Part shown: positions 1 through 64,000 of the stretch, piece after piece
How positions within the stretch are numbered: position 1 is the first letter of the stretch
Layout: each line of letters starts with the position of its first letter
Virus record (IMG/VR): IMGVR_UViG_3300020468_000003
Coordinates: 41,045 to 105,044 of that record
Reading direction: 5' to 3' (one strand)
Origin: a virus
DNA length: 64,000 bases
The notes under the pieces: model-generated
The model's input: the letters and a program-made list of their open reading frames with translations, nothing else
Database searches by the model: none
Told to the model about the DNA's origin: nothing
Position numbers and translations under genes: made by a program

Positions 1-3000
1 CGGTTATCTTATTGTTGCTCCATTGTAAAGTACAATTTGTAAATTCTGAAACAGAAGATGCTATAGAAGTTACTGTTGCACCTTCTACTTTAGAAATGAT
101 TGCACTTGCACCACCACCATTAGTCCCTTCATTATCAAAATTAATTACATCGTCTACTTTATAGTTAATTCCAGCATTTCTAATATCCACACCTGTAATA
201 GATCCTTTAGTAGTAGATTCGATTTCTGATTCTTGACTAAAGAAACTTTGAGATTCAATAATAAAATCATTTCTAGATCCAGTTATACCTAACTGATGTG
301 GGAAAGTATTTCTAACTAACTCTGATGAATTTAAATCAAAACTTTGATCTTTATCATCTAATTGATTTAATGATCTAAATCTCTTACCTACAAAGTAAGG
401 GAATTTTGGAGTAAATAAACCATCAGTTGATATACCTGCAAAATATGCATAAGTTCCATTTGGATATTCTGGAGTTTTACAGAATCTTGTATTATGAATA
501 TCTAAATCTCCAGTAGCATCATATCTGTAATCTTCAATGAAGAATCCATTTGCAAATCCGCTTGGACGATCTACAATAATAGATGGATCTAATTTATAAC
601 CTACTTGTAATGGTCTTACACCCGATGTAGGATCAAGAGGATCGCTATAACCAAAAGGGCCGTAGATTGGATGTCCATCATAAGCATATCCAATGATTGG
701 AGAGTGTGTTGTTCCTGTATCATTAAATTCTCCAGATGCTATTTCATTTGAATAAGATAGATTAACATATTCCAATCCTTTCTTAAGAGTAGGATACAAA
801 TATTCAGATCCATGTCTTTGAGCATCATTTATAATTAGAGATCTAACACTACTGGATAATATTGCATTTTTACCTGCTGATGTAACACTAATACTAGTTT
901 TTGCTTGTGTATAATTTGTTCCTTCAGATATAACAACTACTTCTATAAGTTGACCATCTCTTATAATAGGACGAACTACTGCACCACTACCATCTCCAAC
1001 TACTATTGCTTCAGGAACAGAGAAATATTCAGATCCTCTAGATCTAACATCAACTCTAATAAGTTTACCACCAACTACAACAGGATATAATGATGCACCT
1101 TTACCATTTTTAATACTAACACTAGGAGATCTCTCAAAGTTTAATGTTGTGCTTCCATATCCAGTTCCAGTTTCATAAAGATAAGCATCTATAATATTAC
1201 CTCTAACATAAGGTGTTGCTGTGATAACCCCTGTACCTGCTGCACCGAACGAAACGTTAATGTTTAACTTTATGTCTGGATACTTGAATTGGTGGAACCC
1301 AGACCCAACAGAGTCTAATTTAATGTATAACTTACTATCATAATTATCTCTAATAGTTCCAGCAACACCTGCATCAGCAACTCTAAACTGATCTTTACTT
1401 TTCTCAAAGATATAATATTGATTAGTAGTAACTAATCCAGATATAACAGTTCCTGAATTTTGATATTCTACTAAATCACCTTCTTGGAATCCATGATTTT
1501 TAAAATTAACAAGATGATCTATAGTAGATATGCCAACTGGTTTAACACTTAGCTCTCTATTTTGATAATTAGAACCTCCTTCTATAACTCTAATTGATTT
1601 TAAAGTCTTCTTACCATTAAAAGTCCTAAATCTATGAATACCAGAATTAGAAGTAGTAGTAAACCCAACAGTATTAATACCAGTTTTGAAATCAGTTTCG
1701 GAGAAATATAATCTAATTGTTTTTGAGTTTACAAATTCTGCGATATATTTTGTATTCTCTATTAAAAATCTATTCTGATCTGCATTAGAAGCAGCAAATG
1801 TTCCTATCCCTAATGCAGGATTACCATTTGTTCGGTATACAACTTCTTCTCCATCTGCAAAATTATGTTCTCCTAAAAATGTAATAGTTTCTGCAGTCTC
1901 TCCTATACCACCACCAAATGTTAATAATCTAGCATCAAAACTAGCACTTAAGAATGATTGCTCAACAACTGGTTCTAAAGCAACACCATTACCAGGACCT
2001 CCACCAGTTATACTAACAGAAATAACTTTATCTAATTCTTTTGTTTGAGGATCTACTAAAATTTTATCAACAGATCCACTAAGAACTGGTCTTACAAGTG
2101 CTGTTGTTCCTGATCCAGTATTTGCAACCTCCATAGTTGGTGGATTTATAACATCATAACCAGTTCCTGAGTTTACTACGTTTACAGATGTTAAAGGACC
2201 TGAATATATTTTATCTTGAGATTTGTAATTCTTAATCTCAACACCATTTATCATCATACCCACAGTTTCTGTGGTAGTATCTAATCCATCATTCTCTCTA
2301 GGTATTAACGGAAACTTTCTAAGAAGTTTTTGTGGTTCAATTTGTTTTTGATGAACAGATCTTAAAGTAAAAGTATGTTTTCCTCCAACTCCTACAATTA
2401 AAGGATCAAATTCAAGATTTAAATCTCCTTGGATAAAAGAGTTTGATGAATAAAGTTTAATTTTATTTTTATCGTTTAATACTCTAACGTAATATGATTT
2501 ACCTGTATCTAATCCTGTGATTGCTACATTTTCTGGTTCATAAACAACTTCATCGCCAGTTAAAAATGGAACGTCAGTAGGGAAATTGATAATAGAATAT
2601 GCCAATTCTCCTGTATCTGCTTGTAGAGCATTAGTTTCCGTGTTTCCTGCACCAATAAAGGTTATAGCAGTTCCAACCACTATAGATGGTGTTGAAGGTA
2701 CAGTGTCTTGTCTAAATGTATAAGATGGAAGAGAGTTAGATGCAACATACAAAAACTCTTCACCATAAAATCCAAAATCAAGATCTTCGCTATAAACGTT
2801 CTGTACGTCCGCAAATAAGTCTGAATATTGTAGAGGTACAAATTTACTTGTAGTCTTCTTTGGTACTCTTCTAATCGAATGTGGGATGCTTGCATCAGTG
2901 CTAAATCCAGTATAATCTAGTGTTACTTGCTTATCATTAAAATCAATAGCAGTAACTTTAGCATTTGTTAATTTTACCTCTTTAGTGCTATCGTTTATAA

Positions 3001-4447
3001 TATCAACGCGATCATTTATTTTTAAACTTGCTTTATCAATTGTAGACTTTAAAGTAAACTGTTTTGTACCTGTATCAATATTAGAACATTCATAACTGGA
3101 ACTAGTATTGTATATGAAAGAATTAGCAAATCTTTCCTTATCAGTTCTATCTGCTGCTGATACTGGATTATTAATTACATCTCCTAATTCTTTAACTGTT
3201 ATTTTTTCATTAACTAATGCAAGACCTGCATCTTTTGCAAGATTTATATTTGATACTATTGCTGCTACTCTTAAGTTAACTGGTTTAGTGAAATCTCCAT
3301 TTTCGTAACCAAATATAATTTTGTCAGATCTAATATCAGCAGCTGCTGTAATATCATTATCAATACCAGAACAATTTAAAAATTGGTTTATTGTTTTATC
3401 AGTATATGTTATAGTGTTAATACCACTAAGAACAGTTCCAGTTGCATCAAACCCAACAGTAGAATCAACTGTAATTACTGAAGATCCAGCTGAAACATTA
3501 GTTATAGATTTTGTATTAGGAGTTACTTCAAAATCCCCTTCAATGAGATCTTTATTACTATATCCAATAAACAGTGCTAACTTATAATATGTCTTATTAT
3601 TTCTAGTTAATATTTCAATTTCAGATACTGCTGCTTTTGTTCTAGGATTACTTTTACTATAAATTGTTTGTCCTACTAATTTATTAACATCTCCTGATAG
3701 TTTTTCTACTAAAACTATTTCTCTTCTAATATATTCTGCATCAGAGGGTTTTAATAGAAACTGTTCTAAGTCAATAACAGAAGGTGAAACACCAAATAAA
3801 ACTTTGTAGAGTATTCTAAATGATTCTTCTGTACCTTTTGATTGATAAAAAGTTCTTGCTTCTTTAATAAAATTACCAGCATCCAATTCAGGTACGAAAC
3901 CTACATCTTCTAAACCAGGTGTATATGAATATTTTATCTTTTTATAAAATTCTTTTAAAAATAAAGAACTTAAATTCTGTACTGGAGATTCATTAGTATG
4001 ATCTGCACTAACCGATGTATCAAATACAAGTTCTTCTGAATCACTAAGACTATGGTAGGATGTTATTCCACTAAAACCACGTACACAACCTGTAAAAGTA
4101 TTTGTAGTTAAACCAGTATATGTAATTATTTCATCATCAATCTTAAGAAGACCATATTCATTAGGAAATCCTCTTGTACTTTCAACAGTAATAGTACTAT
4201 CTGTTGAAACAGAATCTGAAGTAAGAGAAGTAACACCTACAATAACTTGTGGTGTTAATTGGTCAAGACTTAAATACTGGTCAAGATTATCAACCAGGTC
4301 AATAGGACCTCCTTGATACTCCTGTGAACGGTAGTATTGCTGAAAGAATTCTACTGTCTTAGGACTTTGATCTAAAATATATTCAGGTAATTGTCCTTCT
4401 ATCAGTTGGTGAACCTTTACTCTCGATTCGATACCAGTTTGTATCAT
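1..4447 (-). CDS. gp7: Baseplate wedge initiator gp7-like large structural protein (runs off left edge)
   Basis: ATG at 4447 gives MIQTGIESRVKVHQLIEGQLPEYILDQSPKTVEFFQQYYRSQEYQGGPIDLVDNLDQY..., the typical cyanomyovirus gp7 N-terminus, directly after gp6. It is absent from the ORF track, presumably because there is no stop in the window; I did not translate all 4.4 kb. Confidence 0.8.
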   Translation of the reverse strand, partial: MIQTGIESRVKVHQLIEGQLPEYILDQSPKTVEFFQQYYRSQEYQGGPIDLVDNLDQYLSLDQLTPQVIVGVTSLTSDSVSTDSTITVESTRGFPNEYGLLKIDDEIITYTGLTTNTFTGCVRGFSGITSYHSLSDSEELVFDTSVSADHTNESPVQNLSSLFLKEFYKKIKYSYTPGLEDVGFVPELDAGNFIKEARTFYQSKGTEESFRILYKVLFGVSPSVIDLEQFLLKPSDAEYIRREIVLVEKLSGDVNKLVGQTIYSKSNPRTKAAVSEIEILTRNNKTYYKLALFIGYSNKDLIEGDFEVTPNTKSITNVSAGSSVITVDSTVGFDATGTVLSGINTITYTDKTINQFLNCSGIDNDITAAADIRSDKIIFGYENGDFTKPVNLRVAAIVSNINLAKDAGLALVNEKITVKELGDVINNPVSAADRTDKERFANSFIYNTSSSYECSNIDTGTKQFTLKSTIDKASLKINDRVDIINDSTKEVKLTNAKVTAIDFNDKQVTLDYTGFSTDASIPHSIRRVPKKTTSKFVPLQYSDLFADVQNVYSEDLDFGFYGEEFLYVASNSLPSYTFRQDTVPSTPSIVVGTAITFIGAGNTETNALQADTGELAYSIINFPTDVPFLTGDEVVYEPENVAITGLDTGKSYYVRVLNDKNKIKLYSSNSFIQGDLNLEFDPLIVGVGGKHTFTLRSVHQKQIEPQKLLRKFPLIPRENDGLDTTTETVGMMINGVEIKNYKSQDKIYSGPLTSVNVVNSGTGYDVINPPTMEVANTGSGTTALVRPVLSGSVDKILVDPQTKELDKVISVSITGGGPGNGVALEPVVEQSFLSASFDARLLTFGGGIGETAETITFLGEHNFADGEEVVYRTNGNPALGIGTFAASNADQNRFLIENTKYIAEFVNSKTIRLYFSETDFKTGINTVGFTTTSNSGIHRFRTFNGKKTLKSIRVIEGGSNYQNRELSVKPVGISTIDHLVNFKNHGFQEGDLVEYQNSGTVISGLVTTNQYYIFEKSKDQFRVADAGVAGTIRDNYDSKLYIKLDSVGSGFHQFKYPDIKLNINVSFGAAGTGVITATPYVRGNIIDAYLYETGTGYGSTTLNFERSPSVSIKNGKGASLYPVVVGGKLIRVDVRSRGSEYFSVPEAIVVGDGSGAVVRPIIRDGQLIEVVVISEGTNYTQAKTSISVTSAGKNAILSSSVRSLIINDAQRHGSEYLYPTLKKGLEYVNLSYSNEIASGEFNDTGTTHSPIIGYAYDGHPIYGPFGYSDPLDPTSGVRPLQVGYKLDPSIIVDRPSGFANGFFIEDYRYDATGDLDIHNTRFCKTPEYPNGTYAYFAGISTDGLFTPKFPYFVGKRFRSLNQLDDKDQSFDLNSSELVRNTFPHQLGITGSRNDFIIESQSFFSQESEIESTTKGSITGVDIRNAGINYKVDDVINFDNEGTNGGGASAIISKVEGATVTSIASSVSEFTNCTLQWSNNKIT

Positions 4448-4450
4448 ATT

Positions 4451-6349
4451 TTATCCTCTTTTTAGCTCTCCGTTGCTATAACTAGATGTTACCTTAAATC
4501 CTACACCTGAAATCTTCTCTCCTGAAGATATAGTGTCCTTAATCATATTTATCGTACTTTTTGAAACATCAAACTCAAGGTATAAATCCTTCAATCCAAC
4601 TACATCATTAGATTCTGGGAATGCTTGAACTTCAATTATATCATCTGCTAAAACAGTACTGGTTATTAAAGTTGTAGTTAGAATTACTTCTCCTTTTATA
4701 TAATCTACAATACCTGCAGATTTAATAACAACTCTATTTTCTCCAGTTTCTTCAATTGGTTTAACTATTGAAAGAACACCAGTTCTTCCATCTGTATTAG
4801 GAATATCTGTTAAGTAAACTATATCAGGTTCATTGATAATTCTAAATCCAGTACTTTTTATATTGAAACCACCACTATTTACATGGAATCTGTTTCCGAA
4901 GCATAATTCATACTGTGCTTCTTGATTTACAAGTGCTCTTAGATTTCTTCTAATCCTTACTCTTGTAATATTAGAAGTTATAGAACGATCTACATCATCA
5001 ATTACATTTAAAATCTTACTATATTTAAATCTTCCACCAAATTTACTTAAATCCACAGAATTTGAGTATGATTGAAGAGAATTTGAAACGTTTGTCTTCA
5101 AATTATCAACGTTTGTAATCTGAGATGAGTTGAAATAGACTGAAGAATCAACTTCAACATAAAGAATTTTAATATCAACAAGTTTTTGGTTAATTCCTGT
5201 TAATGCATAACTCTTTAATTTACTCAAAATAAAGTCTTTATCAAAATCTGACACAAAATCGCCATTTTTTGGTTTAATACTAATCCTAACAGTACCAAAT
5301 TCAGGTGGTTCTAACTCTTCCCCACCAACAACTGATATAGATTCAGTGTTTGGGTAGATATTTTGTATGATTGCCTCATAATCTCTTGCTGTAACTGCTC
5401 TAAATTGAGCAGCATATAATCTTGGAGCAAAATATTTAACTGATTCTATGGGTTCTATGTCTGTTCCACTAGTACTTTTAGTAACTGTAGTTAATTGTGC
5501 TGATGTTACTGTAACAGGATTGTTCAAACTGTTTATAAATGTACCTGCAAATGAGAAATTAGCAGCTCCATTACCCAATTCTCCATCTGTAACGATGTAG
5601 GTTACTGTAATTTCTGTCCCATTTTCTAATTTTTTACCAAAAATACCATCTCCAAAGAGTAATTCGTACTTCTCATCCTGTACTTCTTGTATTAAATATA
5701 TTTCCGAATCAGATCCAACACCAATAATATTATCAACAAGTGAATATTCTCTTCCAGTACCTGATTCTCCTACACCTTTTACCTTAACAACAATGGTTTG
5801 TATGTCTATAAATGGGTTATCAAGTAAAAAACGTTGATCTAAACTACCATCAACTGTAAATTTCTTCTTTAAAAGTGCTCCTTGATATATTAAAACTGGA
5901 TCTTCGAGTGTACCAAAACTTGCTTTACCATCTACTACTGCTGTGGTAATAGGTTCTGGTATAGAAAATATGTAAGAACTATCATCTGTAGCACCCACAC
6001 ATACTGGTCCTCTTGCTTCAAGGGTAAGTGTTGCTAAACTTGCTGAACATTCTACATCCAATCTTATACTTGCTCTTGAACAAGTTCTAGAACGAGGTAC
6101 ATATCCTATTCCTCTTGCCAAAGATACGACATTTTCCCTCAAAGTTGCAGAATCTAAGAAAGATTCATTAACAACCATGTTTGCATTGAAGGAGTTAATG
6201 TAAGTATTGTATGCTAAAGTATTTAAAAGAACCGAAAAGTTAGATCCCTCAAAATCAAAATCAGTAAAAGTAGAATTTGCTCTCAAATAATCTTTTAACT
6301 GTGTCTTGATTTGATCAAAATCTAAGTTTGTAAATTTAGTAAAAGGCAT
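4451..6349 (-). CDS. gp6: Baseplate wedge subunit gp6
   Basis: N-terminus LDFDQIK..L..YL...FTDFDFEGS..LL..LAYNT...N.E.FLDSA.LR and RAVTARDY motif of T4 gp6; adjacent to gp25. Confidence 0.95.
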   Translation of the reverse strand: MPFTKFTNLDFDQIKTQLKDYLRANSTFTDFDFEGSNFSVLLNTLAYNTYINSFNANMVVNESFLDSATLRENVVSLARGIGYVPRSRTCSRASIRLDVECSASLATLTLEARGPVCVGATDDSSYIFSIPEPITTAVVDGKASFGTLEDPVLIYQGALLKKKFTVDGSLDQRFLLDNPFIDIQTIVVKVKGVGESGTGREYSLVDNIIGVGSDSEIYLIQEVQDEKYELLFGDGIFGKKLENGTEITVTYIVTDGELGNGAANFSFAGTFINSLNNPVTVTSAQLTTVTKSTSGTDIEPIESVKYFAPRLYAAQFRAVTARDYEAIIQNIYPNTESISVVGGEELEPPEFGTVRISIKPKNGDFVSDFDKDFILSKLKSYALTGINQKLVDIKILYVEVDSSVYFNSSQITNVDNLKTNVSNSLQSYSNSVDLSKFGGRFKYSKILNVIDDVDRSITSNITRVRIRRNLRALVNQEAQYELCFGNRFHVNSGGFNIKSTGFRIINEPDIVYLTDIPNTDGRTGVLSIVKPIEETGENRVVIKSAGIVDYIKGEVILTTTLITSTVLADDIIEVQAFPESNDVVGLKDLYLEFDVSKSTINMIKDTISSGEKISGVGFKVTSSYSNGELKRG

Positions 6350-6350
6350 A

Positions 6351-6752
6351 TTATCTTGTTGCTTCTAATAGGAACGTATAATCTTGTGTTGGTGCAGATT
6401 CTCCAATCAAACTGAAGTTTACATTTACTTCAAATTGATTATCATCTGGATTCGCATCCACTTTAACTACTAAGTTAGAGACTCTTGGTTCAAAGTTTAG
6501 TATTGCTTCTGTAATTTCACGTTCAATTACTGATGCTGTAGCAAAATCAACAAAGTCGAACAATGATCTACGGACATTTGATCCGAAGAGACTATCAAAA
6601 AATCTTTCTCCACGAATAGTTTGAACGATATTGCTTACAGACTTACGAATACACGCAGTATCTCTCAATACAGGTATATCTTTTGTAACAGGATGTGGTT
6701 CAAAAGATAGACTTATATCTCTAAATTCTCGTGATCTTAATTGGGATGCCAT
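6351..6752 (-). CDS. gp25: Baseplate wedge subunit gp25
   Basis: T..GERFF...FGS and I..FEPRV motifs of gp25/GPW family; synteny with gp6. Confidence 0.93.
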   Translation of the reverse strand: MASQLRSREFRDISLSFEPHPVTKDIPVLRDTACIRKSVSNIVQTIRGERFFDSLFGSNVRRSLFDFVDFATASVIEREITEAILNFEPRVSNLVVKVDANPDDNQFEVNVNFSLIGESAPTQDYTFLLEATR

Positions 6753-6773
6753 TTATACAATACTTCTTCATTG

Positions 6774-6780
6774 TATTTAG
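6774..6780 (-). promoter_or_regulatory. T4-type late promoter (CTAAATA) upstream of gp25
   Basis: Minus-strand CTAAATA ~22 nt before the gp25 start; variant of gp55-dependent TATAAATA. Confidence 0.6.
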
Positions 6781-6788
6781 CATGTTTT

Positions 6789-7304
6789 TTACAATAAGTT
6801 ACAAGGATAGTGTTTATTGGGTTGTTCCCACCAAAAATGGAGGTCAAATTGGTCGCTATCGTACTGTAAAGACGTTAAATTGCACTTAAAACGACTATGT
6901 TGGCTCTCACAAAGTGCTACAGCATACAAATCAGCACCTGATGCCCTTGTCATTACGTTACATAACTCCATCAAATTATTTCCTTGCACTACACCAGACT
7001 GAACTAATACAAACTTATCCCATCTTCTCTGCCACTTCATAAAATTCTGTGTAAATTCAGTTAAATACTCAGTTTTGTCTTCATCTGGGTATGGAACGTT
7101 AACTGATTCAATATTAAATATCTCTTCATCCACTGTTAGACTATGAGAAATTATTTGTGTCGCAATTCCTGAGTAATCAGGAGCAACACACAGGAAACAA
7201 GTGTTTTTTGGATGAATTGGCATCTTTGCCATCTTCATTTTATACACTAATTCCTGTATTAATGCCCTTTCTTTATCTTCTGATATAAAAAGTAGTTTTT
7301 TCAC
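6789..7304 (-). CDS. Hypothetical protein, possibly degenerate phosphoribosyltransferase-like fold
   Basis: 171-aa ORF; FVLVQSGVVQGNNL loosely resembles a PRPP-binding loop. Confidence 0.55.
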   Translation of the reverse strand: MKKLLFISEDKERALIQELVYKMKMAKMPIHPKNTCFLCVAPDYSGIATQIISHSLTVDEEIFNIESVNVPYPDEDKTEYLTEFTQNFMKWQRRWDKFVLVQSGVVQGNNLMELCNVMTRASGADLYAVALCESQHSRFKCNLTSLQYDSDQFDLHFWWEQPNKHYPCNLL

Positions 7305-8104
7305 CCTAATTCTGGATAATCTGTGTAATTTATACCATCAATTTGGGGACCTCCGTAGTTTATGCCATCAATTGATGGATCTGCAGTCACATAAAACTCA
7401 GATGCAGTGTTTCCGACACCTACTTCACCTACTAGATCCCAACCTGATGGATCATTATTCCTTTCTTTTGCTGTTTTCCAGTAATAATTGTCCTCAGAAC
7501 CCAATCCATCTCTATCATGACCATTTTCAACCTGATAATACACCGTTGAGACCTTAAAATCGGGCACTTTTGGTGTTTCTGGGGTTAAACTGTTATCATA
7601 TATCCTCATTCTGTTGTTAGGATAGAGTGCAAACTGCCCATTATCCAGTTCTAAGAGGTTAAAAGACTTATGTTCAGCAGGTTGTTCGCTAGTTGAGTAA
7701 TCAATTGCGTCTACATCCTGATGATAGTTGTCTAAAGTACAAATATATGTACCACTTTGCGTTCCGAAGTCTCTTGTATAGATTTCATAGTGCATTGAAC
7801 CCACAAATTGCTTCTGAGTTGCCACTACACCATAGTCCATACAGTTCCAAAACTGTAAATTATGCAATGTCATGTCTGGAGTTGGTGTTTCTGGGTCTGA
7901 AACAAACGCAGAAATCGGCAACTTATCAAACATCGCAGCATATTCGGGTAAATACGTCTCAAAATAAAAGGCACGACCAGGAATACTCTTAGCCGATACC
8001 CATACTCCTTTAACAAACTCACCATGACCACTCTTATGGTCGGTTAAGTATTCCTTTCTTACCCACACTTCATAAGAAGGTAAATTACAAATAAGTGCTG
8101 GCAT
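7301..8104 (-). CDS. Conserved marine phage hypothetical protein
   Basis: 267-aa ORF (NLP..EVWVRKEYL, EHKS.NLLELDNGQFALYPNNR), ATGA overlap with next gene. Confidence 0.8.
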   Translation of the reverse strand: MPALICNLPSYEVWVRKEYLTDHKSGHGEFVKGVWVSAKSIPGRAFYFETYLPEYAAMFDKLPISAFVSDPETPTPDMTLHNLQFWNCMDYGVVATQKQFVGSMHYEIYTRDFGTQSGTYICTLDNYHQDVDAIDYSTSEQPAEHKSFNLLELDNGQFALYPNNRMRIYDNSLTPETPKVPDFKVSTVYYQVENGHDRDGLGSEDNYYWKTAKERNNDPSGWDLVGEVGVGNTASEFYVTADPSIDGINYGGPQIDGINYTDYPELG

Positions 8105-8109
8105 CTAAG

Positions 8110-8232
8110 TTATCTCCCCTGTCCTCTGTATCTCTTACGAGCCGAGTTACGCGATGTGGGGGCATATTTTGAATGCTTACCTCTTCCTTGTCGAGACTTT
8201 TTAGGTTTTCTGTCTCCTTCTTTCATTGCCAT
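8110..8232 (-). CDS. Small highly basic protein (40 aa)
   Basis: Hand translation MAMKEGDRKPKKSRQGRGKHSKYAPTSRNSARKRYRGQGR; fills the gap between neighbours. Confidence 0.75.
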   Translation of the reverse strand: MAMKEGDRKPKKSRQGRGKHSKYAPTSRNSARKRYRGQGR

Positions 8233-8235
8233 AGT

Positions 8236-8394
8236 TTATTTTCGTATTGTTTCGAGTGATTCAGGTCGAGGGGTTCCCTCGCTGTAAAATTTCTGAGAAA
8301 GATCCATCATAGTATCGAAGTATTCTTCCTCAGTTAAGTTTTGGTAGACGAGTTCCCCGTCCACCTTAATATCAAATAACTCTAGTCTTTTCAT
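8236..8394 (-). CDS. Small hypothetical protein (52 aa)
   Basis: Hand translation MKRLELFDIKVDGELVYQNLTEEEYFDTMMDLSQKFYSEGTPRPESLETIRK. Confidence 0.7.
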   Translation of the reverse strand: MKRLELFDIKVDGELVYQNLTEEEYFDTMMDLSQKFYSEGTPRPESLETIRK

Positions 8395-9271
8395 GTCCTA
8401 CACGGATACGAGGGTCGCACCAGATTTCAAAACCTGCTTCCTTTGCATCAAGACAGAAAGATACGTCCTCTCCGCACATATCCTGCACTTCTCCAGATTC
8501 AAAGACCTGCATCTTAGGTGCGAACCATGGATAAGGCATTTCTGGATGCTCAAATACTCCATGTTTAATCAGCAACCATCCGAAACCTGTATAGTCTACT
8601 GTAAAAGGTTTGCGTCTTTTCTGTATTGTTTCAAGAGTTTCATGATTCATAACTCCACCATTAGATCGGAAATCATCCTCCTCTAACCAGTGTGCAACTG
8701 AAGTAGTTTGACCATCTTCAGTACAATACCAACCACCAACAATTGATCTTTCCTTACTCGGATCAACCTTAAGGTTCTGTCCAATAACCTGACTTGCTGC
8801 TTTACCATCAGCATCTAATACAGCATTACCATCTTTATCAAGTATATCCTGTACTACATCTTCCTTGGTAATTGCTTCTTCTGGTGTTGCCATCAGAACA
8901 AGTTGATAAAACTTCTCTGAGTTGAATACTATATCACTATCAATCCATAACTGATAATCATACTTTAACTTACCATCCCAAGGTATCTGATCAGGACCAC
9001 GAAGAACGTTTGCTCCTAAACATTTACATCTTGCAAAGTTCACCATTGAACTATAGTCTTGAGAAATCTGAATACTTGCTCCTGCTTGTACTAGATCAAA
9101 ACATAGTTGAACGAATGACTTTAAAAAGATATAACTTACACCTCTACCAGGTAAACAGAATACTACTGTTTTTCCTTTTATTAATTGTCTTGCTAAAGCA
9201 TAATCCCATTCTTCCTTTTTTGGTTTGGACTTGACGGGGGTTTTTGCTTTAACTGTAAATCCTTTAGCCAT
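8372..9271 (-). CDS. GT-A fold glycosyltransferase-like protein
   Basis: WIDSDI (DxD), GFGWLLIK..VFE, GEDVSFC and GHEK motifs. Confidence 0.75.
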   Translation of the reverse strand: MAKGFTVKAKTPVKSKPKKEEWDYALARQLIKGKTVVFCLPGRGVSYIFLKSFVQLCFDLVQAGASIQISQDYSSMVNFARCKCLGANVLRGPDQIPWDGKLKYDYQLWIDSDIVFNSEKFYQLVLMATPEEAITKEDVVQDILDKDGNAVLDADGKAASQVIGQNLKVDPSKERSIVGGWYCTEDGQTTSVAHWLEEDDFRSNGGVMNHETLETIQKRRKPFTVDYTGFGWLLIKHGVFEHPEMPYPWFAPKMQVFESGEVQDMCGEDVSFCLDAKEAGFEIWCDPRIRVGHEKTRVI

Positions 9272-9293
9272 AATGTGTTGTAATTACATTCAT

Positions 9294-9322
9294 ATCATAC
9301 ACTATTATATAGTGGTTGTCAA
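9294..9322 (-). promoter_or_regulatory. Sigma70-type promoter
   Basis: Minus strand TTGACA-N17-TATGAT upstream of the glycosyltransferase. Confidence 0.7.
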
Positions 9323-9541
9323 TTAGTATGAATGATCATCAAGAGAGGGGTTTTCCACCTCTATTTTTTGTGCAGGTAACTTAGTATATGATAGGTCTTC
9401 TTCTTTATATGATGTATGCATTAGACCAACCATTGCTTTAAGTGTAGTCCAAGTAACTTTGAAATCTTCTTCTTTTACCGAATGTAATATACAATCCTTA
9501 CCTGCGTAAAAATGATATATGGTATCAGTTTCTTTAATCAT
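9323..9541 (-). CDS. Hypothetical protein
   Basis: 72-aa ORF in tight operon arrangement. Confidence 0.65.
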   Translation of the reverse strand: MIKETDTIYHFYAGKDCILHSVKEEDFKVTWTTLKAMVGLMHTSYKEEDLSYTKLPAQKIEVENPSLDDHSY

Positions 9542-9770
9542 CTTCTTTTTCTTTTAAGATTAATTCGTTATCTGAGGATATGTCTAATTGTAGCATAGTT
9601 CCCTCATACCATCCCATATCGTTAACCATCCACTCAGGCAGATCAATCATGAAGTTCCCAGTTATGGGATCGACCTCTACAGGCGAAAAATTTTCTGCGG
9701 GATTTTTTTGCATATCATGAAAAATCGTATTGGATTTCGTATGGGTTTTGACTTTATGTATAACGTTCAA
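9534..9770 (-). CDS. AbrB/MazE-like swapped-hairpin DNA-binding protein (true start possibly internal)
   Basis: G.F.IDLPE.MV.DMGW.EGT.L.L....NELIL pattern. Confidence 0.6.
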   Translation of the reverse strand: MNVIHKVKTHTKSNTIFHDMQKNPAENFSPVEVDPITGNFMIDLPEWMVNDMGWYEGTMLQLDISSDNELILKEKEDD

Positions 9771-9855
9771 TATTTACCTCTCGAATCGGGTCGTTTATAG
9801 CTTATCGGTACCTACCCGTTTTATATACGGGGTCGGCATACTGCAACTGCACTAA

Positions 9856-10041
9856 CTAATAATAATTAGTGCTCTGCGGTTGTCCTGATACTGGGCATGG
9901 GGGTAATGGTTCGCCTGTGTAATATGGGTTCCAATAGTTTGCCAGTTCAGCAGTGGGGAGGTGTGGTTGGATGCTTACATATGTCCCAGTGTTGGAATAT
10001 GTAACCCACCTGCGATCTCTGGATTTGAGATCGCTTGCCAT
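9856..10041 (-). CDS. Early hypothetical protein (start reassigned to MASDL)
   Basis: ORF track 9856..10098; ATG at 10041 avoids overlap with the upstream gene. Confidence 0.55.
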   Translation of the reverse strand: MASDLKSRDRRWVTYSNTGTYVSIQPHLPTAELANYWNPYYTGEPLPPCPVSGQPQSTNYY

Positions 10042-10049
10042 AATTAATC

Positions 10050-10472
10050 TCATACTGCGAACCTCTTCTTTCCATGGTAGAAGTTGTATTCTCTGCACAT
10101 GGTTCTAACCTGTAGATCTGTATCCCATTCTGTATCCTCTGGAAATAGGTTGTCTAACGTTCTGATTCTGCTGATCTTCTGCCAGACTGAAGAGGTGCTA
10201 TGCTTAGTGTTTGGAAACTCAGAAAAGAATACTGCTCTTGCTGATTCCATGTCCGCATGGTTCAGTAGGTACGCATTTAATAGGCACTCTGTCTCAGCAT
10301 CTGTATAAGGTGTCTTTTTCTTAGATGCTGTTCTTTTAGCGTCCTCTAAAAGTTTTCTTCCGTGCTTGAATAGCAGTCTGTCTGCTCTCTCAAAGTTGTG
10401 TAGTCCTAAGTACTTAACCTGTTCCTTAAGTTCGTTGAATGTGTCGATTGCTAACTGGTCTGTTGAGTTCAT
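10050..10472 (-). CDS. Early protein with Myb/SANT-like helix-turn-helix segment
   Basis: KKTPYTDAETECLLNAY...FFSEFPNTKHSTSSVWQKISRIR resembles Myb/trihelix spacing. Confidence 0.55.
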   Translation of the reverse strand: MNSTDQLAIDTFNELKEQVKYLGLHNFERADRLLFKHGRKLLEDAKRTASKKKTPYTDAETECLLNAYLLNHADMESARAVFFSEFPNTKHSTSSVWQKISRIRTLDNLFPEDTEWDTDLQVRTMCREYNFYHGKKRFAV

Positions 10473-10542
10473 AATGTTTGTTTGTGTATACTACAATTAT
10501 AAAGGATAAAGGGGGTACTTGTAAACCCCCGAAAGGAAAATA

Positions 10543-10719
10543 TTAATCTTTGTCTGTATATTCTCCTTCTACAACTCTATTACCGTTAAGAGCATACCAG
10601 ACTAACTGAGCATGTCCGAACTGTTGTGCCATGTCGTAACATAGGTCGAATCCGAAGTCATTTGTAACTTCTTCTTTAATATCTGTATTTGGAACTTCGA
10701 TGAATTTTTGAATGAACAT
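10543..10719 (-). CDS. Early hypothetical protein (58 aa)
   Basis: Hand translation MFIQKFIEVPNTDIKEEVTNDFGFDLCYDMAQQFGHAQLVWYALNGNRVVEGEYTDKD, downstream of a promoter module. Confidence 0.7.
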   Translation of the reverse strand: MFIQKFIEVPNTDIKEEVTNDFGFDLCYDMAQQFGHAQLVWYALNGNRVVEGEYTDKD

Positions 10720-10823
10720 AATTTTTAAATTTGTTTTGAACTTTGTTTATACTTCTATTATAAACAATTTTTTGTCTCTTTTGGGAAAATAGTGGACAGT
10801 TTGTTCGACTGTCCACTACTGGT

Positions 10824-11114
10824 CTATCTTAGGTGTGCGTAGTTTCCTGCGGGATGTGGATTTGATTTAGTGTAACCAAATGAACTGAAAAACTGATCAA
10901 GTAGTTTGTAATCTAATTCCTGATTGAGTTCCCATTCCATTCTGCCATTCTTCTCAATCCTTTTACCAGAGTAAAGTTCAACTTTGGCGATTGCTTGTAC
11001 TCCCCATTCTTGAATCTCATCAACGAAAGTTGAGAAGTCTTCGCATAATTCTGCTACGTCGTTAAAGTTGTCTACTTCTCTGATTCTGTTGATTAGTCTT
11101 TCTGTTTGATTCAT
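10824..11114 (-). CDS. Early hypothetical protein
   Basis: 96-aa ORF with AGGAG RBS, behind a promoter module. Confidence 0.75.
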   Translation of the reverse strand: MNQTERLINRIREVDNFNDVAELCEDFSTFVDEIQEWGVQAIAKVELYSGKRIEKNGRMEWELNQELDYKLLDQFFSSFGYTKSNPHPAGNYAHLR

Positions 11115-11189
11115 GGATGGATCTCCTTTTGTTTATACTACTATTATAAACACTATTCCCCCAGAAAAGGGGGTTTAGTGTGCACTTTG

Positions 11190-11372
11190 TTAACTGTCTA
11201 CTTGAGAGCATGCATAATCCCAAGGTGCGGGTTCGCATATTTTTTCAATCAGTGTGTCAAAGTCATTTTCTGATTCTGCGTCAACCCATCCATTCTCTAT
11301 AAAAAATTGTCCCATTTTTACGAGGACTGATTCCTCTGCTTCAGTCATTGTCAATTCACGTTCCCATTTCAT
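11190..11372 (-). CDS. Early hypothetical protein
   Basis: 60-aa acidic ORF; stop lies within the palindrome. Confidence 0.7.
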   Translation of the reverse strand: MKWERELTMTEAEESVLVKMGQFFIENGWVDAESENDFDTLIEKICEPAPWDYACSQVDS

Positions 11373-11533
11373 GATTCAATCTCCAAAGAATTAATAAAGT
11401 TTGTACAATAACGATTAAATCGTGTAAGAGATTCAAACGGTATTTGGTCGTCTTCTTCACCGACGTAGTAAAAAAGTTTGTTAATGTCGCTCTGAAAAGT
11501 CTCCAGAGCGATTTCGTTTTTAGTGTAACTCAT
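11369..11533 (-). CDS. Early hypothetical protein (54 aa)
   Basis: Hand translation MSYTKNEIALETFQSDINKLFYYVGEEDDQIPFESLTRFNRYCTNFINSLEIES; ATGA overlaps on both sides. Confidence 0.7.
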   Translation of the reverse strand: MSYTKNEIALETFQSDINKLFYYVGEEDDQIPFESLTRFNRYCTNFINSLEIES

Positions 11534-11748
11534 ACCAGTGAATCCAGTCTGGACTGTGGAATTTCTTTTCCATCTCTAGCACCCCACTTGTTGATATGGC
11601 GTGAAGTTGTTACTGACCAAAACTGCTCTGTTTTTACGAATCCTTCACCGAAGATGTAAGCAGCAACAGGTGTGCGGTATGAAAACAAAATTCTTGCTTC
11701 TTTTGTTTCAACCTCGGTCATGTTTGATGCGATTGGTGTGAGTTGCAT
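11530..11748 (-). CDS. Conserved small phage early protein
   Basis: LFSY.TPVAA...S.TTSRHINKW motif; AGGAG RBS. Confidence 0.8.
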   Translation of the reverse strand: MQLTPIASNMTEVETKEARILFSYRTPVAAYIFGEGFVKTEQFWSVTTSRHINKWGARDGKEIPQSRLDSLV

Positions 11749-11787
11749 TGATGCTCCTTTTTGTGTATATGTTTATTATAATAGAAA

Positions 11788-11807
11788 ACCCCCAGTGAAT
11801 GGGGGTT
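11788..11807 (-). terminator. Intrinsic terminator embedded in a promoter module (representative copy)
   Basis: Minus strand AACCCCCA-TTCAC-TGGGGGTT followed by a T run. Confidence 0.7.
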
Positions 11808-11829
11808 GAGTGGACACTTATTTAACTGT

Positions 11830-11988
11830 CTACTTGAGACCTGCTAATAATTCATCATTCTTTCTTCTGAGTTCTTTTAACTCCGCACGATTAAAACGAC
11901 GATAATCAATTTCGGTTGCAATTGCCATGCCTACCGTATATAATGCATAGCAGCCGCCAACTAATATTAAAAGTTCAATTCCTGTCAT
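11830..11988 (-). CDS. Small membrane-anchored early protein (start MTGIELL)
   Basis: N-terminal hydrophobic helix; GGAGG RBS before ATG 11988. Confidence 0.65.
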   Translation of the reverse strand: MTGIELLILVGGCYALYTVGMAIATEIDYRRFNRAELKELRRKNDELLAGLK

Positions 11989-12056
11989 TTTTGGGTTCCT
12001 CCTTGGGAAGTTGTTGTTGTTTGTAATTTTTAAGAAGTTCTGCGTAAACTTCTGGA

Positions 12057-12341
12057 TCAAGCGGTTGCATAAGACCTCCCGAATCTTTCGGCATAATATC
12101 CGATATTTACATAGTCCCTTTTAAGGGTGCATATCTGGGTAATGTCTGCCAGTGCTAAAAGATGGTCGGGTGTGTAAACTGATGGATCGTCCCATTCAGA
12201 AACCGCAACTGCATTTTCAACGTCCATAGTTGTACGTCCGAGTTCGTCCGTAACTGCGGGACAACTCATAAGAAGTCCATCTTCAGCAATCCAGAATCCC
12301 ATTCCGAAAGAGTGTGAGTAATGAATTTCAGGTTTTGGCAT
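12057..12341 (-). CDS. Early hypothetical protein (start MPKPE)
   Basis: GGAGG RBS before ATG 12341, downstream of the -10 box. Confidence 0.7.
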   Translation of the reverse strand: MPKPEIHYSHSFGMGFWIAEDGLLMSCPAVTDELGRTTMDVENAVAVSEWDDPSVYTPDHLLALADITQICTLKRDYVNIGYYAERFGRSYATA

Positions 12342-12406
12342 TTGCCTCCGTGTGTATGTCTTAATTATAGTACCCATTAACAACGAATGGGAAAGTAGTG
12401 GACACT

Positions 12407-13333
12407 TTAACCAACTGGCACAAAGCGACCACTATTAAAATTTGCGTATGAGAAAATATGTCTATAAACTAATTTGTGCATACCGAACTTATTCGTCATT
12501 ACGAATCCTTCGCCTATGTGCTTGTCATAACCTAAGTATGCTTGAACTGGATCGCTGTGAGTCAATCTGCTCATAACGTCCGCTTTAGTTTCTTGAACTA
12601 ACTTCCAGTAGTTTATCAACCTTCCATGAATCCCGTAGTTAACGGGATCCACTTCTTTCCCTTCCCTATAGTCTTTATTTATTTGTTTCTTTAACTCTTT
12701 AGCGGTTTTATTATCTACGAACTGGATCCCCTTCGCCATATGTCTAATGAAATCAATAGACGGTTTTAAGTTAGATATTGGATCGTTTTCTCTCTCCTTG
12801 ACTTCTGCTCTGATGAATAAACAGTCGTCCATCTTTTCCCAGTTGTAATAATATGGAAAAGATTTCATAGGGTGTGCTTCAGCATTTGCAAGATTGTCTG
12901 TGCACTGTGTGGTGATGTATTGCGTGTGAGGTGCAATAATGATCTTTTGATCTACCACGTCAGGGAATTTATATGTTAAGGTATTAGGTTTGTATTCATC
13001 AGAACCACCAAAACCAATAAAGTCCCCCTGAAAAACCATATAACCTAGATGGTGTGGTATGTGGTCGAAACACGCATGAAGAATTTTTGCAACTTCTCCT
13101 GTGTGATTTGCGTCAATATCCTTGTGTGAGTAATTGATCTTGATTTTGATCTTGTTAAAGACGCTTTTAGTACCCACGAAAAATCTGTGAGTCTTTGGAT
13201 GATTACCCCATACAACTGCGGGTGCACCATCATATTTTAATGAGATGTTCCCACCACCAGTAAACCAATCTAGCACGGATAAATCCCCTGTTAGGATTGT
13301 GTCTTCTGGATGTTCTAGGTGTGTGTTTTTCAT
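12407..13333 (-). CDS. Conserved cyanophage early protein with ligase-like KxDG motif (DUF6267-like)
   Basis: HLEHPED, KYDGAPAVVWG, FQGDF and EGFV motifs resembling covalent nucleotidyltransferase motifs. Confidence 0.7.
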   Translation of the reverse strand: MKNTHLEHPEDTILTGDLSVLDWFTGGGNISLKYDGAPAVVWGNHPKTHRFFVGTKSVFNKIKIKINYSHKDIDANHTGEVAKILHACFDHIPHHLGYMVFQGDFIGFGGSDEYKPNTLTYKFPDVVDQKIIIAPHTQYITTQCTDNLANAEAHPMKSFPYYYNWEKMDDCLFIRAEVKERENDPISNLKPSIDFIRHMAKGIQFVDNKTAKELKKQINKDYREGKEVDPVNYGIHGRLINYWKLVQETKADVMSRLTHSDPVQAYLGYDKHIGEGFVMTNKFGMHKLVYRHIFSYANFNSGRFVPVG

Positions 13334-13387
13334 ACCTTTATTATAACGAATAAAAGACCCTCTGTGTAGAGGGTGTGTGACACTTAA

Positions 13388-13570
13388 TTAACTGTCATAA
13401 TCCGAGCCATCATATTCGCCTTCATAGTTATCATCGTAAATACGAACGGCTAACTCCGCATCTTGGCTTAATTTAATCCCTGCTCTATCAAGTGCTTCCC
13501 AAATCTTGTTAGAAATGTGGCTGTGTTCGTCTTCGGGGATATGTTGAAAAAGGTTTAAGTAGTTTTCCAT
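13388..13570 (-). CDS. Early hypothetical protein
   Basis: 60-aa ORF coupled to upstream gene. Confidence 0.7.
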   Translation of the reverse strand: MENYLNLFQHIPEDEHSHISNKIWEALDRAGIKLSQDAELAVRIYDDNYEGEYDGSDYDS

Positions 13571-13845
13571 TAGAATTGCTCCCTCCTATCGTGGATAAAT
13601 TCTTGCAATTCTTCATACGCACCTTCTTGATCTAATACCATAGGTGCAAGAAATTCATACAAGTTTTCATCATAATCATCAATCTCATCTCTGATTTCAT
13701 CCTCCGTGCATCTGTTCAATTCGGCAAGATAAGTTGTACGAATCCAGTCTGCCATTTGTTCGGTGTTCATATCGTTGATATAAAATTCAACGAATTCTTC
13801 CCTTAAGTCTTGGATTTGCTCTGCTGAAAATAATGATGTAATCAT
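13570..13845 (-). CDS. Acidic early protein, paralog family A
   Basis: LREEFVEFYINDMNTEQMADWI similar to 13842..14087 and 15148..15390. Confidence 0.7.
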   Translation of the reverse strand: MITSLFSAEQIQDLREEFVEFYINDMNTEQMADWIRTTYLAELNRCTEDEIRDEIDDYDENLYEFLAPMVLDQEGAYEELQEFIHDRREQF

Positions 13846-14087
13846 AGTTCTAAAAGTTTTAAATTGAATGGTTTTAATTTATCATCGAAGAAATCTTCTC
13901 CTCCGAAATCTATCATTTCCCCGAATGCACCCTCTTGCCCATCAACAATTTTAATATTTTCAAGGTTGTGGTGTAGATTGTCTCTTACATATTCTCTGAG
14001 TTGATTAACTTCCATATCTTCTACGAAGTCGTTAACCCAACTACGAACCAACTCATCATATTTGGACTGTACCAGTTCTAACTTCAT
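13842..14087 (-). CDS. Acidic early protein, paralog family A
   Basis: LVRSWVNDFVEDMEVNQLREYV. Confidence 0.7.
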   Translation of the reverse strand: MKLELVQSKYDELVRSWVNDFVEDMEVNQLREYVRDNLHHNLENIKIVDGQEGAFGEMIDFGGEDFFDDKLKPFNLKLLEL

Positions 14088-14302
14088 GCTACCAACCCCT
14101 CTAGAACTAATTGTTGCTGTGGAATTTCTTCTTCTTTGATTTCTACAGTTTCATAATCGAATTCTTCCCAATCAAAATCATAGTAATCCCAACCATTTTC
14201 TGCTTCCTCTTTGGCTTCTTCAAGACTACTTGCCTTAACTGTAAAGTACTCCATCTTAGTACATTTACGAGTTACATAAAACTCATGTTCATAAGGTTTC
14301 AT
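14084..14302 (-). CDS. Early hypothetical protein
   Basis: F.VKASSLEEAKE.A motif common in small phage proteins. Confidence 0.7.
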   Translation of the reverse strand: MKPYEHEFYVTRKCTKMEYFTVKASSLEEAKEEAENGWDYYDFDWEEFDYETVEIKEEEIPQQQLVLEGLVA

Positions 14303-14445
14303 TAGAACTGCCTCCAGTGGTAAGAATTTTCTCCGTTAATCTGTTTGATTAACGCATCTGCCTTTGCCTGATCTTCTTTTAGGAAGTCGTCTGCAAATTT
14401 GATCAAGTCTAATAGTCCTTGAACATCTTTGTTTTTGTTGTCCAT
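14302..14445 (-). CDS. Early hypothetical protein (47 aa)
   Basis: Hand translation MDNKNKDVQGLLDLIKFADDFLKEDQAKADALIKQINGENSYHWRQF; TAATG coupling to next gene. Confidence 0.7.
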   Translation of the reverse strand: MDNKNKDVQGLLDLIKFADDFLKEDQAKADALIKQINGENSYHWRQF

Positions 14446-14514
14446 GTAGAACCCCTTGTGTATGTCTTAATTATAGTACCCATTAAATACGAATGGGAAA
14501 AAAGTGGACAGTTG

Positions 14515-14955
14515 TTAAACTGTCCTAGTTGTCTTTGGGATTTCTACGGGTTTCGTGTAGAATCCTGTAATCTTCCATGTCTCGTCGTCATGTGTGATGT
14601 CTGTTTCATACGCATGCCATTTACCTTTCAAGAAGATGTAAAGGAATTCGGAACCGCAGTCAATTTGTGCCAGTTCATCAAGATTTTTTGATAGGACTGG
14701 TCCCTCATCTTTCCCACCATAATATTCAACGTGACCTTCGCAATCCTCGAACTCTTCGGTTTCCTTGTTATACTTGCTTGTAGAAAAGCACGAAGACATA
14801 TTGCCACCGTCGATGAGTTCGCGAACTGTCTCATCTGTGTTGTAGTGCTCTTCAAGAGTTACACCCAACCATTCAGGATATCCATCCCAGTGATGATAAA
14901 CAGAAAGAATGGAATCATCTTGTAATACATAACCAATTCGTGAACGTGTTGACAT
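14515..14955 (-). CDS. Conserved phage hypothetical protein
   Basis: MSTRSRIG...SVYHHWDGYPEWLG..L..HY family signature. Confidence 0.8.
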   Translation of the reverse strand: MSTRSRIGYVLQDDSILSVYHHWDGYPEWLGVTLEEHYNTDETVRELIDGGNMSSCFSTSKYNKETEEFEDCEGHVEYYGGKDEGPVLSKNLDELAQIDCGSEFLYIFLKGKWHAYETDITHDDETWKITGFYTKPVEIPKTTRTV

Positions 14956-14976
14956 AATGTTTTTAAAAAATGGATT

Positions 14977-15095
14977 GTAGAGGTACTTGCACCAGAGTAA
15001 TTAACTACTGGGGTCGATCTCGACATTTCAAGAGTGGGACTAAGATGCATCTGCCCTGTTAAGGTGTCTCCCGCTTCACTATCTCTGCCCTCTAC
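14977..15095 (-). ncRNA. Candidate structured 5' leader RNA (copy 1)
   Basis: Closing stem GTAGAGG/CCTCTAC begins at the predicted TSS; internal hairpins; shares motifs with 29972-30049. Confidence 0.5.
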
Positions 15096-15147
15096 TCTTA
15101 TATAATAAACGATTTTGAGTCGTTTTCAATAAAAAGTGGACACTTAT

Positions 15148-15390
15148 TTAACTGTCCACTCTTGATTTTTTGAAGTCGCATTTCATGTAGTCTTGGACTT
15201 CATCAATAACTTCACCGAAGTAATCACCCCAATAATCCTTCGCATCATTTAGAAATTCATCGTCAGTTTGACCATCAACATATTTGTCCATGTCGTTGTG
15301 AACATACTCAACTAAATCTTTAGTGTCCATGTTATCAACATATCTCTCAACAAAGAAAGATTTGAGCTCATTAATTAAGGCTTTGTCCAT
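15148..15390 (-). CDS. Acidic early protein, paralog family A (start MDKAL)
   Basis: LKSFFVERYVDNMDTKDLVEYV; GGAGG RBS. Confidence 0.75.
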   Translation of the reverse strand: MDKALINELKSFFVERYVDNMDTKDLVEYVHNDMDKYVDGQTDDEFLNDAKDYWGDYFGEVIDEVQDYMKCDFKKSRVDS

Positions 15391-15539
15391 TATCCCATTT
15401 CCTCCAATATTTGCTGTGCACGAACTCCTGCAACATACTGAGCATCTTCGCAATGTGGATCTAATCCTGCTTCTTCAATCTGTAATAGTAGATCTTCAAA
15501 GATTCCTTCTAGTAGTTCTTCGTTTGCTAGGCAACTCAT
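15390..15539 (-). CDS. Early hypothetical protein (start MSCLANEE)
   Basis: AGGAG RBS before ATG 15539, downstream of the -10 box. Confidence 0.7.
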   Translation of the reverse strand: MSCLANEELLEGIFEDLLLQIEEAGLDPHCEDAQYVAGVRAQQILEEMG

Positions 15540-15621
15540 TTTGATCTCCTTTGTTTGTATATTATTATTATAAGTCCCCACTCTTACGAATGGGGATTTA
15601 GTGGACACTTTTTAAACTGTC

Positions 15622-16086
15622 CTATAAGTACCCTGCAGATTCACATCCTGGTTCATCATAGAACCACTGGATCGAAACTTTTTTATATTGTCGTTTCAGT
15701 TCAGAGGCAACGTCTTCGGGTGGAGCCCATGCTGTGTCGAAATGGATCTGGAAATAATCCTCTTCGTCGTCTCCCCATTCGACTGCATCCTTACGAATGT
15801 CCCATTTAGTTCCCCAGTTATGAACATTCCAGTCGTACCATCTGTCATCATTTTTTCCATCTGGGAAGTAATAGGATTCATAGATGAGTTTGCCATCCTT
15901 ATTAAATTCCTGCCTTAGAGATGGTAATTCACCTTTATCATTCGGCATTTTTTTCCAGTCTGGTGGTGGAATGATCTTGGCGAATGGATTGTCTTGAGAG
16001 AAAATTTCTCTGATCTCATTGATCTCTTGAACACTTTCTTCATCCCATCCAGATACTGTTACTCGGTTACTGCACCAATTTGGCAT
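15622..16086 (-). CDS. DUF1281/YubB ferredoxin-like domain protein
   Basis: MPNWCSN, WYDWNVHNWGTKWD, FDTAWAPP and EPG motifs. Confidence 0.85.
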   Translation of the reverse strand: MPNWCSNRVTVSGWDEESVQEINEIREIFSQDNPFAKIIPPPDWKKMPNDKGELPSLRQEFNKDGKLIYESYYFPDGKNDDRWYDWNVHNWGTKWDIRKDAVEWGDDEEDYFQIHFDTAWAPPEDVASELKRQYKKVSIQWFYDEPGCESAGYL

Positions 16087-16316
16087 TAGTTTAACCTCCA
16101 GTCAATCTTAAGGTATTCTGGATCAGCATAGTTCATCAACTGTTCTGGTTCCATGTCGAATATGAATTCTTCCATGAAATATTGAACTGAGAAGTTCCCT
16201 AATTCTTCAGCACAACGAAAGACCATTCCGATCTGTTCATTGTTTAGACCTAGAACATCAATACAGTAAGAGATGTCCTTTTCAAGATCTGAAATTCTTT
16301 TGGAAGATTTTTTCAT
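16086..16316 (-). CDS. Early hypothetical protein
   Basis: 76-aa ORF behind a promoter module. Confidence 0.7.
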   Translation of the reverse strand: MKKSSKRISDLEKDISYCIDVLGLNNEQIGMVFRCAEELGNFSVQYFMEEFIFDMEPEQLMNYADPEYLKIDWRLN

Positions 16317-16396
16317 AAAAACCCTGTTTGTGTATGTTCTTATTATAAAGGCAAAAGGGGGTCATGTAACCCCCTAGTGGACACTTTTTTAACTGT

Positions 16397-16900
16397 CTAC
16401 CTTAAGTAAAGATATCCTCCTGCCCAATCTACGAAGTTTGGATCTAATAATTTTTGTAGATCCTTTGGTTCGCAAAATGAGAATCTAACGTGCTTTGTAT
16501 GCGGTGCCTTCCATGATGCGGGTTTGTATACGTTACCTAGGATCGATGGATCCTTTCCTACGAATGCATGAACGCTACCGTCGCGATATTCATTCCTATC
16601 TTGAAAAGTGTCGAACTCTTCTTGAATGATTTTGTAATACTTCCTGCCTACCTCATAACGAAATCTCATTAGATTCGCAGTCCCGTCTTTCATCGCGTCT
16701 AACTGTTGTTTCGCATAACTTGAAAGATCTTCGCGCTCTAACTCTAGATTTCTTGTTAAGGACCTCTTGTGGTAGATGCGATAATTCTCAGTAATTGCTC
16801 TACAATAATCTTTTATGTAAGATAAAAGAAACGTTTGATCCGTTTGCTTTACTGATTTTCCAATGATAAAATCATTTTTGGATCCAATTACTTGTTGCAT
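16397..16900 (-). CDS. Conserved cyanophage early protein (start MQQVIG)
   Basis: GRKYYKI...SVHAFV...G.VYKPASWKAP..HVRF...DWAGGYLY; start moved because the longer ORF reads through a promoter module. Confidence 0.8.
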   Translation of the reverse strand: MQQVIGSKNDFIIGKSVKQTDQTFLLSYIKDYCRAITENYRIYHKRSLTRNLELEREDLSSYAKQQLDAMKDGTANLMRFRYEVGRKYYKIIQEEFDTFQDRNEYRDGSVHAFVGKDPSILGNVYKPASWKAPHTKHVRFSFCEPKDLQKLLDPNFVDWAGGYLYLR

Positions 16901-16977
16901 AAGATTTGTGTATGTAATACTAGTATAAAGTCCCCGCGCATGTAATGCTACGAAGGTTGTGCCACTATTTAAAGTGT

Positions 16978-17202
16978 CTACCACATGTCATCTGGTGTGT
17001 CATATGATGTAAAATCAGTCAGCCGTTTTTCTTCTCCTGCTTCTAGAGGTACCGAGAAGTTAATTTCAAACTCGTCGCTGTAATCTTTATAGTTGGTGAT
17101 TTCCACGGGACATTCATTCAACCATTCTTGAAACATCTCATATTTTGTTTTACGTGGTTTCTTACGCATTTCGTCGTACATTGCCTGTTGATAAGTTTTC
17201 AT
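16978..17202 (-). CDS. Early hypothetical protein
   Basis: 74-aa ORF, F.EWLNECP motif. Confidence 0.7.
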   Translation of the reverse strand: MKTYQQAMYDEMRKKPRKTKYEMFQEWLNECPVEITNYKDYSDEFEINFSVPLEAGEEKRLTDFTSYDTPDDMW

Positions 17203-17405
17203 TTAAGTTGTACCTCGTAGTCAATAAATTTGATGCACCATCCTGCTGATGCTGTGATCTCTTCAATAAGATCGTCTTCATCATCCGCGTCCCAAACACC
17301 GAGTGCGAGATCCCGCAATTCGATTTCCTCATCGAATGTGAGTTTGAATCCGTTGGCATAATCGTCATCGTAATCAAACTCAATTTCTGTTACGTTAAAT
17401 TTCAT
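17199..17405 (-). CDS. Conserved small acidic early protein
   Basis: IEFD.DD...W.ADDEDDL.EEIT...GWCIK.IDY. Confidence 0.75.
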   Translation of the reverse strand: MKFNVTEIEFDYDDDYANGFKLTFDEEIELRDLALGVWDADDEDDLIEEITASAGWCIKFIDYEVQLK

Positions 17406-17539
17406 CTCGTAATGATTTCCTGTAACGATGCAAGATCATCCCAAGTTTCATCATCTTCTTGAATGAATGGACAGTCCATTGCTCTGTCGAGTGCAGTACT
17501 GAAGCGATCTAGTTGCTCATCAGTAAGTTTGAAGTTCAT
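17402..17539 (-). CDS. Early hypothetical protein (45 aa)
   Basis: Hand translation MNFKLTDEQLDRFSTALDRAMDCPFIQEDDETWDDLASLQEIITR; GGAG RBS. Confidence 0.7.
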   Translation of the reverse strand: MNFKLTDEQLDRFSTALDRAMDCPFIQEDDETWDDLASLQEIITR

Positions 17540-17607
17540 AGAAATCTCCGTGTATAAACTCATTATAGACAAAAAAATCCCCCTTGCGGGGGACTAGTGG
17601 ACAGTTT

Positions 17608-17853
17608 CTAGACTGGCATAGGCAATCCATAACTGATATGATACATATCCATCATATAATCTCTTACTCTCTCCCGATCAAGGGAATCTCCATCTCCCCA
17701 CGTAACCTTAAATTCAGCAAGCGGGTCGCTGCAGTCATCAAGATATTTGAGCGTTGCATATGCGATTTGCTCTTTAGAGACGTTGAGGGGATACAACCCA
17801 CCTTGCCCGTAGAATGAAAACACATAATCGATGAACTCCTGAAAATTGTGCAT
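17608..17853 (-). CDS. Conserved early protein (first gene of the early island)
   Basis: F.DYV.SFYG.GGLYP...GDS.DRERVRD motif. Confidence 0.8.
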   Translation of the reverse strand: MHNFQEFIDYVFSFYGQGGLYPLNVSKEQIAYATLKYLDDCSDPLAEFKVTWGDGDSLDRERVRDYMMDMYHISYGLPMPV

Positions 17854-18263
17854 GAGATGTTTTTGTATGTATCTTTATCTTATCAGTTCCTGTAGCAATT
17901 GGTCATACTATGTGACACTAATATTTCTGGCACACTGGCTGATGCATTCGAGCTCGATTTCTCTTATAATAAATTTATAAACAAAAAAAGAGCGGAAGTA
18001 CGCTCTCTAAAATCTTCGCCACTCCCCCTGCCTTATAATATCTCTGTGTTCCTTTCCTGATATCCAATTCTCGTACTGGCACACTCGCTGTTGCCTTCCC
18101 TTTAAAATATGTTACACTTCCTCGAACAAACCATACAAAGGTATGTATATAAAACCAAAATTTAAACTGTCACATTGTGCCAATCTAGATGCGTCACATG
18201 TCGTATAATGTATTACATGCATGAATCTCGATGTGTATCATATGTTACTAGTACATGCGTATC

Positions 18264-18609
18264 CTCGTCGAGATGTGTGCCCCTGCTCATATGTGTGTAT
18301 GATATGTGCAGGCTCGTCGAGATACATGTGCGCAAGCTCGTCTAGATGCATGCGTTCATGTGTGCGAGCTCGTCGAGATTATGCATAATGATAGATGGAT
18401 AGCTCGTAGAAATCCTGATTGTTGTCTCGTCGAGAGTTATATTCCTCGTCGAGATCTAAGTCTTGTGTATAAGACTGTGTACTCTCGTCGAGATCGTCAC
18501 CTGTTTCATAGTCGAGATCGTACCAGTCTGCGCAGTCTTCGTACATAGTCGAGATGAATAGAATACTTATAGTATAACACATATCTCGACTAGAGGCAAG
18601 CTCGTCGAG
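18264..18609. repeat. Iteron-like array of the interrupted palindrome CTCGTCGAG
   Basis: Perfect copies at 18264, 18313, 18369, 18426, 18445, 18484, 18601; variants at 18337, 18403, 18508, 18545, 18585. Confidence 0.9.
18379..18546 (-). CDS. Small acidic ORF overlapping the repeat array (start MYEDC)
   Basis: 55 aa, Asp/Tyr rich; upstream TGT-TATACT -10-like box near 18571-18579. Confidence 0.45.
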   Translation of the reverse strand: MYEDCADWYDLDYETGDDLDESTQSYTQDLDLDEEYNSRRDNNQDFYELSIYHYA

Positions 18610-18664
18610 ATTCACAGTAGTATATATGTACGCAAAAGGATCTATTGTTACAATATAGTAACAT

Positions 18665-18960
18665 TGTACTTATAAGACTACAAGTACTTCGCGACCCTGT
18701 GTGTTAGGAAATCGCGATCCGTGGGTTGACAAACTCCGCGTCTCATGCTACGCTCGCTAAGTCAACATAAGATCTGAGCATTAAATCATAATACTTTCTC
18801 TCTTCTTTATACACATATTATAACACACTTAACATCCTTTTGCAATGTACTTGTACTTATGGTATAATTAAAAGAACCAGTTATTTAGACAGTTTACCAA
18901 AACCTATTCTCAATGTACTTGTACTTATAAATTAGTAATAAGTACATCCTATAAGTACAT
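18665..18960. repeat. TGTACTTAT direct and inverted repeats (operator-like)
   Basis: 18-bp direct repeat CAATGTACTTGTACTTAT at 18843 and 18911; inverted ATAAGTACAT at 18938 and 18951; single copy at 18665. Confidence 0.85.
18726..18754 (+). promoter_or_regulatory. Plus-strand sigma70-type promoter
   Basis: TTGACA-N17-TACGCT with extended -10 TG. Confidence 0.6.
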
Positions 18961-19025
18961 TATATGAAAATTGATAGGTTCATCGGTAGAATCCCTTGGT
19001 ATGACTGGAGTTTCGCCCTTAGTAT

Positions 19026-19562
19026 GTGTCATGGTTTCTTGAAGTGAGAAAGCATAAAGTTTTGAATGAAATAGAAGACTTAGAGGATTTCAGTGGTTAC
19101 TCGATTGATACTGATGGAAACCTTTGGTCTCTGAAGTATAAAGTACCGAAGCTAAGAAAACCTGTATGGTCTGGTAAAGATGAATGTGCATATCTTACCT
19201 GTAGATTGAGAGATGATAATGGTAAAGCAAAGACTCTCTACATTCATAAGTTGGTAGCATTAGCATTTCTTCCGTGTGATGATCCTACCCGAAGGGTTGT
19301 GCATAAGAACAAAGATCGAAGTAACAACCAACTTGAAAACTTAGAGTGGATTGCTAACGTAAAGGAGAAGAAGAAAGCATTAGACTTCGTATTACAGGAA
19401 GAACTGGTAAATAAGATACAGCGTATTCATGTAGTTGCTCAAAAGAAAGGAATTCGGGATGTGTCGTCTGATTCTTATTCATTTACCACGAAGATGATCG
19501 AAGATGCCATTGAAGCATACATTAAAGAGTATGGACTACGTAAAATTGATAGAGACTTATGA
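19026..19562 (+). CDS. NUMOD4-HNH endonuclease-like protein with C-terminal RHH-like domain
   Basis: GYSIDTDGNLWS (NUMOD4-like); YIHKLVALAFL...VVHKNKDRSNNQLENLEW (HNH); start codon uncertain. Confidence 0.8.
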   Translation: MSWFLEVRKHKVLNEIEDLEDFSGYSIDTDGNLWSLKYKVPKLRKPVWSGKDECAYLTCRLRDDNGKAKTLYIHKLVALAFLPCDDPTRRVVHKNKDRSNNQLENLEWIANVKEKKKALDFVLQEELVNKIQRIHVVAQKKGIRDVSSDSYSFTTKMIEDAIEAYIKEYGLRKIDRDL

Positions 19563-19684
19563 AAAATCCATTTAGAAAGAATAAAGAGACTAACTTGAAG
19601 AATCTCTTACAAAAATTGTTCCCAAATCATAAAATTACTGTGGTAAATCATAAAGATGGTTCTCAGACCATTTCTCTCTTATAA
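19559..19684 (+). CDS. Small basic ORF coupled to the HNH gene (41 aa)
   Basis: ATGA overlap; MKNPFRKNKETNLKNLLQKLFPNHKITVVNHKDGSQTISLL. Confidence 0.55.
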   Translation: MKNPFRKNKETNLKNLLQKLFPNHKITVVNHKDGSQTISLL

Positions 19685-19894
19685 GGGGGGTTACTACCAT
19701 AAGGAGAAGTTTTTACAGGGGTGTTACAGGCGATCCTGGCGTTAGTAGTTTGGTATCAGTACTATACAAAACGGTGTATTTCGTTAAATGTGGAGCAGTG
19801 AGTAGAAAAACGCAAAAAAAATTTCCTCCGCGCCTCTCGACGGGAGAGAATGGTAGAGGAAAGGGGGAGAAAGGAAGATATAGAAATTATAGAG

Positions 19895-20227
19895 TTACTG
19901 GATAGTATATGAATATCCCTCGAAGTGTTCCATAACGTTGAGCATCGTTTCCTTACCGTAGCATATAATTGTATGTGTCTGATATGGGGGATGTTTGCTT
20001 GCTTTGTGATCTTCGTATGTAAAAGTAAACTTTGGTTTATCATCTGGGTATTCGCCTGGTGTCCAGATTGATCCGTCTGTGTTGTAGGTATCAAACTCTA
20101 ATGGATTGATTTCTTTTTTTGATTCTTTCATTTGTTCTACTAGGTGATCGACGCAAGATGCATAGTAACTTGCATTAAGTGTTTCTTCTGATTCATAGAA
20201 GTTGATGTAGTTAAAAGGTTTACTCAT
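19895..20227 (-). CDS. Hypothetical protein (start MSKPFNY)
   Basis: ATG 20227 overlaps the end of the upstream oxygenase. Confidence 0.65.
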   Translation of the reverse strand: MSKPFNYINFYESEETLNASYYASCVDHLVEQMKESKKEINPLEFDTYNTDGSIWTPGEYPDDKPKFTFTYEDHKASKHPPYQTHTIICYGKETMLNVMEHFEGYSYTIQ

Positions 20228-20717
20228 ATTTAAGTGCGACTGTAAATCTGTGTTTGGTGCGGAAAGAGGTGGCTCTGTGTAAAATTGATGCATCGAAGAA
20301 ACATAAGCGATTTGGTTCGGGTGCAACTGAGTAGGACTTGTCGTTTACATAGAACTCTGTTTGTCCTAAAAAGTTGGGTGTCCACATTTCTTTGTGTGGA
20401 TAGTATAGGAATGTCACTCCCTCATCTGCATCTGTATGAAAGTATGGTATTTCATTTGGTGCGAACAAATTGATATACATTCTTAACAGACATCGGTTTG
20501 GTACAAGTGGTTGAGTCTTCTCATAGAAAAAGCGATAGATGAACTCTCCCTTCTTGATTTCTGCACTCATTCCAGTTGGAGCTACCTCTGCTTCATCCTT
20601 TTCGCCAAAAGTGTAGTTCGCATTCTGGCAGTACATAAGCACATTAGCCTGTTCTTGTGGATTTAACCAGTCGTCCCGTATATGAACTGGCACATCCTTT
20701 CCGTAAACAAAATCCAT
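20220..20717 (-). CDS. 2OG-Fe(II) oxygenase
   Basis: FHTD...PNRL.FFD..ILHRAT....RFTVA (HxD...H...R). Confidence 0.88.
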   Translation of the reverse strand: MDFVYGKDVPVHIRDDWLNPQEQANVLMYCQNANYTFGEKDEAEVAPTGMSAEIKKGEFIYRFFYEKTQPLVPNRCLLRMYINLFAPNEIPYFHTDADEGVTFLYYPHKEMWTPNFLGQTEFYVNDKSYSVAPEPNRLCFFDASILHRATSFRTKHRFTVALKYE

Positions 20718-21358
20718 TATTTGCTAGAATTGTAAGAAGTTACTGCAAAGTTGAATGCAATTGAGATACGTGGGTTACCAGGTGTTGGTTTGTTTGCTTT
20801 AACCTCATGCATTAGATATGATGGAAACATGATCAAATCTCCTTCATTGATGTCAGGAGAGAACAGTTCATCATAATTGTGTGAATCGAACTCTAATGAA
20901 TGAGATCGAATGATGCCCATTGGATCAGTAAAGGTCAATGGACTATGCACCTTCTTATCATAACATAGAAAATGTACACATGCAAAATGATTTGGGTCTA
21001 ACGGATCTCCAATATGATTGTGTGATTCTTGCCACTCCTCGTCCTCATAGCAATTATACCAACATTCGTCTACCTCCACCTCAAACTTGTTATCGAAAAA
21101 GGTTTTAATTAAATTATGATACTGTCTCTGTAATTCTCCTTGCGACATGAAAAAGCGATTGATGTCATCTCTTTCATGACTTGTCTTGATCTTTGTCGTT
21201 AACCATCCTTCTGGTGGTGTTAATGTTTTTTGAGTCGATTCAATAAATGGTAGCAGATCTTGCTTCAACCTTTCATTGTTCTCTACCTGTCCCTGATAGT
21301 AAGAGATCGGGAAAATGGTTCTACGTTGCGTTTCCATGGAATTCATCAAATTCTGCAT
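20717..21358 (-). CDS. 2OG-Fe(II) oxygenase (TIGR02466-like)
   Basis: QESHNH, EGDLIMFPSYLMHEV, RISIAFN. Confidence 0.9.
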   Translation of the reverse strand: MQNLMNSMETQRRTIFPISYYQGQVENNERLKQDLLPFIESTQKTLTPPEGWLTTKIKTSHERDDINRFFMSQGELQRQYHNLIKTFFDNKFEVEVDECWYNCYEDEEWQESHNHIGDPLDPNHFACVHFLCYDKKVHSPLTFTDPMGIIRSHSLEFDSHNYDELFSPDINEGDLIMFPSYLMHEVKANKPTPGNPRISIAFNFAVTSYNSSK

Positions 21359-21668
21359 AATGATCGGGACTTTTCTTATTTCTTTTCTTCACAAACTCCA
21401 ACTGATGCCAACTATGTTCATAACACAATAAAAGAACATGTATGTACCTGTGTGGATTATTCTTATCGTACTTACAATTTGGTTTCTCTTTAACAGCAAT
21501 TTCAATTGTAATGTAATTTAAGACTGGTCTCCATCCACCCTTAACTCTTGCTTGATTGTCTTCAGATTTTGGTTTACAATAAACCCATCCTTCATGCTTC
21601 ATTCCCAGATCCGTAGTCCAGATTACATAATCATCGACTTCTGGGATGTATTGTGTTTCTGTACTCAT
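21321..21668 (-). CDS. Conserved cyanophage hypothetical protein
   Basis: Y.P.VDDYV.W...EGWVY...YITIEI.V. Confidence 0.75.
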   Translation of the reverse strand: MSTETQYIPEVDDYVIWTTDLGMKHEGWVYCKPKSEDNQARVKGGWRPVLNYITIEIAVKEKPNCKYDKNNPHRYIHVLLLCYEHSWHQLEFVKKRNKKSPDHYAEFDEFHGNAT

Positions 21669-21835
21669 TAATCGGGAACTGCTTTAAGGTCTTTTGGACT
21701 GATGCCTTCATTGATCAGTTGATCTAATCTAACCTTACATTGTTCTTTTGTGAGTCCTGATGTATTTGCTTCAGGTGATTTAAACCATCCCATTGTTGTT
21801 TGTTGGACGATTTGCCATTTTTTCTCTTGAGTCAT
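21668..21835 (-). CDS. Small hypothetical protein (55 aa)
   Basis: Hand translation MTQEKKWQIVQQTTMGWFKSPEANTSGLTKEQCKVRLDQLINEGISPKDLKAVPD. Confidence 0.7.
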   Translation of the reverse strand: MTQEKKWQIVQQTTMGWFKSPEANTSGLTKEQCKVRLDQLINEGISPKDLKAVPD

Positions 21836-22651
21836 TTAATTAAACCTAATTGGTGCGGTGCGGGTTGTGATATCCCCTGTCATCATTGCATTGAATGAAA
21901 TGGTAATACGAGGAATGCCATTATAATCTTGATAGGATTGCTGTACTCCGTGTGGCAACCACGATGGAAACATAAGCAAACTACCATTATTTACGATTGG
22001 TGAAACTGTACCTGAGTTATGAGCAGCATGATCTTTATTTACACTTGGTTCAATAACTCTTGCAGCAGGTCTTGGATCACTAAAAGTTGTAGTTTGAGCA
22101 AATTGTGTTCCCAGATTTGGGGTACTTACATGCCATACTCCACTAAAGATAGAATTTGGGTGTGTATGATTCATGTGACAATATAATGGTCTAAAACCAA
22201 CATTTGCCCACATTGAAGTCAAATAGACTTGTTCTACCTTATAATCATAATATGCAAATACAGCAGCAGCTTCTTTAAGTAAGAAACTATGTACTTGTTC
22301 AAAACCTTCTCTCTGGTGAAGATCATCGAAACTGTACCAACCTACAGGATCTTTTGGATCTCCTGCAATTGTTCCTGCATTCTCATCTTTTGTTGCTGCT
22401 AAGACTTTTTCCTTAACATCTTTAAGGAAATCTTCATCATCAACTCTTGATTTAAAAAGTAAAGAGGGAAAAAGAACACCAATGTCCCTATCGGTAACTT
22501 TGATTTCTTTTTCAACCTCCCTTGTTGGAGATACAGGTTCATTACTTAGTTGATTTACTTCAACTCCAGTATTAATAGTAAATCCACCTTCTGGTTTACC
22601 AGATGGTATTTTTACATCACGATTCCATCCCGAATTATGTTCAGTTGTCAA
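21836..22651 (-). CDS. 2OG-Fe(II) oxygenase (TIGR02466-like)
   Basis: WANV...HTHPNS.FSGV, LLMFPSWLPHGV, RITISFN. Confidence 0.9.
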   Translation of the reverse strand: MTTEHNSGWNRDVKIPSGKPEGGFTINTGVEVNQLSNEPVSPTREVEKEIKVTDRDIGVLFPSLLFKSRVDDEDFLKDVKEKVLAATKDENAGTIAGDPKDPVGWYSFDDLHQREGFEQVHSFLLKEAAAVFAYYDYKVEQVYLTSMWANVGFRPLYCHMNHTHPNSIFSGVWHVSTPNLGTQFAQTTTFSDPRPAARVIEPSVNKDHAAHNSGTVSPIVNNGSLLMFPSWLPHGVQQSYQDYNGIPRITISFNAMMTGDITTRTAPIRFN

Positions 22652-22694
22652 TTAAGTATCTCCGAATATGGTTATTATAGCATAATAAATTGAT

Positions 22695-22898
22695 TTAGAC
22701 AAGGAACTCATCCATATAGTAATCAACTGTTACTTGCATTTTGGCAGCTTCCTTTTCTAAGTAGTCTCCATGTTGAGCAAGACCTTTATAGTATTCTTGT
22801 CTCTGTTTCCACTTGATGATTTCGATTTCAGATGTAATCATGTATTTTTTTAATAATTCCATAAATTCTTCTATCTCTTCATCATTCATAAGTAACAA
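22695..22898 (-). CDS. Hypothetical protein
   Basis: C-terminal E.EAA.M.VTVDYYMDEF motif. Confidence 0.65.
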   Translation of the reverse strand: MLLMNDEEIEEFMELLKKYMITSEIEIIKWKQRQEYYKGLAQHGDYLEKEAAKMQVTVDYYMDEFLV

Positions 22899-24654
22899 AT
22901 CCCTTGGGTCTTTGTGTCCATTTCGGATTCTTATCTCTGTAACTTGGTTCTATAGTTTTCCTTTCTTGCTTTTTAACTTTCATTTTAACACGATCAGGCA
23001 TTGAATCATATATGTGTTGTGGCACATCATCTTCTGTCCCAACGAAAGTCATATCCCCACTTGAGTCGTGTATAGTCTTACATAAGTATTCATACAATGA
23101 AGGAAGTGTCTCTGCATAATTTATATATTTCTGTTGGGTCTCTCTGTATAGTTCTTGTAACCTATCACAATGCATTTCTGGATCAAATCCTTTCAATTTT
23201 CCTAGAGATCTATGCATTTGTGCATCAATTGGAGAATAGTTCATTCCTGCAGCAACACACTGGAATCCCGCAGTACCCTCCCTAAATTGATGATATTTGT
23301 ATGCGGACGTAGCATAGTAAAGTAATTCAAGATTCTCTCCCATTTCAGTTTCATAATTCAATGAATTATTGATTGTTGGGTCAATTCTAACTCTCTCTGT
23401 TACATCTTGCCAGTATGGTGTATCATCTCTTGAACTCAATGCATAATGCATACCAACAAAGTTTGCATGACCATAGAAAATATTTCTAAGTGCATAATTA
23501 AATGCATCCCTATCCCACTGATTAACAAAATCTTTGCGTAGTGTATAGATTAATGATAATAACCACTCATATGTTGTCATTAATCCTGTACTCTCTAATG
23601 GTTCAACAAAACCACTTGATAAACCAATCGCAACTACATTCTTCTCCCATGTCTTTTCATGTATTCCATTTCTCATTGTAATGGGTTTAAATTCAAGATC
23701 CTCAATAGGAACATTATCATAACGTGTGCGGATGTAATCCTTGAACTCCTCAAGAGCTTCATCATCACTGATATACTTATCACTATAAACATACCCTGCA
23801 CCAATACGTGACCATAAAGGTATGTTCCATGTCCATCCATTACTGAGAGCAGTGCAATTTGTAAATGGTTCTAGTTGTTTATTCTTATCTGTATATGGTA
23901 TATGTGTTGCCCATGCTTTATTATTTGGAATTATGTTCTCAATACTATTAAATTTAACTCCTAATGCACCCTCTAATAATAAACTTTTGAAACCAGTGCA
24001 ATCAATGTATAAATCAGCAGTTACTTTCTCTTTATTTTGTAAAATTAAAGACTCTATACCATCATCATTTGTATTAATCTTTTCAACTGTTGAATTAATT
24101 AACTTTACACCCTTTGGAAGACATATCTTTTTCTTAAGATATTGTCCTAATGCGGTAGCGTCAAAATGAAATGCAACATCTTGAACAAATGAGAAACCAG
24201 GTGTCTTTCCACTACTATCATCAGACATCTTATTATTCTCTGAAATTGCAGCAATTGGATAGTGGCAACGTGCAAATGAATTTTGATCAAGACCACCCCT
24301 ATTTCCTTTTAAGAACCACCAGTCATTTTGTGCTACTTGTTCTATTGGTCTTTGTGCCTCTCCAAAAGGATAATGGAATCCTCCTGTATCTTTTCCTAAC
24401 CAATCTGTAAATTTAATACTTAACTTATAACTACCATCTGTTTCTGTTAAAAGATCTTTATCCTCAAGACCTATCAATGATGACCAGTGCTTTATACCAC
24501 CAAGAGTACTTTCTCCAACTCCCAATATAGGAAAGTCTGGACTCTCAATGATAGTAACATCAATGTTCGGAAGTTGTGTTGCAAATGTGGCAGCAGACAT
24601 CCAACCTGATGAACCACCACCCACAATGCATATGCTTTTAATCTTTTTGCTCAT
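22882..24654 (-). CDS. Flavin-dependent (tryptophan) halogenase-like protein (start MSKKIK)
   Basis: GGGSSGW, GVGEST, K in SYKLSIKF, IDCTGF, GWTWNIP, FVEPLESTG. Confidence 0.92.
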   Translation of the reverse strand: MSKKIKSICIVGGGSSGWMSAATFATQLPNIDVTIIESPDFPILGVGESTLGGIKHWSSLIGLEDKDLLTETDGSYKLSIKFTDWLGKDTGGFHYPFGEAQRPIEQVAQNDWWFLKGNRGGLDQNSFARCHYPIAAISENNKMSDDSSGKTPGFSFVQDVAFHFDATALGQYLKKKICLPKGVKLINSTVEKINTNDDGIESLILQNKEKVTADLYIDCTGFKSLLLEGALGVKFNSIENIIPNNKAWATHIPYTDKNKQLEPFTNCTALSNGWTWNIPLWSRIGAGYVYSDKYISDDEALEEFKDYIRTRYDNVPIEDLEFKPITMRNGIHEKTWEKNVVAIGLSSGFVEPLESTGLMTTYEWLLSLIYTLRKDFVNQWDRDAFNYALRNIFYGHANFVGMHYALSSRDDTPYWQDVTERVRIDPTINNSLNYETEMGENLELLYYATSAYKYHQFREGTAGFQCVAAGMNYSPIDAQMHRSLGKLKGFDPEMHCDRLQELYRETQQKYINYAETLPSLYEYLCKTIHDSSGDMTFVGTEDDVPQHIYDSMPDRVKMKVKKQERKTIEPSYRDKNPKWTQRPKGFVTYE

Positions 24655-24788
24655 TCTTTTTGTTTCTACGTTCTTCAACTAATTTTAGGAACTCCTCATC
24701 TGGAGTAAAGATTACAGGACCTTCGGCAATCCTCTCCTCCAGTTCATCCAATAATGGATCCTTTTCATTGTTTTTTTCAGTCATTTTT

Positions 24789-25076
24789 TTACAAGAGATC
24801 TAAGTCTTTTCCGTGTTTGAGTTTATCCACTTCAACAGGTGGCACAAAGGCATTGAAATTATTTTTAATTTGCTCTAGTCTATCTGCTTGAGCACCTAGT
24901 TTTTTTAAAACAGTGCGACTATTAACATCAAACTTTTTAGCAGATGTATCAATCCCCTTTCCTAAAAGGACATCAATTAAAAAATCACACTCAGATTCAT
25001 CTAAGTCTGATTGTAATCTATGTATGGTTCCCATAATACTCAATTTAAACACCCTTGTCTTGTGTACTTTCGTCAA
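24789..25076 (-). CDS. Hypothetical protein
   Basis: 95-aa ORF in operon. Confidence 0.55.
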   Translation of the reverse strand: MTKVHKTRVFKLSIMGTIHRLQSDLDESECDFLIDVLLGKGIDTSAKKFDVNSRTVLKKLGAQADRLEQIKNNFNAFVPPVEVDKLKHGKDLDLL

Positions 25077-25935
25077 CGATTGTATCTAATTCAGATAACT
25101 TTGGATACATTCCCTTAAATGTATCTGCGTTTTGTTTCTGTTTTTTCATATCATCATCCATCTCTATTCTACCTGTGTTTTCATTAAATTGCAATAGCAT
25201 TTTTCTACCTGCCTTTCTAGCAGTTTCTCTAAAGTTTGGCGATATACCAGTTGTATCATTTGAAAATGTGGTTACATGATCACTTAACCATCCAGTACAA
25301 ACATACTTACTACCTTTAGTGACAGTTTCTCCTCTATGATAGAAATACCATGAAGCAGGGAAACAAATCAACTTTCCAGTTTTTGGTGCTACATTGAGTA
25401 TATCATTACTATTTCCACCAACTCTAAATTGTGTATGCCCACCATCAAAATCATCATTGAGATACCACATATATGTGAATAATCTTCTTGCTTGCAAAAC
25501 AGTTCCAGAATCTCTATATCCTCTTAATGGAAATACTATCGTATCTAAAATTGGAGAGACATCATCATCAGCATGCCAATCATAACTTTCTCCAACATTA
25601 GTTCTTTGTACTTGATATCCAGAATCAACCATGTCCCCTTTTGATTGAACAACATCACCTAATTTTTCTTTTATGTAAGTTAAATATTTTTTTACATGTG
25701 GGGAAAGTACTTCAAAAAAGTATGCATCATATTCTTCCCATTCTGGCCATTGAGATATCCACAGATCAGTTGATTTTTTGATACTTGTTCCATCAGCGTG
25801 TCCCTCAGTATCAGATGCTGTGATTCCCGCACTTTTACGATGATCATATTCAAATTTTTCAATGATCTCTTTGCATTTATCAGCAGGTATGACATCATCA
25901 TACTGCACTATCATATCGGCAAAATTAGTTATCAT
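25045..25935 (-). CDS. 2OG-Fe(II) oxygenase, prolyl-4-hydroxylase-like
   Basis: WHAD, MWYLNDDFDGGHTQF, GKLICFP.W...HRG..V..GSKYV.TGW. Confidence 0.9.
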   Translation of the reverse strand: MITNFADMIVQYDDVIPADKCKEIIEKFEYDHRKSAGITASDTEGHADGTSIKKSTDLWISQWPEWEEYDAYFFEVLSPHVKKYLTYIKEKLGDVVQSKGDMVDSGYQVQRTNVGESYDWHADDDVSPILDTIVFPLRGYRDSGTVLQARRLFTYMWYLNDDFDGGHTQFRVGGNSNDILNVAPKTGKLICFPASWYFYHRGETVTKGSKYVCTGWLSDHVTTFSNDTTGISPNFRETARKAGRKMLLQFNENTGRIEMDDDMKKQKQNADTFKGMYPKLSELDTIVDESTQDKGV

Positions 25936-26434
25936 GTTGTTTTAAATTAAATGCTAAAATAATTCTTTTATCCATAACAGGTGGACTAAAATGATATATC
26001 TCTGGGTCCCAGATTAATAAATCTCCAACCTTAACTTTAGATGTTGTTGTGTTACATTGATGCAACGGATCTTGAAAATAAGTAGATTGTCCCTCGGTTA
26101 AAAATAAACAACCAGAACCACTTATTTTTGTTCCTGTATGATTATGTATAGGATGAAATCCACCAGGTTCATACACTTGAACCCAAGAATTGTCAAATGC
26201 TTCTGCAGGAGCTATAGGTTCTAAAACTTTGTAAATCCACGGAACTATATGTGCTTCATTCTTTGTACCATAAGTTGTCCAAAGTCTTCCATGATCAACA
26301 TATTTTCCATACTTCTTACACCATTCTTCAACCTTATCAAGAAATCCCTCTGGTATGGGAATATTATCTTTAATAACAATTGAAGGTGGAAAAAGTTGTT
26401 GATGCTCTGGTCCTTTTTTCTTTTCTTCACTCAT
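25925..26434 (-). CDS. 2OG-Fe(II) oxygenase
   Basis: SWVQVY....HPIHNH, GDLLIW....YH, RIILAFN. Confidence 0.8.
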   Translation of the reverse strand: MSEEKKKGPEHQQLFPPSIVIKDNIPIPEGFLDKVEEWCKKYGKYVDHGRLWTTYGTKNEAHIVPWIYKVLEPIAPAEAFDNSWVQVYEPGGFHPIHNHTGTKISGSGCLFLTEGQSTYFQDPLHQCNTTTSKVKVGDLLIWDPEIYHFSPPVMDKRIILAFNLKQHDN

Positions 26435-26831
26435 AAAATGCCTCTAATCCAACTGGTTCTCCAAAACTATAATCATAAGTTAATGCATCATGACAAACAT
26501 AATGCGGATGATCAGGTTTTACACCTAATCTTTTACACAATTCAAGATGATTATCCTCCATGAGTTCTACTGCATACAACATATTGTTTAGTATGTGTTC
26601 CTCATCATGATACTGCAGCAATTTAGTTTTAAGAGTAACTAAAAAGTTACCACTACCTGCTGAATTATCTAGGAAAGTAGAATTAGGGTTCTTTTTTACA
26701 TCATCTGGTATATCATTTATCATTCTAGCACAAACATCCATAGGTGTAAACACTTCGCTAGTAGCATTTATCCTATCATCTGATCTTTCAATTACAGATC
26801 CTACACTCTTATTGTGGTCGTTTCTTTTCAT
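26427..26831 (-). CDS. Stand-alone SAM-binding half of an N6-adenine DNA methyltransferase (motifs X, I, II, III only)
   Basis: EVFTP, FLDNSAGSGNFL, LYAVELMEDN, VCHDAL; ends before any NPPY. Confidence 0.85.
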   Translation of the reverse strand: MKRNDHNKSVGSVIERSDDRINATSEVFTPMDVCARMINDIPDDVKKNPNSTFLDNSAGSGNFLVTLKTKLLQYHDEEHILNNMLYAVELMEDNHLELCKRLGVKPDHPHYVCHDALTYDYSFGEPVGLEAFYE

Positions 26832-29800
26832 AAAATATCAGGAATAGTTCTGAATAATTCTTTTGAATTAGTATTAACTATCCTATTCTTTAGAACCATT
26901 TGATGTACTTCATCAGATCTTAAATAATCTGCAAGTTTATTACTCTCCTCCTCAGAAGATGTTTTTATGATAACTGTAGATCCACTAATAGAATGATCGT
27001 AAGGTTTGATACGGATCTGTCCAAAACCTTGTCCACCGTATTTACTATTCATTACAACTCCATGTTGATTAATACAACAAGTATGCTGAGACTTATCAAC
27101 ATTAGTAACTTGCATCTCTCCATTTTTACCACCCATTGTAGTTATCATAGGATACTCTCCCTCAATCAATTGATTTAAGTTCAAATCTCCACGTTGATAG
27201 CGATGTCCCATATTGTTAGAAACATCTGAAACAAAATCTGGATTAGTAAATCTAATACAAGTATCATCAGTAAGTTGAATATTCTTTACTGTACCATCAA
27301 GATAAGTTAATTTTGTTAGTCCAGTGTATCCACGTTTCCATGTACAAATACATGTCTCTGTCATTGATATAGATGGAAATGTATCAGGAGATAATGCTTC
27401 AATAGAAACAATACCTGGTGTTGAAAACAAAGTTCTTCTAAACTTTGATGTGGATTTAGCAAAGTGTTTTGATCGAATTACTTCTGATACATAATCAGAT
27501 CTTTTCATTGCACTTAGATAAAAATGTGTATCTAAAGTTTTTGCACATCCACCTGTGGTTGCACCTGTTACTGTAGATGTATCTGTATATGGTGGATTAC
27601 CAACTGTAGCACTAAACTGCATTTTGTAATTACTAAGGTTGTCGGTTACATTAATTTTAGCATTAATCTGCTTTATTGCATAGCGATGAGTAGGATCGTT
27701 TTCCCACACCACTATGTCATCGGGTTCCCAAGATTTATTCTCTATTGCATATAAAGAATGAAGTCCAGAGGGATCTCCATGTATATACAACTTTTCAGTT
27801 GTATCCTTTTTTAAAGGAATCATCCTATCAAGAATATCTAATGAAAGTGTCTTTTGATTCTTTCTTGTTGTTGCAAGTTTCTGTAAGGTTCCACATTCAT
27901 CTTTAGACATAGAATGTTCAATATCTATGATTCCTTGATTAATTCTATTGATCCAAGATTTAGGTATAATCTTTTGTTCTAAACAAGCTTTGATAATACC
28001 AGTAGTGTCTCCTGTGTCATGTTCATAATATTTTGAACTAAGAATACTATCTACACTTTTAGGTGTGGATTTATTCTTTATCATATGGAAGATAACTAAT
28101 CCTATTCTCTCCATGTATGCTTGAATAGTTTCTGTTTTCTGTGCTATCTCAGACTTATCAAAATGTGTAGAAAATTTAGATGAACTGGTAAGTTTCTTAT
28201 TACTGTTTGCGTTAGCATTGTTTTCATTTACTGTAAAAGAACTCCATGAAGATAACTTTGCACTCTTCTGAAAATTATCAAATTCAATGTCTCCTAACTT
28301 AAGAAAATCTAATTGAGATACAATACCTGATATCAAAGATACTGCACTGTCTACATCATTAGATAGAATTTCGTTTAGACGTTCTGGTGTTACTTCTTCA
28401 AAATCAGAGAAGTATTCAAAGATAGGAACTAAATCAAGAAGTTCATATTCAGATTCTGTTAACTCATGATTCAAATCACATGCAGTAAAATACATGTTTC
28501 TGATTGTAGTAAAACAACGTTCTGGGCAAAAATCAATTACATCCCAAAAGTTTCTCTTTGTTGATCCACCACGGAAAGCAAACTGTGTCCATTGTTCTCT
28601 TGATGATCCTTCTGCACAATTCATAACAGTATCAATACCCTCTGCAGTTAGACCAAGAACATTTGCAGTTTTAGTTAAGATAACTGTAGATGTGTTAGTA
28701 TCAATATGTGATCTGATTGTCTCAGAATTTTCTCTAGTATCTGAAGTTACAACTAATGGTTTAAATCTTGTTGATTTAAAATAATCTACAAGTGCATGAC
28801 ATGATGCCATAGAAGGCAAAGTTATCATTACATGTCTACAGTTCTTTAGTATTCTTTTGTTATACTTTATTCCATCTTGAGTAAACACTTTACTCATAAA
28901 TTCATCAACTAATATTGGTTCAGCAAAATCATCCTCATCTTTGTTTACTCTAAAAATATTACCCATTGCATCAGGATCATCGCCATATAAGTCTTGATAT
29001 TTACTGGACTCATACTTTGCAAGAATCAATCTCATCTGTGGAGAATTTACATACTCCTTTATACCTTGCAATTTATACAATTGCTCCTCAAAATATGAAT
29101 ATACAAATCTAAATTTAGGAAAATCTTCTAAGATTTTATGTGCAGTTCCTGAGACATACAATACTTTTGTATCGAAGTGATCTCTAAGACTTATCCATTG
29201 ATCTCCCTCATATCCAAGATGTGCTTCATCGAATACTATTAGATCAATATTACAAGGTAGATTCTTATATCTGTTAGGAGCTTGAATAGTAGAATATAGA
29301 ACTATTTGTTTTTCAGTTCCCATCCAATACTCTATCTCATTCTTAAACTGATCTACTTCACCATCACGAATATCAATGAATATAATATTATCAAAGTTTT
29401 TAAACTGTTGGGAATCATCTCTCCATGATTGTTTAGGAGAATTTCTATATGAAACAACTAAGGATACCTTAACATTACTCTCTACAATAGAGGAAAGAAC
29501 CATTGTAGATTTACCTGCACGACACTTAGCAAATAACAAATACTCTTTCCATTCATCCCATGTTGAAGTTATCTCAGATACAAATTCTTTTTGGTGTTTG
29601 CGAAGTTTACGATATTCTTTTTCCTCTACATTATTTGTAAAAAACTCTTCTTCAATAAGATCCTTTACAACATCAATACTTAAACCATGACCATCTTCAA
29701 TTTTATAAGTCTCTCTACCAGTTTGTGTAATACCACGTTGTTTTTTTAACCAACTATGTATCTCATGATCTCTACCATCAAAATCTGTCCACCATCCTCT

Positions 29801-29947
29801 CTTTATTCTTGCACTACCAACTGCTGCTAAATCTTGTTTTGACTTACCATAGTCTCCACCTTTATGTCTATCTTCATATGTGTGTATGGTTTCTCCTAAA
29901 CCGAAGGCAGACGGATTACCTTTAAACCCGTCAAGGTAAATGTTCAT
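26828..29947 (-). CDS. Multidomain GIY-YIG/T5orf172-like + SF2 helicase + N6-MTase catalytic/TRD protein
   Basis: AKCRAGKST (Walker A), FDEAH, SGTA, QFAFRGG; VGNPPY; N-terminal IY...GET..T.E.R...DHEIH..LK...GRE pattern. Confidence 0.8.
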   Translation of the reverse strand: MNIYLDGFKGNPSAFGLGETIHTYEDRHKGGDYGKSKQDLAAVGSARIKRGWWTDFDGRDHEIHSWLKKQRGITQTGRETYKIEDGHGLSIDVVKDLIEEEFFTNNVEEKEYRKLRKHQKEFVSEITSTWDEWKEYLLFAKCRAGKSTMVLSSIVESNVKVSLVVSYRNSPKQSWRDDSQQFKNFDNIIFIDIRDGEVDQFKNEIEYWMGTEKQIVLYSTIQAPNRYKNLPCNIDLIVFDEAHLGYEGDQWISLRDHFDTKVLYVSGTAHKILEDFPKFRFVYSYFEEQLYKLQGIKEYVNSPQMRLILAKYESSKYQDLYGDDPDAMGNIFRVNKDEDDFAEPILVDEFMSKVFTQDGIKYNKRILKNCRHVMITLPSMASCHALVDYFKSTRFKPLVVTSDTRENSETIRSHIDTNTSTVILTKTANVLGLTAEGIDTVMNCAEGSSREQWTQFAFRGGSTKRNFWDVIDFCPERCFTTIRNMYFTACDLNHELTESEYELLDLVPIFEYFSDFEEVTPERLNEILSNDVDSAVSLISGIVSQLDFLKLGDIEFDNFQKSAKLSSWSSFTVNENNANANSNKKLTSSSKFSTHFDKSEIAQKTETIQAYMERIGLVIFHMIKNKSTPKSVDSILSSKYYEHDTGDTTGIIKACLEQKIIPKSWINRINQGIIDIEHSMSKDECGTLQKLATTRKNQKTLSLDILDRMIPLKKDTTEKLYIHGDPSGLHSLYAIENKSWEPDDIVVWENDPTHRYAIKQINAKINVTDNLSNYKMQFSATVGNPPYTDTSTVTGATTGGCAKTLDTHFYLSAMKRSDYVSEVIRSKHFAKSTSKFRRTLFSTPGIVSIEALSPDTFPSISMTETCICTWKRGYTGLTKLTYLDGTVKNIQLTDDTCIRFTNPDFVSDVSNNMGHRYQRGDLNLNQLIEGEYPMITTMGGKNGEMQVTNVDKSQHTCCINQHGVVMNSKYGGQGFGQIRIKPYDHSISGSTVIIKTSSEEESNKLADYLRSDEVHQMVLKNRIVNTNSKELFRTIPDIL

Positions 29948-29971
29948 TTTCTCCGAATAAATTGGGTGCGA

Positions 29972-30049
29972 GAAACAAAAACTCGGACTTACAGGACGTA
30001 ATTTCTCTGCTGAACAAAGACAACCATAGATCCTTGCCTGTTTTGTTTC
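29972..30049 (-). ncRNA. Candidate structured 5' leader RNA (copy 2)
   Basis: Closing stem GAAACAAAA/TTTTGTTTC begins just after the predicted TSS; shares motifs with 14977-15095. Confidence 0.5.
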
Positions 30050-30058
30050 CCTGTATTA

Positions 30059-30113
30059 ATTATAGCATGAAAAAACCCCCTGTAAAGGGGGTTGTGACAG
30101 TTTCTAAACTGTT
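30059..30113 (-). promoter_or_regulatory. Early-promoter module driving the nuclease-helicase-MTase operon
   Basis: ATTATA-N28-TGTGACAGTTTCTAAACTGT with CCCCC/GGGGG terminator hairpin. Confidence 0.85.
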
Positions 30114-30412
30114 TTTCTTTTTCTCATCCTAGTGGTCATTTCAGTGTATTCTACAGGTGCCCACTCAACTTCCTTGGGTTTTGTTTTTCTTAGATTAGCA
30201 GTCTCTTTTTTAACAAAGGTAGAAGATTCTTCTTTAGTATTCTTTGCAAGAGATTGTCCAGAATTTAATTCCTTTGCAACTTCTGGTTCATCAAATTGTT
30301 TCAAATAACTTTTTCTGCTAAAAAGTTTTTTGGATTCTACAGCATCTTCAGAAGTTATTGGTTCATCAGTCATCGTATACTCGACATTCAAATGCGTCTG
30401 GATGATTATCAC
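30104..30412 (-). CDS. Hypothetical protein (true start probably MTDEP)
   Basis: ORF coupled to cp12; stop inside the palindrome. Confidence 0.6.
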   Translation of the reverse strand: MIIIQTHLNVEYTMTDEPITSEDAVESKKLFSRKSYLKQFDEPEVAKELNSGQSLAKNTKEESSTFVKKETANLRKTKPKEVEWAPVEYTEMTTRMRKRKTV

Positions 30413-30632
30413 AATAGATTTCTAAATGCTTATCTTCATGTCTAGTGTGCCAATCATTTATTTTACCCTCATTAGGGTCTACTACATCATCTTTATGTGA
30501 ATCTTCATAATTAGCATGAACTTCTTCAAGTTCAGACTTTTTATACTCTAATATACCATGATTAGTATGTTCTTTACCATCTTTAGGATCAAGATAAACT
30601 TCATGATTTAAATCGTGTTTAATAGTAGTCAT
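30366..30632 (-). CDS. cp12: CP12 Calvin-cycle inhibitor (auxiliary metabolic gene)
   Basis: C-terminal LEIYCDNHPDAFECRVYDD CP12 signature; late promoter TATAAATA at 30660-30667. Confidence 0.92.
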   Translation of the reverse strand: MTTIKHDLNHEVYLDPKDGKEHTNHGILEYKKSELEEVHANYEDSHKDDVVDPNEGKINDWHTRHEDKHLEIYCDNHPDAFECRVYDD

Positions 30633-30675
30633 AGTTAATTGATTAAACTCCTACATTACTATTTATAATTTAGCA

Positions 30676-30894
30676 CTATCTTTCCATCTCTGCAAGTTCT
30701 AATGTTTCTTTACCAACAAACATACCTTTTAAATCATAATACAACTTATGGTTCTCTGTGTTAACATAGTGTCCTGTTATATTGGCACCATCACATGAGT
30801 ACCCATATCCTATAACTTTTTCTGGGACACCATTAATACGAAATTTTTTTTCTGAATGCAGGTAAGTTCCATAGACTTGATCTAAATTAAACAT
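30676..30894 (-). CDS. Conserved cyanophage hypothetical protein
   Basis: 72-aa ORF. Confidence 0.7.
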   Translation of the reverse strand: MFNLDQVYGTYLHSEKKFRINGVPEKVIGYGYSCDGANITGHYVNTENHKLYYDLKGMFVGKETLELAEMER

Positions 30895-30969
30895 TGGTAT
30901 CTTTTGAATGTTAGGATATTATAACATAGTATCTATGACATTCAATATTTCTTTACATTTACTACAGAT

Positions 30970-31203
30970 TTATATGTTGTCTTTGTTAAAAAATGTTCCA
31001 AACATACCACTGTCTCCATCCTCTCTATTTTCTATCTTATCAATAACTTCACTGGCATCTATGATATTTTCAATATTCGCCATCATATCTGCAATATGTT
31101 TGCTAACAAATGGTTTCTCTTGTCTTGCTGAAAATGCAAGTGCATTTCTTAAATTCTCTTGTGCGTCTCTCAACGATGTTTTAACTGTGTCTGATAATGC
31201 CAA
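30970..31203 (-). CDS. Conserved cyanophage hypothetical protein
   Basis: MALS..V..SL.DA..NLRNALAFSARQEKP. Confidence 0.75.
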   Translation of the reverse strand: MALSDTVKTSLRDAQENLRNALAFSARQEKPFVSKHIADMMANIENIIDASEVIDKIENREDGDSGMFGTFFNKDNI

Positions 31204-31485
31204 TGTTAATACCTCCTAGGGTGTGTATTCGTAACCATACTTTTGAAGATATTCTTCAAATAATTCGTCTGGGACTCTACCTTCCCAATAATCTTTTTCT
31301 GTATAAGTTTTTTTTAACTTATGTTCAGTTTTAGGTTCATTGCTGATCCATTCTGACTGCTTGCTCAAAAACATTCTGTAATTCTTTTGATGTTAAATTA
31401 TTTAACCAACTCCAATCTGGGTCTTTTTTGTCCCATTCTGCAGTAAAAGAACCATCATCATTTCTGTTAATTTTTAGAGAGTTGT

Positions 31486-32169
31486 TCATCTTGGCATACG
31501 ATCAAATATTGATGCCAAAATAATTTGGAAAAATGATTTTGCTGCGTTGCCTTTTAACTCATCAAACATATACATGTTCAATCTGAATGCGTAATTTGCT
31601 TCTGTAATTATAGCATTCTTTTCTGATACTGTCAGTGGTAATTCATCTAATGCACTACGATATTTTTCTTTATATGCTTTAGCATCATCAATATTTTCAA
31701 ACTCATAAAAGTCTAAACCAGCTTTCTCTAAGTTCATTGCTTTCTTTGCAATGTTTTTTAATATTTGTCCTCCTGACAAATCTCCCAAGTATCGTGTATA
31801 ATGATGACCAACTAATAATTCTGGTTCATCTTCAGCAACTTCACGAATACGATTAACATATTGTTTACATGCTTGACTTGGTTCTATTTTAGTTCTCCAA
31901 TCAAGACCATAGTAATATAGTAAATCTTTTTCTAATGCTATCAATCTTTCTAATTCTGGAAAATATAAACTACCAACTATAGGGTGTGTTCTTAACCCAT
32001 ATACTTCCTCCTCTAATGCCTTATAAACGAAGTAGAGATCCGATACTAAGCATTTGTAATTGTCTGGACTTACAACTCCACGTAAAAATGATTTGACAAA
32101 AGCAGTGTTCTCTGCTGCTGTATGTGATTTCTTTGTTCCTACTTTTAATTCCTTTGCAAAATTAGTCAT
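31486..32169 (-). CDS. ho1: Heme oxygenase (auxiliary metabolic gene)
   Basis: GTKKSHTAAENT.F, HHYTRYLGDLSGGQIL, EANYAFRLNM. Confidence 0.97.
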   Translation of the reverse strand: MTNFAKELKVGTKKSHTAAENTAFVKSFLRGVVSPDNYKCLVSDLYFVYKALEEEVYGLRTHPIVGSLYFPELERLIALEKDLLYYYGLDWRTKIEPSQACKQYVNRIREVAEDEPELLVGHHYTRYLGDLSGGQILKNIAKKAMNLEKAGLDFYEFENIDDAKAYKEKYRSALDELPLTVSEKNAIITEANYAFRLNMYMFDELKGNAAKSFFQIILASIFDRMPR

Positions 32170-32314
32170 TTGATTCTTTTTTAAGTTCTTTTCGGATCAT
32201 TTTTGCGTACAAAACATCTTCTTTTGAATACAATTTACGATTCCTTTTTGCGATCTTAATGATCCTTTTAGCTGCTTTTTTATTCTCCATATTGGTATAT
32301 AATGTGTGTGTTAA

Positions 32315-32662
32315 TTAAGTATTTATACCATTTTGCCTTATTGATCCCGAAACTGAGAAACTTTCAGATGCCCTTTTTACCCTAAATTTAGGATTTAACT
32401 TAATTAATTCTTCATGTTCCACTATCTTACCTTTAACCCATATCATATCATCTTGTATCTTATCTACCTTCTGATTTATGGACTGAATTAACTCCTCTAC
32501 CATATACATTTCTTCTGTCATCGGATCTTTAATCCTTACTTCAAACCTTTCTTCTGGTGTCAATCTGTTTCTATATGGATACAACAAATCAGCAATCTCA
32601 TCTGCTATCGACCATACGAATTCTCTAATTTTAAATAGGAGTTTATTCATAATCTCCTGCAA
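32315..32662 (-). CDS. Hypothetical coiled-coil protein
   Basis: 115-aa ORF in operon. Confidence 0.6.
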   Translation of the reverse strand: MQEIMNKLLFKIREFVWSIADEIADLLYPYRNRLTPEERFEVRIKDPMTEEMYMVEELIQSINQKVDKIQDDMIWVKGKIVEHEELIKLNPKFRVKRASESFSVSGSIRQNGINT

Positions 32663-32852
32663 ATCCTACTGAGAAACTACTCTTACTACTCTTCTGAGAA
32701 TCAACCTCATTACAAATAGTATTAACAACTCTTATGATATCTTCAGTATCTCCTTCCATATTCTGTTTGACATAGTCATACTTTAAAAAGAAATCATCAG
32801 CAACACTTTTAAACTCTTCTTGAGTTATGTTGTTCTTCATAGTTTGATCCAC
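32643..32852 (-). CDS. Hypothetical protein
   Basis: 69-aa ORF in operon. Confidence 0.6.
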   Translation of the reverse strand: MDQTMKNNITQEEFKSVADDFFLKYDYVKQNMEGDTEDIIRVVNTICNEVDSQKSSKSSFSVGFAGDYE

Positions 32853-33859
32853 CGTTTGTTGTTAAGTGTCCAGTTAGTAACCTCTGCTATGCGTTCACGA
32901 ACAGACTTAGCAGGTGTCCAACCGAGTTCTCTCATCTTACCACCATCTAATGCATATCGCAAGTCATGTCCTGGTCTGGAAGAATGGAAATCAACTAACT
33001 CATACTTTAATTCTTTACCTTGAGCATCAGCAATAATCTGTGCCAATTCAAGATTATTGAGTTCTTCTGATCCCACAATATTAAACTTAGGGCATTTTGC
33101 ATTTCCCCATGTAGGTTCAAATGCTCCCTTATATTGTAATAAGAAGTAAACTGCTGATGAAACATCTTCAGCATGTATATAATGTCTTGAGCCAGGAATT
33201 GTTCTGGTATGATCGCTATGAATTGTAACTACCTCCCCATCTCTTGCTTTCTTTATACACATGGGTATAAACTTCTCTGGGTGCTGTCTCTCTCCAAACA
33301 CATTCATAGTATGTGTAATGTATATTGGAAGTTTATATGTATTCTCATATGCTACTGCTAACTCTTCTGCACCTGCCTTAGTCGCACTGTATGGATTAGT
33401 AGAGTTATATCTATCATTCTCCTTATACTTGATACCATCAGGTGCAGGACCAAACACTTCATCTGTGCTAAAATAAACAAATCTTTCAAGATTGTCTTGC
33501 TTTCTTGCAAACTCTAAGATATTAGCAGTTCCCACAACATTATCCATGATAAACTCCATAGGATAATCTATACTACGATCTACATGAGATCCTGCTGCTA
33601 AATGTAGAATATAATCTACCTGTCCTACTTCGCTACAAACTAAAGGATTAAGTTCTGCCTTTAGATCATGATGTACGATCTTTACACGTTTTCTAACTTC
33701 TGGATCAAAAGATAACATAATGTCATGCAGACGATTAAGATTACCACTATAATCTAATCTATCAAGGGTAATGATCTCCCAATCAGTATGTTTTAGTAAA
33801 TAACTGATTGTGTGGTGTGCAATAAAACCTGCTCCACCTGTAATAAGTGCTTTTGTCAT
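32837..33859 (-). CDS. rfbB: dTDP-glucose 4,6-dehydratase (NAD-dependent epimerase/dehydratase)
   Basis: ITGGAGFI, HLAAGSHVDRSI, STDEVFG, PYSATKA, QHPEKFIP, RPGHDLRYA. Confidence 0.93.
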   Translation of the reverse strand: MTKALITGGAGFIAHHTISYLLKHTDWEIITLDRLDYSGNLNRLHDIMLSFDPEVRKRVKIVHHDLKAELNPLVCSEVGQVDYILHLAAGSHVDRSIDYPMEFIMDNVVGTANILEFARKQDNLERFVYFSTDEVFGPAPDGIKYKENDRYNSTNPYSATKAGAEELAVAYENTYKLPIYITHTMNVFGERQHPEKFIPMCIKKARDGEVVTIHSDHTRTIPGSRHYIHAEDVSSAVYFLLQYKGAFEPTWGNAKCPKFNIVGSEELNNLELAQIIADAQGKELKYELVDFHSSRPGHDLRYALDGGKMRELGWTPAKSVRERIAEVTNWTLNNKRWIKL

Positions 33860-33861
33860 AA

Positions 33862-34518
33862 TTAAATAAAACCTTTGGCCAATGCTTTTTCGTGTATAAA
33901 GAATACTATAGTTAGTCTATCAGTTTTTGGACTATTTCCAAAACATCCAGTTAGAGCATGGATGTTATATCCATCGTAAGCTATCAATCTATTATACACG
34001 TTTTCTACGTTTGTGAACAGAGTGTTACGACTATCCAGAATTGATGTTCCTGTATTAGGTGGGGGATCTGGATTTAAAAATATTACCCCTGCACATGATA
34101 AAGAATCTCTATGAAATCTATCTGTATGAAAATCATTTAACATATCAACTGTATTAGCAGGACTCCTATGAAAATAAGTTGTGATCATGGGATCTACCAT
34201 AGGTTTATTTGCTACAAGTATCTCCTCCCCATAGAATTCAGAAAGATCTTTTCCCATGTACTCATCCTCATAATGTGGATATTTCCAATCTTTAAGATTT
34301 CTCTCTTCCCATACAAAATTAAATATATCTTTCTCTATCTGTAATAATTCTTCGTTACTTCCATAACCTATTTTCTTAAACTTCTCAGATCTTATTCCTC
34401 TCCATCCTGGTCCTGAATCAGGTCTATCAGAAATTCTCCATGACCTATTTCTAAAACCAAGTTCTCTTACGTGTTCAACGTCTGAAAAATAATTATCTTT
34501 TATTGTGATGTCAAGCAT
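33862..34518 (-). CDS. 2OG-Fe(II) oxygenase-like protein
   Basis: WRGIRS, FHRD...AGVIFL.P.P..NTGT, YNRLIAYD...IH, RLTIVFF. Confidence 0.8.
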   Translation of the reverse strand: MLDITIKDNYFSDVEHVRELGFRNRSWRISDRPDSGPGWRGIRSEKFKKIGYGSNEELLQIEKDIFNFVWEERNLKDWKYPHYEDEYMGKDLSEFYGEEILVANKPMVDPMITTYFHRSPANTVDMLNDFHTDRFHRDSLSCAGVIFLNPDPPPNTGTSILDSRNTLFTNVENVYNRLIAYDGYNIHALTGCFGNSPKTDRLTIVFFIHEKALAKGFI

Positions 34519-35026
34519 TTAATCTATCAAATTCAAAAGGTCCATAATCAGATCCCCAAACTTTCTCATTTGTAGTTTTGGAGTATCCAATATCAATTGT
34601 AGTGTATGTAGTGGTTGTGATTTGAACTCTACTCTGAACGTAAGAATCCCTTACTATGCAATCACATCCATACAAACCACCAGAATATGTATTATAATCT
34701 ATTTGGGAGAATAATAAATCACAACCATTGTTATGATGTAAATCATTTGTAGTAATCGTATCCAGATTTTTAAATCCAGTAAATCTGTTTTTTTCTTTGA
34801 TATCATAGTTTTTTACTTTCATTAGTTCCCCATCCATCACAGGTTCAATGATAAATTGTCGGTATGGTCTATCCTCATCATATGTATATGCTTGTTCTCC
34901 ATATATCAAATTGTTACCAATATCTTTATGTATCAATCTGATATGAGCATAGAATGTAGGATTTTGATATGCCTGTCTTCTATTATCAAATGTACCTATC
35001 AGTAACTCTTTGAGTCTTTCGATCAT
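34511..35026 (-). CDS. cpeT: T-type phycobiliprotein lyase CpeT (auxiliary metabolic gene)
   Basis: G.FDN..QA..NP..YAHI.L, EQAY.....PYRQ, GCD, VWGS..GPFEF. Confidence 0.93.
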   Translation of the reverse strand: MIERLKELLIGTFDNRRQAYQNPTFYAHIRLIHKDIGNNLIYGEQAYTYDEDRPYRQFIIEPVMDGELMKVKNYDIKEKNRFTGFKNLDTITTNDLHHNNGCDLLFSQIDYNTYSGGLYGCDCIVRDSYVQSRVQITTTTYTTIDIGYSKTTNEKVWGSDYGPFEFDRLNA

Positions 35027-35204
35027 ACTGAGTACTTTTCTCTCATTGCTAATAATGTTTCATAGGGAATCCATGCAGGATTCTCTTCTGCGAATTGAAC
35101 TTCAACCTCAGTAAATATTTTTTGATAGTATCTACTGTAAGTTTCTCTAGTGTTTAAAACATTACAGAAAGGACTCATCATTTTGCACCATGCATACTGT
35201 TGAC

Positions 35205-35239
35205 ATTATAAAACCCTTAACTAAAAAAGTCAAGGGTTT
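35205..35239 (-). promoter_or_regulatory. Sigma70 promoter overlapped by a terminator hairpin
   Basis: Minus strand TTGACT-N17-TATAAT; inverted repeat AAACCCTTGACT/AGTTAAGGGTTT. Confidence 0.7.
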
Positions 35240-35319
35240 ATACTTTAATTGCAATTTTTATTTAAGGTGGATGCTGATATTTTATCATTTGACTGCTTTA
35301 GATAAATGTTTACGTTGAG

Positions 35320-35463
35320 TTAGAAAACCTCCCTACATACACGTTTACAAACATGGTCTTTGTCATCGCAGTCAATTAAGCATTCGTAGTATTCTGTGAT
35401 TAAATCCTCATGGGGGTCTTGATGTTCTCCCGCCAATTGATTAAAAGGAATTAAGTTATGCAT
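35320..35463 (-). CDS. Small Cys-rich protein (47 aa)
   Basis: Hand translation MHNLIPFNQLAGEHQDPHEDLITEYYECLIDCDDKDHVCKRVCREVF; GGAG RBS; late promoter CTAAATA at 35537-35543. Confidence 0.75.
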   Translation of the reverse strand: MHNLIPFNQLAGEHQDPHEDLITEYYECLIDCDDKDHVCKRVCREVF

Positions 35464-35588
35464 TAATTGTCTCCAAATATAGTGTGATAATAAAAAAAAG
35501 ATTTCAGATCATCTGTTTCAACCCTAATTCTACTACTATTTAGTTAGGAGATCAACACAAAATCATTTTTGTTAACAAAAAGAAATGC

Positions 35589-35936
35589 CTACGTGATTGT
35601 ACCTACTCGCCCATAATCATCCATTAATCTTACAATATCATCCTCTCTACACTCTCCAGTTTGAGTCTCAACTATAGTCATTCCATCATCCCCTGCCTTC
35701 GCTCTATGTGGAGATGTTTCACAAATTACATATATGTCTTCTGGTTTAGCATTGTATTCGCTACCATCTGCAATAACTATTCCACTCCCCTCTGTAACAA
35801 CCCAGAACTCTTTTCTGTGGTTATGATATTGATAGGAAAAAGAACAGTTAGGATTAAGATGTAATCTTTTTACTTTATAATTTGGTTCATCCAATAAAAC
35901 TTCATAATGTCCCCATGGTTTAGTCACTCTCTCCAT
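35589..35936 (-). CDS. Cupin, mannose-6-phosphate isomerase type II C-terminal-like
   Basis: KPWG.YEVL, SYQYHNHRKEFW.V..G.G, E.DIVRL.DDYGR. Confidence 0.88.
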   Translation of the reverse strand: MERVTKPWGHYEVLLDEPNYKVKRLHLNPNCSFSYQYHNHRKEFWVVTEGSGIVIADGSEYNAKPEDIYVICETSPHRAKAGDDGMTIVETQTGECREDDIVRLMDDYGRVGTIT

Positions 35937-35939
35937 AAA

Positions 35940-36218
35940 TTATCTCCACTTTGATAGTGATTTAGTTTCTACTAATTTTTCAGTTTCAATTATATCACTT
36001 TCATCTGCATTTGTGTGATGTGTTACTTCTTTTAAAGTTTTAACATAATCTATAACATGTTGTCTGATCTCCATAAGTTCATCATAACAACCTTGATTAT
36101 GTGCACAACCACGCAAATTATGATCTGGTTTCCAAAGAGATTCGGTAAAGAGATCTAATGCTCTTTGATATTTTACAGCAGGTGTTTCACCCTTATCTAT
36201 TGAGTTTTGGTCGTGCAT
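35940..36218 (-). CDS. Conserved cyanophage hypothetical protein
   Basis: RALDLF.ES..KPDH.LRGCAHNQ.CY.ELM. Confidence 0.75.
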   Translation of the reverse strand: MHDQNSIDKGETPAVKYQRALDLFTESLWKPDHNLRGCAHNQGCYDELMEIRQHVIDYVKTLKEVTHHTNADESDIIETEKLVETKSLSKWR

Positions 36219-36436
36219 TTTCTTTTCTTATTTTGTTTTTTGTACTGAGCGATAAAAGTTCTTGCAGAATCTTCATTCCTACATTTCCTTAATCTTTCTC
36301 CATTATGTATCACGATGACAGCTTTTCCACCGCATGGGATAGCATAAAAACCATCATTTGTTGCAAATCCCATTTTAGCATCTTTATAGAATCTGGCAAT
36401 AGCCCTTAATTCTTTTTCTTCGGCAGTCATTGCCAT
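36197..36436 (-). CDS. Hypothetical protein
   Basis: 79-aa ORF in operon. Confidence 0.65.
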   Translation of the reverse strand: MAMTAEEKELRAIARFYKDAKMGFATNDGFYAIPCGGKAVIVIHNGERLRKCRNEDSARTFIAQYKKQNKKRKCTTKTQ

Positions 36437-36605
36437 GATTACATTACTGCTGTTGTAGAAACAATAGTTGCATTTGGATTTCTTGCAAGAGCAACCTGCT
36501 GTGCTTCATGATAGTTTGCAGCATTAACTACTTCATTGAATAGTTTTCCTGCTACCATTAATTGTACTTTAACTTTCATAGGAGTCTCCTTTTAATTATA
36601 TATCC

Positions 36606-36662
36606 ATTATAATGGATATTTTAATCTATTATGTCCATAATGGACACTTTGTAATCTGTCAC
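36606..36662 (-). promoter_or_regulatory. Early-promoter module overlapping the MTase 3' end
   Basis: ATTATA-N28-ATGGACACTTTGTAATCTGTCAC. Confidence 0.7.
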
Positions 36663-37709
36663 TCTTTTCTGTATTAGTTTACCATACTCTTCATTAAGTT
36701 CGCAACCTATGTAATCTCTACCTAATTGTTTTGCTACCATTCCAGTAGTACCTGATCCCATGAAAGGATCTAAAATTATATCTCCCTTTTCGCTCCCTGC
36801 TTTAATACATGGTTCAATTAATGCAGGTGGAAATACAGCAAAGTGTGCACCTTTATATGGTTTATTTGTTACTGACCAGACAGATCGTTTATTTTTTGTT
36901 GGATATGATTTTGTAAGTCCGCTATGTGGTTGGAGTCCTGTTCCTGTGTTATGGTATTTTCCGTTTGTTCTGTCTCTTGTTCCCCAATCTTTTGCGGGTT
37001 CTTTGATTGCTTCATTATCGTAGTGGTATTTTCTATTTTTACTAAACAAAAATATATATTCGTGTGCTTTAGTACACCTATCCCTTACACTTTCTGGCAT
37101 AGGATTAGGTTTATGCCAAATGATATCTTGTCTTAGATACCATCCATCTGCTCTCATTGCGAAGGCAAAGAGCCATGGGATTCCGATGAGGTCTTTTTCT
37201 TTAAGTCCATCGATTCTATTTCCTCTACGAGGACACACATCTGGTAAGTCTTGTTTTGAATTTGCAACAGTTTGTTTTGGAAGTCCTTGTCCTTTTCCAG
37301 GTCTGTAGTTATAGTAACTATCCCCAAGATTAACCCAACAAGTTCCATCATCTGTAAGCACATTGCGAACCTCCTTAAATACGTTTACTAATTGATCAAC
37401 ATATTCTTCTGGAGTCTCCTCCAATCCGATTTGATCATCTTGTCTTACTGCACCACATTTTGGACACACACTTTTGTATATGTAATCTCCAACACCACCC
37501 ATGATGTCAGCATTTTTATGACCAGTAATACAATTTGAACCTTGCTTACCTTTTTTTCTATGATCACAATTAGGATCTCCTCCTATCCAAGTAGCAGTTC
37601 CATAATCCCTGAGACCATAGTATGGTGGAGATGTTACACACATCCTTGCCTGTTCGTCAAATTGTTTGAGTGTCTCCCGACAATCTCCAAATAAAATTGT
37701 GTCTCTCAT
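36621..37709 (-). CDS. Beta-class amino-DNA methyltransferase (likely N4-cytosine)
   Basis: N-terminal TSPPY, IIWHKPNPMP, HFAVFP, C-terminal LDPFMGSGTT. Confidence 0.95.
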   Translation of the reverse strand: MRDTILFGDCRETLKQFDEQARMCVTSPPYYGLRDYGTATWIGGDPNCDHRKKGKQGSNCITGHKNADIMGGVGDYIYKSVCPKCGAVRQDDQIGLEETPEEYVDQLVNVFKEVRNVLTDDGTCWVNLGDSYYNYRPGKGQGLPKQTVANSKQDLPDVCPRRGNRIDGLKEKDLIGIPWLFAFAMRADGWYLRQDIIWHKPNPMPESVRDRCTKAHEYIFLFSKNRKYHYDNEAIKEPAKDWGTRDRTNGKYHNTGTGLQPHSGLTKSYPTKNKRSVWSVTNKPYKGAHFAVFPPALIEPCIKAGSEKGDIILDPFMGSGTTGMVAKQLGRDYIGCELNEEYGKLIQKRVTDYKVSIMDIID

Positions 37710-38890
37710 GATCTGATAACTGATGTTGCTGCTTGTCCTTTGTTGAATACAGTATCAATAACTGCTTCAACCTTTCTTGCGGTTGAAATACCAACCTTAG
37801 AGTAAACTGGAACACATACAAGTCCATAAACTTTGTCTTCCGCACCCTTACGGATTACTCTACCAATAGTCTGACTAATACCAATGTAATCCATAGATCT
37901 CATAAACAATACTGCCTCAAGACCTTTTACATTGATACCCTCTGAGAGGATGCTGTGATGGAGTACAACAAACTTTGTACCATCTACACCCCACTCGTTA
38001 AGTGTATTGAAGAACTCTTCTCTACTAACCTTCTTACCATTAACAAAAGCACCTGTCTTAGAAGTAATAAACATCCAGTTGTATCCACGCACTTGTAAAT
38101 CCATAACAAAAGGAGTTTGAGATATCAAGTTAGTAATCTGCTTTGTAGACTTAGCACATATCAATACTTTGTTCTTCTGAATATTATCAAGAGCATTGAT
38201 CATTTGATCGCAATCAGCATCTACAACCAACTCATCCTTCTCTAGTATTCTTGTCTTGTATACTGCAACCTTTGGTGGTAAGATATGTCCTTCCTCCACT
38301 AACTTAGGTGCAGGTACTTGGCAAATAACATTACCAAAGATATCAGCATCATTCATACCAACCTTAAGAGGTGTAAGAGAATGCTTTGGTGTAGCAGTAA
38401 AGAAGTATGCTCTTGCAGAATACATTGAAAAGTATTCAACTGCTTCAACAAAGTTCTTCTGAACTCCATTGTGTGCTTCATCAAAATAGATTGTATCTAC
38501 ATTAATACCACTCTCTACAATCTTATGTAATGAATGATATGTAGTAAACATAAGAGTATTCTTTCCCTTATTTGCATAGTGAAATAATTTAACATCGTTT
38601 ACTTGAGTACTGCAGAAATATAGACTCTTACCAGTTAGATCGCCACTGTGAACATGCATTACATCATCAGGATGAATGTCAATCATTTCGCGAAACTCTG
38701 AGCATAACTGCTTTGCAAGTAATATACGAGGTGCAACTACTACAATAGTCTTAGGAGCACTCTTGAACTGATATATCGCATCTTCTATCATGCACATTGT
38801 TTTACCACCACCAGTCGGAACAATAACTTGTCCCTTAGTGTTAGACTGCATAGCAACTAAAGAATCAATTTGATGTGGACGTAATTGCAT
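37706..38890 (-). CDS. SF2 DEAD/DEAH-like helicase (start MQLRPHQ)
   Basis: PTGGGKT, FDEAH, TATP, LSEGINV, QTIGRVIR; start moved because the longer ORF runs through the promoter. Confidence 0.93.
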   Translation of the reverse strand: MQLRPHQIDSLVAMQSNTKGQVIVPTGGGKTMCMIEDAIYQFKSAPKTIVVVAPRILLAKQLCSEFREMIDIHPDDVMHVHSGDLTGKSLYFCSTQVNDVKLFHYANKGKNTLMFTTYHSLHKIVESGINVDTIYFDEAHNGVQKNFVEAVEYFSMYSARAYFFTATPKHSLTPLKVGMNDADIFGNVICQVPAPKLVEEGHILPPKVAVYKTRILEKDELVVDADCDQMINALDNIQKNKVLICAKSTKQITNLISQTPFVMDLQVRGYNWMFITSKTGAFVNGKKVSREEFFNTLNEWGVDGTKFVVLHHSILSEGINVKGLEAVLFMRSMDYIGISQTIGRVIRKGAEDKVYGLVCVPVYSKVGISTARKVEAVIDTVFNKGQAATSVIRS

Positions 38891-38911
38891 TAACTTTGTT
38901 TCGTTATACTT

Positions 38912-38967
38912 ATTATAGCAAACACAATGCCATTTTGCAAATCCATGTGCCAGTATCTTAACTGTCT
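38912..38967 (-). promoter_or_regulatory. Early-promoter module driving the helicase-MTase pair
   Basis: ATTATA-N28-TGTGCCAGTATCTTAACTGTC. Confidence 0.8.
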
Positions 38968-39278
38968 TTGTCCATTTTATCAGAAATTTTTTTGAGTGCT
39001 TCTTCCCATCCATCTTTATCTTGAGACCATTTATTTAATGGGCAAGACTCTAATATAACTCTAGCTTTGGCAGGTATGAAACATCCACATTCTGCACACA
39101 TATCCTTTTTCTTTATCCACATCTCACATGATTTACAAATCTCATGTCTAACCTTATAGGTTTCATCAGATACAACTAAAGACTCAGGTCCATTCTTTTT
39201 AATATAGGTAATAATATCCCATGAAAAATTAGCAAAATTTTTCGTCTTCTCAATAAAAGATGGTTCGTCTTTTTCCAT
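38958..39278 (-). CDS. Small Cys-rich metal-binding protein (DUF6171-like)
   Basis: R..ICKSC...C.ECGCF..AK......CP..KW. Confidence 0.8.
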   Translation of the reverse strand: MEKDEPSFIEKTKNFANFSWDIITYIKKNGPESLVVSDETYKVRHEICKSCEMWIKKKDMCAECGCFIPAKARVILESCPLNKWSQDKDGWEEALKKISDKMDKDS

Positions 39279-39309
39279 ACATCTTAGTGTATCATATAAT
39301 TATGTATTG

Positions 39310-40464
39310 TCAAGGTGTGGCAGGATAATCTCCCTTAATTGTAGTAGAACTAATAGATCCAGTTACACTGTAACTTGTTCCTGCAATTGCTCTTCCTGCT
39401 AATCCACCATCTCCAGTATTATTACTATCTCCACCTGCTAATGCCCATTCTCCACCTGCACCACCACCTTCACCTGGTTGTCCTTGAGAAGAGTTACAAC
39501 CATTGTCGGGATCAGGTGCACTACCATTATCTCCCTGTAATCCAGCAGATTCATTTCCATGTCCTCTTCCAGTACCACCATCACCACCTTCTCCACCAAG
39601 TCCACCTGCTACAGTGTATTCATTAAGGCAGTCGTCATATCTGTACCAAGCAGTTGTTTCAAACCAACAACTTCCCCACCAGTTACAAGGTCTTCGTCTT
39701 GCACATCCAGCTCCTGAATAGCATCCACTTGTTGATGTCCATCCTTCTGGGCAATCAGGACAACTACCACAATTCACAACAGTTTCAAAATCTTGGCATA
39801 ATCCACTAGCACCTTGATCTCCTGTCTTTCCTTTTTCTCCTCCACCACCTCCACCATAAATTCTTGCAGAGGAGTTTACATTTACAACTAAATTTTCTCC
39901 ACCAGTAGAAATGATAGACAGTGCAGTTCCACCCTGCTGTCCACTGATTGAAACATTACCAGGTTTTCCACCACCTAATCCAGGTCCACCCTTAATTGTG
40001 CCAGTGATATCAAATAAAACGTTATATGCAGGAGACTGTTCAAATGAAGCTGCAGCAGAAAGTGCATTGTCAGATCCTATATTACCATCTACAAACATAG
40101 TTTTGTTTATAGTTTTTGCTAAATTAGTATTCCAACTTAAAGCATCAATATCAAAATAGATATCAGATCCAGTCTGTGTAATATAATAAAATTTTATACT
40201 ATTTCTAAATTGCCCCAAAGCAACATCACTAACAGAACCTATTGCAGAATTTTCTGTAGCATCTGGAACTATCGGATTTGCACTTGTAGGACTTGTATCT
40301 CTCTTCAACTCTGACATACTAATTGGAGCAAGATCAGAAGCGAATGTTTCAGATCCACCAGAAGTAGTTTTACGAGACTGTGCTCTAAAAGTTCTCCTTA
40401 ACTCACTAAAAGTTATGGGTCCTGAAGCGAAAAATGGTCCTGCTTTTGATACTGATACAGACAT
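39310..40464 (-). CDS. Glycine-rich tail-tip adhesin-like protein (T2/T6 gp38-like) with Cys/Trp-rich insert
   Basis: IYGGGGGG and repeated GGxGG tracts flanking a Cys/Trp-rich loop; late promoter TATAAATA at 40485-40492. Confidence 0.65.
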   Translation of the reverse strand: MSVSVSKAGPFFASGPITFSELRRTFRAQSRKTTSGGSETFASDLAPISMSELKRDTSPTSANPIVPDATENSAIGSVSDVALGQFRNSIKFYYITQTGSDIYFDIDALSWNTNLAKTINKTMFVDGNIGSDNALSAAASFEQSPAYNVLFDITGTIKGGPGLGGGKPGNVSISGQQGGTALSIISTGGENLVVNVNSSARIYGGGGGGEKGKTGDQGASGLCQDFETVVNCGSCPDCPEGWTSTSGCYSGAGCARRRPCNWWGSCWFETTAWYRYDDCLNEYTVAGGLGGEGGDGGTGRGHGNESAGLQGDNGSAPDPDNGCNSSQGQPGEGGGAGGEWALAGGDSNNTGDGGLAGRAIAGTSYSVTGSISSTTIKGDYPATP

Positions 40465-40493
40465 TTATATACTATCTTTTTTATTATTTATAT

Positions 40494-41960
40494 TTATTTT
40501 TTAATTATGACTGAACCATTTAAAACAGATCTATGGGGAACAGATCTACTTCTACTCTTTGTACTTTCTTGTAACTCATGATTTTCCTTACATTGTTCTA
40601 ATATTTTTTTTGATTTGGGTAAATTTTTTATAAATTCATTAACTGAATCTGCATTTATCATTTCTAAACCATTACTAACTTGTATGTAACTATCAATGTG
40701 CCATTGAGAATCCTCACTCATAAATCCAGCTGGTATAAATTCAATGGAACATTTTTCTTCATATGCCTTCATCCAATCTGTTTTATTAGCAGTCATATAT
40801 TTCCAGAAAGGAGAGTCTATTCTATTTGTAGCATAATGTAGACAAATAAAATTAAATATATCCAGATAACTTTTCTCATTAAAATTATTATAATTAATCC
40901 TATCAAAATCTAAAAACTTAAGAGTGGTATTATTCTGCACAAAAAATTGTAATTGATTATAAACTATATGAAGTCCTGTAGATTCTAATGGTTCAATAAA
41001 TCCACTTGCAAGACCAACAGATAAACAATTTCCTATCCAATTTTTCTTATAATATCCTGGTTTGTAATGAATCACTCTAGGATTATCATTTAATTCAACA
41101 CCATGATTCTTTTTCAACCATTCATTATAATTTTTCTTTGCCTCTTCATCAGTAGTGAACTTAGATGAATATACATATCCAGTTCCATATCTTTTCTTCA
41201 ATGGAATTTGCCATATCCAACCATCTTTTGTTGCTTCTGCTTGTGTATATGATGGTATTTCTACAAGATTATGAGGTATCTGTTGTGGAATTGCTCTATC
41301 TAATGGAAGATAACCTGTAATATCAACCCACTCAGGGTTTAAATGTTTAAATAAGACACTATTAAATCCAGAAGCATCGACATAAAAATCAGCAGTTACT
41401 TCTCCTCTATTTTTAAACACAATACTTTGTATACTTTTTCCATCTGAATTTACTCTCTCTACTACATCATCAATACGATCTATTTCATCTTCAATATCAT
41501 TTAAAATATATTGTGAGACAATTTGTGTATCTATGTGGAAGGCATGATCATAATAAAAATCATGACTGGGAACTGTTGTTGTTGCATTATTATGTAATAT
41601 CCCTCCATTGTAAGTTCCATTTGGAATTGAGTATAAAGATTCTGGATAATCTTGTCCTGAAGGATCTATATTACACTTATTAAATCCATGAAAATATTCT
41701 CTATTTCTTGTCCAATTTTTAAAATTTATTCCCAACTTTACAGTGCTTTCAGTGTCTTTAATAAAATCTGAAATTTGAACATATAGATATCTTTTAAGAA
41801 AATCTACAAATGCAGGTGTTGTACTCTCTCCAACACCTATATTTTTTTTCTTACTATCGTAATATATCTCTACTTTAACTCTACCTACATAAAATCTTTT
41901 GAGCATAGCAGCAGCAATCAGTCCAGATGAACCAGACCCAATAATAATAATTTTTTTCAT
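40494..41960 (-). CDS. Flavin-dependent (tryptophan) halogenase-like protein
   Basis: GSGSSG, GVGESTTP, STVKLGINF, VDASGF, GWIWQIP, FIEPLESTG. Confidence 0.92.
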   Translation of the reverse strand: MKKIIIIGSGSSGLIAAAMLKRFYVGRVKVEIYYDSKKKNIGVGESTTPAFVDFLKRYLYVQISDFIKDTESTVKLGINFKNWTRNREYFHGFNKCNIDPSGQDYPESLYSIPNGTYNGGILHNNATTTVPSHDFYYDHAFHIDTQIVSQYILNDIEDEIDRIDDVVERVNSDGKSIQSIVFKNRGEVTADFYVDASGFNSVLFKHLNPEWVDITGYLPLDRAIPQQIPHNLVEIPSYTQAEATKDGWIWQIPLKKRYGTGYVYSSKFTTDEEAKKNYNEWLKKNHGVELNDNPRVIHYKPGYYKKNWIGNCLSVGLASGFIEPLESTGLHIVYNQLQFFVQNNTTLKFLDFDRINYNNFNEKSYLDIFNFICLHYATNRIDSPFWKYMTANKTDWMKAYEEKCSIEFIPAGFMSEDSQWHIDSYIQVSNGLEMINADSVNEFIKNLPKSKKILEQCKENHELQESTKSRSRSVPHRSVLNGSVIIKK

Positions 41961-41968
41961 AAATTAGA

Positions 41969-44143
41969 TCAGGATAAAGTCAAACTTGTACTTCCAATAC
42001 CTGCAACTGTAAATGTTAATGTAGATCCTACTACACTTATTTGAACTGGAGTACCAGTTCCACTTGTAAATCCGTTTGCTGCTGTTACAATTCCTGTTTG
42101 ATTAGCAAATCCTACCCATTCATCATCACAATATGCTTGATGTTCTCCTGCATCTGTGTTATAAATTATGGATCCAGTTTGCGTAGTAACACCAGCTCTC
42201 TGAGCAGTTGTTGCTTGAGGAGTTCTCATTGCTCTAGCAGAACTAAGACCTGGACCAGGACCACTTCCTGCTTTGGAGAAATCAACTGCAGCAAGAGGAA
42301 CGTGCGTACCTACACCTAATAAACTATTTTCATCGCATATTACACCAGAATTATAAACTCTAACCTGTGTATTAAAGAATCCTGCAGCTTCATAGCATGC
42401 AAAAGTTTCATTAGTATTCTGTTCATATAAGTATGCTATCGAAGTTGTTCCTACACCAACTGCACCAAAGTTTGCTTGTCCACCAACGACTAAAGCACCA
42501 CTAACAGCATTGCTAGTGTACTCATTACTTGTATTAATTCCAAGTCTTCCAATTAATCCTGTTTTAGCTTGTGCATCAAGATCAACTATTGGGTCATCAG
42601 TTCCTATACCAACACTAGTTCCTGCACCAATACTGGAGTTTACATATATTTTTCCGAAAGTATTAATTCCTGCGTTGTTGATCTTAGAAGCAATAACATT
42701 TGGTAAATTAAATGTCCCTGCATCAATTGATCCTCCAATACTAAAGTTACCACCAACAAATGCATTACCTGTAACAGTCGATGAACCAACCACATGTAAC
42801 TTATGATTTGGATTTACAACTCCTAAACCTAAGTCACCTTGATATGTCAGGGTCATCATATCGCCATTTGATTGACCATTAACAAAGTTAAAGTTACCTG
42901 TTGATAATCCTGCAGGACCTCCATGAAGAACTAAGTTAAAGTCTCCTGTATCGTTATTAACAATATCAAGTGTTTTATCAGCAACACCAAACTTCATTGC
43001 TGCAGAACTAGCACCAACACCTACTGATTGTCCAATAGAAAGTACAGAACTATCTCCTTCAGAAACTATTTCTATCTTTGCAACACCACTTGGTTTGCGA
43101 ATCTGAAGATCAGAAGTAGGAATAACAGTTCCTATACCAATGAATTTTCCATTATTTGCAAGAATAGTTCCACCAGTACCAACATGTAATACATCAGTTA
43201 CTGTGCTTACTCCTATTGTTGAGAAACCTGATTTTATTTCAGATGCATTTAAAATAACTACATTACCAGATCCAAGATTAAATCCTTCTGTTCCCGTTCC
43301 AATTCTTGCATCTGCTTCTTTATTAACTAATTCAAACCAATTTCCTGCGTGTGCATATAATGCTTTCCCACTCTCATGAACATGAGCAAATGCACCATGG
43401 TATGTTACAGGTGAAGGTAAATCTCCATAAGTTGCATATAAAAATGGAATTACATTACTTACTGCTGCTCCAACGATTCTACCATTGGCATCAATACTTC
43501 CATCAACTTTTAGTGCATCAACTCCAGATTGAAGTTGAGTTACTGTTAATAATGGTAATGCTGTACTATCAATAATTGATGTAACACCTGTTATTCTTGC
43601 TTCAGGACCTTCAAATGAAAGTTGTCTTGTTGTTATTATACCTGTTGCTTTAATATCTCCTGTTGAATTTATCCCAACACCTGGTGAATACTCATCATCT
43701 GCTGTGCCACCAATTTGAAGAGCATTGTATGGAAGTTCAGTTGCTATTCCAACATATCCTGCAGAGTATATACTTGAAAAACCTAATCCAGGATTTACAT
43801 CAATCCATTGAGATGTTGGTAAGTTAAGTAGATTAGCACCATCTCCAAAGTAAGTAATAACTCCTGATGTGGAAGTTGCAGTGACAATACCTGATGGGAG
43901 TATAGATGTTATACCAACTTCTATCTGTCCTATAGTTGCTACTCCTGAAACTATAGCACCTTCTTCTATAAACGTATTTTTTATCGTTGCTATCCCTACA
44001 ACTTTCGCTGTACCCCTGACATCCAAAAACTCTGTCGGAACGGATGTACCGATTCCAACCAGACCATTAGGATTTACGATGAAATTGTCGTCATCAACTT
44101 GGACACCATTACGAAAATTAAACGACTTCTTATAATTAGGCAT
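41969..44143 (-). CDS. Tail fiber / virion structural protein
   Basis: Repeated VGIGT..P fiber motifs and GIxT repeats; late promoter CTAAATA at 44162-44168. Confidence 0.8.
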   Translation of the reverse strand: MPNYKKSFNFRNGVQVDDDNFIVNPNGLVGIGTSVPTEFLDVRGTAKVVGIATIKNTFIEEGAIVSGVATIGQIEVGITSILPSGIVTATSTSGVITYFGDGANLLNLPTSQWIDVNPGLGFSSIYSAGYVGIATELPYNALQIGGTADDEYSPGVGINSTGDIKATGIITTRQLSFEGPEARITGVTSIIDSTALPLLTVTQLQSGVDALKVDGSIDANGRIVGAAVSNVIPFLYATYGDLPSPVTYHGAFAHVHESGKALYAHAGNWFELVNKEADARIGTGTEGFNLGSGNVVILNASEIKSGFSTIGVSTVTDVLHVGTGGTILANNGKFIGIGTVIPTSDLQIRKPSGVAKIEIVSEGDSSVLSIGQSVGVGASSAAMKFGVADKTLDIVNNDTGDFNLVLHGGPAGLSTGNFNFVNGQSNGDMMTLTYQGDLGLGVVNPNHKLHVVGSSTVTGNAFVGGNFSIGGSIDAGTFNLPNVIASKINNAGINTFGKIYVNSSIGAGTSVGIGTDDPIVDLDAQAKTGLIGRLGINTSNEYTSNAVSGALVVGGQANFGAVGVGTTSIAYLYEQNTNETFACYEAAGFFNTQVRVYNSGVICDENSLLGVGTHVPLAAVDFSKAGSGPGPGLSSARAMRTPQATTAQRAGVTTQTGSIIYNTDAGEHQAYCDDEWVGFANQTGIVTAANGFTSGTGTPVQISVVGSTLTFTVAGIGSTSLTLS

Positions 44144-44156
44144 CTACTTACACTTT

Positions 44157-47100
44157 TTAGTTATTTAGTCTTTGTTCTAATGAATCAACTTTTGCGTTGA
44201 GTTCTTTAATTGCTTCCACAAGTAGTGGAACAACTCTATCATAATCAACAGCAAGATATCCATTCTTACGTGTTGTAACTGCTTCTGGTAAAACTTCTTC
44301 AAGTTCCTGTGCAATCACACCAACATCTTTACCAGTCTTTCCAGACTTTTCATTCCAATCATATGTGTTACCACTGATTGATATAACTTTAGCAAGAGGA
44401 TCATCAATAGGAGTAATGTTATCTTTCAGTCTAGCATCAGATGTGTAGAAAGCAGTAATGTCTCCTTCCACATTCAAGTCTGATGTCATAGTGGTAACAG
44501 TGCTTATAGAAACACTACTTCCAATTGCAGCACTTATAACAAGATCTCCACCTCTAGTGTCAATGGTTGTAGTACCACCAACACCAAGTCTAATTCCATC
44601 AATGTATGCTGATTCAAATGCTTGATCTTCCTTACCAACGTATGCTCCTTTATCAACATCAGGAATAATTCCTGTCTCAACAATAATTTCATCGCCAAAT
44701 GTTGCTTTACCAGAAATACCAACTCCACCTGCAACAACTAGAGCACCAGTTGTTTTACTTGTTGATGGTGTAGTATCATCTAATTTAAGAACTCCAGTGA
44801 TTGTTCCTGTATTTCTAAGTCTAACTTCTTTATTGAATGTTACAGGACCATCAAACTGAGATAGTACCGTTCCAGACTTACCACCCTCAACTCTTAATCT
44901 TTCTTTGATTAATACTTCATCAAATACAACACTTAATCTACCAACTTCTTGTCCTGTTACAGTAGGAGATGGAACATCAAATGTTCTTTCTTGTCCAGTT
45001 GCAGAACTGGATTTCTTATTACCTATGAAGAAATCTCCTTCGCTGTTCATACCAGTATAAACAACAACACCTGCAGATTTCTTCTGAGATTGTGCTAAGA
45101 AGGACTCTACCTCTGTTAGAGTTCTTACTTGTACTTGAGGTAAACCTGTGGAATAGTTACCTGGACCAAAACCAAGATATTCAAATGTATGTGCAGAAGC
45201 ACGAATAATAGAAGGTCTTCTAAGTTCAATTGCTTTTGGTTTTATTTTCTTAGCAATTGATCCTGAAGCATGATTTTCTTTTGGAGTTCCAAATACACCA
45301 CGAATAACATTTAATTCATTAGTATTAGTTCCACTAAATGAGGAATTAGAAATCCTCATTATTTCATTATCAATCTGAATATATGAACCAACAGGGAATT
45401 GATTTAGAGTTGCAATACCACAAAGAGTTGAATCAGAAACAGCAACAGTATCTCCGTCTGAAATTGGTACATGAAGGAAGAACTTATCTAAGTCGTATGT
45501 TGGTATGCCTCTGGTTCCTAAATTCTCTGTTGTACTATCAGAAGCAGCATTATTTGCATCAAAACCATGAGGTAACAAGTATGAGGTAGATGATAAAGTA
45601 TCTGATGTTTTAACTGTGAATGTAGTAACACCAACTTTTTCATTAACAACAAAGACTCCTAATTTATTATTACTTGAATCTTTAAATTCAACTTTAGATC
45701 CTGCAGTTAAAGCATGTGCAAAATCAGTAGTAAAGGTTGTAATACCTAAAACTGGTCCTGCAACTGTGTTTACATGAACAGAAGGTCCTAAGTTTAGTAA
45801 ATACTGTCCTGAATGAATTTCTATATCACCTGCAGTTAGAGCAATTGAAACTTGATTCTTAGCAGGTATTGAAGCAATCTTATAATATCCTTCTCCAGTT
45901 GTTCCAATTCCTGTTATTTGAACAGTATCTCCTATGTTTGTAGAGATACCAGAAGAAGATATTGTAACTCCTGCACCTGTACCAGAACCTAAAACTGATG
46001 TATCAAAGTCTAATTCTTCAGCATCAGTATATCCAGATCCTCTAGAGATGAAATCTACATCTGTTATAGTACCACCTGTACCGACTGTAACTTTTGCAGT
46101 CGCACCATCCCAAGTTGTGGTTCCATTATTAAGTAACTTAACATTATAATGTACACCCTCGTTATAACCACTACCACCTGCAAATGAACTATAAGTAGTT
46201 ACACCTGAGAATCCATGTTCTCTATCAAGAGTAACAGTTGCAACTCCCGCATTTACACTAGTGAAGACTGTTGTTACACCAGTTATTTTTTTACCAATAC
46301 CAAAATCTTCTACAAATGAATCTAAGGTTTCTCTTGTTATACTCTTAGTAAGATCGTTAGATACAACTTCTCCAATTGGAGCTCTTTTTGCAAAGGACTT
46401 CATTGGACCAGGATTATCATTTACATTATCCTTATCTAATTCTGGATAAAGATTAGTAACATTTTGACTGTATTTGAAATCTGTAAATTCTTCAGTTAAT
46501 GCATTATCAGAATTTAAAACATAACCATGATAAACACCATCTTGAACGTCCTTAATATAATCTGCAATTACCTCTGAACGATAAACATAATAATTTCTCT
46601 TAGTATCGTTCTTTTGGAATCTTGGTAAGTTTAAGTTTCTTGATGAAGTATCGCTGTTAAACACTCCTGGTGTATGAACAATACTATCAACATCGGTACT
46701 TGAATATGTAAATTCATGATCATTTACAATACCAGTTACAGTAAATCTTCCGTTATATCCTAAATTATTTGCACCACCAGTATTAGTTGTACTTCTTACA
46801 TTTACAATATTAACTAAGTTACCTGTATTCAACTGGTGTGGAATTTCTGAAGTTACGGTTACAACACCTGCACTTCCTGAAATACATGTACTGATGAATC
46901 TTGTATTTCTATCAAAGTCATAATCTGTAGAACCAATACTTACTCTTGATGAATCAGCATCATTTCTATATCCAGTAGAGCTAGACTCTTGGATAATAAA
47001 GGTTTCAGATGGTTGTTTAGCATTCTCAGCATCTTTTGGAACAACAATTCTAACTTTATATAATTTTTCATCTAAACTTCTTGAATCATCTGTTCTTACA

Positions 47101-49436
47101 ACAAAACTGTTATCAGTTGTTTGTGAAAGGGTAGAAACTCCATTTGTATTTAATGCACTGTAAATACTATTACCATGTGTACTATGGATATACCAGTTAC
47201 TAACATTAGAGTCAAACTGAACTGGATGTCCAACATCTCCTGCACTCTTATCAGAAACTCTACTGGTTATTGTTAAATTACTTCCACCATATACTGTAAC
47301 TGCTGAATTACTATCTGCAGCTGCTTTAGATGATGCTAATTTAATTGTAGTAGAACTTTCTTTAATTGCGTAATAAAGTCTATTAGGGACTAAGTTTTCT
47401 GGTAGATCACCATTGCTACTCTTAATAACAACACTTTCTCCAGTTAAAAGATTATGGGTTCCAATAGTGAATATATTACTAACAGGTCCAGAGATTACAG
47501 GAAACTCTTTAAATGCTATACTAATACCAAGGGAAGTTGTTCCTCCACTAACAGTATTATCTAACATACAAATGTCAGAAGTAAATGTACCAATACCAGC
47601 ACCTAGGTTAACAGAAAGAGAATCATTTACTTTTGCACCAACTCTATAACCCTGTGTTAATACTGGAGGAGCATCATCAAAGTTATTAAAACCAAAGAGA
47701 TATAATTGACTTGAAATACCAACTGCTGTGGTAAGACCAACATCTAAAGACTGCCAATCTACATTTGTTTCAGATTCGCTTATTGACCTTGGTGTTATAA
47801 TAGATGTTATGTAAGATTTGTTATCTTTGTCAAACGCAGCTTTCCTAAATCCATCTGAAGCAAGTGAGAACTGTCCAAAGTTGGAGTTAGAGTTAGTAAC
47901 GGAAGCATCACCACCACTCGAAGTTTCAAAATGCTTATTGAATCCAATCGCAAACACAGAAACAATCTGCATGACAGCATCATTGGATATTTTAATATGA
48001 GTGGTATCAAATCCTTTTCTATAGACTGCATCAGAATCTAAATGATATACCTTTGCTTTATCTAATGAAGATGCACCAGATGATAGTTCTGCACCTGTTT
48101 TCTTACTTATAGATCTTCCTTCGTAACTTCTTGTTGCTTCATTATATTTTACAAATGCACGATCATCCTTTTGTAGTGATATGCCAGTAAACTGGGCAAC
48201 AACCATTGAACGGAAACCAGATGCTTTTGATCCGTCTGCATGCATACCTTGCATACCAAATACAGATCTCAATGAAATATTAAAGATATAAGGAGAAGCA
48301 CCAGAAACTGTATCAGTTTCAATTGTTACTACTGCACCACTAACATCGGGTATAGTTAAGAGGTTAGGTTGAACGTATGGTAAAAGATATGTAAAAGTTT
48401 TACTGTTAACTATACTTTGAACTTTAGTTGATATATTATAATCGTTTACGTTATCTGGAACTCCAACTCCATCAATCTTAACGGGAGTACCTTCATTAAA
48501 TCCATGATCCAATACAGTAGTAACTGTTATAACAGGTCCTGCTGTTCCACCACTACCAGATTCAATTCTAGCAATTGATAGAGGATCTGCAGCAAATGCA
48601 CCTACAATTTCCCATTCTGGTCTTTGTTTCGCAAATGCATCTGGATCATCAGGATACTTCTCTGGAATATTTCTTATAGAACTGAATGCGTTTGACAGTT
48701 TACTATAATACATGTCAAGGTCAGTTATATCATAACCAGAAACCTTATTAACACCATCAGCATATTCAAAACAAGTTAGTTTATGGTGAGAGAAACTTGG
48801 TTTTGAACGGTTAGTTGTTGAAAAATCAATTGGATCGGTATATACAGTTCCTAATTCATTACCATCAAATATTGAGAACTGCCAGAAATAAGATGTACCA
48901 GTTATTCTAAAAATAGCAGATGCAGCAACATTTGTATCTGTTGGGTTTGGAATATACTTCGGTCTTATCTTTGTTTTTCTTAAATCTAATCCAACAAGTG
49001 ATGTACCACGAGGAACAATTACACCACCATTTACACTATTAAACTTATATAATTGGTTTTCTACCTGATTTAAATCGAAGTTTGAATCTAAATTTAAAGC
49101 AATTTCTTCAGAAGGTGGAGAGTTTGTACCAGATGGAGAAGTAACTCTTACACCCAAACTTGCATCGTTAAAGATTGCAAAACCAGGTCTATTATCTATA
49201 ACATGCTCTCCTGGAAAAAGCAATATTGTAGTTTGTTCTATTTTATCGTTATTATTTCCTTTAAGATATGAAAATCTAGCAGACTCTATTAATGCCCTTT
49301 GTATAGTTTTAAAAGGTTTAGCAAGAGAATTTCCTTGGTTTTCAATACTATCGGTGGCTTCAAGATCATTTGGATTGACATAAAGTGTCCTTCCATCGGT
49401 GTTCTTGATAAAATTATCTAATTTATTAAGTGGCAT
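44157..49436 (-). CDS. Large virion/tail protein with C-terminal peptidase S74 intramolecular chaperone
   Basis: PFKTIQRAL N-terminal motif; C-terminal SDARLKDNI...YDW..GVIAQE.E.VLPEAV..LAVDY + coiled coil; late promoter ATAAATA at 49468-49474. Confidence 0.88.
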   Translation of the reverse strand: MPLNKLDNFIKNTDGRTLYVNPNDLEATDSIENQGNSLAKPFKTIQRALIESARFSYLKGNNNDKIEQTTILLFPGEHVIDNRPGFAIFNDASLGVRVTSPSGTNSPPSEEIALNLDSNFDLNQVENQLYKFNSVNGGVIVPRGTSLVGLDLRKTKIRPKYIPNPTDTNVAASAIFRITGTSYFWQFSIFDGNELGTVYTDPIDFSTTNRSKPSFSHHKLTCFEYADGVNKVSGYDITDLDMYYSKLSNAFSSIRNIPEKYPDDPDAFAKQRPEWEIVGAFAADPLSIARIESGSGGTAGPVITVTTVLDHGFNEGTPVKIDGVGVPDNVNDYNISTKVQSIVNSKTFTYLLPYVQPNLLTIPDVSGAVVTIETDTVSGASPYIFNISLRSVFGMQGMHADGSKASGFRSMVVAQFTGISLQKDDRAFVKYNEATRSYEGRSISKKTGAELSSGASSLDKAKVYHLDSDAVYRKGFDTTHIKISNDAVMQIVSVFAIGFNKHFETSSGGDASVTNSNSNFGQFSLASDGFRKAAFDKDNKSYITSIITPRSISESETNVDWQSLDVGLTTAVGISSQLYLFGFNNFDDAPPVLTQGYRVGAKVNDSLSVNLGAGIGTFTSDICMLDNTVSGGTTSLGISIAFKEFPVISGPVSNIFTIGTHNLLTGESVVIKSSNGDLPENLVPNRLYYAIKESSTTIKLASSKAAADSNSAVTVYGGSNLTITSRVSDKSAGDVGHPVQFDSNVSNWYIHSTHGNSIYSALNTNGVSTLSQTTDNSFVVRTDDSRSLDEKLYKVRIVVPKDAENAKQPSETFIIQESSSTGYRNDADSSRVSIGSTDYDFDRNTRFISTCISGSAGVVTVTSEIPHQLNTGNLVNIVNVRSTTNTGGANNLGYNGRFTVTGIVNDHEFTYSSTDVDSIVHTPGVFNSDTSSRNLNLPRFQKNDTKRNYYVYRSEVIADYIKDVQDGVYHGYVLNSDNALTEEFTDFKYSQNVTNLYPELDKDNVNDNPGPMKSFAKRAPIGEVVSNDLTKSITRETLDSFVEDFGIGKKITGVTTVFTSVNAGVATVTLDREHGFSGVTTYSSFAGGSGYNEGVHYNVKLLNNGTTTWDGATAKVTVGTGGTITDVDFISRGSGYTDAEELDFDTSVLGSGTGAGVTISSSGISTNIGDTVQITGIGTTGEGYYKIASIPAKNQVSIALTAGDIEIHSGQYLLNLGPSVHVNTVAGPVLGITTFTTDFAHALTAGSKVEFKDSSNNKLGVFVVNEKVGVTTFTVKTSDTLSSTSYLLPHGFDANNAASDSTTENLGTRGIPTYDLDKFFLHVPISDGDTVAVSDSTLCGIATLNQFPVGSYIQIDNEIMRISNSSFSGTNTNELNVIRGVFGTPKENHASGSIAKKIKPKAIELRRPSIIRASAHTFEYLGFGPGNYSTGLPQVQVRTLTEVESFLAQSQKKSAGVVVYTGMNSEGDFFIGNKKSSSATGQERTFDVPSPTVTGQEVGRLSVVFDEVLIKERLRVEGGKSGTVLSQFDGPVTFNKEVRLRNTGTITGVLKLDDTTPSTSKTTGALVVAGGVGISGKATFGDEIIVETGIIPDVDKGAYVGKEDQAFESAYIDGIRLGVGGTTTIDTRGGDLVISAAIGSSVSISTVTTMTSDLNVEGDITAFYTSDARLKDNITPIDDPLAKVISISGNTYDWNEKSGKTGKDVGVIAQELEEVLPEAVTTRKNGYLAVDYDRVVPLLVEAIKELNAKVDSLEQRLNN

Positions 49437-49520
49437 TGTCGTTCACGACCATGAGATTTCTATATTTTATTTATGGTAGTAGAAGTTACCCTACTTTCAT
49501 AATATACTATAAAACCAGTA

Positions 49521-49694
49521 TCAAAGGTCTGAATGGGTTTGCATTTCAAACCACTCTTCTTCGGTTTCGGCTTGTTTCACTAATACTGATGCTTTACCAG
49601 CACTATCTAAAATTCCAATAAGTTCACCATCTTTAGCTCTGGCGATCATTTCATCTTGGTTTTCTTCAAATTCTTGAGTTGTTAGGATTTCCAT
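49521..49694 (-). CDS. Phd/YefM-like small protein (57 aa)
   Basis: Hand translation MEILTTQEFEENQDEMIARAKDGELIGILDSAGKASVLVKQ... Confidence 0.6.
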   Translation of the reverse strand: MEILTTQEFEENQDEMIARAKDGELIGILDSAGKASVLVKQAETEEEWFEMQTHSDL

Positions 49695-49695
49695 T

Positions 49696-49896
49696 TTACT
49701 GATTACTCAACGATAGGTCTGCATATTCAATTTGATCTGTGGGTAAGTATTCTTTACAGACTTTCAATACCCCCAAAAATTCATCCGTATTGTCGCATTG
49801 TATTAATTTTTCATCAGACTCGCTACCAAGTAACAAAAATGTCTTAGCGCAAAGGTCTATGATCACACGATCAACGAATTCATTAGGATCTTTCAT
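49696..49896 (-). CDS. Conserved cyanophage hypothetical protein
   Basis: 66-aa ORF; upstream TTGACA-N17-TATACT at 49919-49947. Confidence 0.7.
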   Translation of the reverse strand: MKDPNEFVDRVIIDLCAKTFLLLGSESDEKLIQCDNTDEFLGVLKVCKEYLPTDQIEYADLSLSNQ

Positions 49897-49953
49897 CCAT
49901 GTTTTCTAAAGTACTACCAGTATATAGCACTAGGAGTATTATGTCAACAGTAA

Positions 49954-50496
49954 TTATAACCCTAAAAGAGTTCTTAATTCTGCAGTTGTAAGTCCAACAT
50001 TTTCAAGTTTTTGTGCTGCGGTTAGAGTAGATGCAGTAGAAACAATACTCCATGCATTGGTAAGTCCTATTCCCGCATCAGCACCTCCAGTTGCTGTGTC
50101 CCATGATAATGCAGTTTGACGCAGTATTACAGGTGGAGTAAATGTGGTTACTCCTGCAGGAACAGGTCCCCATGGACTTGTAACAACTACAACTGATCCT
50201 ATTGTTGCAGCATCAACAGAATAATAATTTCCACTGAGATCATCAATTTGACTCCAAGTTTGAGCACCTTCATCAAATACTCTAATTTTATTAAGTTCTG
50301 CTTCAGGTGGTGTTACTGGAGTAGTAAATGCAGGTGCATTATAATATGTGGGATTATCTGGTGCAGATGCTTTTTCTAATACACCAATAAGCTCCTTGTT
50401 AGTCTCACCGTAACTATACAGTGGGCAAGTGTTTTCAGCATCTACGGTAATAGTGCGTTCTACACCATCATAAGTTTTACAGGTTACGGTTGCCAT
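49954..50496 (-). CDS. Tail fiber assembly chaperone-like protein
   Basis: P...T...PP......VFDE...W..I.D pattern of Tfa proteins; directly after a fiber gene. Confidence 0.6.
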   Translation of the reverse strand: MATVTCKTYDGVERTITVDAENTCPLYSYGETNKELIGVLEKASAPDNPTYYNAPAFTTPVTPPEAELNKIRVFDEGAQTWSQIDDLSGNYYSVDAATIGSVVVVTSPWGPVPAGVTTFTPPVILRQTALSWDTATGGADAGIGLTNAWSIVSTASTLTAAQKLENVGLTTAELRTLLGL

Positions 50497-50537
50497 ATCC
50501 TTTTATAACAATTATCTAGAAGTTTGATTACACCTAT

Positions 50538-53177
50538 TTATGTTTTTATAATAGGCAAGAAATTAATATTTCGTGGTCTGGTCTCTGAACCATTGTTTCC
50601 ACCATTTGTAGCGTTAGGTGTACCACCTTCAACATTTCTGATGAAACTAGAATCATCTGCAGCTGGTCTATCATTAACACCACCACTCCAATCACTATTT
50701 CCAAGAGCATGAATTGGTATATCATGAGTATGAGTTTGGAATTGATGTTGCTGACTTGATGCAAAAGCTCTACCACTATCTACACCTTTACTATCATCAT
50801 ATCCTCTAATAAATTCTCCACGAAGATCGGGAACATTAAAGTTCTGTCCACTTCCACCATATTGAAATCCAATAACATTATATAAGTCTTGATATTGTCC
50901 AGATGCAGGGAAATTACTTACATTACCATATGAAGAACCATCACAATATAAGAATCCAGAAGGAGGAGTTGGATAATTTCCACCACCTTTATCCGCAGCA
51001 TACCATACAATACTACCTGTGACAACACCACCAACTGCACCAGTACCCTGAATACCTTGTACTCCCTGAATACCTTGAATACCCTGTCCACCAACAACAC
51101 CACTAATACCCTGATTACCCTGTAATCCTTGAATACCTTGAGATCCTGTAATTCCTTGGATACCTTGATTACCTGCACCAGTATCTCCTTGAACACCTTG
51201 ACGACCCTGTATACCCTGAAGACCCTGAATACCTTGAACACCTTGAGTTCCATCTGGTCCTTGAATACCTAAAAGACCTTGTATACCTTGTATACCTTGA
51301 GAACCTACACCATTATCTCCCTGTATTCCCTGTCCACCCTGTATACCCTGTATACCCTGAATACCTTGAGCACCATCAGCACCATTGTTACCTTGAATAC
51401 CTTGAATACCTTGGATACCCTGCTCTCCTTGAATACCTTGAATACCTTGAATACCCTGATAACCTTGAATACCTTGTCTACCTTGAACACCTTGTTGTCC
51501 TTGAGGACCTTCTCCACCCTGAACACCCTGAACACCTTGAGCACCAACACCCTGAATTCCTTGAATACCTTGAATACCTTGGTCACCTTGTGCACCAGTT
51601 GTTCCTTGCAGACCCTGAAGACCTTGATTACCTTGAATACCCTGAACACCCTGAATACCTTGATAACCCTGTCTACCTTGTAAACCTTGTGTACCTTGTC
51701 TACCCTGAATACCTTGGATACCCTGAATACCTTGAGATGCTTGGTTTCCCTGTGCACCAGAAATACCTTGGATACCTTGGTTTCCTGTAGTTCCTTGAGT
51801 ACCTTGTCTACCCTGTCTACCTTGATTACCTTGCCTACCTTGTGTTCCTTGAACACCTTGAATACCCTGAATACCTTGTTGTCCCTGAACACCCTGAACA
51901 CCTGCAGCACCTATACCTTGTAATCCCTGTATTCCTTGTGCACCTCTTATACCTTGTTGACCAGTTGTTCCCTGTGCAGCTTGAGTTCCTTGTAAACCTT
52001 GAGTTCCTTGTTGTCCCTGAATACCCTGAAGACCTTGGAAAGTAGCATCTTCAATAGATATCTTTCTAACATTATCATTACCTGCATCATATAATAATAG
52101 TAAATCATTTTGACCATCTGCACTTGTAGTTAATACTTGTTCTGTTATTGCCTTCTTACTTACTTTACCATCAAAGATAGATGCAGTAGACATTCCTGAA
52201 ACAAATGATCCACCATCTACAGTTAAATCCGAAGTAGAGACTGCAGCACCAATTACAATTTGATCACTAAAAGTTGATACTCCTACAAAACTTGAAACAC
52301 CTGTTACTACTAAATTTTTTGTTTCAGTAGTTTCAGAGAACTTTGAACTACCAACGACTTCAAATATAACTTCTGGAAACTGAGTTCCTATTCCTATTCT
52401 ATCGTTTGTATAATCATACCAAAAAACATCAGCACCACCAACAGTTCCTGATGCACTATGATATTGAATTTGAGATATTGTTCCACCTGCACCAGAGGTA
52501 ACTGCGTTTGCAGTCTGCCATTGCATTCCACCTGCAGCAGTTTTGACTAGAAGTTCTCCCGTACTTCCTGTCCCGTCTGCAGCATCAACGATAGTTCCAC
52601 TAATTTTTACATTTCCTACAATATCTAAATCATACTTTGGTATAGCACTTCCGATACCAATATTACCATTAGTCTTAGAAGATAATATTGTTCCACCAAC
52701 ACCAATTTGAAAAACATCTGTTGCAGTTACTATTCCTGAGTTATTAACTAAAAGATATGGAGATCCTGCAAAACTACCATCATCATTAAATATAATTTGA
52801 CTCGCACTACCTGGTGGAGATATAGTAATTGTAGATATTGATCCAAAATTATTTGCAGTTACATTTACAATATTACCAACAAAATCAAGTTTACTAATAC
52901 TATTACCAGTACCAACTATTCCACCTTCATCAAAAATAGTTAGACCAGTAGTTAATATACCTGAAGGAGCAACCTGCCAATAACGATCATATTGCCCACC
53001 ATTTTCAACAGTAACTAACTGATAATATTCATCTCTTATAGGAAGTGTTTTTTCTCCAACAAAACCTAAATTAGGTTCTGTTTCTTCAGGAGACAAATAA
53101 ACATGACGATCTGTACCTAAACCAGTTAATGGTGTAAGTTTCCTTCTGCCACTTAAAAACCTCTCCTTATTCGCCAT
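50538..53177 (-). CDS. Collagen-like tail fiber with C-terminal tail-collar domain
   Basis: Long (Gly-X-Gln)n tract; PSGFLYCDG...[13 protein letters not shown]...ETRPRNI collar/tip motifs. Confidence 0.9.
51040..52035 (-). repeat. 9-bp coding tandem repeat (CAAGGTATT-like) encoding Gly-X-Gln
   Basis: Plus-strand ACCTTGAAT / ACCCTGAAT repeated over ~1 kb. Confidence 0.95.
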
Positions 53178-53178
53178 A

Positions 53179-55089
53179 TTATGTTGTACTGTTCTCTAGT
53201 ATACTTGCAAGAAATTCCATTTGTAATGGTGCAACTAATCCACCAGCCTGAGCACCAATTTGAAGTGTTACTGTATTTAAAGTCGTAGCACCTACAGCAA
53301 CTGAAGTATTATATGCAGGATCTTTATTTTCTCTTGGATAGAATTTAGTTACTGTATTGTCATCTTTATCGCAAGTAAATCCAATAGATCCAGTTGCTAT
53401 CTTAACATTTTTTCCAACCATTAATTTATGAGATCCAATAGTTACCACTAAATCTCCATTTGCAGGATTATATGTTGCATCTGTTGGTGTGTGATATACA
53501 AGACTTGAGATACCAACATTAACTGTTATACTATCCGATGTTGTTGATACAATAGGAATAGAAGTATTATAATATGGATCTGTTGTTCTTGGATAAGAGT
53601 GCTCTGAAGCATGATTATCCATGTCACAAGTAAATGTTAGAGAATTTGTAGCAATTTTAATTGATTCTCCACCTTTCTTCATATCTCCTACAGCATTAAC
53701 AAAAGTATGAATACCAGTACTTGTAGAAGGATATCCATTAGGTCCTAATACTTGAACTTCAAAAGTGTTAGTAGTTACATTTGATATAGGCAACCATTTA
53801 TTGTTAGCATAATCATTTACTCTTGGATATGCTTTGATATCAGGACCAGTAGTACAACTGAACCTTAAAGACTCTGTATTAAATTTTATTCTCTCTCCCG
53901 CAGAATACTCATGATTAGCAATAGTAACTGTCATGATTCCTGTAATAGGACTATATTCCGCACCTTGTACCGTAGTAGTTACTCCACTCTTCAAACTATG
54001 ATTTCCAATATTAAGAGTTAATTGTCCTGTTGTTGGTGCATAAGATGCATTTGAAACATTATAATTGACAATACTTGATATTCCTACGTTTACAGTGAAT
54101 GTATTAGTTGTAAATGTTGTAATTCCTAAATTAAAAGCATTATAATTCGGATCACTTCTTCTTGGATATGCATGATCTGTTGCATTTCCATCCATTGTAC
54201 ATTTAAAAGTAATACCATCAGTAATAATTCCGACTGTATTTGTATCAGTCAATCCATGAGAGTTTGCTGTAATTACTAATAATCCAGTTGCTCCATCATA
54301 AGTAGCACCTGTAGGAGTAACGTTGCCAGCACCAGTAACTTTTACTGCTCCTGTTTTTGCACTAACAAATGTATGTGAATAGTCGCCACCCTGTATGACT
54401 GCACCAGCTGTTGCACGTACAAACTTATGATTATATGCACCACCAGCTATTATTGAGCTGGTTGCTGCACTAACAAATGTATGAACAGAATTACCAACGT
54501 AAGTATGTGGATATCCAATAGCACCACCAATATTAGCAGAGAATGTTTTTGATATACCTACCTCATTAACAATCGTATCAACAACATATGATTGTTGTGG
54601 ATCTGGGAAGAAGTTAGTGGTAATACCTGTACCACTAGGACATTTAAATTCTAATCCAGCTAAAGTTATTTCTTGTCCGACACCAAAATTATGTGGTGTT
54701 AAAGTTGTAACTGTTACGATACCACTTGGTTCATCATATACCGCACCTGTAACTGATACTATACCACTTTGTTTTGCATCAACATATATTTCATCTACTT
54801 TTATTGCATCCTTCTCCAATACCAAACGACCATCAATAAGAACAACTGCATCATTTGGTGGAACTTGTATATCTCTTATAACACGAGTATCTCTAAAATT
54901 ACCTGTACTTCTTGAAGTTCTTCTATGCCAGAATGTTACTGCAGGATAAGATGCTCCAATACCAACATTTGATACTTGAGCAAACAGAAGAATTGAGGAT
55001 ACTCCCGTAGGAACCTCATAGAGTTTCTGCGGACCTGGTGCTACAGGAACTGCAACTGTTAAAAACTTATTGACTGGTGCGACTGCCAT
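53179..55089 (-). CDS. Virion structural protein with internal repeated beta-domains
   Basis: Repeats of A.Y....G...T...H, F.C......YPR..DP and HTFVSA. Confidence 0.75.
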
Positions 55090-55093
55090 ATTA

Positions 55094-58000
55094 TTATCTG
55101 AGTGCTAAAATGAGGGGAGTAACTTCTGCTTGGATTGCCCGACTGAAATCTCTACCTCTAATCGTTGAAGTTGTTTGATCAATTGTGATACCTTCACCTA
55201 TTTTGAAGTTACCAGCTTGGTCGGTACTTGTAAATGGTATTTGAGCACCATTAGTAGCAACGACCTCGTTTTCAGGAATAGGAACTCCACCCTGAAAGGG
55301 GTTCGCTCTATTTATGTTTACACCTGTACCGACATATTCAAAGGAGTGTGAGCTGGTTAATATTCTACTAATTCTAAACATTTCAGCAGTTACACCAACT
55401 CCAATACTATAAGGTATAAACTGATCAAGAGTTACTGTCGTAATACCAACAGTTGGTGTAGGTTCAGTTGCTTCGCTAACAGTAAAGTATATTGGTTCAG
55501 TTACAGCAGTTGCTATTCCTCCTCCACCACCACCGATTGAAATTACTAATTCTTCATTAGGTAAGTAGTTTCTGCCTTCGTTAGTAACATCAATTGAAGT
55601 AATAGTTCCAGCAGTACTAACATTTACACTAGCTTCAGCAGAAATTCCTTCAGGACCACCTGGTGATGAAATTGTAACTGCAGGAGGTGCTGCTTGACTG
55701 TATCCACTACCACCATTCAGTATATCAATTTTTCTTAAAGAACGCAACGGTGCAGTTATAATTCCTGTAGCAGTTGTATCATCATAATCATCAAGATTAA
55801 TCTTAAAGTATAATGCTTGTCCGTTATAAGGTCTTCTATAATTACCTATAGTATCTGCAACTCCTGTTAAAGTTGTTACATCAGAATCACCACCAACTGT
55901 TGCTACTGTTGTTATACCTGTAAAGTCAATTCTACCGACACCATCAGCAACTAATCCAAAGTTACCAAAGGAGGAGTTTGAGTTTGTTAGATCACATGAT
56001 CCACCAGTATTACAGAATATAGCAATATCACTATTAATAGTGAATATGGAAACTAACTGTGCATAAGCATTATTGGTAATAGAAACTCCAATACCATTTT
56101 CATTATATTGTGTAAATGAATCGCAAACCATAGATTTTAAATCTTGTCCTGGATTTACTGCCCCAGTAAATGCTGAACCTACATGATTTCCATCAATCTT
56201 CATACCAATACTATCAGTAATAAAGTTTGTACAGTTTCTAATGTAAGGAGATCTCCATCTACCACTAGGACCTTCATTAGCAGGACCAATATCTAAACAT
56301 CCTGATCTTGCACTACCAACTCCTGCAGGAGGAGGGAATGCTACACAACCACCTCTGATTGTTATTGGTGCTAAGTTATCTAATGGATCTTGACTGTAAG
56401 CAAAGTTTAAGTTTTCAACAAGACATCCTCTTCTAACATAGAAAATATCATCATCATTCTGTGGATATATTGTAACTAAACGAAGATCCTGTCCAGTTAT
56501 ACTAACATCTGTTCTCAAACCGACTGGGTTATTTTCTGAATATACACCAGATCTTACATATATTGTGTCGCCTGGTTGTGCAACAGCAGCTGCACCACCG
56601 ATAGTTAACTTTGCATCTCCTTCTGTTCTACCACTGTTAGCATCATTTCCAAACTTGGAGACATAAATTATATTTTTAGAATCTCCACCTCTTGGTGCCC
56701 AAACTACTTTACTATCTGGATAAGTTATTGTTGGTGCACCCGTAGTACCTAATCCAACAATTGTACTGGTAATACCAACAAGAGTATTAATTGCAGAATA
56801 TACATTTGCACATCCTTCTGGATCATGATTACTATTTCTGGCAGAGTCTGGTAGTACTGCTTGATCAATTACTTGTGCAGAGAATAATGAATATGAATCT
56901 GTTCTAGTGTCTGGTAATCTTGTAAGACCAACTCCAACAGTTACGATTCCAACTAACGATGTTACTGAAGCAACTTGAGCTACACGGGATGCAGCAGATC
57001 CTATAGTTATTTGAGTAAATGTATTTAATGTACTGGATACTTTTGCTACTGTATTATTTCTTATAACATCATTTACAATCGCAAGCATTTGAGTATAACC
57101 ATATAATACTTCTGCTTCTTCTCCCGCTACAAATCTTCCATCAACATAATATTTGGTAGCATCATAAACTCTATCATTACCACTAAATGATAGATTATAC
57201 ATTACAGAATCTAATACCTGTTTAACATCATCAACACAAGCTTGAGATCCACCAGTAATATTATGGGATGGGTATGTTGCTAATATTCTATCTACTGTCT
57301 CTGTAGCAATAAAATCTTTATTAACTTCAATCAATCTTGAAGATGCAGCATAATCACTATCAATTGCATCTATCTGATATGATCTTGGATATGGAGAATT
57401 GTTGATAACATATTTTGCAACCTTAGAAGCATAATCAACTGCTGTTACGGTTGCATCTTTAATAGAATAACCACTGTCATCTGTACCAGTAATATGTAAT
57501 AAAGTATTTCCATTATAATATGATAATCCAGCACCAACACTTTGTGAGTTTCCTCCTCTTGTTATATCATTTGCAACAGAATATAAAATTGATTTGATAT
57601 CATCTCTACAATTTCTATAGTTAGATGTTGTTAAAGAGAAACTAGGATTTAGATAATCAGTGCTTGTAATAAATCCGACTGATTCTGCAGCAATGAAATC
57701 AGCATTTTGTCTGAGTAATGCAGCAGCATCAAAAAATCTAGGTGCTATTAATCCAGTTGTACCAACACCTACTGAAGCAAAAACTGATTTAGGAACTCTT
57801 ACATCTTCAGAGGTTGTAGTCGAATTAAATCCTACATTATTATCAGAATCATATACTGCACCTTGATTAAAGAAAACATCTTTATTGTTTATTTCAATAT
57901 CTCTTGATGGTTGATTAGTTCCAAAACCAACCGATCCTATACCAGTTGTTGTAATTACTGTTCCGTTAGGACCTACTTTTAATGTTCCTTCAAGAGTTGA

Positions 58001-59302
58001 ATCTCCATCTACATTTAATGCAGAATCAAAATCAACATCATTAATAACATTCAATTGGTTTTGAAGAGTTGTATTGTTCGCAACTGTTAAAGTATTTGAA
58101 AGAGTAGTTGCACCTGCAACATCAAGTAATTTTTCAAACTTTACGTCATCTTCTACTGTCAACTTATCTTTGAAAGTTCCAGCAGCACCAACTTCAAATG
58201 TTCCAAATATAGTTGCTGAAGTTCCAACTTGTATATTTTCGGTAATTGATGCACCTTTACCAACAACAATATTTTGTTCAAATGTAGATATACCTGAAAC
58301 TATTACATTTCCAATAAAAGTAGATGCAGCTCCTACAAATAAAGTATCATCAAGTTGAGTAGCACGTTCAACTGTTAATGAATTTTCAAATAATCCTTGA
58401 CCATTTCCCCCAACTGTAAAATCATCAAGTATTGAAGTTATTCCAGTTACTTTTAATGGAGCATCTATTGTAGAACCCGCACCTGTTGCATTAAATCCTT
58501 GAGTAAATTCCGACCTCTGGAAGAAACTGGAAATACCTAATACAATTATATCTCCTTGGAATCTTGAAGTACCTTTAACATGAAGATGATTTTGTGGAAG
58601 TGTAAGACCAATGCCAATATATGAGTTAGTTACAAGTCCCGCAGGTCTCTTTTCCCAAAAAGTTCTAATCGCAATATCTGCGATATTTACATTATTTGGG
58701 TTTACAGAACCTTCTACTAATTCTTTTAGAGATCCACCACCACTGGTAATCAAGTTTATACCACGGAATGATGAAGTACCTACAAGAGTTTCTTCATTAT
58801 AAACAAAGATACCTTCACTGAATGAAGGTTCAAATTCTACCCATTTTATACCTTGAGAATCTTTTGTTAAAAATGCTCCTAAAACACCAGGATTATTAGT
58901 TGAGTCATATAAGTTGGCACTCAATCTCATGTCGCCAACAACATCCAATCTTCTTGTTGGATCTAAAGTTCCTAAGCCTAATCTACCATCACTCTCTTTT
59001 ATTATTAAACTCGCACCTTCTGGATTTCCATCTGCACCACCAACTCTAAAAGTATCAGTAACAGTTAATATTCCTACTTGTAATTCTTTTAATTCGTTAT
59101 CAAAATTTACTGCACCTTTAAACGTACTAATGCCATTGAAGATAGCATTGCCTAATACATTAAGATCCCCAAATTGATTATCGTCCCCATCAAAATCATA
59201 ATATAATTTACCAAAAACATAAACGTCTTTGTAAAACTTTGCATCCTCATTCTGGACGGTTGGTTTTCCAATAATAGTTAGATCCTTACCTTCCTCTTCC
59301 AC
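55094..59302 (-). CDS. Large virion structural / tail protein with beta-helix-like C-terminal region
   Basis: Fiber-type repeats; IYVSK.GND.NSG...TI..A...A..GDTIYV.SG.Y.E; SPYIRNCT; SNSSFGNFGL. Confidence 0.8.
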   Translation of the reverse strand: MEEEGKDLTIIGKPTVQNEDAKFYKDVYVFGKLYYDFDGDDNQFGDLNVLGNAIFNGISTFKGAVNFDNELKELQVGILTVTDTFRVGGADGNPEGASLIIKESDGRLGLGTLDPTRRLDVVGDMRLSANLYDSTNNPGVLGAFLTKDSQGIKWVEFEPSFSEGIFVYNEETLVGTSSFRGINLITSGGGSLKELVEGSVNPNNVNIADIAIRTFWEKRPAGLVTNSYIGIGLTLPQNHLHVKGTSRFQGDIIVLGISSFFQRSEFTQGFNATGAGSTIDAPLKVTGITSILDDFTVGGNGQGLFENSLTVERATQLDDTLFVGAASTFIGNVIVSGISTFEQNIVVGKGASITENIQVGTSATIFGTFEVGAAGTFKDKLTVEDDVKFEKLLDVAGATTLSNTLTVANNTTLQNQLNVINDVDFDSALNVDGDSTLEGTLKVGPNGTVITTTGIGSVGFGTNQPSRDIEINNKDVFFNQGAVYDSDNNVGFNSTTTSEDVRVPKSVFASVGVGTTGLIAPRFFDAAALLRQNADFIAAESVGFITSTDYLNPSFSLTTSNYRNCRDDIKSILYSVANDITRGGNSQSVGAGLSYYNGNTLLHITGTDDSGYSIKDATVTAVDYASKVAKYVINNSPYPRSYQIDAIDSDYAASSRLIEVNKDFIATETVDRILATYPSHNITGGSQACVDDVKQVLDSVMYNLSFSGNDRVYDATKYYVDGRFVAGEEAEVLYGYTQMLAIVNDVIRNNTVAKVSSTLNTFTQITIGSAASRVAQVASVTSLVGIVTVGVGLTRLPDTRTDSYSLFSAQVIDQAVLPDSARNSNHDPEGCANVYSAINTLVGITSTIVGLGTTGAPTITYPDSKVVWAPRGGDSKNIIYVSKFGNDANSGRTEGDAKLTIGGAAAVAQPGDTIYVRSGVYSENNPVGLRTDVSITGQDLRLVTIYPQNDDDIFYVRRGCLVENLNFAYSQDPLDNLAPITIRGGCVAFPPPAGVGSARSGCLDIGPANEGPSGRWRSPYIRNCTNFITDSIGMKIDGNHVGSAFTGAVNPGQDLKSMVCDSFTQYNENGIGVSITNNAYAQLVSIFTINSDIAIFCNTGGSCDLTNSNSSFGNFGLVADGVGRIDFTGITTVATVGGDSDVTTLTGVADTIGNYRRPYNGQALYFKINLDDYDDTTATGIITAPLRSLRKIDILNGGSGYSQAAPPAVTISSPGGPEGISAEASVNVSTAGTITSIDVTNEGRNYLPNEELVISIGGGGGGIATAVTEPIYFTVSEATEPTPTVGITTVTLDQFIPYSIGVGVTAEMFRISRILTSSHSFEYVGTGVNINRANPFQGGVPIPENEVVATNGAQIPFTSTDQAGNFKIGEGITIDQTTSTIRGRDFSRAIQAEVTPLILALR

Positions 59303-60022
59303 TTATCCAAAACCTCCTAATAGATTCTTTATCTGACTAGAATCAAGTTGACCCTTAAGTTGATCTTGAAGAGCACCTGTATCAATCTTATCTAAGTTAC
59401 CTGCTATATCAAGATCTGCTACTTGAGATTGAAGTTTACCAGCAAAGGTATTTCCTACATTAGCAAGTTCTGGTAATGCTCCACCTAACTTATCTGCTAA
59501 GAAGTCACCACCAACAAAACTACCTTCAAAGGCATTTTTAGCAAAGTCTATACCCATTGTTCGAGGAAGATTACCTAACTTAGCAGATACAGTAGCCTTC
59601 AATCCACCTATATCTACCTTTCCACCTCTTGCCTCTAAGTTTATATTTTTTCCTTTAATATCAACATCGTTATCTGCATCTATAAGAATATTAGGTGCTT
59701 TAATTTTAACCTGTCCATTACCGTTTGCTATGATAGTAATTCCACCTTTTAATGAAGTTATAGTTATGTCTTGATCTTTTTCATTTGAATTATTAGCACC
59801 AGCAGCAATTTCTATTTTTCTATCGCTATGAATACTTAGTGTTCCATCATTACATTGGAACATACTTGACTTGTCTCCATCATCATTTGCACCGTACATC
59901 AACCACGATAAGTTTCCATTATTTCCCATCTTAGGATTATTAGCATCTATCCTAAAATCTGGACCTAAAGATATAAACCTTCGTCTATCCCAATTTTGCG
60001 ACTCAACTGGTCTTTCAGACAT
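59303..60022 (-). CDS. Baseplate spike-associated protein (gp5 C-terminal-like beta repeats)
   Basis: I.I.A..I.I.A repeats; coupled to gp5. Confidence 0.6.
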   Translation of the reverse strand: MSERPVESQNWDRRRFISLGPDFRIDANNPKMGNNGNLSWLMYGANDDGDKSSMFQCNDGTLSIHSDRKIEIAAGANNSNEKDQDITITSLKGGITIIANGNGQVKIKAPNILIDADNDVDIKGKNINLEARGGKVDIGGLKATVSAKLGNLPRTMGIDFAKNAFEGSFVGGDFLADKLGGALPELANVGNTFAGKLQSQVADLDIAGNLDKIDTGALQDQLKGQLDSSQIKNLLGGFG

Positions 60023-62397
60023 TAGTATCCTCCTCCATATCCACTCCCACCTGATCCCGAAGACCCGCTACCACCAGAATCGTTATTATTAGAAGGAGGG
60101 TCACTCTGTCCAGTCGTTTGCTGACTTGTGTTGTTAGTTGTGTTAGTTTGAGTAGTGCTACTTGTAGTAGTCTCGGTTGTGGTGTTGGAAACATTTGTCT
60201 GTGGGGATGGAGATACTGTCATTGTAGACGCAACACTAACTGCTGTTCCAAAACTTTGTTCTGGAGTATCATATATTATTTGATGAGGTGAAGTTGTGTG
60301 TGCGATACCAACCATCTTTACACCCCTTGTTGGATGAATATGATAAGCACCGTAATATGGTTGTCCTTTTACATAACCAACCAAATTATTCTCTTCAGGA
60401 TCAATACAATCAATAACTTGTTTTATTTCTGCTGATGGTTCAGGAGGTCCTAAAACTGGTCTGATTAAAGCACCTCTTCCAGTATCACTTTGAATTGTAA
60501 TTTGCGGTAGAAGAGTAGTTATATTGATATTTAGTGGTTTAACAGAAACAATACTTCCCTTATCAACAACAAGTTGATATTGGTTTCCAAACTGATCAAT
60601 TGCTGTGTCATTTTCTGAATATCCTAGACCTGAATTATCCACTACTGTATCAACAACACCAAAGTCTTCCAATTCTCCTGGTGGATATCCTTCTCCCTCA
60701 GACACAACATAAAGACCTACAACTTCACCATTTTTGATTAATGCTCTACCAATTGCACCATATCCATCATCACAATCGTCTACAATTTCAACAAAAGGAG
60801 GAAACTCATATTTAACGCCAGGACTAGTAACTCTTAGACCAATAAGACTAGCAGTAGTGTCTGGAAGACCTAATTCTCCACTTAAGTTTCCCATTATAGC
60901 TTCTCCTGCAGCTCCAAATCCATTACCACCAAATATTCTAACCTTTGGTTTACCACAACCTGTTCTCTTTCCTCCAAAACATTCTCCAAGAGGATCACTA
61001 AAAGACTTATTGAAATTTGGAATATCTAAACCCAAATCTAATGAACTTTCAAGTCCCTCTGCTGTTTGTACAAAACTGTTTGCAGCACCTAATACATCAT
61101 CTAAACCACTTAATGCAGAATTAGCAATACCTCCACCTATCTTAAATGCTCCACTTATACCAGTACACTTATCAATACTTGCACCACAATCAAACAATGA
61201 ACCTACACCACTAATCATATCTACTTTACTTCTAATCTGTGAAGAAATATCAAATCCACTAGACAATACTTTACTTATACTTCCAAGAGGACCTGCTAAA
61301 GTGTCGCCAATACTATCAACTATATTATTTAAAAGTGCTCCTGTGAATTGATCTGCCATACATTGTGGAACCCCAAGAACATCATCAAATGAATCCATCA
61401 TGGATCTTAACATCTTTTCAGTTGTTGCTGCTAAACCACCTGCAACATTACCTACCATACATTCAAGATCTTTTTGAATAGCACCAACAGGACCTACCAT
61501 AGCTTTCTGTGCTGCTACACCTGCTAAATGTGCTGCTACAGGATTTTGAGTCAATGCTAATACATTATTAAAAACACCTTTATATAATACTTGTAAACCT
61601 TGCTGTACCTGTCCTGTTAACTCTCCAACAACATTCTGACTAATATCTCCAACTAAACCATTAACTCCCGTTGTTATGTTTTTACTTGTATCTTTTATTA
61701 ATTGATCTATCTTTCCAATTTGTCCCTCACCCATACTTGAAAGACGTTTAAAATCACTTACAAAATTATTAACAGTTGCTGTTACTTTAGTTGTACTTGA
61801 ATCTTTACAGGCACTAGGAACAGTAACCTCTTTACCAATATTATTACTTACGGTTACAGTGTCTCTTTTTTCTGCATTCTCAGCATTTGTATTAACTGGA
61901 CTTACTTGACTATCAATTGTTTCTTGATGCGATTCATCTACTTTAATAGCTTTATTTTGTTCATATTTCTCTTTTGGTATCTCACTAGTATATCCTGTAA
62001 ATGGTTTGAATGCACCACTATAAGCTGCAAATGCATCACTGGATGCTTTTGTTCTACCAAAACTTGCAATAATTGCTGGAACTTGAGCATCATCTCCATC
62101 TAAGAAAAATCCTAATACAATTTCTCCAGGTTCAATGTAAATTGACTGTGCTTGATTCTTTGCTCCAGTTCCTGCAGTTGGGGGTAGTAATACAATTGCT
62201 AAAGGTAAATCTTTATCGGGTAACTTTTTCTCATCAGGATGATAACCCATGATCCTGACTCTTCTTTTAAGACCCCAGTTTTTATTTACATTCCAATTTA
62301 CTTTATGGTTAGGAGCTGGAGGAACTTGTCCTATCCACCATCTAAAACCATCTTTTCCAAGAAAATTAGTTTTTATATTACTTGTATCATCCATCAT
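60022..62397 (-). CDS. gp5: Baseplate hub protein gp5 (N-terminal OB fold)
   Basis: GKDGFRWWIGQV...RVRIMGYH...LP.A...GE.VLGFFLDG.DAQ.P.I. Confidence 0.88.
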   Translation of the reverse strand: MMDDTSNIKTNFLGKDGFRWWIGQVPPAPNHKVNWNVNKNWGLKRRVRIMGYHPDEKKLPDKDLPLAIVLLPPTAGTGAKNQAQSIYIEPGEIVLGFFLDGDDAQVPAIIASFGRTKASSDAFAAYSGAFKPFTGYTSEIPKEKYEQNKAIKVDESHQETIDSQVSPVNTNAENAEKRDTVTVSNNIGKEVTVPSACKDSSTTKVTATVNNFVSDFKRLSSMGEGQIGKIDQLIKDTSKNITTGVNGLVGDISQNVVGELTGQVQQGLQVLYKGVFNNVLALTQNPVAAHLAGVAAQKAMVGPVGAIQKDLECMVGNVAGGLAATTEKMLRSMMDSFDDVLGVPQCMADQFTGALLNNIVDSIGDTLAGPLGSISKVLSSGFDISSQIRSKVDMISGVGSLFDCGASIDKCTGISGAFKIGGGIANSALSGLDDVLGAANSFVQTAEGLESSLDLGLDIPNFNKSFSDPLGECFGGKRTGCGKPKVRIFGGNGFGAAGEAIMGNLSGELGLPDTTASLIGLRVTSPGVKYEFPPFVEIVDDCDDGYGAIGRALIKNGEVVGLYVVSEGEGYPPGELEDFGVVDTVVDNSGLGYSENDTAIDQFGNQYQLVVDKGSIVSVKPLNINITTLLPQITIQSDTGRGALIRPVLGPPEPSAEIKQVIDCIDPEENNLVGYVKGQPYYGAYHIHPTRGVKMVGIAHTTSPHQIIYDTPEQSFGTAVSVASTMTVSPSPQTNVSNTTTETTTSSTTQTNTTNNTSQQTTGQSDPPSNNNDSGGSGSSGSGGSGYGGGY

Positions 62398-63848
62398 TAT
62401 TCTACATCCTCCTGCTGCTCTTCTTTTCTATCAGGATTATCTCCAGCAAAATCTTTCAGAACTTTCATAGATGTGTATGATTTTTCTATATCGTAATGAT
62501 GACATAATTCTTTGATTATGTATACACCAGATTGTTTACTATCTATAGCATCCCCTGTAGTTGCTGATGTAGACATTGGAGGAAATTCACATTCAATACA
62601 CATACCTGCTTCTAAATTTGAATTAAGAGGTATTGTCATATCCAAAACATTTGTGAATAATGTATTATATCTTGTGACAGACTGCATTTGGTATTTTAAA
62701 GGATCAGATTTCTTAAGATGATTTGTATCTCCTCTTGCTAATACACCTATATCAAGAATCCCAGTAAGTGATCTAGAAGCAGTATCTTCAAGAGTATCTC
62801 CAGAACCTGTTTTATTATCAGGATCAAGTTTTAATGGATACTTTGTAGGATCTTCAGAACCCATTAAAGACATATTATCTTTTGTTATCTCATCTTTTCT
62901 TTTATACTGTAGTGCTTCAAATTCAAAGTTATATGGATTAAAATACATACCACTACTTGAATAAGTTCCTAATTTTAAATTTTTAACAATATCATTATTT
63001 TGTTGTATCGAAAATTTTAATATTTTGAAATCAGTATTTGCAGGTCTATCTTCAGAATCAAATCCTTGTGTTGCTTCCCCATAATAAAATGGTGGTGCTT
63101 TTAGTTTTTCATCAGCATCATTGGTAATTTTATAAGTTTCTTGTCTCATTAAAGTATCAACAGATCTAAACTTATATCCAGACTTAGTTTGATAAAATAA
63201 AAATCCCGCACTTTTAGCACCTTTAGTTTTAGTAACAGATTTCTTTGCTAACCATACTAATGTAGGGAATGGTTTTTTTAAATTTCCAATAAATCCATAT
63301 GCATTTGATGTTAATTCAACTTTAAAACGATCTTTTTCTATACCAAGAGTATCGGTTAAAATATTTTCAACAGTAGCACCGATGTTCTGATCTGGAGAAT
63401 ATTTTTTATAACATCTTACTGTTTCATTAACTATTGCTTCTCTAGAAGTTAAATTTATGGTAAACATTTCTCTCTTAGCATCTCTAACAACATTAGTAAT
63501 ACCAGTTACATAGAGATAATCTTGTGTTTTTTCTGAAAAATCTAATGGGATATTAGTCTCAACATTCGCTCCTATCTTAATTCTGCATATCTCTCCACCT
63601 CTAAGAGGTAAACCTTGATAGAGTGCTTTTAGTTTATCATCTGTACTTTCTGTATCTTCTTCGTCCTCTGTAACAACTTGTGCTTCGTTAACTACCAATA
63701 CTTTTAAAGTTATGCATGGAGAGAATATATCTTCAAAATAATCAACAGAAGCAATATACGGAGTCAAATCAAAAGGTTTTTCGCCCTCCTTTCGTCTGTC
63801 CGAATGTATTAAAAACTCTTCTATTACACATTGATTAGTTGCTGACAT
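62397..63848 (-). CDS. Baseplate hub / tail-associated structural protein
   Basis: YFEDIFSP.IT, LPLRGGE, GFLFYQTKSGYKFRS, SG.YIIKELCH; coupled upstream of gp5. Confidence 0.7.
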   Translation of the reverse strand: MSATNQCVIEEFLIHSDRRKEGEKPFDLTPYIASVDYFEDIFSPCITLKVLVVNEAQVVTEDEEDTESTDDKLKALYQGLPLRGGEICRIKIGANVETNIPLDFSEKTQDYLYVTGITNVVRDAKREMFTINLTSREAIVNETVRCYKKYSPDQNIGATVENILTDTLGIEKDRFKVELTSNAYGFIGNLKKPFPTLVWLAKKSVTKTKGAKSAGFLFYQTKSGYKFRSVDTLMRQETYKITNDADEKLKAPPFYYGEATQGFDSEDRPANTDFKILKFSIQQNNDIVKNLKLGTYSSSGMYFNPYNFEFEALQYKRKDEITKDNMSLMGSEDPTKYPLKLDPDNKTGSGDTLEDTASRSLTGILDIGVLARGDTNHLKKSDPLKYQMQSVTRYNTLFTNVLDMTIPLNSNLEAGMCIECEFPPMSTSATTGDAIDSKQSGVYIIKELCHHYDIEKSYTSMKVLKDFAGDNPDRKEEQQEDVE

Positions 63849-63853
63849 TGTAC

Positions 63854-64000
63854 TTAACCTATAGCCTCCAATGCTCGTTTGCTTTCAAGTCTATTTAAGT
63901 CATCACCACCACTGATATTAATCGTGGTAAAACCACTATCTCTACCAGAGTTACCGTTTCCTTGGTTTTGATTTGGTGCAACAACAGTAATTATTTCTGG
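63854..64000 (-). CDS. C-terminus of an upstream gene (truncated by the window edge)
   Basis: Open frame ...PEIITVVAPNQNQ...RALEAIG* ending 5 nt before the next start. Confidence 0.6.
   Translation of the reverse strand, partial: PEIITVVAPNQNQGNGNSGRDSGFTTINISGGDDLNRLESKRALEAIG

Follow-up and report, generated by a model that had tools for sequence, protein, structure and literature searches.

A predicted clamp-and-cargo leader RNA before the T4-GC66 gene of T4-like cyanophages, and its separation from the M1 rod family

What does a folded RNA do at the start of an early phage message, and do two leaders that carry the same short strings belong to one family? T4-like cyanophages kill a large share of the Prochlorococcus and Synechococcus in the ocean, and to our knowledge almost nothing is known about early-gene control in them. 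Both questions are raised by a 64,000-nucleotide stretch of DNA (the window) from a roughly half-complete (49%) 105-kb contig of an uncultured T4-like cyanophage. A preliminary description had proposed that a leader at 15095..14977 (copy 1) and another at 29972-30049 (copy 2) represent one RNA family, placed in front of unrelated genes. New in the present analysis are the separation of copy 1 from M1, the family to which copy 2 belongs, the fold and the cargo swap of copy 1, the covariation statistics of M1, and the rules for the clamp and the bulged closure. Copy 1 is, as modelled by folding of its variants, a real and strongly conserved folded leader that starts a predicted early message.

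The copy-1 leader RNA is 119 nt long and lies on the minus strand (15095..14977), as do the genes of the region, and all strings quoted for it in the preliminary description were found there (Table 1). The sigma-70-like promoter, TTGAAA-16-TATTAT, puts the predicted +1 at about 15095, so that the closing helix would begin with the first transcribed base, about 7 nt past the promoter end (15102), in agreement with the transcript start proposed earlier. The leader was also confirmed to be more GC-rich than its flanks (0.48 vs 0.32-0.39). A small DUF7326 gene ends upstream of the copy-1 terminator and promoter, and the terminator palindrome (15159..15131) is 94-100% identical to those of relatives. 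Analysis of the spacer before the AUG by sequence and folding indicated neither a U-tract terminator nor pairing with the start region. The protein encoded downstream (GC66) gave no Pfam hit and no relative of solved structure, and a protein atlas returned hypothetical viral proteins only. A scan for tRNA and tmRNA found none. The same palindrome, CAGTT..A..A.GTGTC, is present at seven sites on the minus strand between 11813 and 16395 of the window, where it sits at the ends of successive small early genes, before a terminator and a promoter, in the manner of a PeSL-like joint between cassettes; its conservation (94-100%) equals that of the leader, unlike that of the genes.

Table 1. Window coordinates of the features at the two leaders and their surroundings.
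Feature	Position	Strand	Basis or remark
PeSL-like terminator: palindrome/hairpin GUGGACA..UGUCCAC followed by U-run, closing the upstream cassette	15131..15159	-	Read from sequence
Early promoter TTGAAA-16 nt-TATTAT, sigma-70-like	15102..15129	-	Consensus scan, 10/12 matches; prediction
Copy-1 leader: clamp around three arms (three-arm junction)	14977..15095	-	Predicted fold and frame conservation
Clamp 5' arm GUAGAGG, from predicted +1	15089..15095	-	Pair probability 0.96-1.0, six variants folded
Arm A, cargo-bearing stem AAG(C/A)GGG / CCC-A-CUCUU	15030..15076	-	Folding of variants
Variable cargo, RNA positions 31-52	15044..15065	-	blastn-short against relatives aligns only positions 1-30 and 52-119
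Arm B, hairpin GUCG-AGAU-CGAC	15013..15024	-	Probability 0.37 here, 0.75-0.81 in A23 relatives
Arm C, hairpin CCAG-U-AGU / loop UAAUU / ACU-CUGG, including AAUUAC	14992..15011	-	Probability 0.93-0.99, all variants
AAGUA, predicted 3'-strand bulge between clamp and weak GCA/UGC extension	14984..14988	-	MFE, all variants
Clamp 3' arm CCUCUAC	14977..14983	-	Folding of variants
A/U-rich unstructured spacer from clamp to start codon	14956..14976	-	21 nt; not sequestered
Downstream gene, ATG at 14955, 146-aa protein	14515..14955	-	phrog_1987; 'T4-GC 66' in P-SSM2 and P-HM2
Copy-2 -10 box TATAAT	30064..30059	-	Upstream of clamp
Copy-2 clamp GGGAAACAAAAC ... GAGUUUUUGUUUCUC, TSS-anchored, enclosing M1	29970..30051	-	Sequence and folding
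Copy 2, M1 module, 54-nt three-helix rod	29985..30038	-	R1 score 86.4 bits; covariation, 91 distinct versions

Folding of six copy-1 variants predicted one common architecture, in which a clamp encloses arms A, B, and C. The closing GUAGAGG/CCUCUAC pairing of the preliminary description was thereby upheld; the interior that it had drawn was largely not. The CAGAG/CUCUG and UUAAC/GUUAA pairings have ensemble probabilities of 0.01 or less, the partner of UUAAC lies in a segment that is wholly replaced in relatives, and the energy of the whole earlier structure is -12.5 kcal/mol vs -27.9 kcal/mol for the MFE. As for AGAUGCAUCU and GUCGAGAUCGAC, the paired strings are present, but their hairpins have just 3-4 bp and a probability of 0.3-0.4 in this copy. 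The GCA/UGC extension beyond the clamp reaches a probability of only 0.2-0.3. The stem of arm A has a probability of 0.83-0.99 in variants with A at RNA position 23 (A23). The copy of the window and that of one relative have C there (C23), which weakens arm A, and the ensembles of these two variants are diffuse. The folding energy of copy 1 is no better than that of shuffled sequences (z = -0.06), and we ascribe this poor score to the weakening of arm A by C23. The frame is invariant and the arms show no compensatory covariation; an A/G polymorphism at RNA position 98 in arm C (RCU in the 3' strand) retains its pair by a change of U-A to U-G. The predicted fold fits the borders of the cargo, which are those of a predicted arm, the retained pair in arm C, and the effect of C23.

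Nine viral or metagenome contigs carry the copy-1 leader, always before a GC66 gene, and the leader type was found in ten records, each time upstream of a T4-GC66 gene and nowhere else; the known relatives are uncultured contigs only. Among them, the frame is 97-100% identical, with RNA positions 1-30 and 52-119 nearly unchanged and the middle replaced by three unrelated inserts, so that there are four cargo versions including that of the window and leaders of 119 to 166 nt. All four unrelated cargos are placed exactly at the tip of predicted arm A. In contig L347, the flanking genes are 67-78% identical to those of the window, and the promoter, frame, and spacer are 94-97% identical; the leaders are more conserved than the genes behind them. 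Part of the high identity among copy-1 leaders could come from recent recombination. A blastn search of copy 1 against 50,697 phage records gave chance hits only, a search of viral contigs for a copy-1 21-mer found none, and one for a 16-mer found 2 true relatives, the other matches being chance hits in coding DNA.

Copy 2 differs in both sequence and context. When the 30-kb region was searched by blastn, the matches were limited to a 55-nt core (identity, 87-98%). P-SSM2, P-SSM5, and single-virus genomes carry it in unannotated DNA between genes, and its flanks there are unrelated. This core is the M1 module, the parts of which follow the order P1 (GG/CC), CA opposite N-UAAGU, P2 (AGGAU/GUCCU), an internal loop of CUAUGGUUG / AAAUUAC, and the P3 hairpin, with a 39-nt extension or insert in the P3 hairpin of some members. 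Pattern scans located >150 occurrences in marine viral contigs, from which 91 distinct versions were taken with their flanks, and none was found in 185,579 cellular species genomes. A covariance model constructed from 51 M1 sequences (R1) gave every other true M1 member at least 68 bits. Applied to the window and the 105-kb contig, R1 identified copy 2 as the single M1, along with weak hits at 37156 and 24702, the former being apparently in coding sequence, as judged from its sequence.

Among the 91 versions, P2 is 99.8% paired, and in three of its pairs both bases differ between versions (A-U in 70 and G-C in 20, for example); P3, which is 98.9% paired, also has three such pairs; and the inner pairs of P1 alternate among A-U, G-C, G-U, and U-A. 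This covariation was matched by 0 of 500 shuffles and lost on sliding the partners, and about 22 bases in the loops are nearly invariant. M1 is sense-oriented relative to the flanking ORFs. P2 holds an invariant U-G pair and further G-U pairs are present elsewhere, which indicates that it is the M1 RNA of this strand that is under selection. At the level of sequence comparison, the compensatory changes and the strand-specific G-U pairs together prove selection on the predicted RNA structure. Covariation, proposed at the outset as a check of the family, was thus detected for all three helices of M1 and not in the invariant frame of copy 1.

M1 and its sister modules occur in leaders and between genes, often in tandem, with the next ORF at a median distance of 84 nt. 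In 17 of 116 contexts M1 lies inside a TSS-anchored clamp, as it does in this window, and in at least 31 of 116 it follows other modules; it can also immediately follow a stop codon, and about 5 of 116 contexts have it just before a terminator. Some contigs have multiple copies. The genes downstream of M1 are unrelated to each other, GC66 being frequent among them. The earlier claim of placement before unrelated genes therefore applies to the M1 family of copy 2 but not to copy 1, which precedes GC66 alone. The gene behind copy 2 (26828-29947 of the window, minus strand) encodes a 1039-aa protein in which ResIII helicase and Eco57I-type methylase domains are fused, and M1-in-clamp leaders like that of copy 2 precede quite different genes in relatives. 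The M1 core also contains a 12-codon mini-ORF (29989-30027 of the window, minus strand), which starts at the AUG of the CUAUGG loop and stops at the UAA of the UAAGU bulge; an SD-like AAGGA precedes it by 3 nt, and the variable base 47 (G/U/C) falls at a synonymous Leu position. A conserved peptide was rejected, since compensatory changes in the stems alter the encoded amino acids and an in-frame UGA stop comes with the 39-nt insert.

The proposal that copy 1 and copy 2 form one family, with a homologous core of GGCA.RGAU ... AAUUAC ... GYAAGU.CC and a variable insert, could then be examined with these data. The three short strings are indeed present in the same order, adjoining the closing helix, in both leaders, and an AAGU-containing bulge lies beside the clamp in both, the AAGUA bulge being the feature of copy 1 closest to the UAAGU bulge of copy 2. 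Furthermore, a bulged closure, GGC(R)..(Y)G-UAAG(U/A)-CC, is common to at least 10 unrelated interiors (61 distinct hits by descriptor vs 5 in reversed sequence), and the best R1 sub-hit in copy 1 is a closure of this kind. Local alignment of the two M1 halves to copy 1 is, however, at chance level, with 15-19% of all windows scoring as high, and blastn-short of copy 1 detected no M1 similarity. With its filters off, R1 left copy 1 unreported at E<=10, whereas copy 2 scored 86 bits, and on the copy-1 region alone it aligned just the nested GGGCA..UUAGUCCC closure (7.4 bits). The three covarying rod helices that characterise M1 are present in copy 2 and lacking in copy 1, in which the putative P2 (CAGAG/CUCUG) is shifted by one register and, as stated above, hardly populated. 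The invariant CUAUGGUUG loop is also missing from copy 1, so that, against the CUAUGGUUG / AAAUUAC loops and the UAAGU bulge of M1, copy 1 has AUAGUGAAG, an AAUUAC located in a hairpin, and AAGUA. AAUUAC is a junction strand in copy 2 and part of the hairpin loop and stem of arm C in copy 1. From the R1 miss, the chance-level alignment, the absence of a blastn-short match, and the different places of AAUUAC, we conclude that the cores are not homologous and that the leaders are two different folded designs on one plan. A single family is accordingly an unlikely reading, and a conserved core with a variable insert describes each leader separately but not a core common to both. The common plan is, on the predicted folds, a TSS-anchored helix, an adjoining AAGU-containing 5-nt bulge in the 3' strand, and swappable cargo. 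Leaders with common short strings are thus not necessarily one family; the common feature here is architecture.

This plan extends to other loci. Of 67 distinct related loci with a GGGAAAC clamp, 65 have a -10 box 6-8 nt ahead of it, and the enclosed inserts measure 12-159 nt. We define a clamp-and-cargo leader by a 5' arm 6-8 nt after the -10 box, a 3' arm ending 15-30 nt before the start codon, and a variable insert. In copy 1, a -10 box with its end at 15102 precedes the arm, which runs from 15095, 21 nt separate the clamp from the AUG, and there are four cargos; copy 2 follows the same rule with a different clamp and with the M1 rod as cargo. The closure of copy 1 is a near-miss of the bulged-closure consensus, and M1c, a further bulged-closure module, is located directly after the promoter in six contigs.

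Based on this architecture, our preferred reading, which we hold with a little less than even confidence, is that copy 1 is a 5'-end-protecting leader of an early T4-like cyanophage mRNA before GC66 and carries autonomous RNA modules. The 7-bp helix would pair the predicted 5' terminus of the transcript with a segment that lies 21 nt ahead of the start codon. A clamp at +1 would bury the 5' end in a duplex and so keep RNase E and RNase J from degrading the message in a 5'-end-dependent manner. The clamp would also let the cargo fold independently, with the translation start left accessible, and some factor would read the cargo modules and the AAGU-bulged closure as autonomous RNA domains. 5'-terminal stem-loops are known to stabilise bacterial and phage mRNAs, such as those of E. 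coli ompA, T4 gene 32, and the B. subtilis ermC and aprE leaders. They resemble copy 1 in having a helix at or within a few bases of +1, a free ribosome-binding region, and, for phage, an early-mRNA context, but they are simple hairpins, whereas the long-range clamp predicted here encloses 100-160 nt of conserved, modular, and exchangeable RNA.

In favour of 5'-end protection by copy 1, the promoter puts the predicted +1 at the first base of the clamp, the clamp probability is about 1.0 in the six variants, and, in L347, the frame and promoter exceed the flanking genes in identity (94-97% vs 67-78%). The location of the cargos exactly at the tip of arm A, the tolerated U-A to U-G change in arm C, the unpaired AUG spacer, the proximity of 65 of 67 GGGAAAC clamps to a -10 box, and the sense orientation and G-U pairs of M1 point in the same direction. 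Against it stand the invariance of the copy-1 frame without compensatory covariation, a folding energy equal to that of shuffles, the C23 of the window copy, and the occurrence of M1 away from 5' ends, including the contexts just before a terminator. In addition, a stabiliser needs just a hairpin, which leaves the approximately 100 nt of conserved frame and the M1 loops unexplained. Since protection does not account for loops conserved to the letter, M1, the copy-1 frame, and the bulged closure are probably also recognition sites, for a protein or a nuclease, or form a tertiary fold.

A role in RNA processing is rather unlikely. The modules might mark cuts in early polycistronic RNA or stall a 5'-3' exonuclease such as RNase J, the stable structure then capping the downstream message. 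The distribution of M1 and its sister modules, sense-oriented, often in tandem, and a median of 84 nt before an ORF in leaders and between genes, would suit this role, as would the letter-for-letter conservation of the loops, which suggests a specific tertiary fold or recognition site. Copy 1, however, already begins at its predicted promoter and needs no processing for its 5' end. The early-gene sites of T7 (R0.3, R0.5, R1.1, and others), which are double-stranded hairpins of about 20 bp cut by host RNase III, likewise recur between the genes of early transcripts as related, irregular hairpins whose internal loops or bulges are conserved, but the modules here have helices of 5-7 bp, short for RNase III, with sequence-invariant loops. 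We know of no Xrn1 in the host of a cyanophage. In plant RNA viruses, coremin (xrRNA-C) consists of hp1, which has 3-5 bp and a YGAD tetraloop, a 10-nt spacer GUUAAACUAC, and hp2 (PMC6546385). It is similar to M1 in that a hairpin is followed by a conserved A-rich spacer (AAAUUAC here vs AAACUAC) ahead of protected RNA, but the YGAD hp1, the GUUAAACUAC spacer, and hp2, its defining features (PMC6546385), are all missing here, and the M1 strand pairs back upstream into a rod. Both leaders were accordingly rejected as coremin, M1 having a 6-bp hairpin with a UUCAG loop, the AAAUUAC spacer, and no hp2, and copy 1 having GUCG-AGAU-CGAC followed by a 16-nt CCCAGUAGUUAAUUAC spacer.

Alternatively, the modules may serve as an operator for an RNA-binding protein, which could be a RegA-type translational repressor, GC66 itself, or a host factor that the modules titrate. 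The conservation of unpaired bases, namely the 22 nearly invariant nucleotides of M1 and the whole copy-1 frame, the restriction of the copy-1 frame to sites upstream of GC66, and the multiple copies of M1 in some contigs would be expected of an operator; but GC66 has no recognisable RNA-binding domain, and we judge this reading unlikely. A search for RegA (PF01818) gave no hit in the 49%-complete contig, and the control genomes were equally without a hit. The put RNAs of HK022 (putL and putR), two-stem-loop antiterminators that bind RNA polymerase in cis, resemble the two leaders in that they are two structured RNAs of different sequences just downstream of phage early promoters; unlike these polymerase-binding antiterminators, M1 is also found far from promoters. 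A broader reading, to which we assign a low probability, is that the clamp, the AAGU-bulged closure, and the nestable cargo modules (M1, the copy-1 frame, and at least 10 others) constitute a phage-specific RNA toolkit that is read by a dedicated factor, or that M1 is catalytic. If so, they would be a new class of element for RNA-level control, processing, or host takeover, confined to marine cyanomyoviruses.

An effect at the DNA level is very unlikely. On this reading, the block of promoter and leader would act as an extended PeSL, a recombination joint for cassette shuffling that has no RNA function of its own. For PeSLs, the promoter-early/stem-loop cassettes found in T4-like phages, the literature describes promoter/terminator joints at the DNA level (Arbiol 2010; Comeau 2014, PMC4122927), and cyanophages go unmentioned in the 2014 paper (PMC4122927). 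The concept fits the palindrome/terminator and early promoter just upstream of copy 1, as well as the mosaic conservation and the exchange of cassettes, but it does not include a leader RNA past +1 or covarying helices. A conserved stem-loop/terminator directly followed by an early promoter between small early genes, as in a PeSL cassette joint, is present at 15159..15102 and does not include the leader. The leader is nevertheless contiguous with this block and equally conserved (94-100%), the cargo swaps and mosaic contexts point to frequent recombination, and PeSLs are documented in T4-like phages (PMC4122927). On the other side are the compensatory changes and strand-specific G-U pairs of M1 and the coincidence of the copy-1 cargo borders with a predicted RNA arm; recombination accounts for spread, not for invariant loops beside changing stems.

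The probability of a riboswitch, a bistable switch, or a self-cleaving ribozyme is slighter still. In size and in its pattern of conservation, with covarying helices and invariant loops, M1 resembles small aptamers and ribozymes, and it holds the 12-codon mini-ORF described above. An alternative M1 fold with two hairpins or a kissing interaction (GGCAA/UUGUC, UUAC/GUAA), in which nearly every conserved loop base can pair, would expose the SD-like AAGGA and the AUG; it is 97.9% pairable but was rejected because it has zero covariation and is broken where columns 9, 94, and 96 vary. None of these M1 features is present in copy 1 itself. The preliminary description had listed a riboswitch among the candidate functions, but an expression platform together with one metabolic gene set was found for neither leader, and the genes downstream are unrelated and of unassigned function. 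The absence of an expression platform, of a terminator, and of sequestration of the ribosome-binding site in both leaders, together with the unpaired AUG spacer, argues against a classical riboswitch, and no known class of ribozyme or riboswitch in Rfam was hit even at E<=10. The weakest reading, coding of a 63-aa protein by the ATG-initiated ORF at 15050..14859 (minus strand), has next to no chance and was rejected, since the cargo that holds its start codon is exchanged in relatives, about 100 nt of the ORF overlap GC66 in another frame, and it has no PHROG match.

As to novelty, the earlier view that these are structured leader RNAs outside Rfam was confirmed, as cmscan matched no family for either. 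With Rfam 15 at the gathering thresholds, there were 0 hits to any family (including manA, wcaG, glnA, PhotoRC, the hairpin, hammerhead, twister, pistol, and hatchet ribozymes, and riboswitches) in the whole window and 14 related loci, and at E<=10 there were chance hits only, to terminators or flanks; M1 had no match even at E<=10. The noncoding RNAs listed for cyanophages in the literature are CfrI, PhotoRC-II, wcaG, manA, and glnA, and a literature search that included literal motif strings found no description of the present motifs. The closest in setting are manA (RF01745) and wcaG (RF01761), orphan motifs of structured RNA that comparative analysis revealed in T4-like cyanophages (Weinberg et al. 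2010, PMC2864571). They are likewise conserved structured intergenic RNAs of marine cyanomyoviruses, but they show no sequence or structure match by cmscan, and the modules here are small, nested, shuffled, and located at transcript starts. Neither leader is thus in Rfam or in the literature searched, and the PeSL papers cover the promoter/terminator joint, not the leader RNA. The occurrence of M1 in viral DNA alone, in about 100 distinct versions with covarying helices and invariant loops, together with the stronger conservation of the leaders than of the genes behind them, points to an undescribed RNA-based control or protection of early messages. Being small (54-120 nt) and self-contained, the leader parts might also serve as portable stabiliser or insulator parts.

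Several further elements were observed in the related contigs. A bulged-closure module of about 80 nt, GGCAGGAUCUAUCGU ... ACGUAAGACC, is located right after a TATATT promoter in L316, L320, L323, L326, L336, and L337. Upstream of the GC66 genes of L117, L135, L136, L147, L155, and L165 is a second promoter-like word, ..GGGGAC.TTAAAGTGT-N5-6-TAGTGT.., which directly precedes a leader type starting with GAGAAACAG and may represent a different, possibly middle, class of promoter. Module 'Z' (GAGGAGAUGGAUGUGCCUCUCGGUUCGCAACCGAAGAAAGAACUAACAUCC) is often found between M1 and the start of GC66 (for example, L001:1560-1615, L005, and L138-L142); with its SD and AUG, it could specify a leader peptide of some 22 aa, and its inner stem covaries (CGGUU/AACCG vs GGGAU/ACCC). 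Module 'X' (GAGGUUCCUAACUAC-CUCUG-..-AGAAG-CAGAG-ACAUGAC-GUUAGG-GUAA..) is present at L001:1345-1495 and in many of L086-L165. Its 3' half is as in M1, with CAGAGA.AU.AC, the 3' strand of P2, and GUAA, and variable inserts are placed in the same hairpin; module 'X' is probably a paralogue of M1.

Follow-up and report, generated by a model that had tools for sequence, protein, structure and literature searches.

The locus described here raises the question of whether a phage DNA methyltransferase can be divided between two genes, with a small protein supplying the SAM-binding half of the methylase carried by a larger one. It lies in a 64,000 nt stretch of DNA (hereafter, the window) from an IMG/VR record, the source of which is a marine T4-like cyanophage. 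An earlier note on this DNA drew attention to an ORF pair joined by an ATGA overlap; both ORFs, the overlap, and the motif strings quoted for them are present in the sequence (Table 1). The ATGA contains the stop codon of the large ORF and the start codon of the small ORF, and a further overlap, of 8 nt, joins the small gene to the one after it, which encodes a 2OG-Fe(II) oxygenase. The 105 kb genome record holds one small gene and one Eco57I-like catalytic half, namely those of this gene pair.

The large gene was also proposed to have its own promoter module, and a sigma-70-like site is indeed found ~110 nt upstream of the ORF, overlapping a GC hairpin. Since the regional total of promoter-like sites shows no excess over shuffled controls, this site counts as a consensus match only. 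The GC-rich hairpin is one of the hairpin-promoter modules of this genome.

Table 1. Features of the locus, in window coordinates.
Feature	Position	Strand	Basis or remark
Hydrophobic-acidic C-terminal tail of the small protein (VGLEAFYE), candidate sliding-clamp-binding motif	26430–26453	minus	polymerase-tail likeness
Small ORF, 134 aa; putative stand-alone SAM-binding half (motifs X, I, II, III)	26427–26831	minus	ATGA-coupled
Large ORF, 1039 aa	26828–29947	minus	
Catalytic half and TaqI-like recognition domain, residues 776–1039	26831–27622	minus	AF2, Foldseek
N1, divergent N-half-like segment, residues 700–775 (GDPSG, WEND, NVTD)	27623–27850	minus	alignment and AF2 model
Linker/coupler, residues about 481–699	27851–28507	minus	phrog_22930 coverage only
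SF2 helicase/translocase core, residues about 114–480	28508–29608	minus	Pfam and invariant motifs
GIY-YIG/T5orf172-like domain, residues 1–110	29618–29947	minus	weak but convergent scores
5' leader, common to short-allele phages	29957–30058	minus	blastn collinearity
Sigma-70-like promoter, TTTACA-16 nt-TG-TATAAT	30059–30086	minus	11/12 consensus matches, best of the region
GC-rich terminator-like hairpin over the -35 element	30074–30093	minus	

Domains of the large protein

The domain order suggested earlier—nuclease-like N-terminus, SF2 helicase, NPPY methylase, recognition domain—is borne out. Among 12 homologues of the N-terminal domain, residues Y4, F15, G18, T20, R27, H64, and E79 are invariant, F15 being a Phe where the GIY-YIG pattern has its second Tyr. 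The AF2 model of the domain (pLDDT 76) consists of a beta-hairpin/alpha/beta arrangement, a topology that fits GIY-YIG. While no significant Pfam or Foldseek match was obtained for the domain, several signals point in the same direction: (i) VIA gives its best matches, all weak, with HIGLE (Z 5.1) and Slx1 (Z 4.4 and 3.9), both of them GIY-YIG nucleases, (ii) the top named ESM-Atlas clusters are all T5orf172/MUG113 (score 0.90), and (iii) Pfam GIY-YIG is matched, at E 0.036, in 3 of the 12 members. The Pfam domain search gave no Mrr match in the large-protein N-terminus. The nuclease that defines Type ISP is of the Mrr type (PD-(D/E)xK), whereas this N-terminus is GIY-YIG-like. Mrr-like genes stand separately in other architectures (e.g., Bellamy gp87, by motif only).

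The helicase core is matched by Pfam ResIII at residues 114–268 (E 3e-7, exceeding the cut-off). In 16 homologues, the Walker A residues K141, G145, and K146, the DE(AH) residues D240 and E241, G267 and T268 of motif III, and Q455 and R459 of motif VI are invariant. SF2 ATPase, methylase, and recognition domain are found in one polypeptide, as in Type ISP enzymes. The linker that follows has no Pfam match and no recognised domain; phrog_22930, a family of unknown function, matches residues 9–710.

The catalytic half begins at Met776, a nearly invariant residue, and carries NPPY (motif IV) at residues 784–787. It is modelled by AF2 with a pLDDT of 88. The family phrog_3689, annotated as 'DNA methyltransferase', matches residues 719–1036, and Pfam Eco57I matches residues 748–844 at 21.6 bits, under the 25.3-bit cut-off; the latter match begins past motifs I and II.

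N1, the small protein, and their relatives

The segment preceding Met776, N1, was described in the earlier note as a decayed SAM-binding region. The stretch quoted in support, KLYIHGDPSGLHS, is present at residues 719–731; the decay is not, in that GDPxG is conserved and the segment models as part of a Rossmann fold. Canonical motif I is absent from the large protein (the loop reads GDPSG), and the TP of motif X is replaced. N1 aligns column for column with the canonical N-halves (motifs I–III) of type-A relatives, which have the large protein's recognition domain in common. It keeps the GDPxG loop (across relatives at 35–45% identity), the acidic residue of motif II (WEND) and, usually, the motif III Asp. 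A dN/dS of 0.19 indicates purifying selection, and its amino-acid divergence (dN) exceeds the catalytic half's by a factor of ~4.8. N1 falls outside the Pfam Eco57I match, and profile comparison revealed no similarity between N1 and the small-protein family.

In the AF2 model, N1 forms a helix and then beta1-alphaA-beta2-beta3 of a complete Rossmann fold. Residues 700–1039 together are predicted as a complete TaqI-like fold with N1 in its canonical place beside beta4, a result possibly driven by the canonical relatives in the underlying alignment. Foldseek matches for this region include M.TaqI (1aqi; E 7e-12, TM 0.66), CamA (TM 0.70), PglX, and BpuSI. At the level of the fold, then, the large protein models with an intact SAM pocket, an outcome that the earlier note had named as speaking against its proposal. 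The claim that the large protein lacks an N-half falls, and to call the small protein the missing part is too strong, because residues 700–1039 model as complete and N1 is under purifying selection.

The GDPxG type of N1 occurs only with phrog_22930-type helicases: in all 46 evaluable cases, 30 fused and 16 adjacent (in the five other cases, the contig is cut off or the gene comes second in a tandem pair of methylase genes, as in L101). A 'LAKEPG' type of N1 follows another helicase, a 747-aa T5orf172-helicase. In forms without N1, a phrog_22930-type helicase is never fused or directly upstream.

The small protein contains, as reported before, motifs X and I–III only: EVFTP (residues 26–30), FLDNSAGSGNF (53–63), AVELMEDN (87–94), and CHDAL (113–117). 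It ends 17 residues past motif III, and NPPY is absent from all 25 aligned members of its family. It belongs to phrog_4376 (E 1e-69); the Pfam N6_Mtase match, spanning motifs X–I, is marginal (20.1 bits, cut-off 20.4), and PADLOC MTase_II matches at E 1.7e-6. At E<=1e-3, the family comprises 892 cluster representatives. Within it, motifs X and I are invariant (including F28, P30, G59, and G61), the gene has a dN/dS of 0.11–0.15, and the protein is 60–70% identical among cyanophages whose methylase partners barely align. Its C-terminal tail is similar to those of five cyanophage DNA polymerases (NLELFFS, NLDSFFS, or TLESFFG); the tail motif is found in 63 of 80 small proteins, compared with 20 of 2646 other ORFs.

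Judged from about 140 phage and metagenome loci, the arrangement is widespread in phages. In 80 IMG/VR loci with the small gene, a gene for an NPPY/recognition half adjoins wherever upstream DNA is present. The neighbours show at least six architectures: fused proteins of about 1015–1052 aa, a helicase plus a protein of 320–337 aa, proteins of 186–194 aa starting from motif IV, T5orf172-fused proteins of 404–539 aa, helicase and methylase followed by an Mrr-like and the small gene, and forms of about 1100 aa. Homologues of the catalytic half at 46–88% identity bear four kinds of N-half; in 58 metagenome loci fetched via the catalytic half, types B, C, and D and the fused forms almost always directly precede the small gene. 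Of the relatives with a canonical N-half, only L100 could be evaluated, and the 1.2 kb downstream of its methylase gene contain no small gene. Some partners, such as P-SSM2 gp036 (193 aa) and S-CAM7 gp076, overlap the small gene and begin at or just before motif IV, and hence cannot bind SAM alone. In the permuted single chains P0026, P0127, and P0132, motif IV (at residues 8–10) is followed by the recognition domain and a small-like C-terminal domain; Pfam places Eco57I at residues 2–64 of P0026 and N6_Mtase at 271–373. That the small gene is functionally linked to the NPPY/recognition half, as proposed, is supported by this near-universal adjacency, by the Rosetta-stone fusions, and by purifying selection.

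A natural deletion separates the two parts of the large protein. Six phages (L012, L014, L015, L126, L127, and L141) align collinearly with the window, their flanks being 77–93% identical at the DNA level, and carry a short allele lacking exactly 27623–29956 (codons 1–775), such that the same leader runs into Met776. In blastn alignments, L012, L015, L126, and L141 follow the window as far down as 29957 and resume at 27622. The short-allele protein is about 88% identical to its counterpart in the large protein. Within this clade, dN/dS is 0.11 for the catalytic half and 0.15 for the small gene, estimates made imprecise by a dS of only about 0.06.

A proposed two-polypeptide enzyme and its alternatives

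We favour, with moderate confidence, a two-polypeptide Type ISP-like enzyme in which the small subunit is the SAM-binding half, N1 is a helicase-linked relic, and the small-protein tail is a clamp tether. The small protein is most likely the half that does the SAM binding and completes the large protein's methylase. In favour of this reading are its adjacency to catalytic halves across the loci, the partners that begin at motif IV, the fused relatives in both orders, the short allele, the conservation of the small protein, the divergence of N1 and its tie to one helicase type, the lack of a small gene at L100, the single copy of each half in the genome record, and the polymerase-like tail. We infer the following scheme as regards the physical pairing, the half that holds SAM in the long form, attachment to the clamp, the nuclease and methylase activities, and the biological role of the system. 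The large protein would join a GIY-YIG/T5orf172-like nuclease, an SF2 ATP-driven translocase, a linker, the N1 relic, and the catalytic half with its recognition domain. The small protein would pair with that catalytic half, its beta1 strand adjoining beta4, to give an N6-adenine DNA methyltransferase. Catalytic half and small subunit would constitute the core enzyme; nuclease, helicase, and N1 would be an optional front end that turns the methylase into a restriction-type motor, with N1 retained mainly as part of the helicase module (for coupling or docking) rather than for cofactor binding. Through its tail, the small subunit probably anchors the enzyme to the sliding clamp of the phage, and methylation would then be linked to phage DNA replication. 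We know of no methylase subunit that uses such a tail.

It is also conceivable, if rather unlikely, that the large protein works by itself as a Type ISP-like enzyme, with N1 binding SAM through a TaqI-like variant of motif I. The small protein would then be, in this long form, an accessory instead of the cofactor-binding half; it could tether the enzyme to the clamp, help in assembly or specificity, or modulate activity as a SAM sensor. N1 may still bind SAM, because GDPxG, WEND, and the motif III Asp are kept and selection is purifying. M.TaqI likewise has no canonical GxGxG loop, the predicted fold of residues 700–1039 is complete, and the small protein has a conserved tail that would suit a tether. 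If the enzyme works in that complete fold, the site beside beta4 is taken and the small subunit cannot fill it. Against self-sufficiency, the short allele lacks N1, yet purifying selection acts on it as well as on the small gene. Further, stand-alone GDPxG-type methylases are without the motif X helix, N1 is never seen without the small gene in evaluable loci, and profile comparison detects no similarity of N1 to SAM-binding halves. Finally, the small protein's SAM-binding motifs are all invariant, and a mere tether would not need them.

An improbable variant is that the large gene gives two products, an internal start at Met776 yielding the same 264-aa catalytic half as in the short-allele phages. 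Only this form would pair with the small subunit and methylate, while the full-length protein, with N1 docked, would be a translocase-nuclease. Met776 is nearly invariant across all architectures of the catalytic-half family, including where it is internal to fused proteins, and serves as the real start codon in the short allele, the P0162 and P0201 clusters, and the permuted single chains. However, no Shine-Dalgarno-like sequence is evident upstream of it, canonical single-chain relatives keep its equivalent too, and a conserved Met may be a hydrophobic core residue or a module-shuffling scar.

That the small gene, which stops just short of motif IV like a truncated gene, is a decaying or unrelated methylase fragment with a merely historical adjacency is very hard to reconcile with its abundance and its identity across cyanophage genera, its low dN/dS, ATGA-mediated translational coupling, the conserved tail, and the fusions of small-like domains to catalytic halves.

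Comparison with known systems

The proposed two-polypeptide enzyme shares with the Type ISP enzymes LlaGI and LlaBIII the order of nuclease (here putative), SF2 translocase, coupler, gamma-type N6-adenine methylase, and recognition domain. It differs in that (i) the putative nuclease is GIY-YIG/T5orf172-like rather than Mrr/PD-(D/E)xK, (ii) the methylase N-half in cis is degenerate, (iii) a separate gene for the putative SAM-binding subunit lies downstream, and (iv) the system is phage-encoded. PADLOC gave no sequence-level match of the large protein to Type ISP or IIG models. Among the relatives of the locus, P0102, P0057, and P0009 are unsplit helicase-methylases with the Type ISP single-chain order and a canonical N-half, 43–46% identical to the small protein. 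We found no paper in the literature describing a helicase-methylase with a separate SAM-binding subunit.

With the gamma-class enzymes M.TaqI, CamA, and Eco57I, the locus has in common the NPPY motif IV, the TaqI-like fold of residues 700–1039, and a small protein homologous to the motif X–III part. Those enzymes are single chains of the order X, I–VIII, recognition domain, whereas here the X, I–III half has its own gene, which follows that of the catalytic and recognition half.

Assembly of one methylase fold from two polypeptides has been described for the C5-cytosine methylases M.AquI and M.EcoHK31I (PMC3404938). These are split near motifs VIII/IX, while the present amino-methylase is split between III and IV; moreover, the gene order is reversed here, and the small half seems to work with many different catalytic/recognition partners.

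The tail has a counterpart in T4, where gp43, gp55, and gp33 bind the clamp via similar hydrophobic-acidic C-termini (PMC2988020). In both cases, the short motif sits at the C-terminal end, after a variable linker.

The beta-class order (IV–VIII, recognition domain, X, I–III) is the gene order at this locus and the residue order in P0026 and P0132. Permuted EcoKI-like adenine methylases have been reported in large phages from comparative genomics (PMC7824862). Unlike the beta class, both halves here are of the gamma type by sequence (N6_Mtase/Eco57I, not N6_N4_Mtase), and the permutation takes the form of two genes, with a presumed remnant of the former N-half retained in the large protein.

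Two coupled genes and a long/short allele pair

In the window, the small ORF directly follows the large ORF, the stop codon of the latter and the start codon of the former sharing an ATGA overlap. The two genes are coupled as the earlier note described, and all of the motif strings quoted there were found in the two ORFs. The end of the small ORF overlaps the next gene, which encodes a 2OG-Fe(II) oxygenase, by 8 nt; both the position of the oxygenase gene and the 8 nt overlap are kept in long-allele and short-allele relatives alike. The region's best promoter-like site (TTTACA-16-TG-TATAAT) lies ~110 nt upstream of the large ORF, and is overlapped by a GC hairpin. Immediately upstream of the locus is a gene for a CP12-domain protein; cyanophages are known to carry CP12 as an auxiliary metabolic gene. 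Judged by its relatives (S-CAM7, MA01, ACG-2014f, P-SSM2, S-SKS1 and Bellamy), the window is that of a T4-like cyanophage, from a genome record of 105 kb that is about half complete (49%).

Features of the locus and of homologous loci (L-numbers; IMG/VR and metagenome)
Feature	Location	Strand	Remarks
Large ORF	window 26828–29947	minus	1039 aa
Small ORF	window 26427–26831	minus	134 aa
2OG-Fe(II) oxygenase gene	window 25925–26434	minus	169 aa; PF13759, E 4e-7
CP12-domain protein	window 30366–30632	minus	88 aa; E 6e-7
Segment absent from the short allele	window 27623–29956		
Met776 codon	window 27620–27622		
MUG113/T5orf172-like protein	L100 1377–2240		287 aa; E 0.04
Tandem NPPY/recognition genes	L101 3–1928		small gene 2368–2772
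Tandem NPPY/recognition genes	L139 1569–3523		small gene 3471–3926
P-SSM2 gp038	L004 4044–5432		
DUF6267 protein (Bellamy gp89)	L006 3960–4871		E 1.5e-82
Protein between methylase and small gene	L006 2939–3502		187–200 aa
Protein between methylase and small gene	L007 3985–4587		187–200 aa

Several phages that are collinear with the window in both flanks lack exactly the 5' part of the large gene (codons 1–775) and its upstream edge. In this short allele, the same leader runs directly to Met776, where the catalytic half (residues 776–1039; NPPY motif and recognition domain) begins. Mis-calling of a frameshifted large gene was rejected as the explanation of the 263-aa relatives, since their helicase DNA is missing altogether rather than disrupted. 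The short-protein cluster has 187 member sequences. Within the short-allele clade, both the catalytic half and the small gene are under purifying selection (dN/dS of 0.11 and 0.15, respectively). Since these phages keep both, the nuclease, the helicase and N1 (residues 700–775 of the large protein) are dispensable for the joint function of the catalytic half and the small protein. The simplest reading of these sequences is that the two already form a working methylase. On conservation and dN/dS, we also rejected the small gene as a pseudogene or wreckage.

Met776 lies eight residues before the N of NPPY and is nearly invariant throughout the catalytic-half family, even where it is internal; its equivalent serves as the true start codon of the short forms. 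An internal start site, or a scar left by the shuffling of modules, could account for it.

The methylase region and front end of the large protein

The predicted structure of residues 700–1039 (pLDDT 88, pTM 0.84; 25-sequence alignment as input) matches M.TaqI (E 7e-12, TM 0.66), and also CamA, PglX and BpuSI. On this model, the region combines a gamma-type N6-adenine methylase and a TaqI-like recognition domain. The SAM-binding part, taken in the earlier note to be missing from the large protein, has a counterpart there: N1 models as a helix plus beta1-alphaA-beta2-beta3, the half that normally binds SAM, and so the cis N-half is not missing but a divergent version. GDPSG replaces the glycine loop, WEND stands as motif II and NVTD as motif III, and motif X is without TP. 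N1 is under purifying selection (dN/dS 0.19), with a dN ~4.8 times that of the catalytic half. N1 as a recent duplicate of the small gene is unsupported, hhalign finding no profile similarity between N1 and the small family (probability 0.2).

The type of N1 tracks the helicase family. The GDPxG type, carried by the window, is in every evaluable case (46 of 46) paired with a phrog_22930-type GIY-YIG helicase that is either fused to it or encoded directly upstream, the LAKEPG type comes after a different helicase (a 747-aa T5orf172-helicase), and in forms without N1 a phrog_22930-type helicase is never fused or directly upstream. N1 hence acts like a part of the helicase module, and by these sequence comparisons is probably a coupling element descended from the old N-half.

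At the N-terminus (residues 1–110), a Y4...F15-G18-T20...R27...H64...E79 pattern is invariant across 12 homologues. The predicted topology is beta-hairpin/alpha/beta (pLDDT 76); HIGLE and Slx1, both GIY-YIG nucleases, are structurally closest, with low Z (5.1, 4.4, 3.9), and language-model neighbours are T5orf172/MUG113 without exception. Pfam GIY-YIG was matched weakly in three of the 12 family members; the N-terminal 115 residues of the large protein itself gave no Pfam match, and its N-terminal model no Foldseek match at E<=0.001. A GIY-YIG/T5orf172-like domain is likely, but not proven. Residues 114–~480 form an SF2 ATPase (ResIII), in which the residues of Walker A, DEAH, motif III and motif VI do not vary among 16 homologues (32–40% identity). 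PADLOC returned nothing meaningful for the large protein, and a sequence search of PDB chains with the large and small proteins gave nothing useful.

The small protein and its catalytic partner

Motifs X, I, II and III are all present in the small protein, which ends 17 residues past motif III. Its family comprises 892 cluster representatives (E<=1e-3), most of them stand-alone proteins of 120–175 aa; ordinary gamma-class methylases (e.g., P0010, P0059 and P0074) have homologous N-halves.

Synteny of the pair, named in the earlier note as a check, held in relatives. In 80 IMG/VR loci the NPPY/recognition gene always precedes the small gene, whatever the architecture, and in 58 metagenome loci (fetched via the catalytic half) the small gene follows it in nearly all. 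Occasional variants have a 157-aa ORF between the two genes, or two tandem catalytic genes with one small gene (L101, L139); the latter suggest that one SAM-binding subunit serves several specificity subunits. Proteins of a 186–194-aa class, P-SSM2 gp036 and S-CAM7 gp076 start at motif IV, entirely without an N-half, and overlap the small gene. P0026, P0127 and P0132 are single chains in permuted order—catalytic half, recognition domain, small domain—and in P0102, P0057 and P0009, all unsplit helicase-methylases, a small-like N-half stands in normal order.

Homologues of the catalytic and recognition half (46–88% identity) carry four kinds of N-half: canonical (type A), GDPxG (B, the window), LAKEPG (C) and none (D). 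IMG/VR held no canonical-N-half relatives of the window's recognition-domain family; the metagenome scan gave two, one of them evaluable. This locus, L100, is without a small gene in the 1.2 kb downstream. Its canonical-N-half methylase is followed, in place of the small half-methylase, by a MUG113/T5orf172-like protein. The catalytic-half family had no match in the bacterial or archaeal genomes scanned.

The small protein ends in VGLEAFYE, and the tails of five cyanophage DNA polymerases read NLELFFS, NLDSFFS, TLESFFG and similar, these tails being taken from related phages, as the genome record (49% complete) is without a DNA polymerase. Of 80 small proteins, 63 terminate in such a motif, as do only 20 of the 2646 other ORFs in their loci. 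The T4 sliding clamp is bound by gp43, gp55 and gp33 via comparable hydrophobic-acidic C-termini (PMC2988020). By analogy, the small protein tail is a candidate clamp-binding motif; on a methylase subunit, a tail that binds the clamp would be a simple means of confining protective methylation to replicating phage DNA.

Known systems, readings of the long form, and neighbouring genes

The two-gene arrangement is real and widespread. Its nearest known counterparts are Type ISP enzymes and TaqI/Eco57I-type methylases; the window locus differs from Type ISP in two features, having neither an Mrr nuclease nor a canonical cis N-half. Among C5 enzymes, some methylases naturally consist of two polypeptides (M.AquI, M.EcoHK31I; PMC3404938), and EcoKI-like adenine methylases of permuted order have been reported from jumbo phages (PMC7824862). 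Our literature search found no paper describing a stand-alone X, I–III subunit, nor a description of a split cyanophage methylase or T5orf172-helicase-methylase. New from the window are (i) the exact long/short allele pair beneath one leader, (ii) the way in which N1 type co-varies with helicase family, and (iii) the match between the small protein tail and cyanophage polymerase tails.

The earlier note's observation stands, and its interpretation is supported in part; its central mechanistic claim, trans-complementation in the long form, is inferred. The main problem is steric: should N1 lie beside beta4, as in the AlphaFold model, the small subunit could not occupy the same place. Either (i) N1 is displaced, or (ii) SAM is bound by the large protein itself and the small protein does something else, or (iii) the small protein really pairs with a short product from Met776. 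A further reading, which we consider unlikely, is that N1 and the small subunit compete for the beta4 edge of the catalytic half. With N1 docked, there would be no productive SAM loading, and the enzyme would be a translocating nuclease on unmodified DNA; with a clamp-tethered small subunit docked, the same recognition domain would methylate newly replicated phage DNA, and the locus would be a living intermediate of "permutation by duplication". If so, replication-coupled delivery of the cofactor half would decide self versus non-self, and the unsplit, relic-bearing, split and re-fused permuted forms would all still be extant.

Should the small protein prove to be a SAM-binding subunit shared by interchangeable catalytic/recognition modules, many phage "hypothetical" 130-aa genes and "truncated" methylase genes would be halves of working enzymes, and the methylomes predicted for marine phages would have to be revised. 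For the study of enzyme splitting and circular permutation, the locus offers a natural series of unsplit, relic-bearing, split and permuted single-chain forms, and the near-isogenic long and short alleles are a ready-made test of what the nuclease-helicase front end adds.

Other genes recur around the pair. A P-SSM2 gp038-type protein (380–460 aa) recurs after the minimal split pair, with homologues downstream of the small gene in L019–L021, L045, L056 and L086; its weak match to DpnI_C, a methyl-DNA-binding winged helix, is below threshold (E 0.014), and makes a methyl-directed partner possible. Beside the small gene, a DUF6267 protein and a second type of SF2 helicase (ResIII, ~390–470 aa) recur in many loci and several architectures. 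The proteins between methylase and small gene in L006 and L007 have no Pfam match; their D...(Q/K)xK pattern is suggestive of an Mrr-like nuclease. These two phages have four genes here, one each for the putative nuclease, the helicase, the methylase and the SAM half.

Follow-up and report, generated by a model that had tools for sequence, protein, structure and literature searches.

An orphan structured leader RNA carried by marine T4-like cyanophages in front of unrelated genes

The 64-kb stretch of viral DNA analysed here (the window) carries a sharply defined structured leader RNA, an orphan for which we found no earlier description. At its centre lies a 52-nt core that, among the databases we searched, appears to be specific to marine T4-like cyanophages. 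An initial annotation made from the letters alone had tied the element to the gene behind it, which encodes a restriction-modification-like protein of 1039 residues. From the comparison of related loci, that gene is instead cargo behind a shared promoter-leader cassette. The most likely role of the element, which we put forward tentatively, would be that of a generic cis-acting leader module, recognized by a shared factor, that stabilizes or processes early messages.

In this region of the window every gene lies on the minus strand, as does the 78-nt element itself (29972-30049), and the order of features is read from 30093 downward (Table 1). Transcription would start near 30051-30052. The element begins 1-3 nt past the predicted start of the TG-TATAAT early promoter, and it opens with GGG at 30049-30051. 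Its closing stem, GAAACAAAA/UUUUGUUUC, is present as the initial annotation had claimed, and reaches 11-12 bp once the flanking G's and the UC are counted. The placement of the element between the early promoter and the ribosome binding site of the 1039-aa gene was also correct. The GGAG of this gene stands about 18 nt beyond the 3' end of the element, and a GGAG-containing spacer of 18 nt separates the GCACCC tail from the ATG (29947). The word UUUGUUUCUC(U/G)CACC is seen again in further leader contexts, for example in P-SSM2. When the whole leader is folded, the GGAG and the ATG are both free and the element sequesters neither; no terminator lies 3' of the core in the window. The whole 105-kb record holds one copy of the motif.

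Table 1. Positions of the leader RNA, its parts and the neighbouring features in the 64-kb window
Feature	Position	Strand	Remarks
GC-rich terminator hairpin AACCCCC-UUUACA-GGGGGUU + U run	30074-30093	-	8 pairs, 5 G-C
Sigma70-type early promoter (predicted)	30059-30086	-	11/12 matches, TG present; -35 TTTACA 30081-30086, 16-nt spacer, extended -10 TGcTATAAT 30059-30067
Closing stem, 5' half GGGAAACAAAAC	30040-30051	-	extreme 5' end of the predicted transcript
Conserved core GCAAGGAUCUAUGGUUGU-P3-AAAUUACGUCCUGUAAGUC, 52 nt	29986-30037	-	alignment, covariation, covariance model
P1	30037-30038 with 29985-29986	-	
P2	30030-30034 with 29993-29997	-	
Invariant strand CUAUGGUUG	30021-30029	-	
P3	30015-30020 with 30004-30009	-	
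Loop UUCAG	30010-30014	-	
Invariant strand AAUUAC	29998-30003	-	
Strand GUAAGU	29987-29992	-	
Closing stem, 3' half GUUUUUGUUUCUC	29970-29982	-	predicted fold and comparison with other leaders
Conserved tail GCACCC	29964-29969	-	just past the 3' half of the closing stem
Ribosome binding site GGAG (29951-29954) and ATG (29945-29947) of the 1039-aa gene	29945-29954	-	
1039-aa gene, ResIII helicase and Eco57I-like methylase domains	26828-29947	-	phrog_22930, phrog_3689
Cargo operon, three genes	25925-29947	-	1039-aa gene, 134-aa N6_Mtase fragment, 169-aa 2OG-Fe(II) oxygenase
CP12-domain gene, 88 aa	30366-30632	-	just upstream of the cassette
phrog_1987 / PSSM2_070-family gene	14515-14955	-	42% identical to PSSM2_070, E = 1e-29; motif HHWDGYPEWLG
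Copy 1, 119-nt RNA leader of the window's phrog_1987 gene	14977-15095	-	

The core is an irregular, unbranched rod. It runs through P1, a loop CA/GUAAGU, P2, an invariant CUAUGGUUG/AAUUAC segment and P3 to a UUCAG loop. The real support for this fold comes from conservation and covariation and not from single-sequence folding, in which the element does modestly better than shuffled versions (z = -2.2; 3 of 200 shuffles). Our alignment holds 81 instances, 80 of them distinct. Over the 80 distinct instances the proposed partners pair in 93.5% of cases overall, in 99.8% for P2 and in 100% for P3, and nine pairs have changed on both sides. The observed covariation score was reached by none of 500 shuffles, and sliding the partner columns by one to three positions, as a control, halved the pairing. 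Indeed, the first seven sequences were already compensatory (CUCUG/CAGAG versus CUCAA/UUGAG; AGGAU/GUCCU versus AGGGU/GCCCU), and RNAalifold independently returned the same structure together with an extra invariant helix, UGGUU/AAUUA. The AGGAU/GUCCU pairing singled out by the initial annotation is real: it is helix P2, and relatives carry compensatory changes in it.

The fold belongs to the transcript (sense) strand, because G-U cells exceed A-C cells in the core pairs by 114 to 2. The motif is always intergenic, with an open reading frame downstream on the same strand. About 25 loop nucleotides of the core show no variation at all. The loop words CUAUGGUUGU and AAAUUACG occur in every true instance, and since a further scan, built on different stretches of the motif, found the same loci with both words kept, this invariance is not an artefact of the first pattern. 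Moreover, a covariance model run on 100 loci gave 99 matches, all of at least 69 bits and none weaker, which marks a sharp family boundary; in the 64-kb window it has one match, at 86 bits. Within the 13 contexts whose leader is identical to that of the window (GGGAAACAAAAC-core-GUUUUUGUUUCUCGCACC) the closing stem is invariant, so its support comes from two other variants. In locus L009 the stem is rebuilt from different letters (GCGAGAACAAA/UUUGUUCUCGC), and in locus L045 it is extended on both sides.

Two other readings of the core letters were rejected. A 12-codon open reading frame, MVVFVQQRNYVL, runs from an AUG at 30027 to a UAA (29989-30027, minus strand) and is kept in most instances. 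Among its 23 distinct versions, codons differ non-synonymously 43 times and synonymously 16 times, and there are 3 premature stops as well as 2 read-throughs; this pattern makes the frame incidental to the RNA fold, with substitutions driven by pairing, and does not fit a leader peptide. A CsrA-type GGA site or a Dam GATC site in AAGGAUC fares no better, because these letters vary with compensation (GGGU, GAAU, AGAU) as a helix does and a motif does not.

Where does the core occur? In a megablast search with the surrounding 2 kb, the only stretch that aligned with phage records was 55 nt long and lay within the element; the flanks found no match. This match is 98% identical to an unannotated gap of Prochlorococcus phage P-SSM2 and similar to single-cell marine virus assemblies. 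Among phages with unalignable flanks the core remains 87-98% identical. Carriers are at least 119 IMG/VR contigs (at least 128 distinct contexts, the counts of the pattern scan being lower bounds), P-SSM2, P-SSM5 and single-cell viral genomes. A host origin was considered and rejected: a two-block pattern run over 596 Gb of prokaryote genomes (GTDB) gave 61 matches scattered over unrelated taxa, not one of which has the complete core or lies in a cyanobacterium. The core is also found in contigs of four marine metatranscriptome studies, where its summed depth peak is due solely to its being shared by many phages; as assembled contigs, these data carry no readable expression level, strand, starts or ends, and may include DNA carry-over.

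No known RNA family accounts for the motif in the searches we made. Rfam 15, which includes the manA, wcaG, PhotoRC and glnA families and the twister-sister, hairpin, pistol and hatchet ribozymes, gave 0 matches in the 64-kb window at gathering thresholds. Over the core, a search at E <= 10 returned nothing but a 13.8-bit chance match to snoR111; at E <= 0.01 there were 0 matches in eight related loci and none in the P-SSM2 region. Nor did we find an account of the motif in the literature on cyanophages and phage RNA.

The genes behind the core differ from phage to phage. Among the roughly 120 motif-bearing loci listed, L078 alone has the 1039-aa gene, and at 99.9% identity L078 is this very phage. 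The open reading frames after the core in the loci listed fall into 30 different clusters, begin 12 to over 600 nt from it and share no common pathway. The commonest is the phrog_1987 / PSSM2_070 protein of about 145 aa (36 of 127 instances), and the identical leader stands before other genes in 12 other contexts. In the window, the 134-aa N6_Mtase fragment that follows overlaps the stop of the 1039-aa gene. The initial annotation had proposed post-transcriptional control of a potentially toxic nuclease, or a small RNA partner of the enzyme. A dedicated regulator or partner of this kind would suit the position of the element directly upstream of the gene in this phage, but the distribution contradicts it, and we find it scarcely credible. 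Gene-specific control and a specific link to the protein are likewise not supported. The broader part of the proposal stands: a structured 5' leader RNA of an early transcript is under strong selection, and a post-transcriptional role is reasonable.

The surroundings of the core are more constant. The CP12 gene just upstream of the cassette, 61-88% identical, is common to about 40 motif-bearing loci; the position in the early region is thus conserved and the cargo is not, a stable anchor beside a variable early region. The gene upstream of the core is often an N6/N4 DNA methylase. Two further families were noted after the core: one (7 loci; L004:1639-2043) has a weak, sub-threshold match to the ArdA antirestriction protein (E = 0.005), and another (14 loci) is DUF7717.

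The initial annotation had also described the element as the second copy of a structured leader; copy 1 lies at 14977-15095. We detected no homology between the two by covariance model, word statistics or pattern scan. The covariance model of the motif did not detect copy 1 in the window, and a scan whose pattern came from the 3' part of copy 1 gave 22 matches, all of them chance. The words AAUUAC and UG(Y)AAGU are indeed in both sequences, but sharing is at chance level (4 common hexamers against 2.0 expected, P = 0.18). A 20-mer match at 11690-11709 (3 mismatches) lies inside a 72-aa open reading frame and is a chance match, distinct from copy 1. What the two leaders have in common is a gene family. 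The phrog_1987 family is led by copy 1 in the window and by the 52-nt core in other phages, where it is the family most often found behind the core; the two are therefore alternative leaders of one gene family, not paralogues. In front of this family, copy 1 is interchangeable with the core-bearing leader.

In the contexts of the window type, it is the promoter module that the leader accompanies. The same promoter-plus-leader cassette stands before at least eight different start regions (13 contexts), and the -10 box lies 6-9 nt ahead of GGGAAAC in 13 of 13. Across them the 86-nt leader is invariant; the promoter flank, the spacer and the gene all vary. The cassette upstream of the element fits the description of the promoter-early stem-loop (PeSL) cassettes of T4-type phages (Arbiol et al. 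2010, PMC2839356), which would explain unrelated genes behind one leader. As in PeSLs, a GC-rich stem-loop terminator lies directly upstream of a strong sigma70-like early promoter and is fused to it (30059-30093); this hairpin (30074-30093) ends the unit on the cp12 side, and its loop holds the -35 hexamer. As in PeSLs, too, the early region is hyperplastic, and genes are exchanged behind a conserved patch of about 100 bp that itself does not move. The combination that defines a PeSL, namely a sigma70-like early promoter with a GC-rich stem-loop terminator, intergenic and in a hyperplastic region, is found at 30059-30093 and not in the transcribed element. In a PeSL the stem-loop serves as a terminator, placed at the promoter or ahead of it, and is not known to carry with it a transcribed domain that is conserved. 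Here, conservation falls on the leader, which is transcribed, has covarying helices and keeps about 25 loop nucleotides invariant. The PeSL paper dealt with coliphage relatives and makes no mention of cyanophages (PMC2839356). Elsewhere in the window (11127-16401), the early genes are partitioned in a PeSL-like manner by repeated cassettes (families D4, D5 and D8), each made up of a palindrome, a GC hairpin and a promoter.

T4-type phages shuffle modules through PeSLs (PMC2839356), and the core could be mainly a selfish or recombination-prone patch, PeSL- or MITE-like, whose spread reflects mobility and not phage function. Its 87-98% identity between phages with unalignable flanks is in keeping with this, as are its presence or absence within the same leader stem, its nesting in other modules and the PeSL-like cassette that adjoins it in a hyperplastic early region. 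However, double compensatory changes in three helices, a strand-specific G-U excess and invariant loops over at least 128 contexts are the marks of purifying selection on an RNA fold. Terminal inverted repeats and target duplications are absent. We consider a merely mobile patch quite unlikely.

The core is itself a module. In other phages it caps varied outer stems, and with 10.0 flank-flank pairs around it, against 6.8 with shuffled flanks, it usually tops a longer helix. It lies inside longer arrays, rather than adjoining the promoter, in about 70% of contexts. Some copies sit inside a scaffold of about 250-330 nt whose ends pair as GAGGGA/UCCCUC, tandem cores 122 nt apart are found in L038 and L076, and in L051 a different hairpin replaces the core. 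A natural core-less leader exists as well: in one contig of a marine RNA library (run X1, depth 12.8), over window positions 29980-30042, the halves of the closing stem are joined by the 12 nt UGCUUACGAGUA (RNA strand), which stand in for the 61-nt core-bearing stretch.

The larger scaffold begins just past the -10 box, reads GAGGGAUAUGUGGUUCUACUGCC ... GGGGUUCAGGUGUAAGCGAUUCCC ... GGUAAAUUUGGGC ... GGUGAAACC ... GCCCCACUCCCUCAC and has no match in Rfam. It is seen at L011:9340-9560, L038 (minus strand, two cores), L051, L003 and L006, with the core inside it or after it. A second recurrent module, CGAGGAGAUGGAUGUGCCUCUCGGUUCGCAACCGAAGAAAGAACUAACAUCC, is often found just 3' of the core (L001:2930-2990, minus strand, which is P-SSM2; L003, L004, L018 and L106).

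Could the core cleave itself as a small ribozyme, or be a defined processing site of another kind, and so trim early transcripts and leave ends that resist 5'-end-dependent decay? A length of 52 nt, covarying helices and about 25 invariant internal-loop nucleotides are typical small-ribozyme features, and several copies per genome, some in tandem, without a fixed gene partner would suit this reading. Twister-sister and minimal TS-like ribozymes offer a likeness in the letters: they too are small and occur in many copies without a gene partner, the GCAAG internal-loop strand of the core lies between two helices, and together with the A-U and G-C pairs that extend P2 it matches the twister-sister L1 strand G5-G9 exactly (PMC5660989, PMC11620745). 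Similarly, the GU..AAGUC word of the core, GUAAGUC, is close to the twister-sister SL4 loop GUGCAAGUC (PMC5660989, PMC11620745).

However, the likeness stops there. GCAAG (30033-30037) faces the strand CUGUAAGUC, which lacks GCUCAU and with it the twister-sister cleavage strand GCUC^AU, and there is no counterpart of the extruded G59, because C pairs with G in P2. The SL4 hairpin, whose loop sits on a three- or four-way junction and docks onto L1, is absent as well: the consensus is an unbranched rod with a UUCAG loop, and the Rfam twister-sister model does not match. The hairpin ribozyme is rejected too. Two internal loops split by a continuous 5-bp helix, with no hinge, make docking in the manner of that ribozyme impossible, and the Rfam Hairpin model finds no match. 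The core words AUUAC and A-GUCC bear what we take to be a resemblance to sTRSV. No Rfam ribozyme model matches at E <= 10, and the contig data show no common break inside the core, contigs being blind to RNA ends. On balance, a ribozyme or processing site is unlikely.

The element may also be compared with the orphan RNAs of cyanophages. The manA (RF01745), wcaG (RF01761), PhotoRC-II and glnA/Downstream-peptide RNAs were found by comparative analysis alone, and their function is at most partly known (Weinberg et al. 2010, PMC2864571; PMC9602691). Like our element, they are conserved, folded 5' UTR RNAs of marine cyanophage genes. However, none of their models match the window or the eight related loci, and they are named for recurrent gene partners, whereas the core is gene-agnostic, nestable and swappable.

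Some of these RNAs (glnA, manA and wcaG) are riboswitch-like (PMC2864571, PMC9602691), and an aptamer that senses a metabolite or ion during infection would account for the invariant internal loops between covarying helices and for the tandem copies in L038 and L076. However, the core has no conserved expression platform, its distance to the start codon ranging from 12 to over 600 nt, which makes a classical riboswitch unlikely. In the window no terminator follows the core and the ribosome binding site is unsequestered; elsewhere the core is a peripheral domain, nested in larger RNAs and replaceable by unrelated hairpins, and the 30 unrelated downstream clusters have no pathway in common. The core does not fit a generic riboswitch, and we regard an aptamer of any kind as decidedly improbable.

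An RNA directly after early promoters, in a region full of terminator-promoter cassettes, might instead act in trans or on the transcription machinery. It would then serve as a sponge or decoy that draws off a host nuclease or RNA-binding defence, or else resemble a put element in letting RNA polymerase pass the many early terminators. Multiple and tandem copies would be suitable for a sponge, and the neighbours have the look of an anti-restriction island, with N6/N4 DNA methylases in 24 loci, the weak ArdA-like match and the helicase-methylase in the window. However, no terminator delimits a separate small RNA in the window, and Rfam holds no known antitermination or decoy RNA to which the core is alike. 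We place this alternative on the unlikely side.

In the reading that we tentatively prefer, a generic leader module acting in cis, the element would form the hairpin at the 5' end of an early mRNA, with a portable 52-nt RNA domain added at its tip. The core would act as RNA, in cis, whatever gene stands behind it. Its invariant loop nucleotides most likely shape a fixed three-dimensional surface, which a factor present in every such infection may recognize: a host RNase, another RNA-handling protein or a core phage protein. The closing stem would seal the 5' end and, together with this surface, would shield or mark early transcripts, so that what is controlled would be stability or processing, instead of the element serving as a gene-specific switch. 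The promoter-leader cassette would be the conserved patch, with early genes exchanged behind the same leader, and the restriction-like gene may have arrived in this way.

A closing stem at the 5' end of a message slows 5'-end-dependent decay, that is, attack by RNase E/J. Stabilizer hairpins at the 5' end of bacterial and phage mRNAs are familiar from the ompA leader and the 5' stabilizer of phage SP82. Our element shares with them a stem that starts 1-3 nt from the predicted 5' end of the message. They differ from it in being simple hairpins or ribosome-binding stretches, which are not known to have a conserved internal-loop architecture or to be shuffled among genes. Host RNase E is induced in cyanophage infection, and most Prochlorococcus are without Hfq (PMC2518516). 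Because a plain hairpin would suffice to protect a 5' end, the stabilizer idea alone leaves the roughly 25 invariant loop nucleotides unexplained, and for this reason we favour the stabilizing module with no more than tentative confidence.

In a bolder reading, the core might be its own new class of functional RNA fold, either a small self-cleaving ribozyme that distantly echoes twister-sister L1 or a compact nuclease-blocking, xrRNA-like knot, used by cyanophages as an interchangeable brick in a toolkit for building the leaders of early messages. We think this unlikely.

T4-like cyanophages kill a large share of the Prochlorococcus and Synechococcus of the ocean. To our knowledge, almost nothing is known of how these phages handle their early messages. 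P-SSM2, which carries the motif, grows on Prochlorococcus NATL1A and NATL2A and thus offers a culturable system. An apparently cyanophage-only motif, found in more than 100 contexts and both nestable and swappable, points to an unrecognized RNA-level layer of early gene control in these phages, or else to a new catalytic or nuclease-resistant fold.
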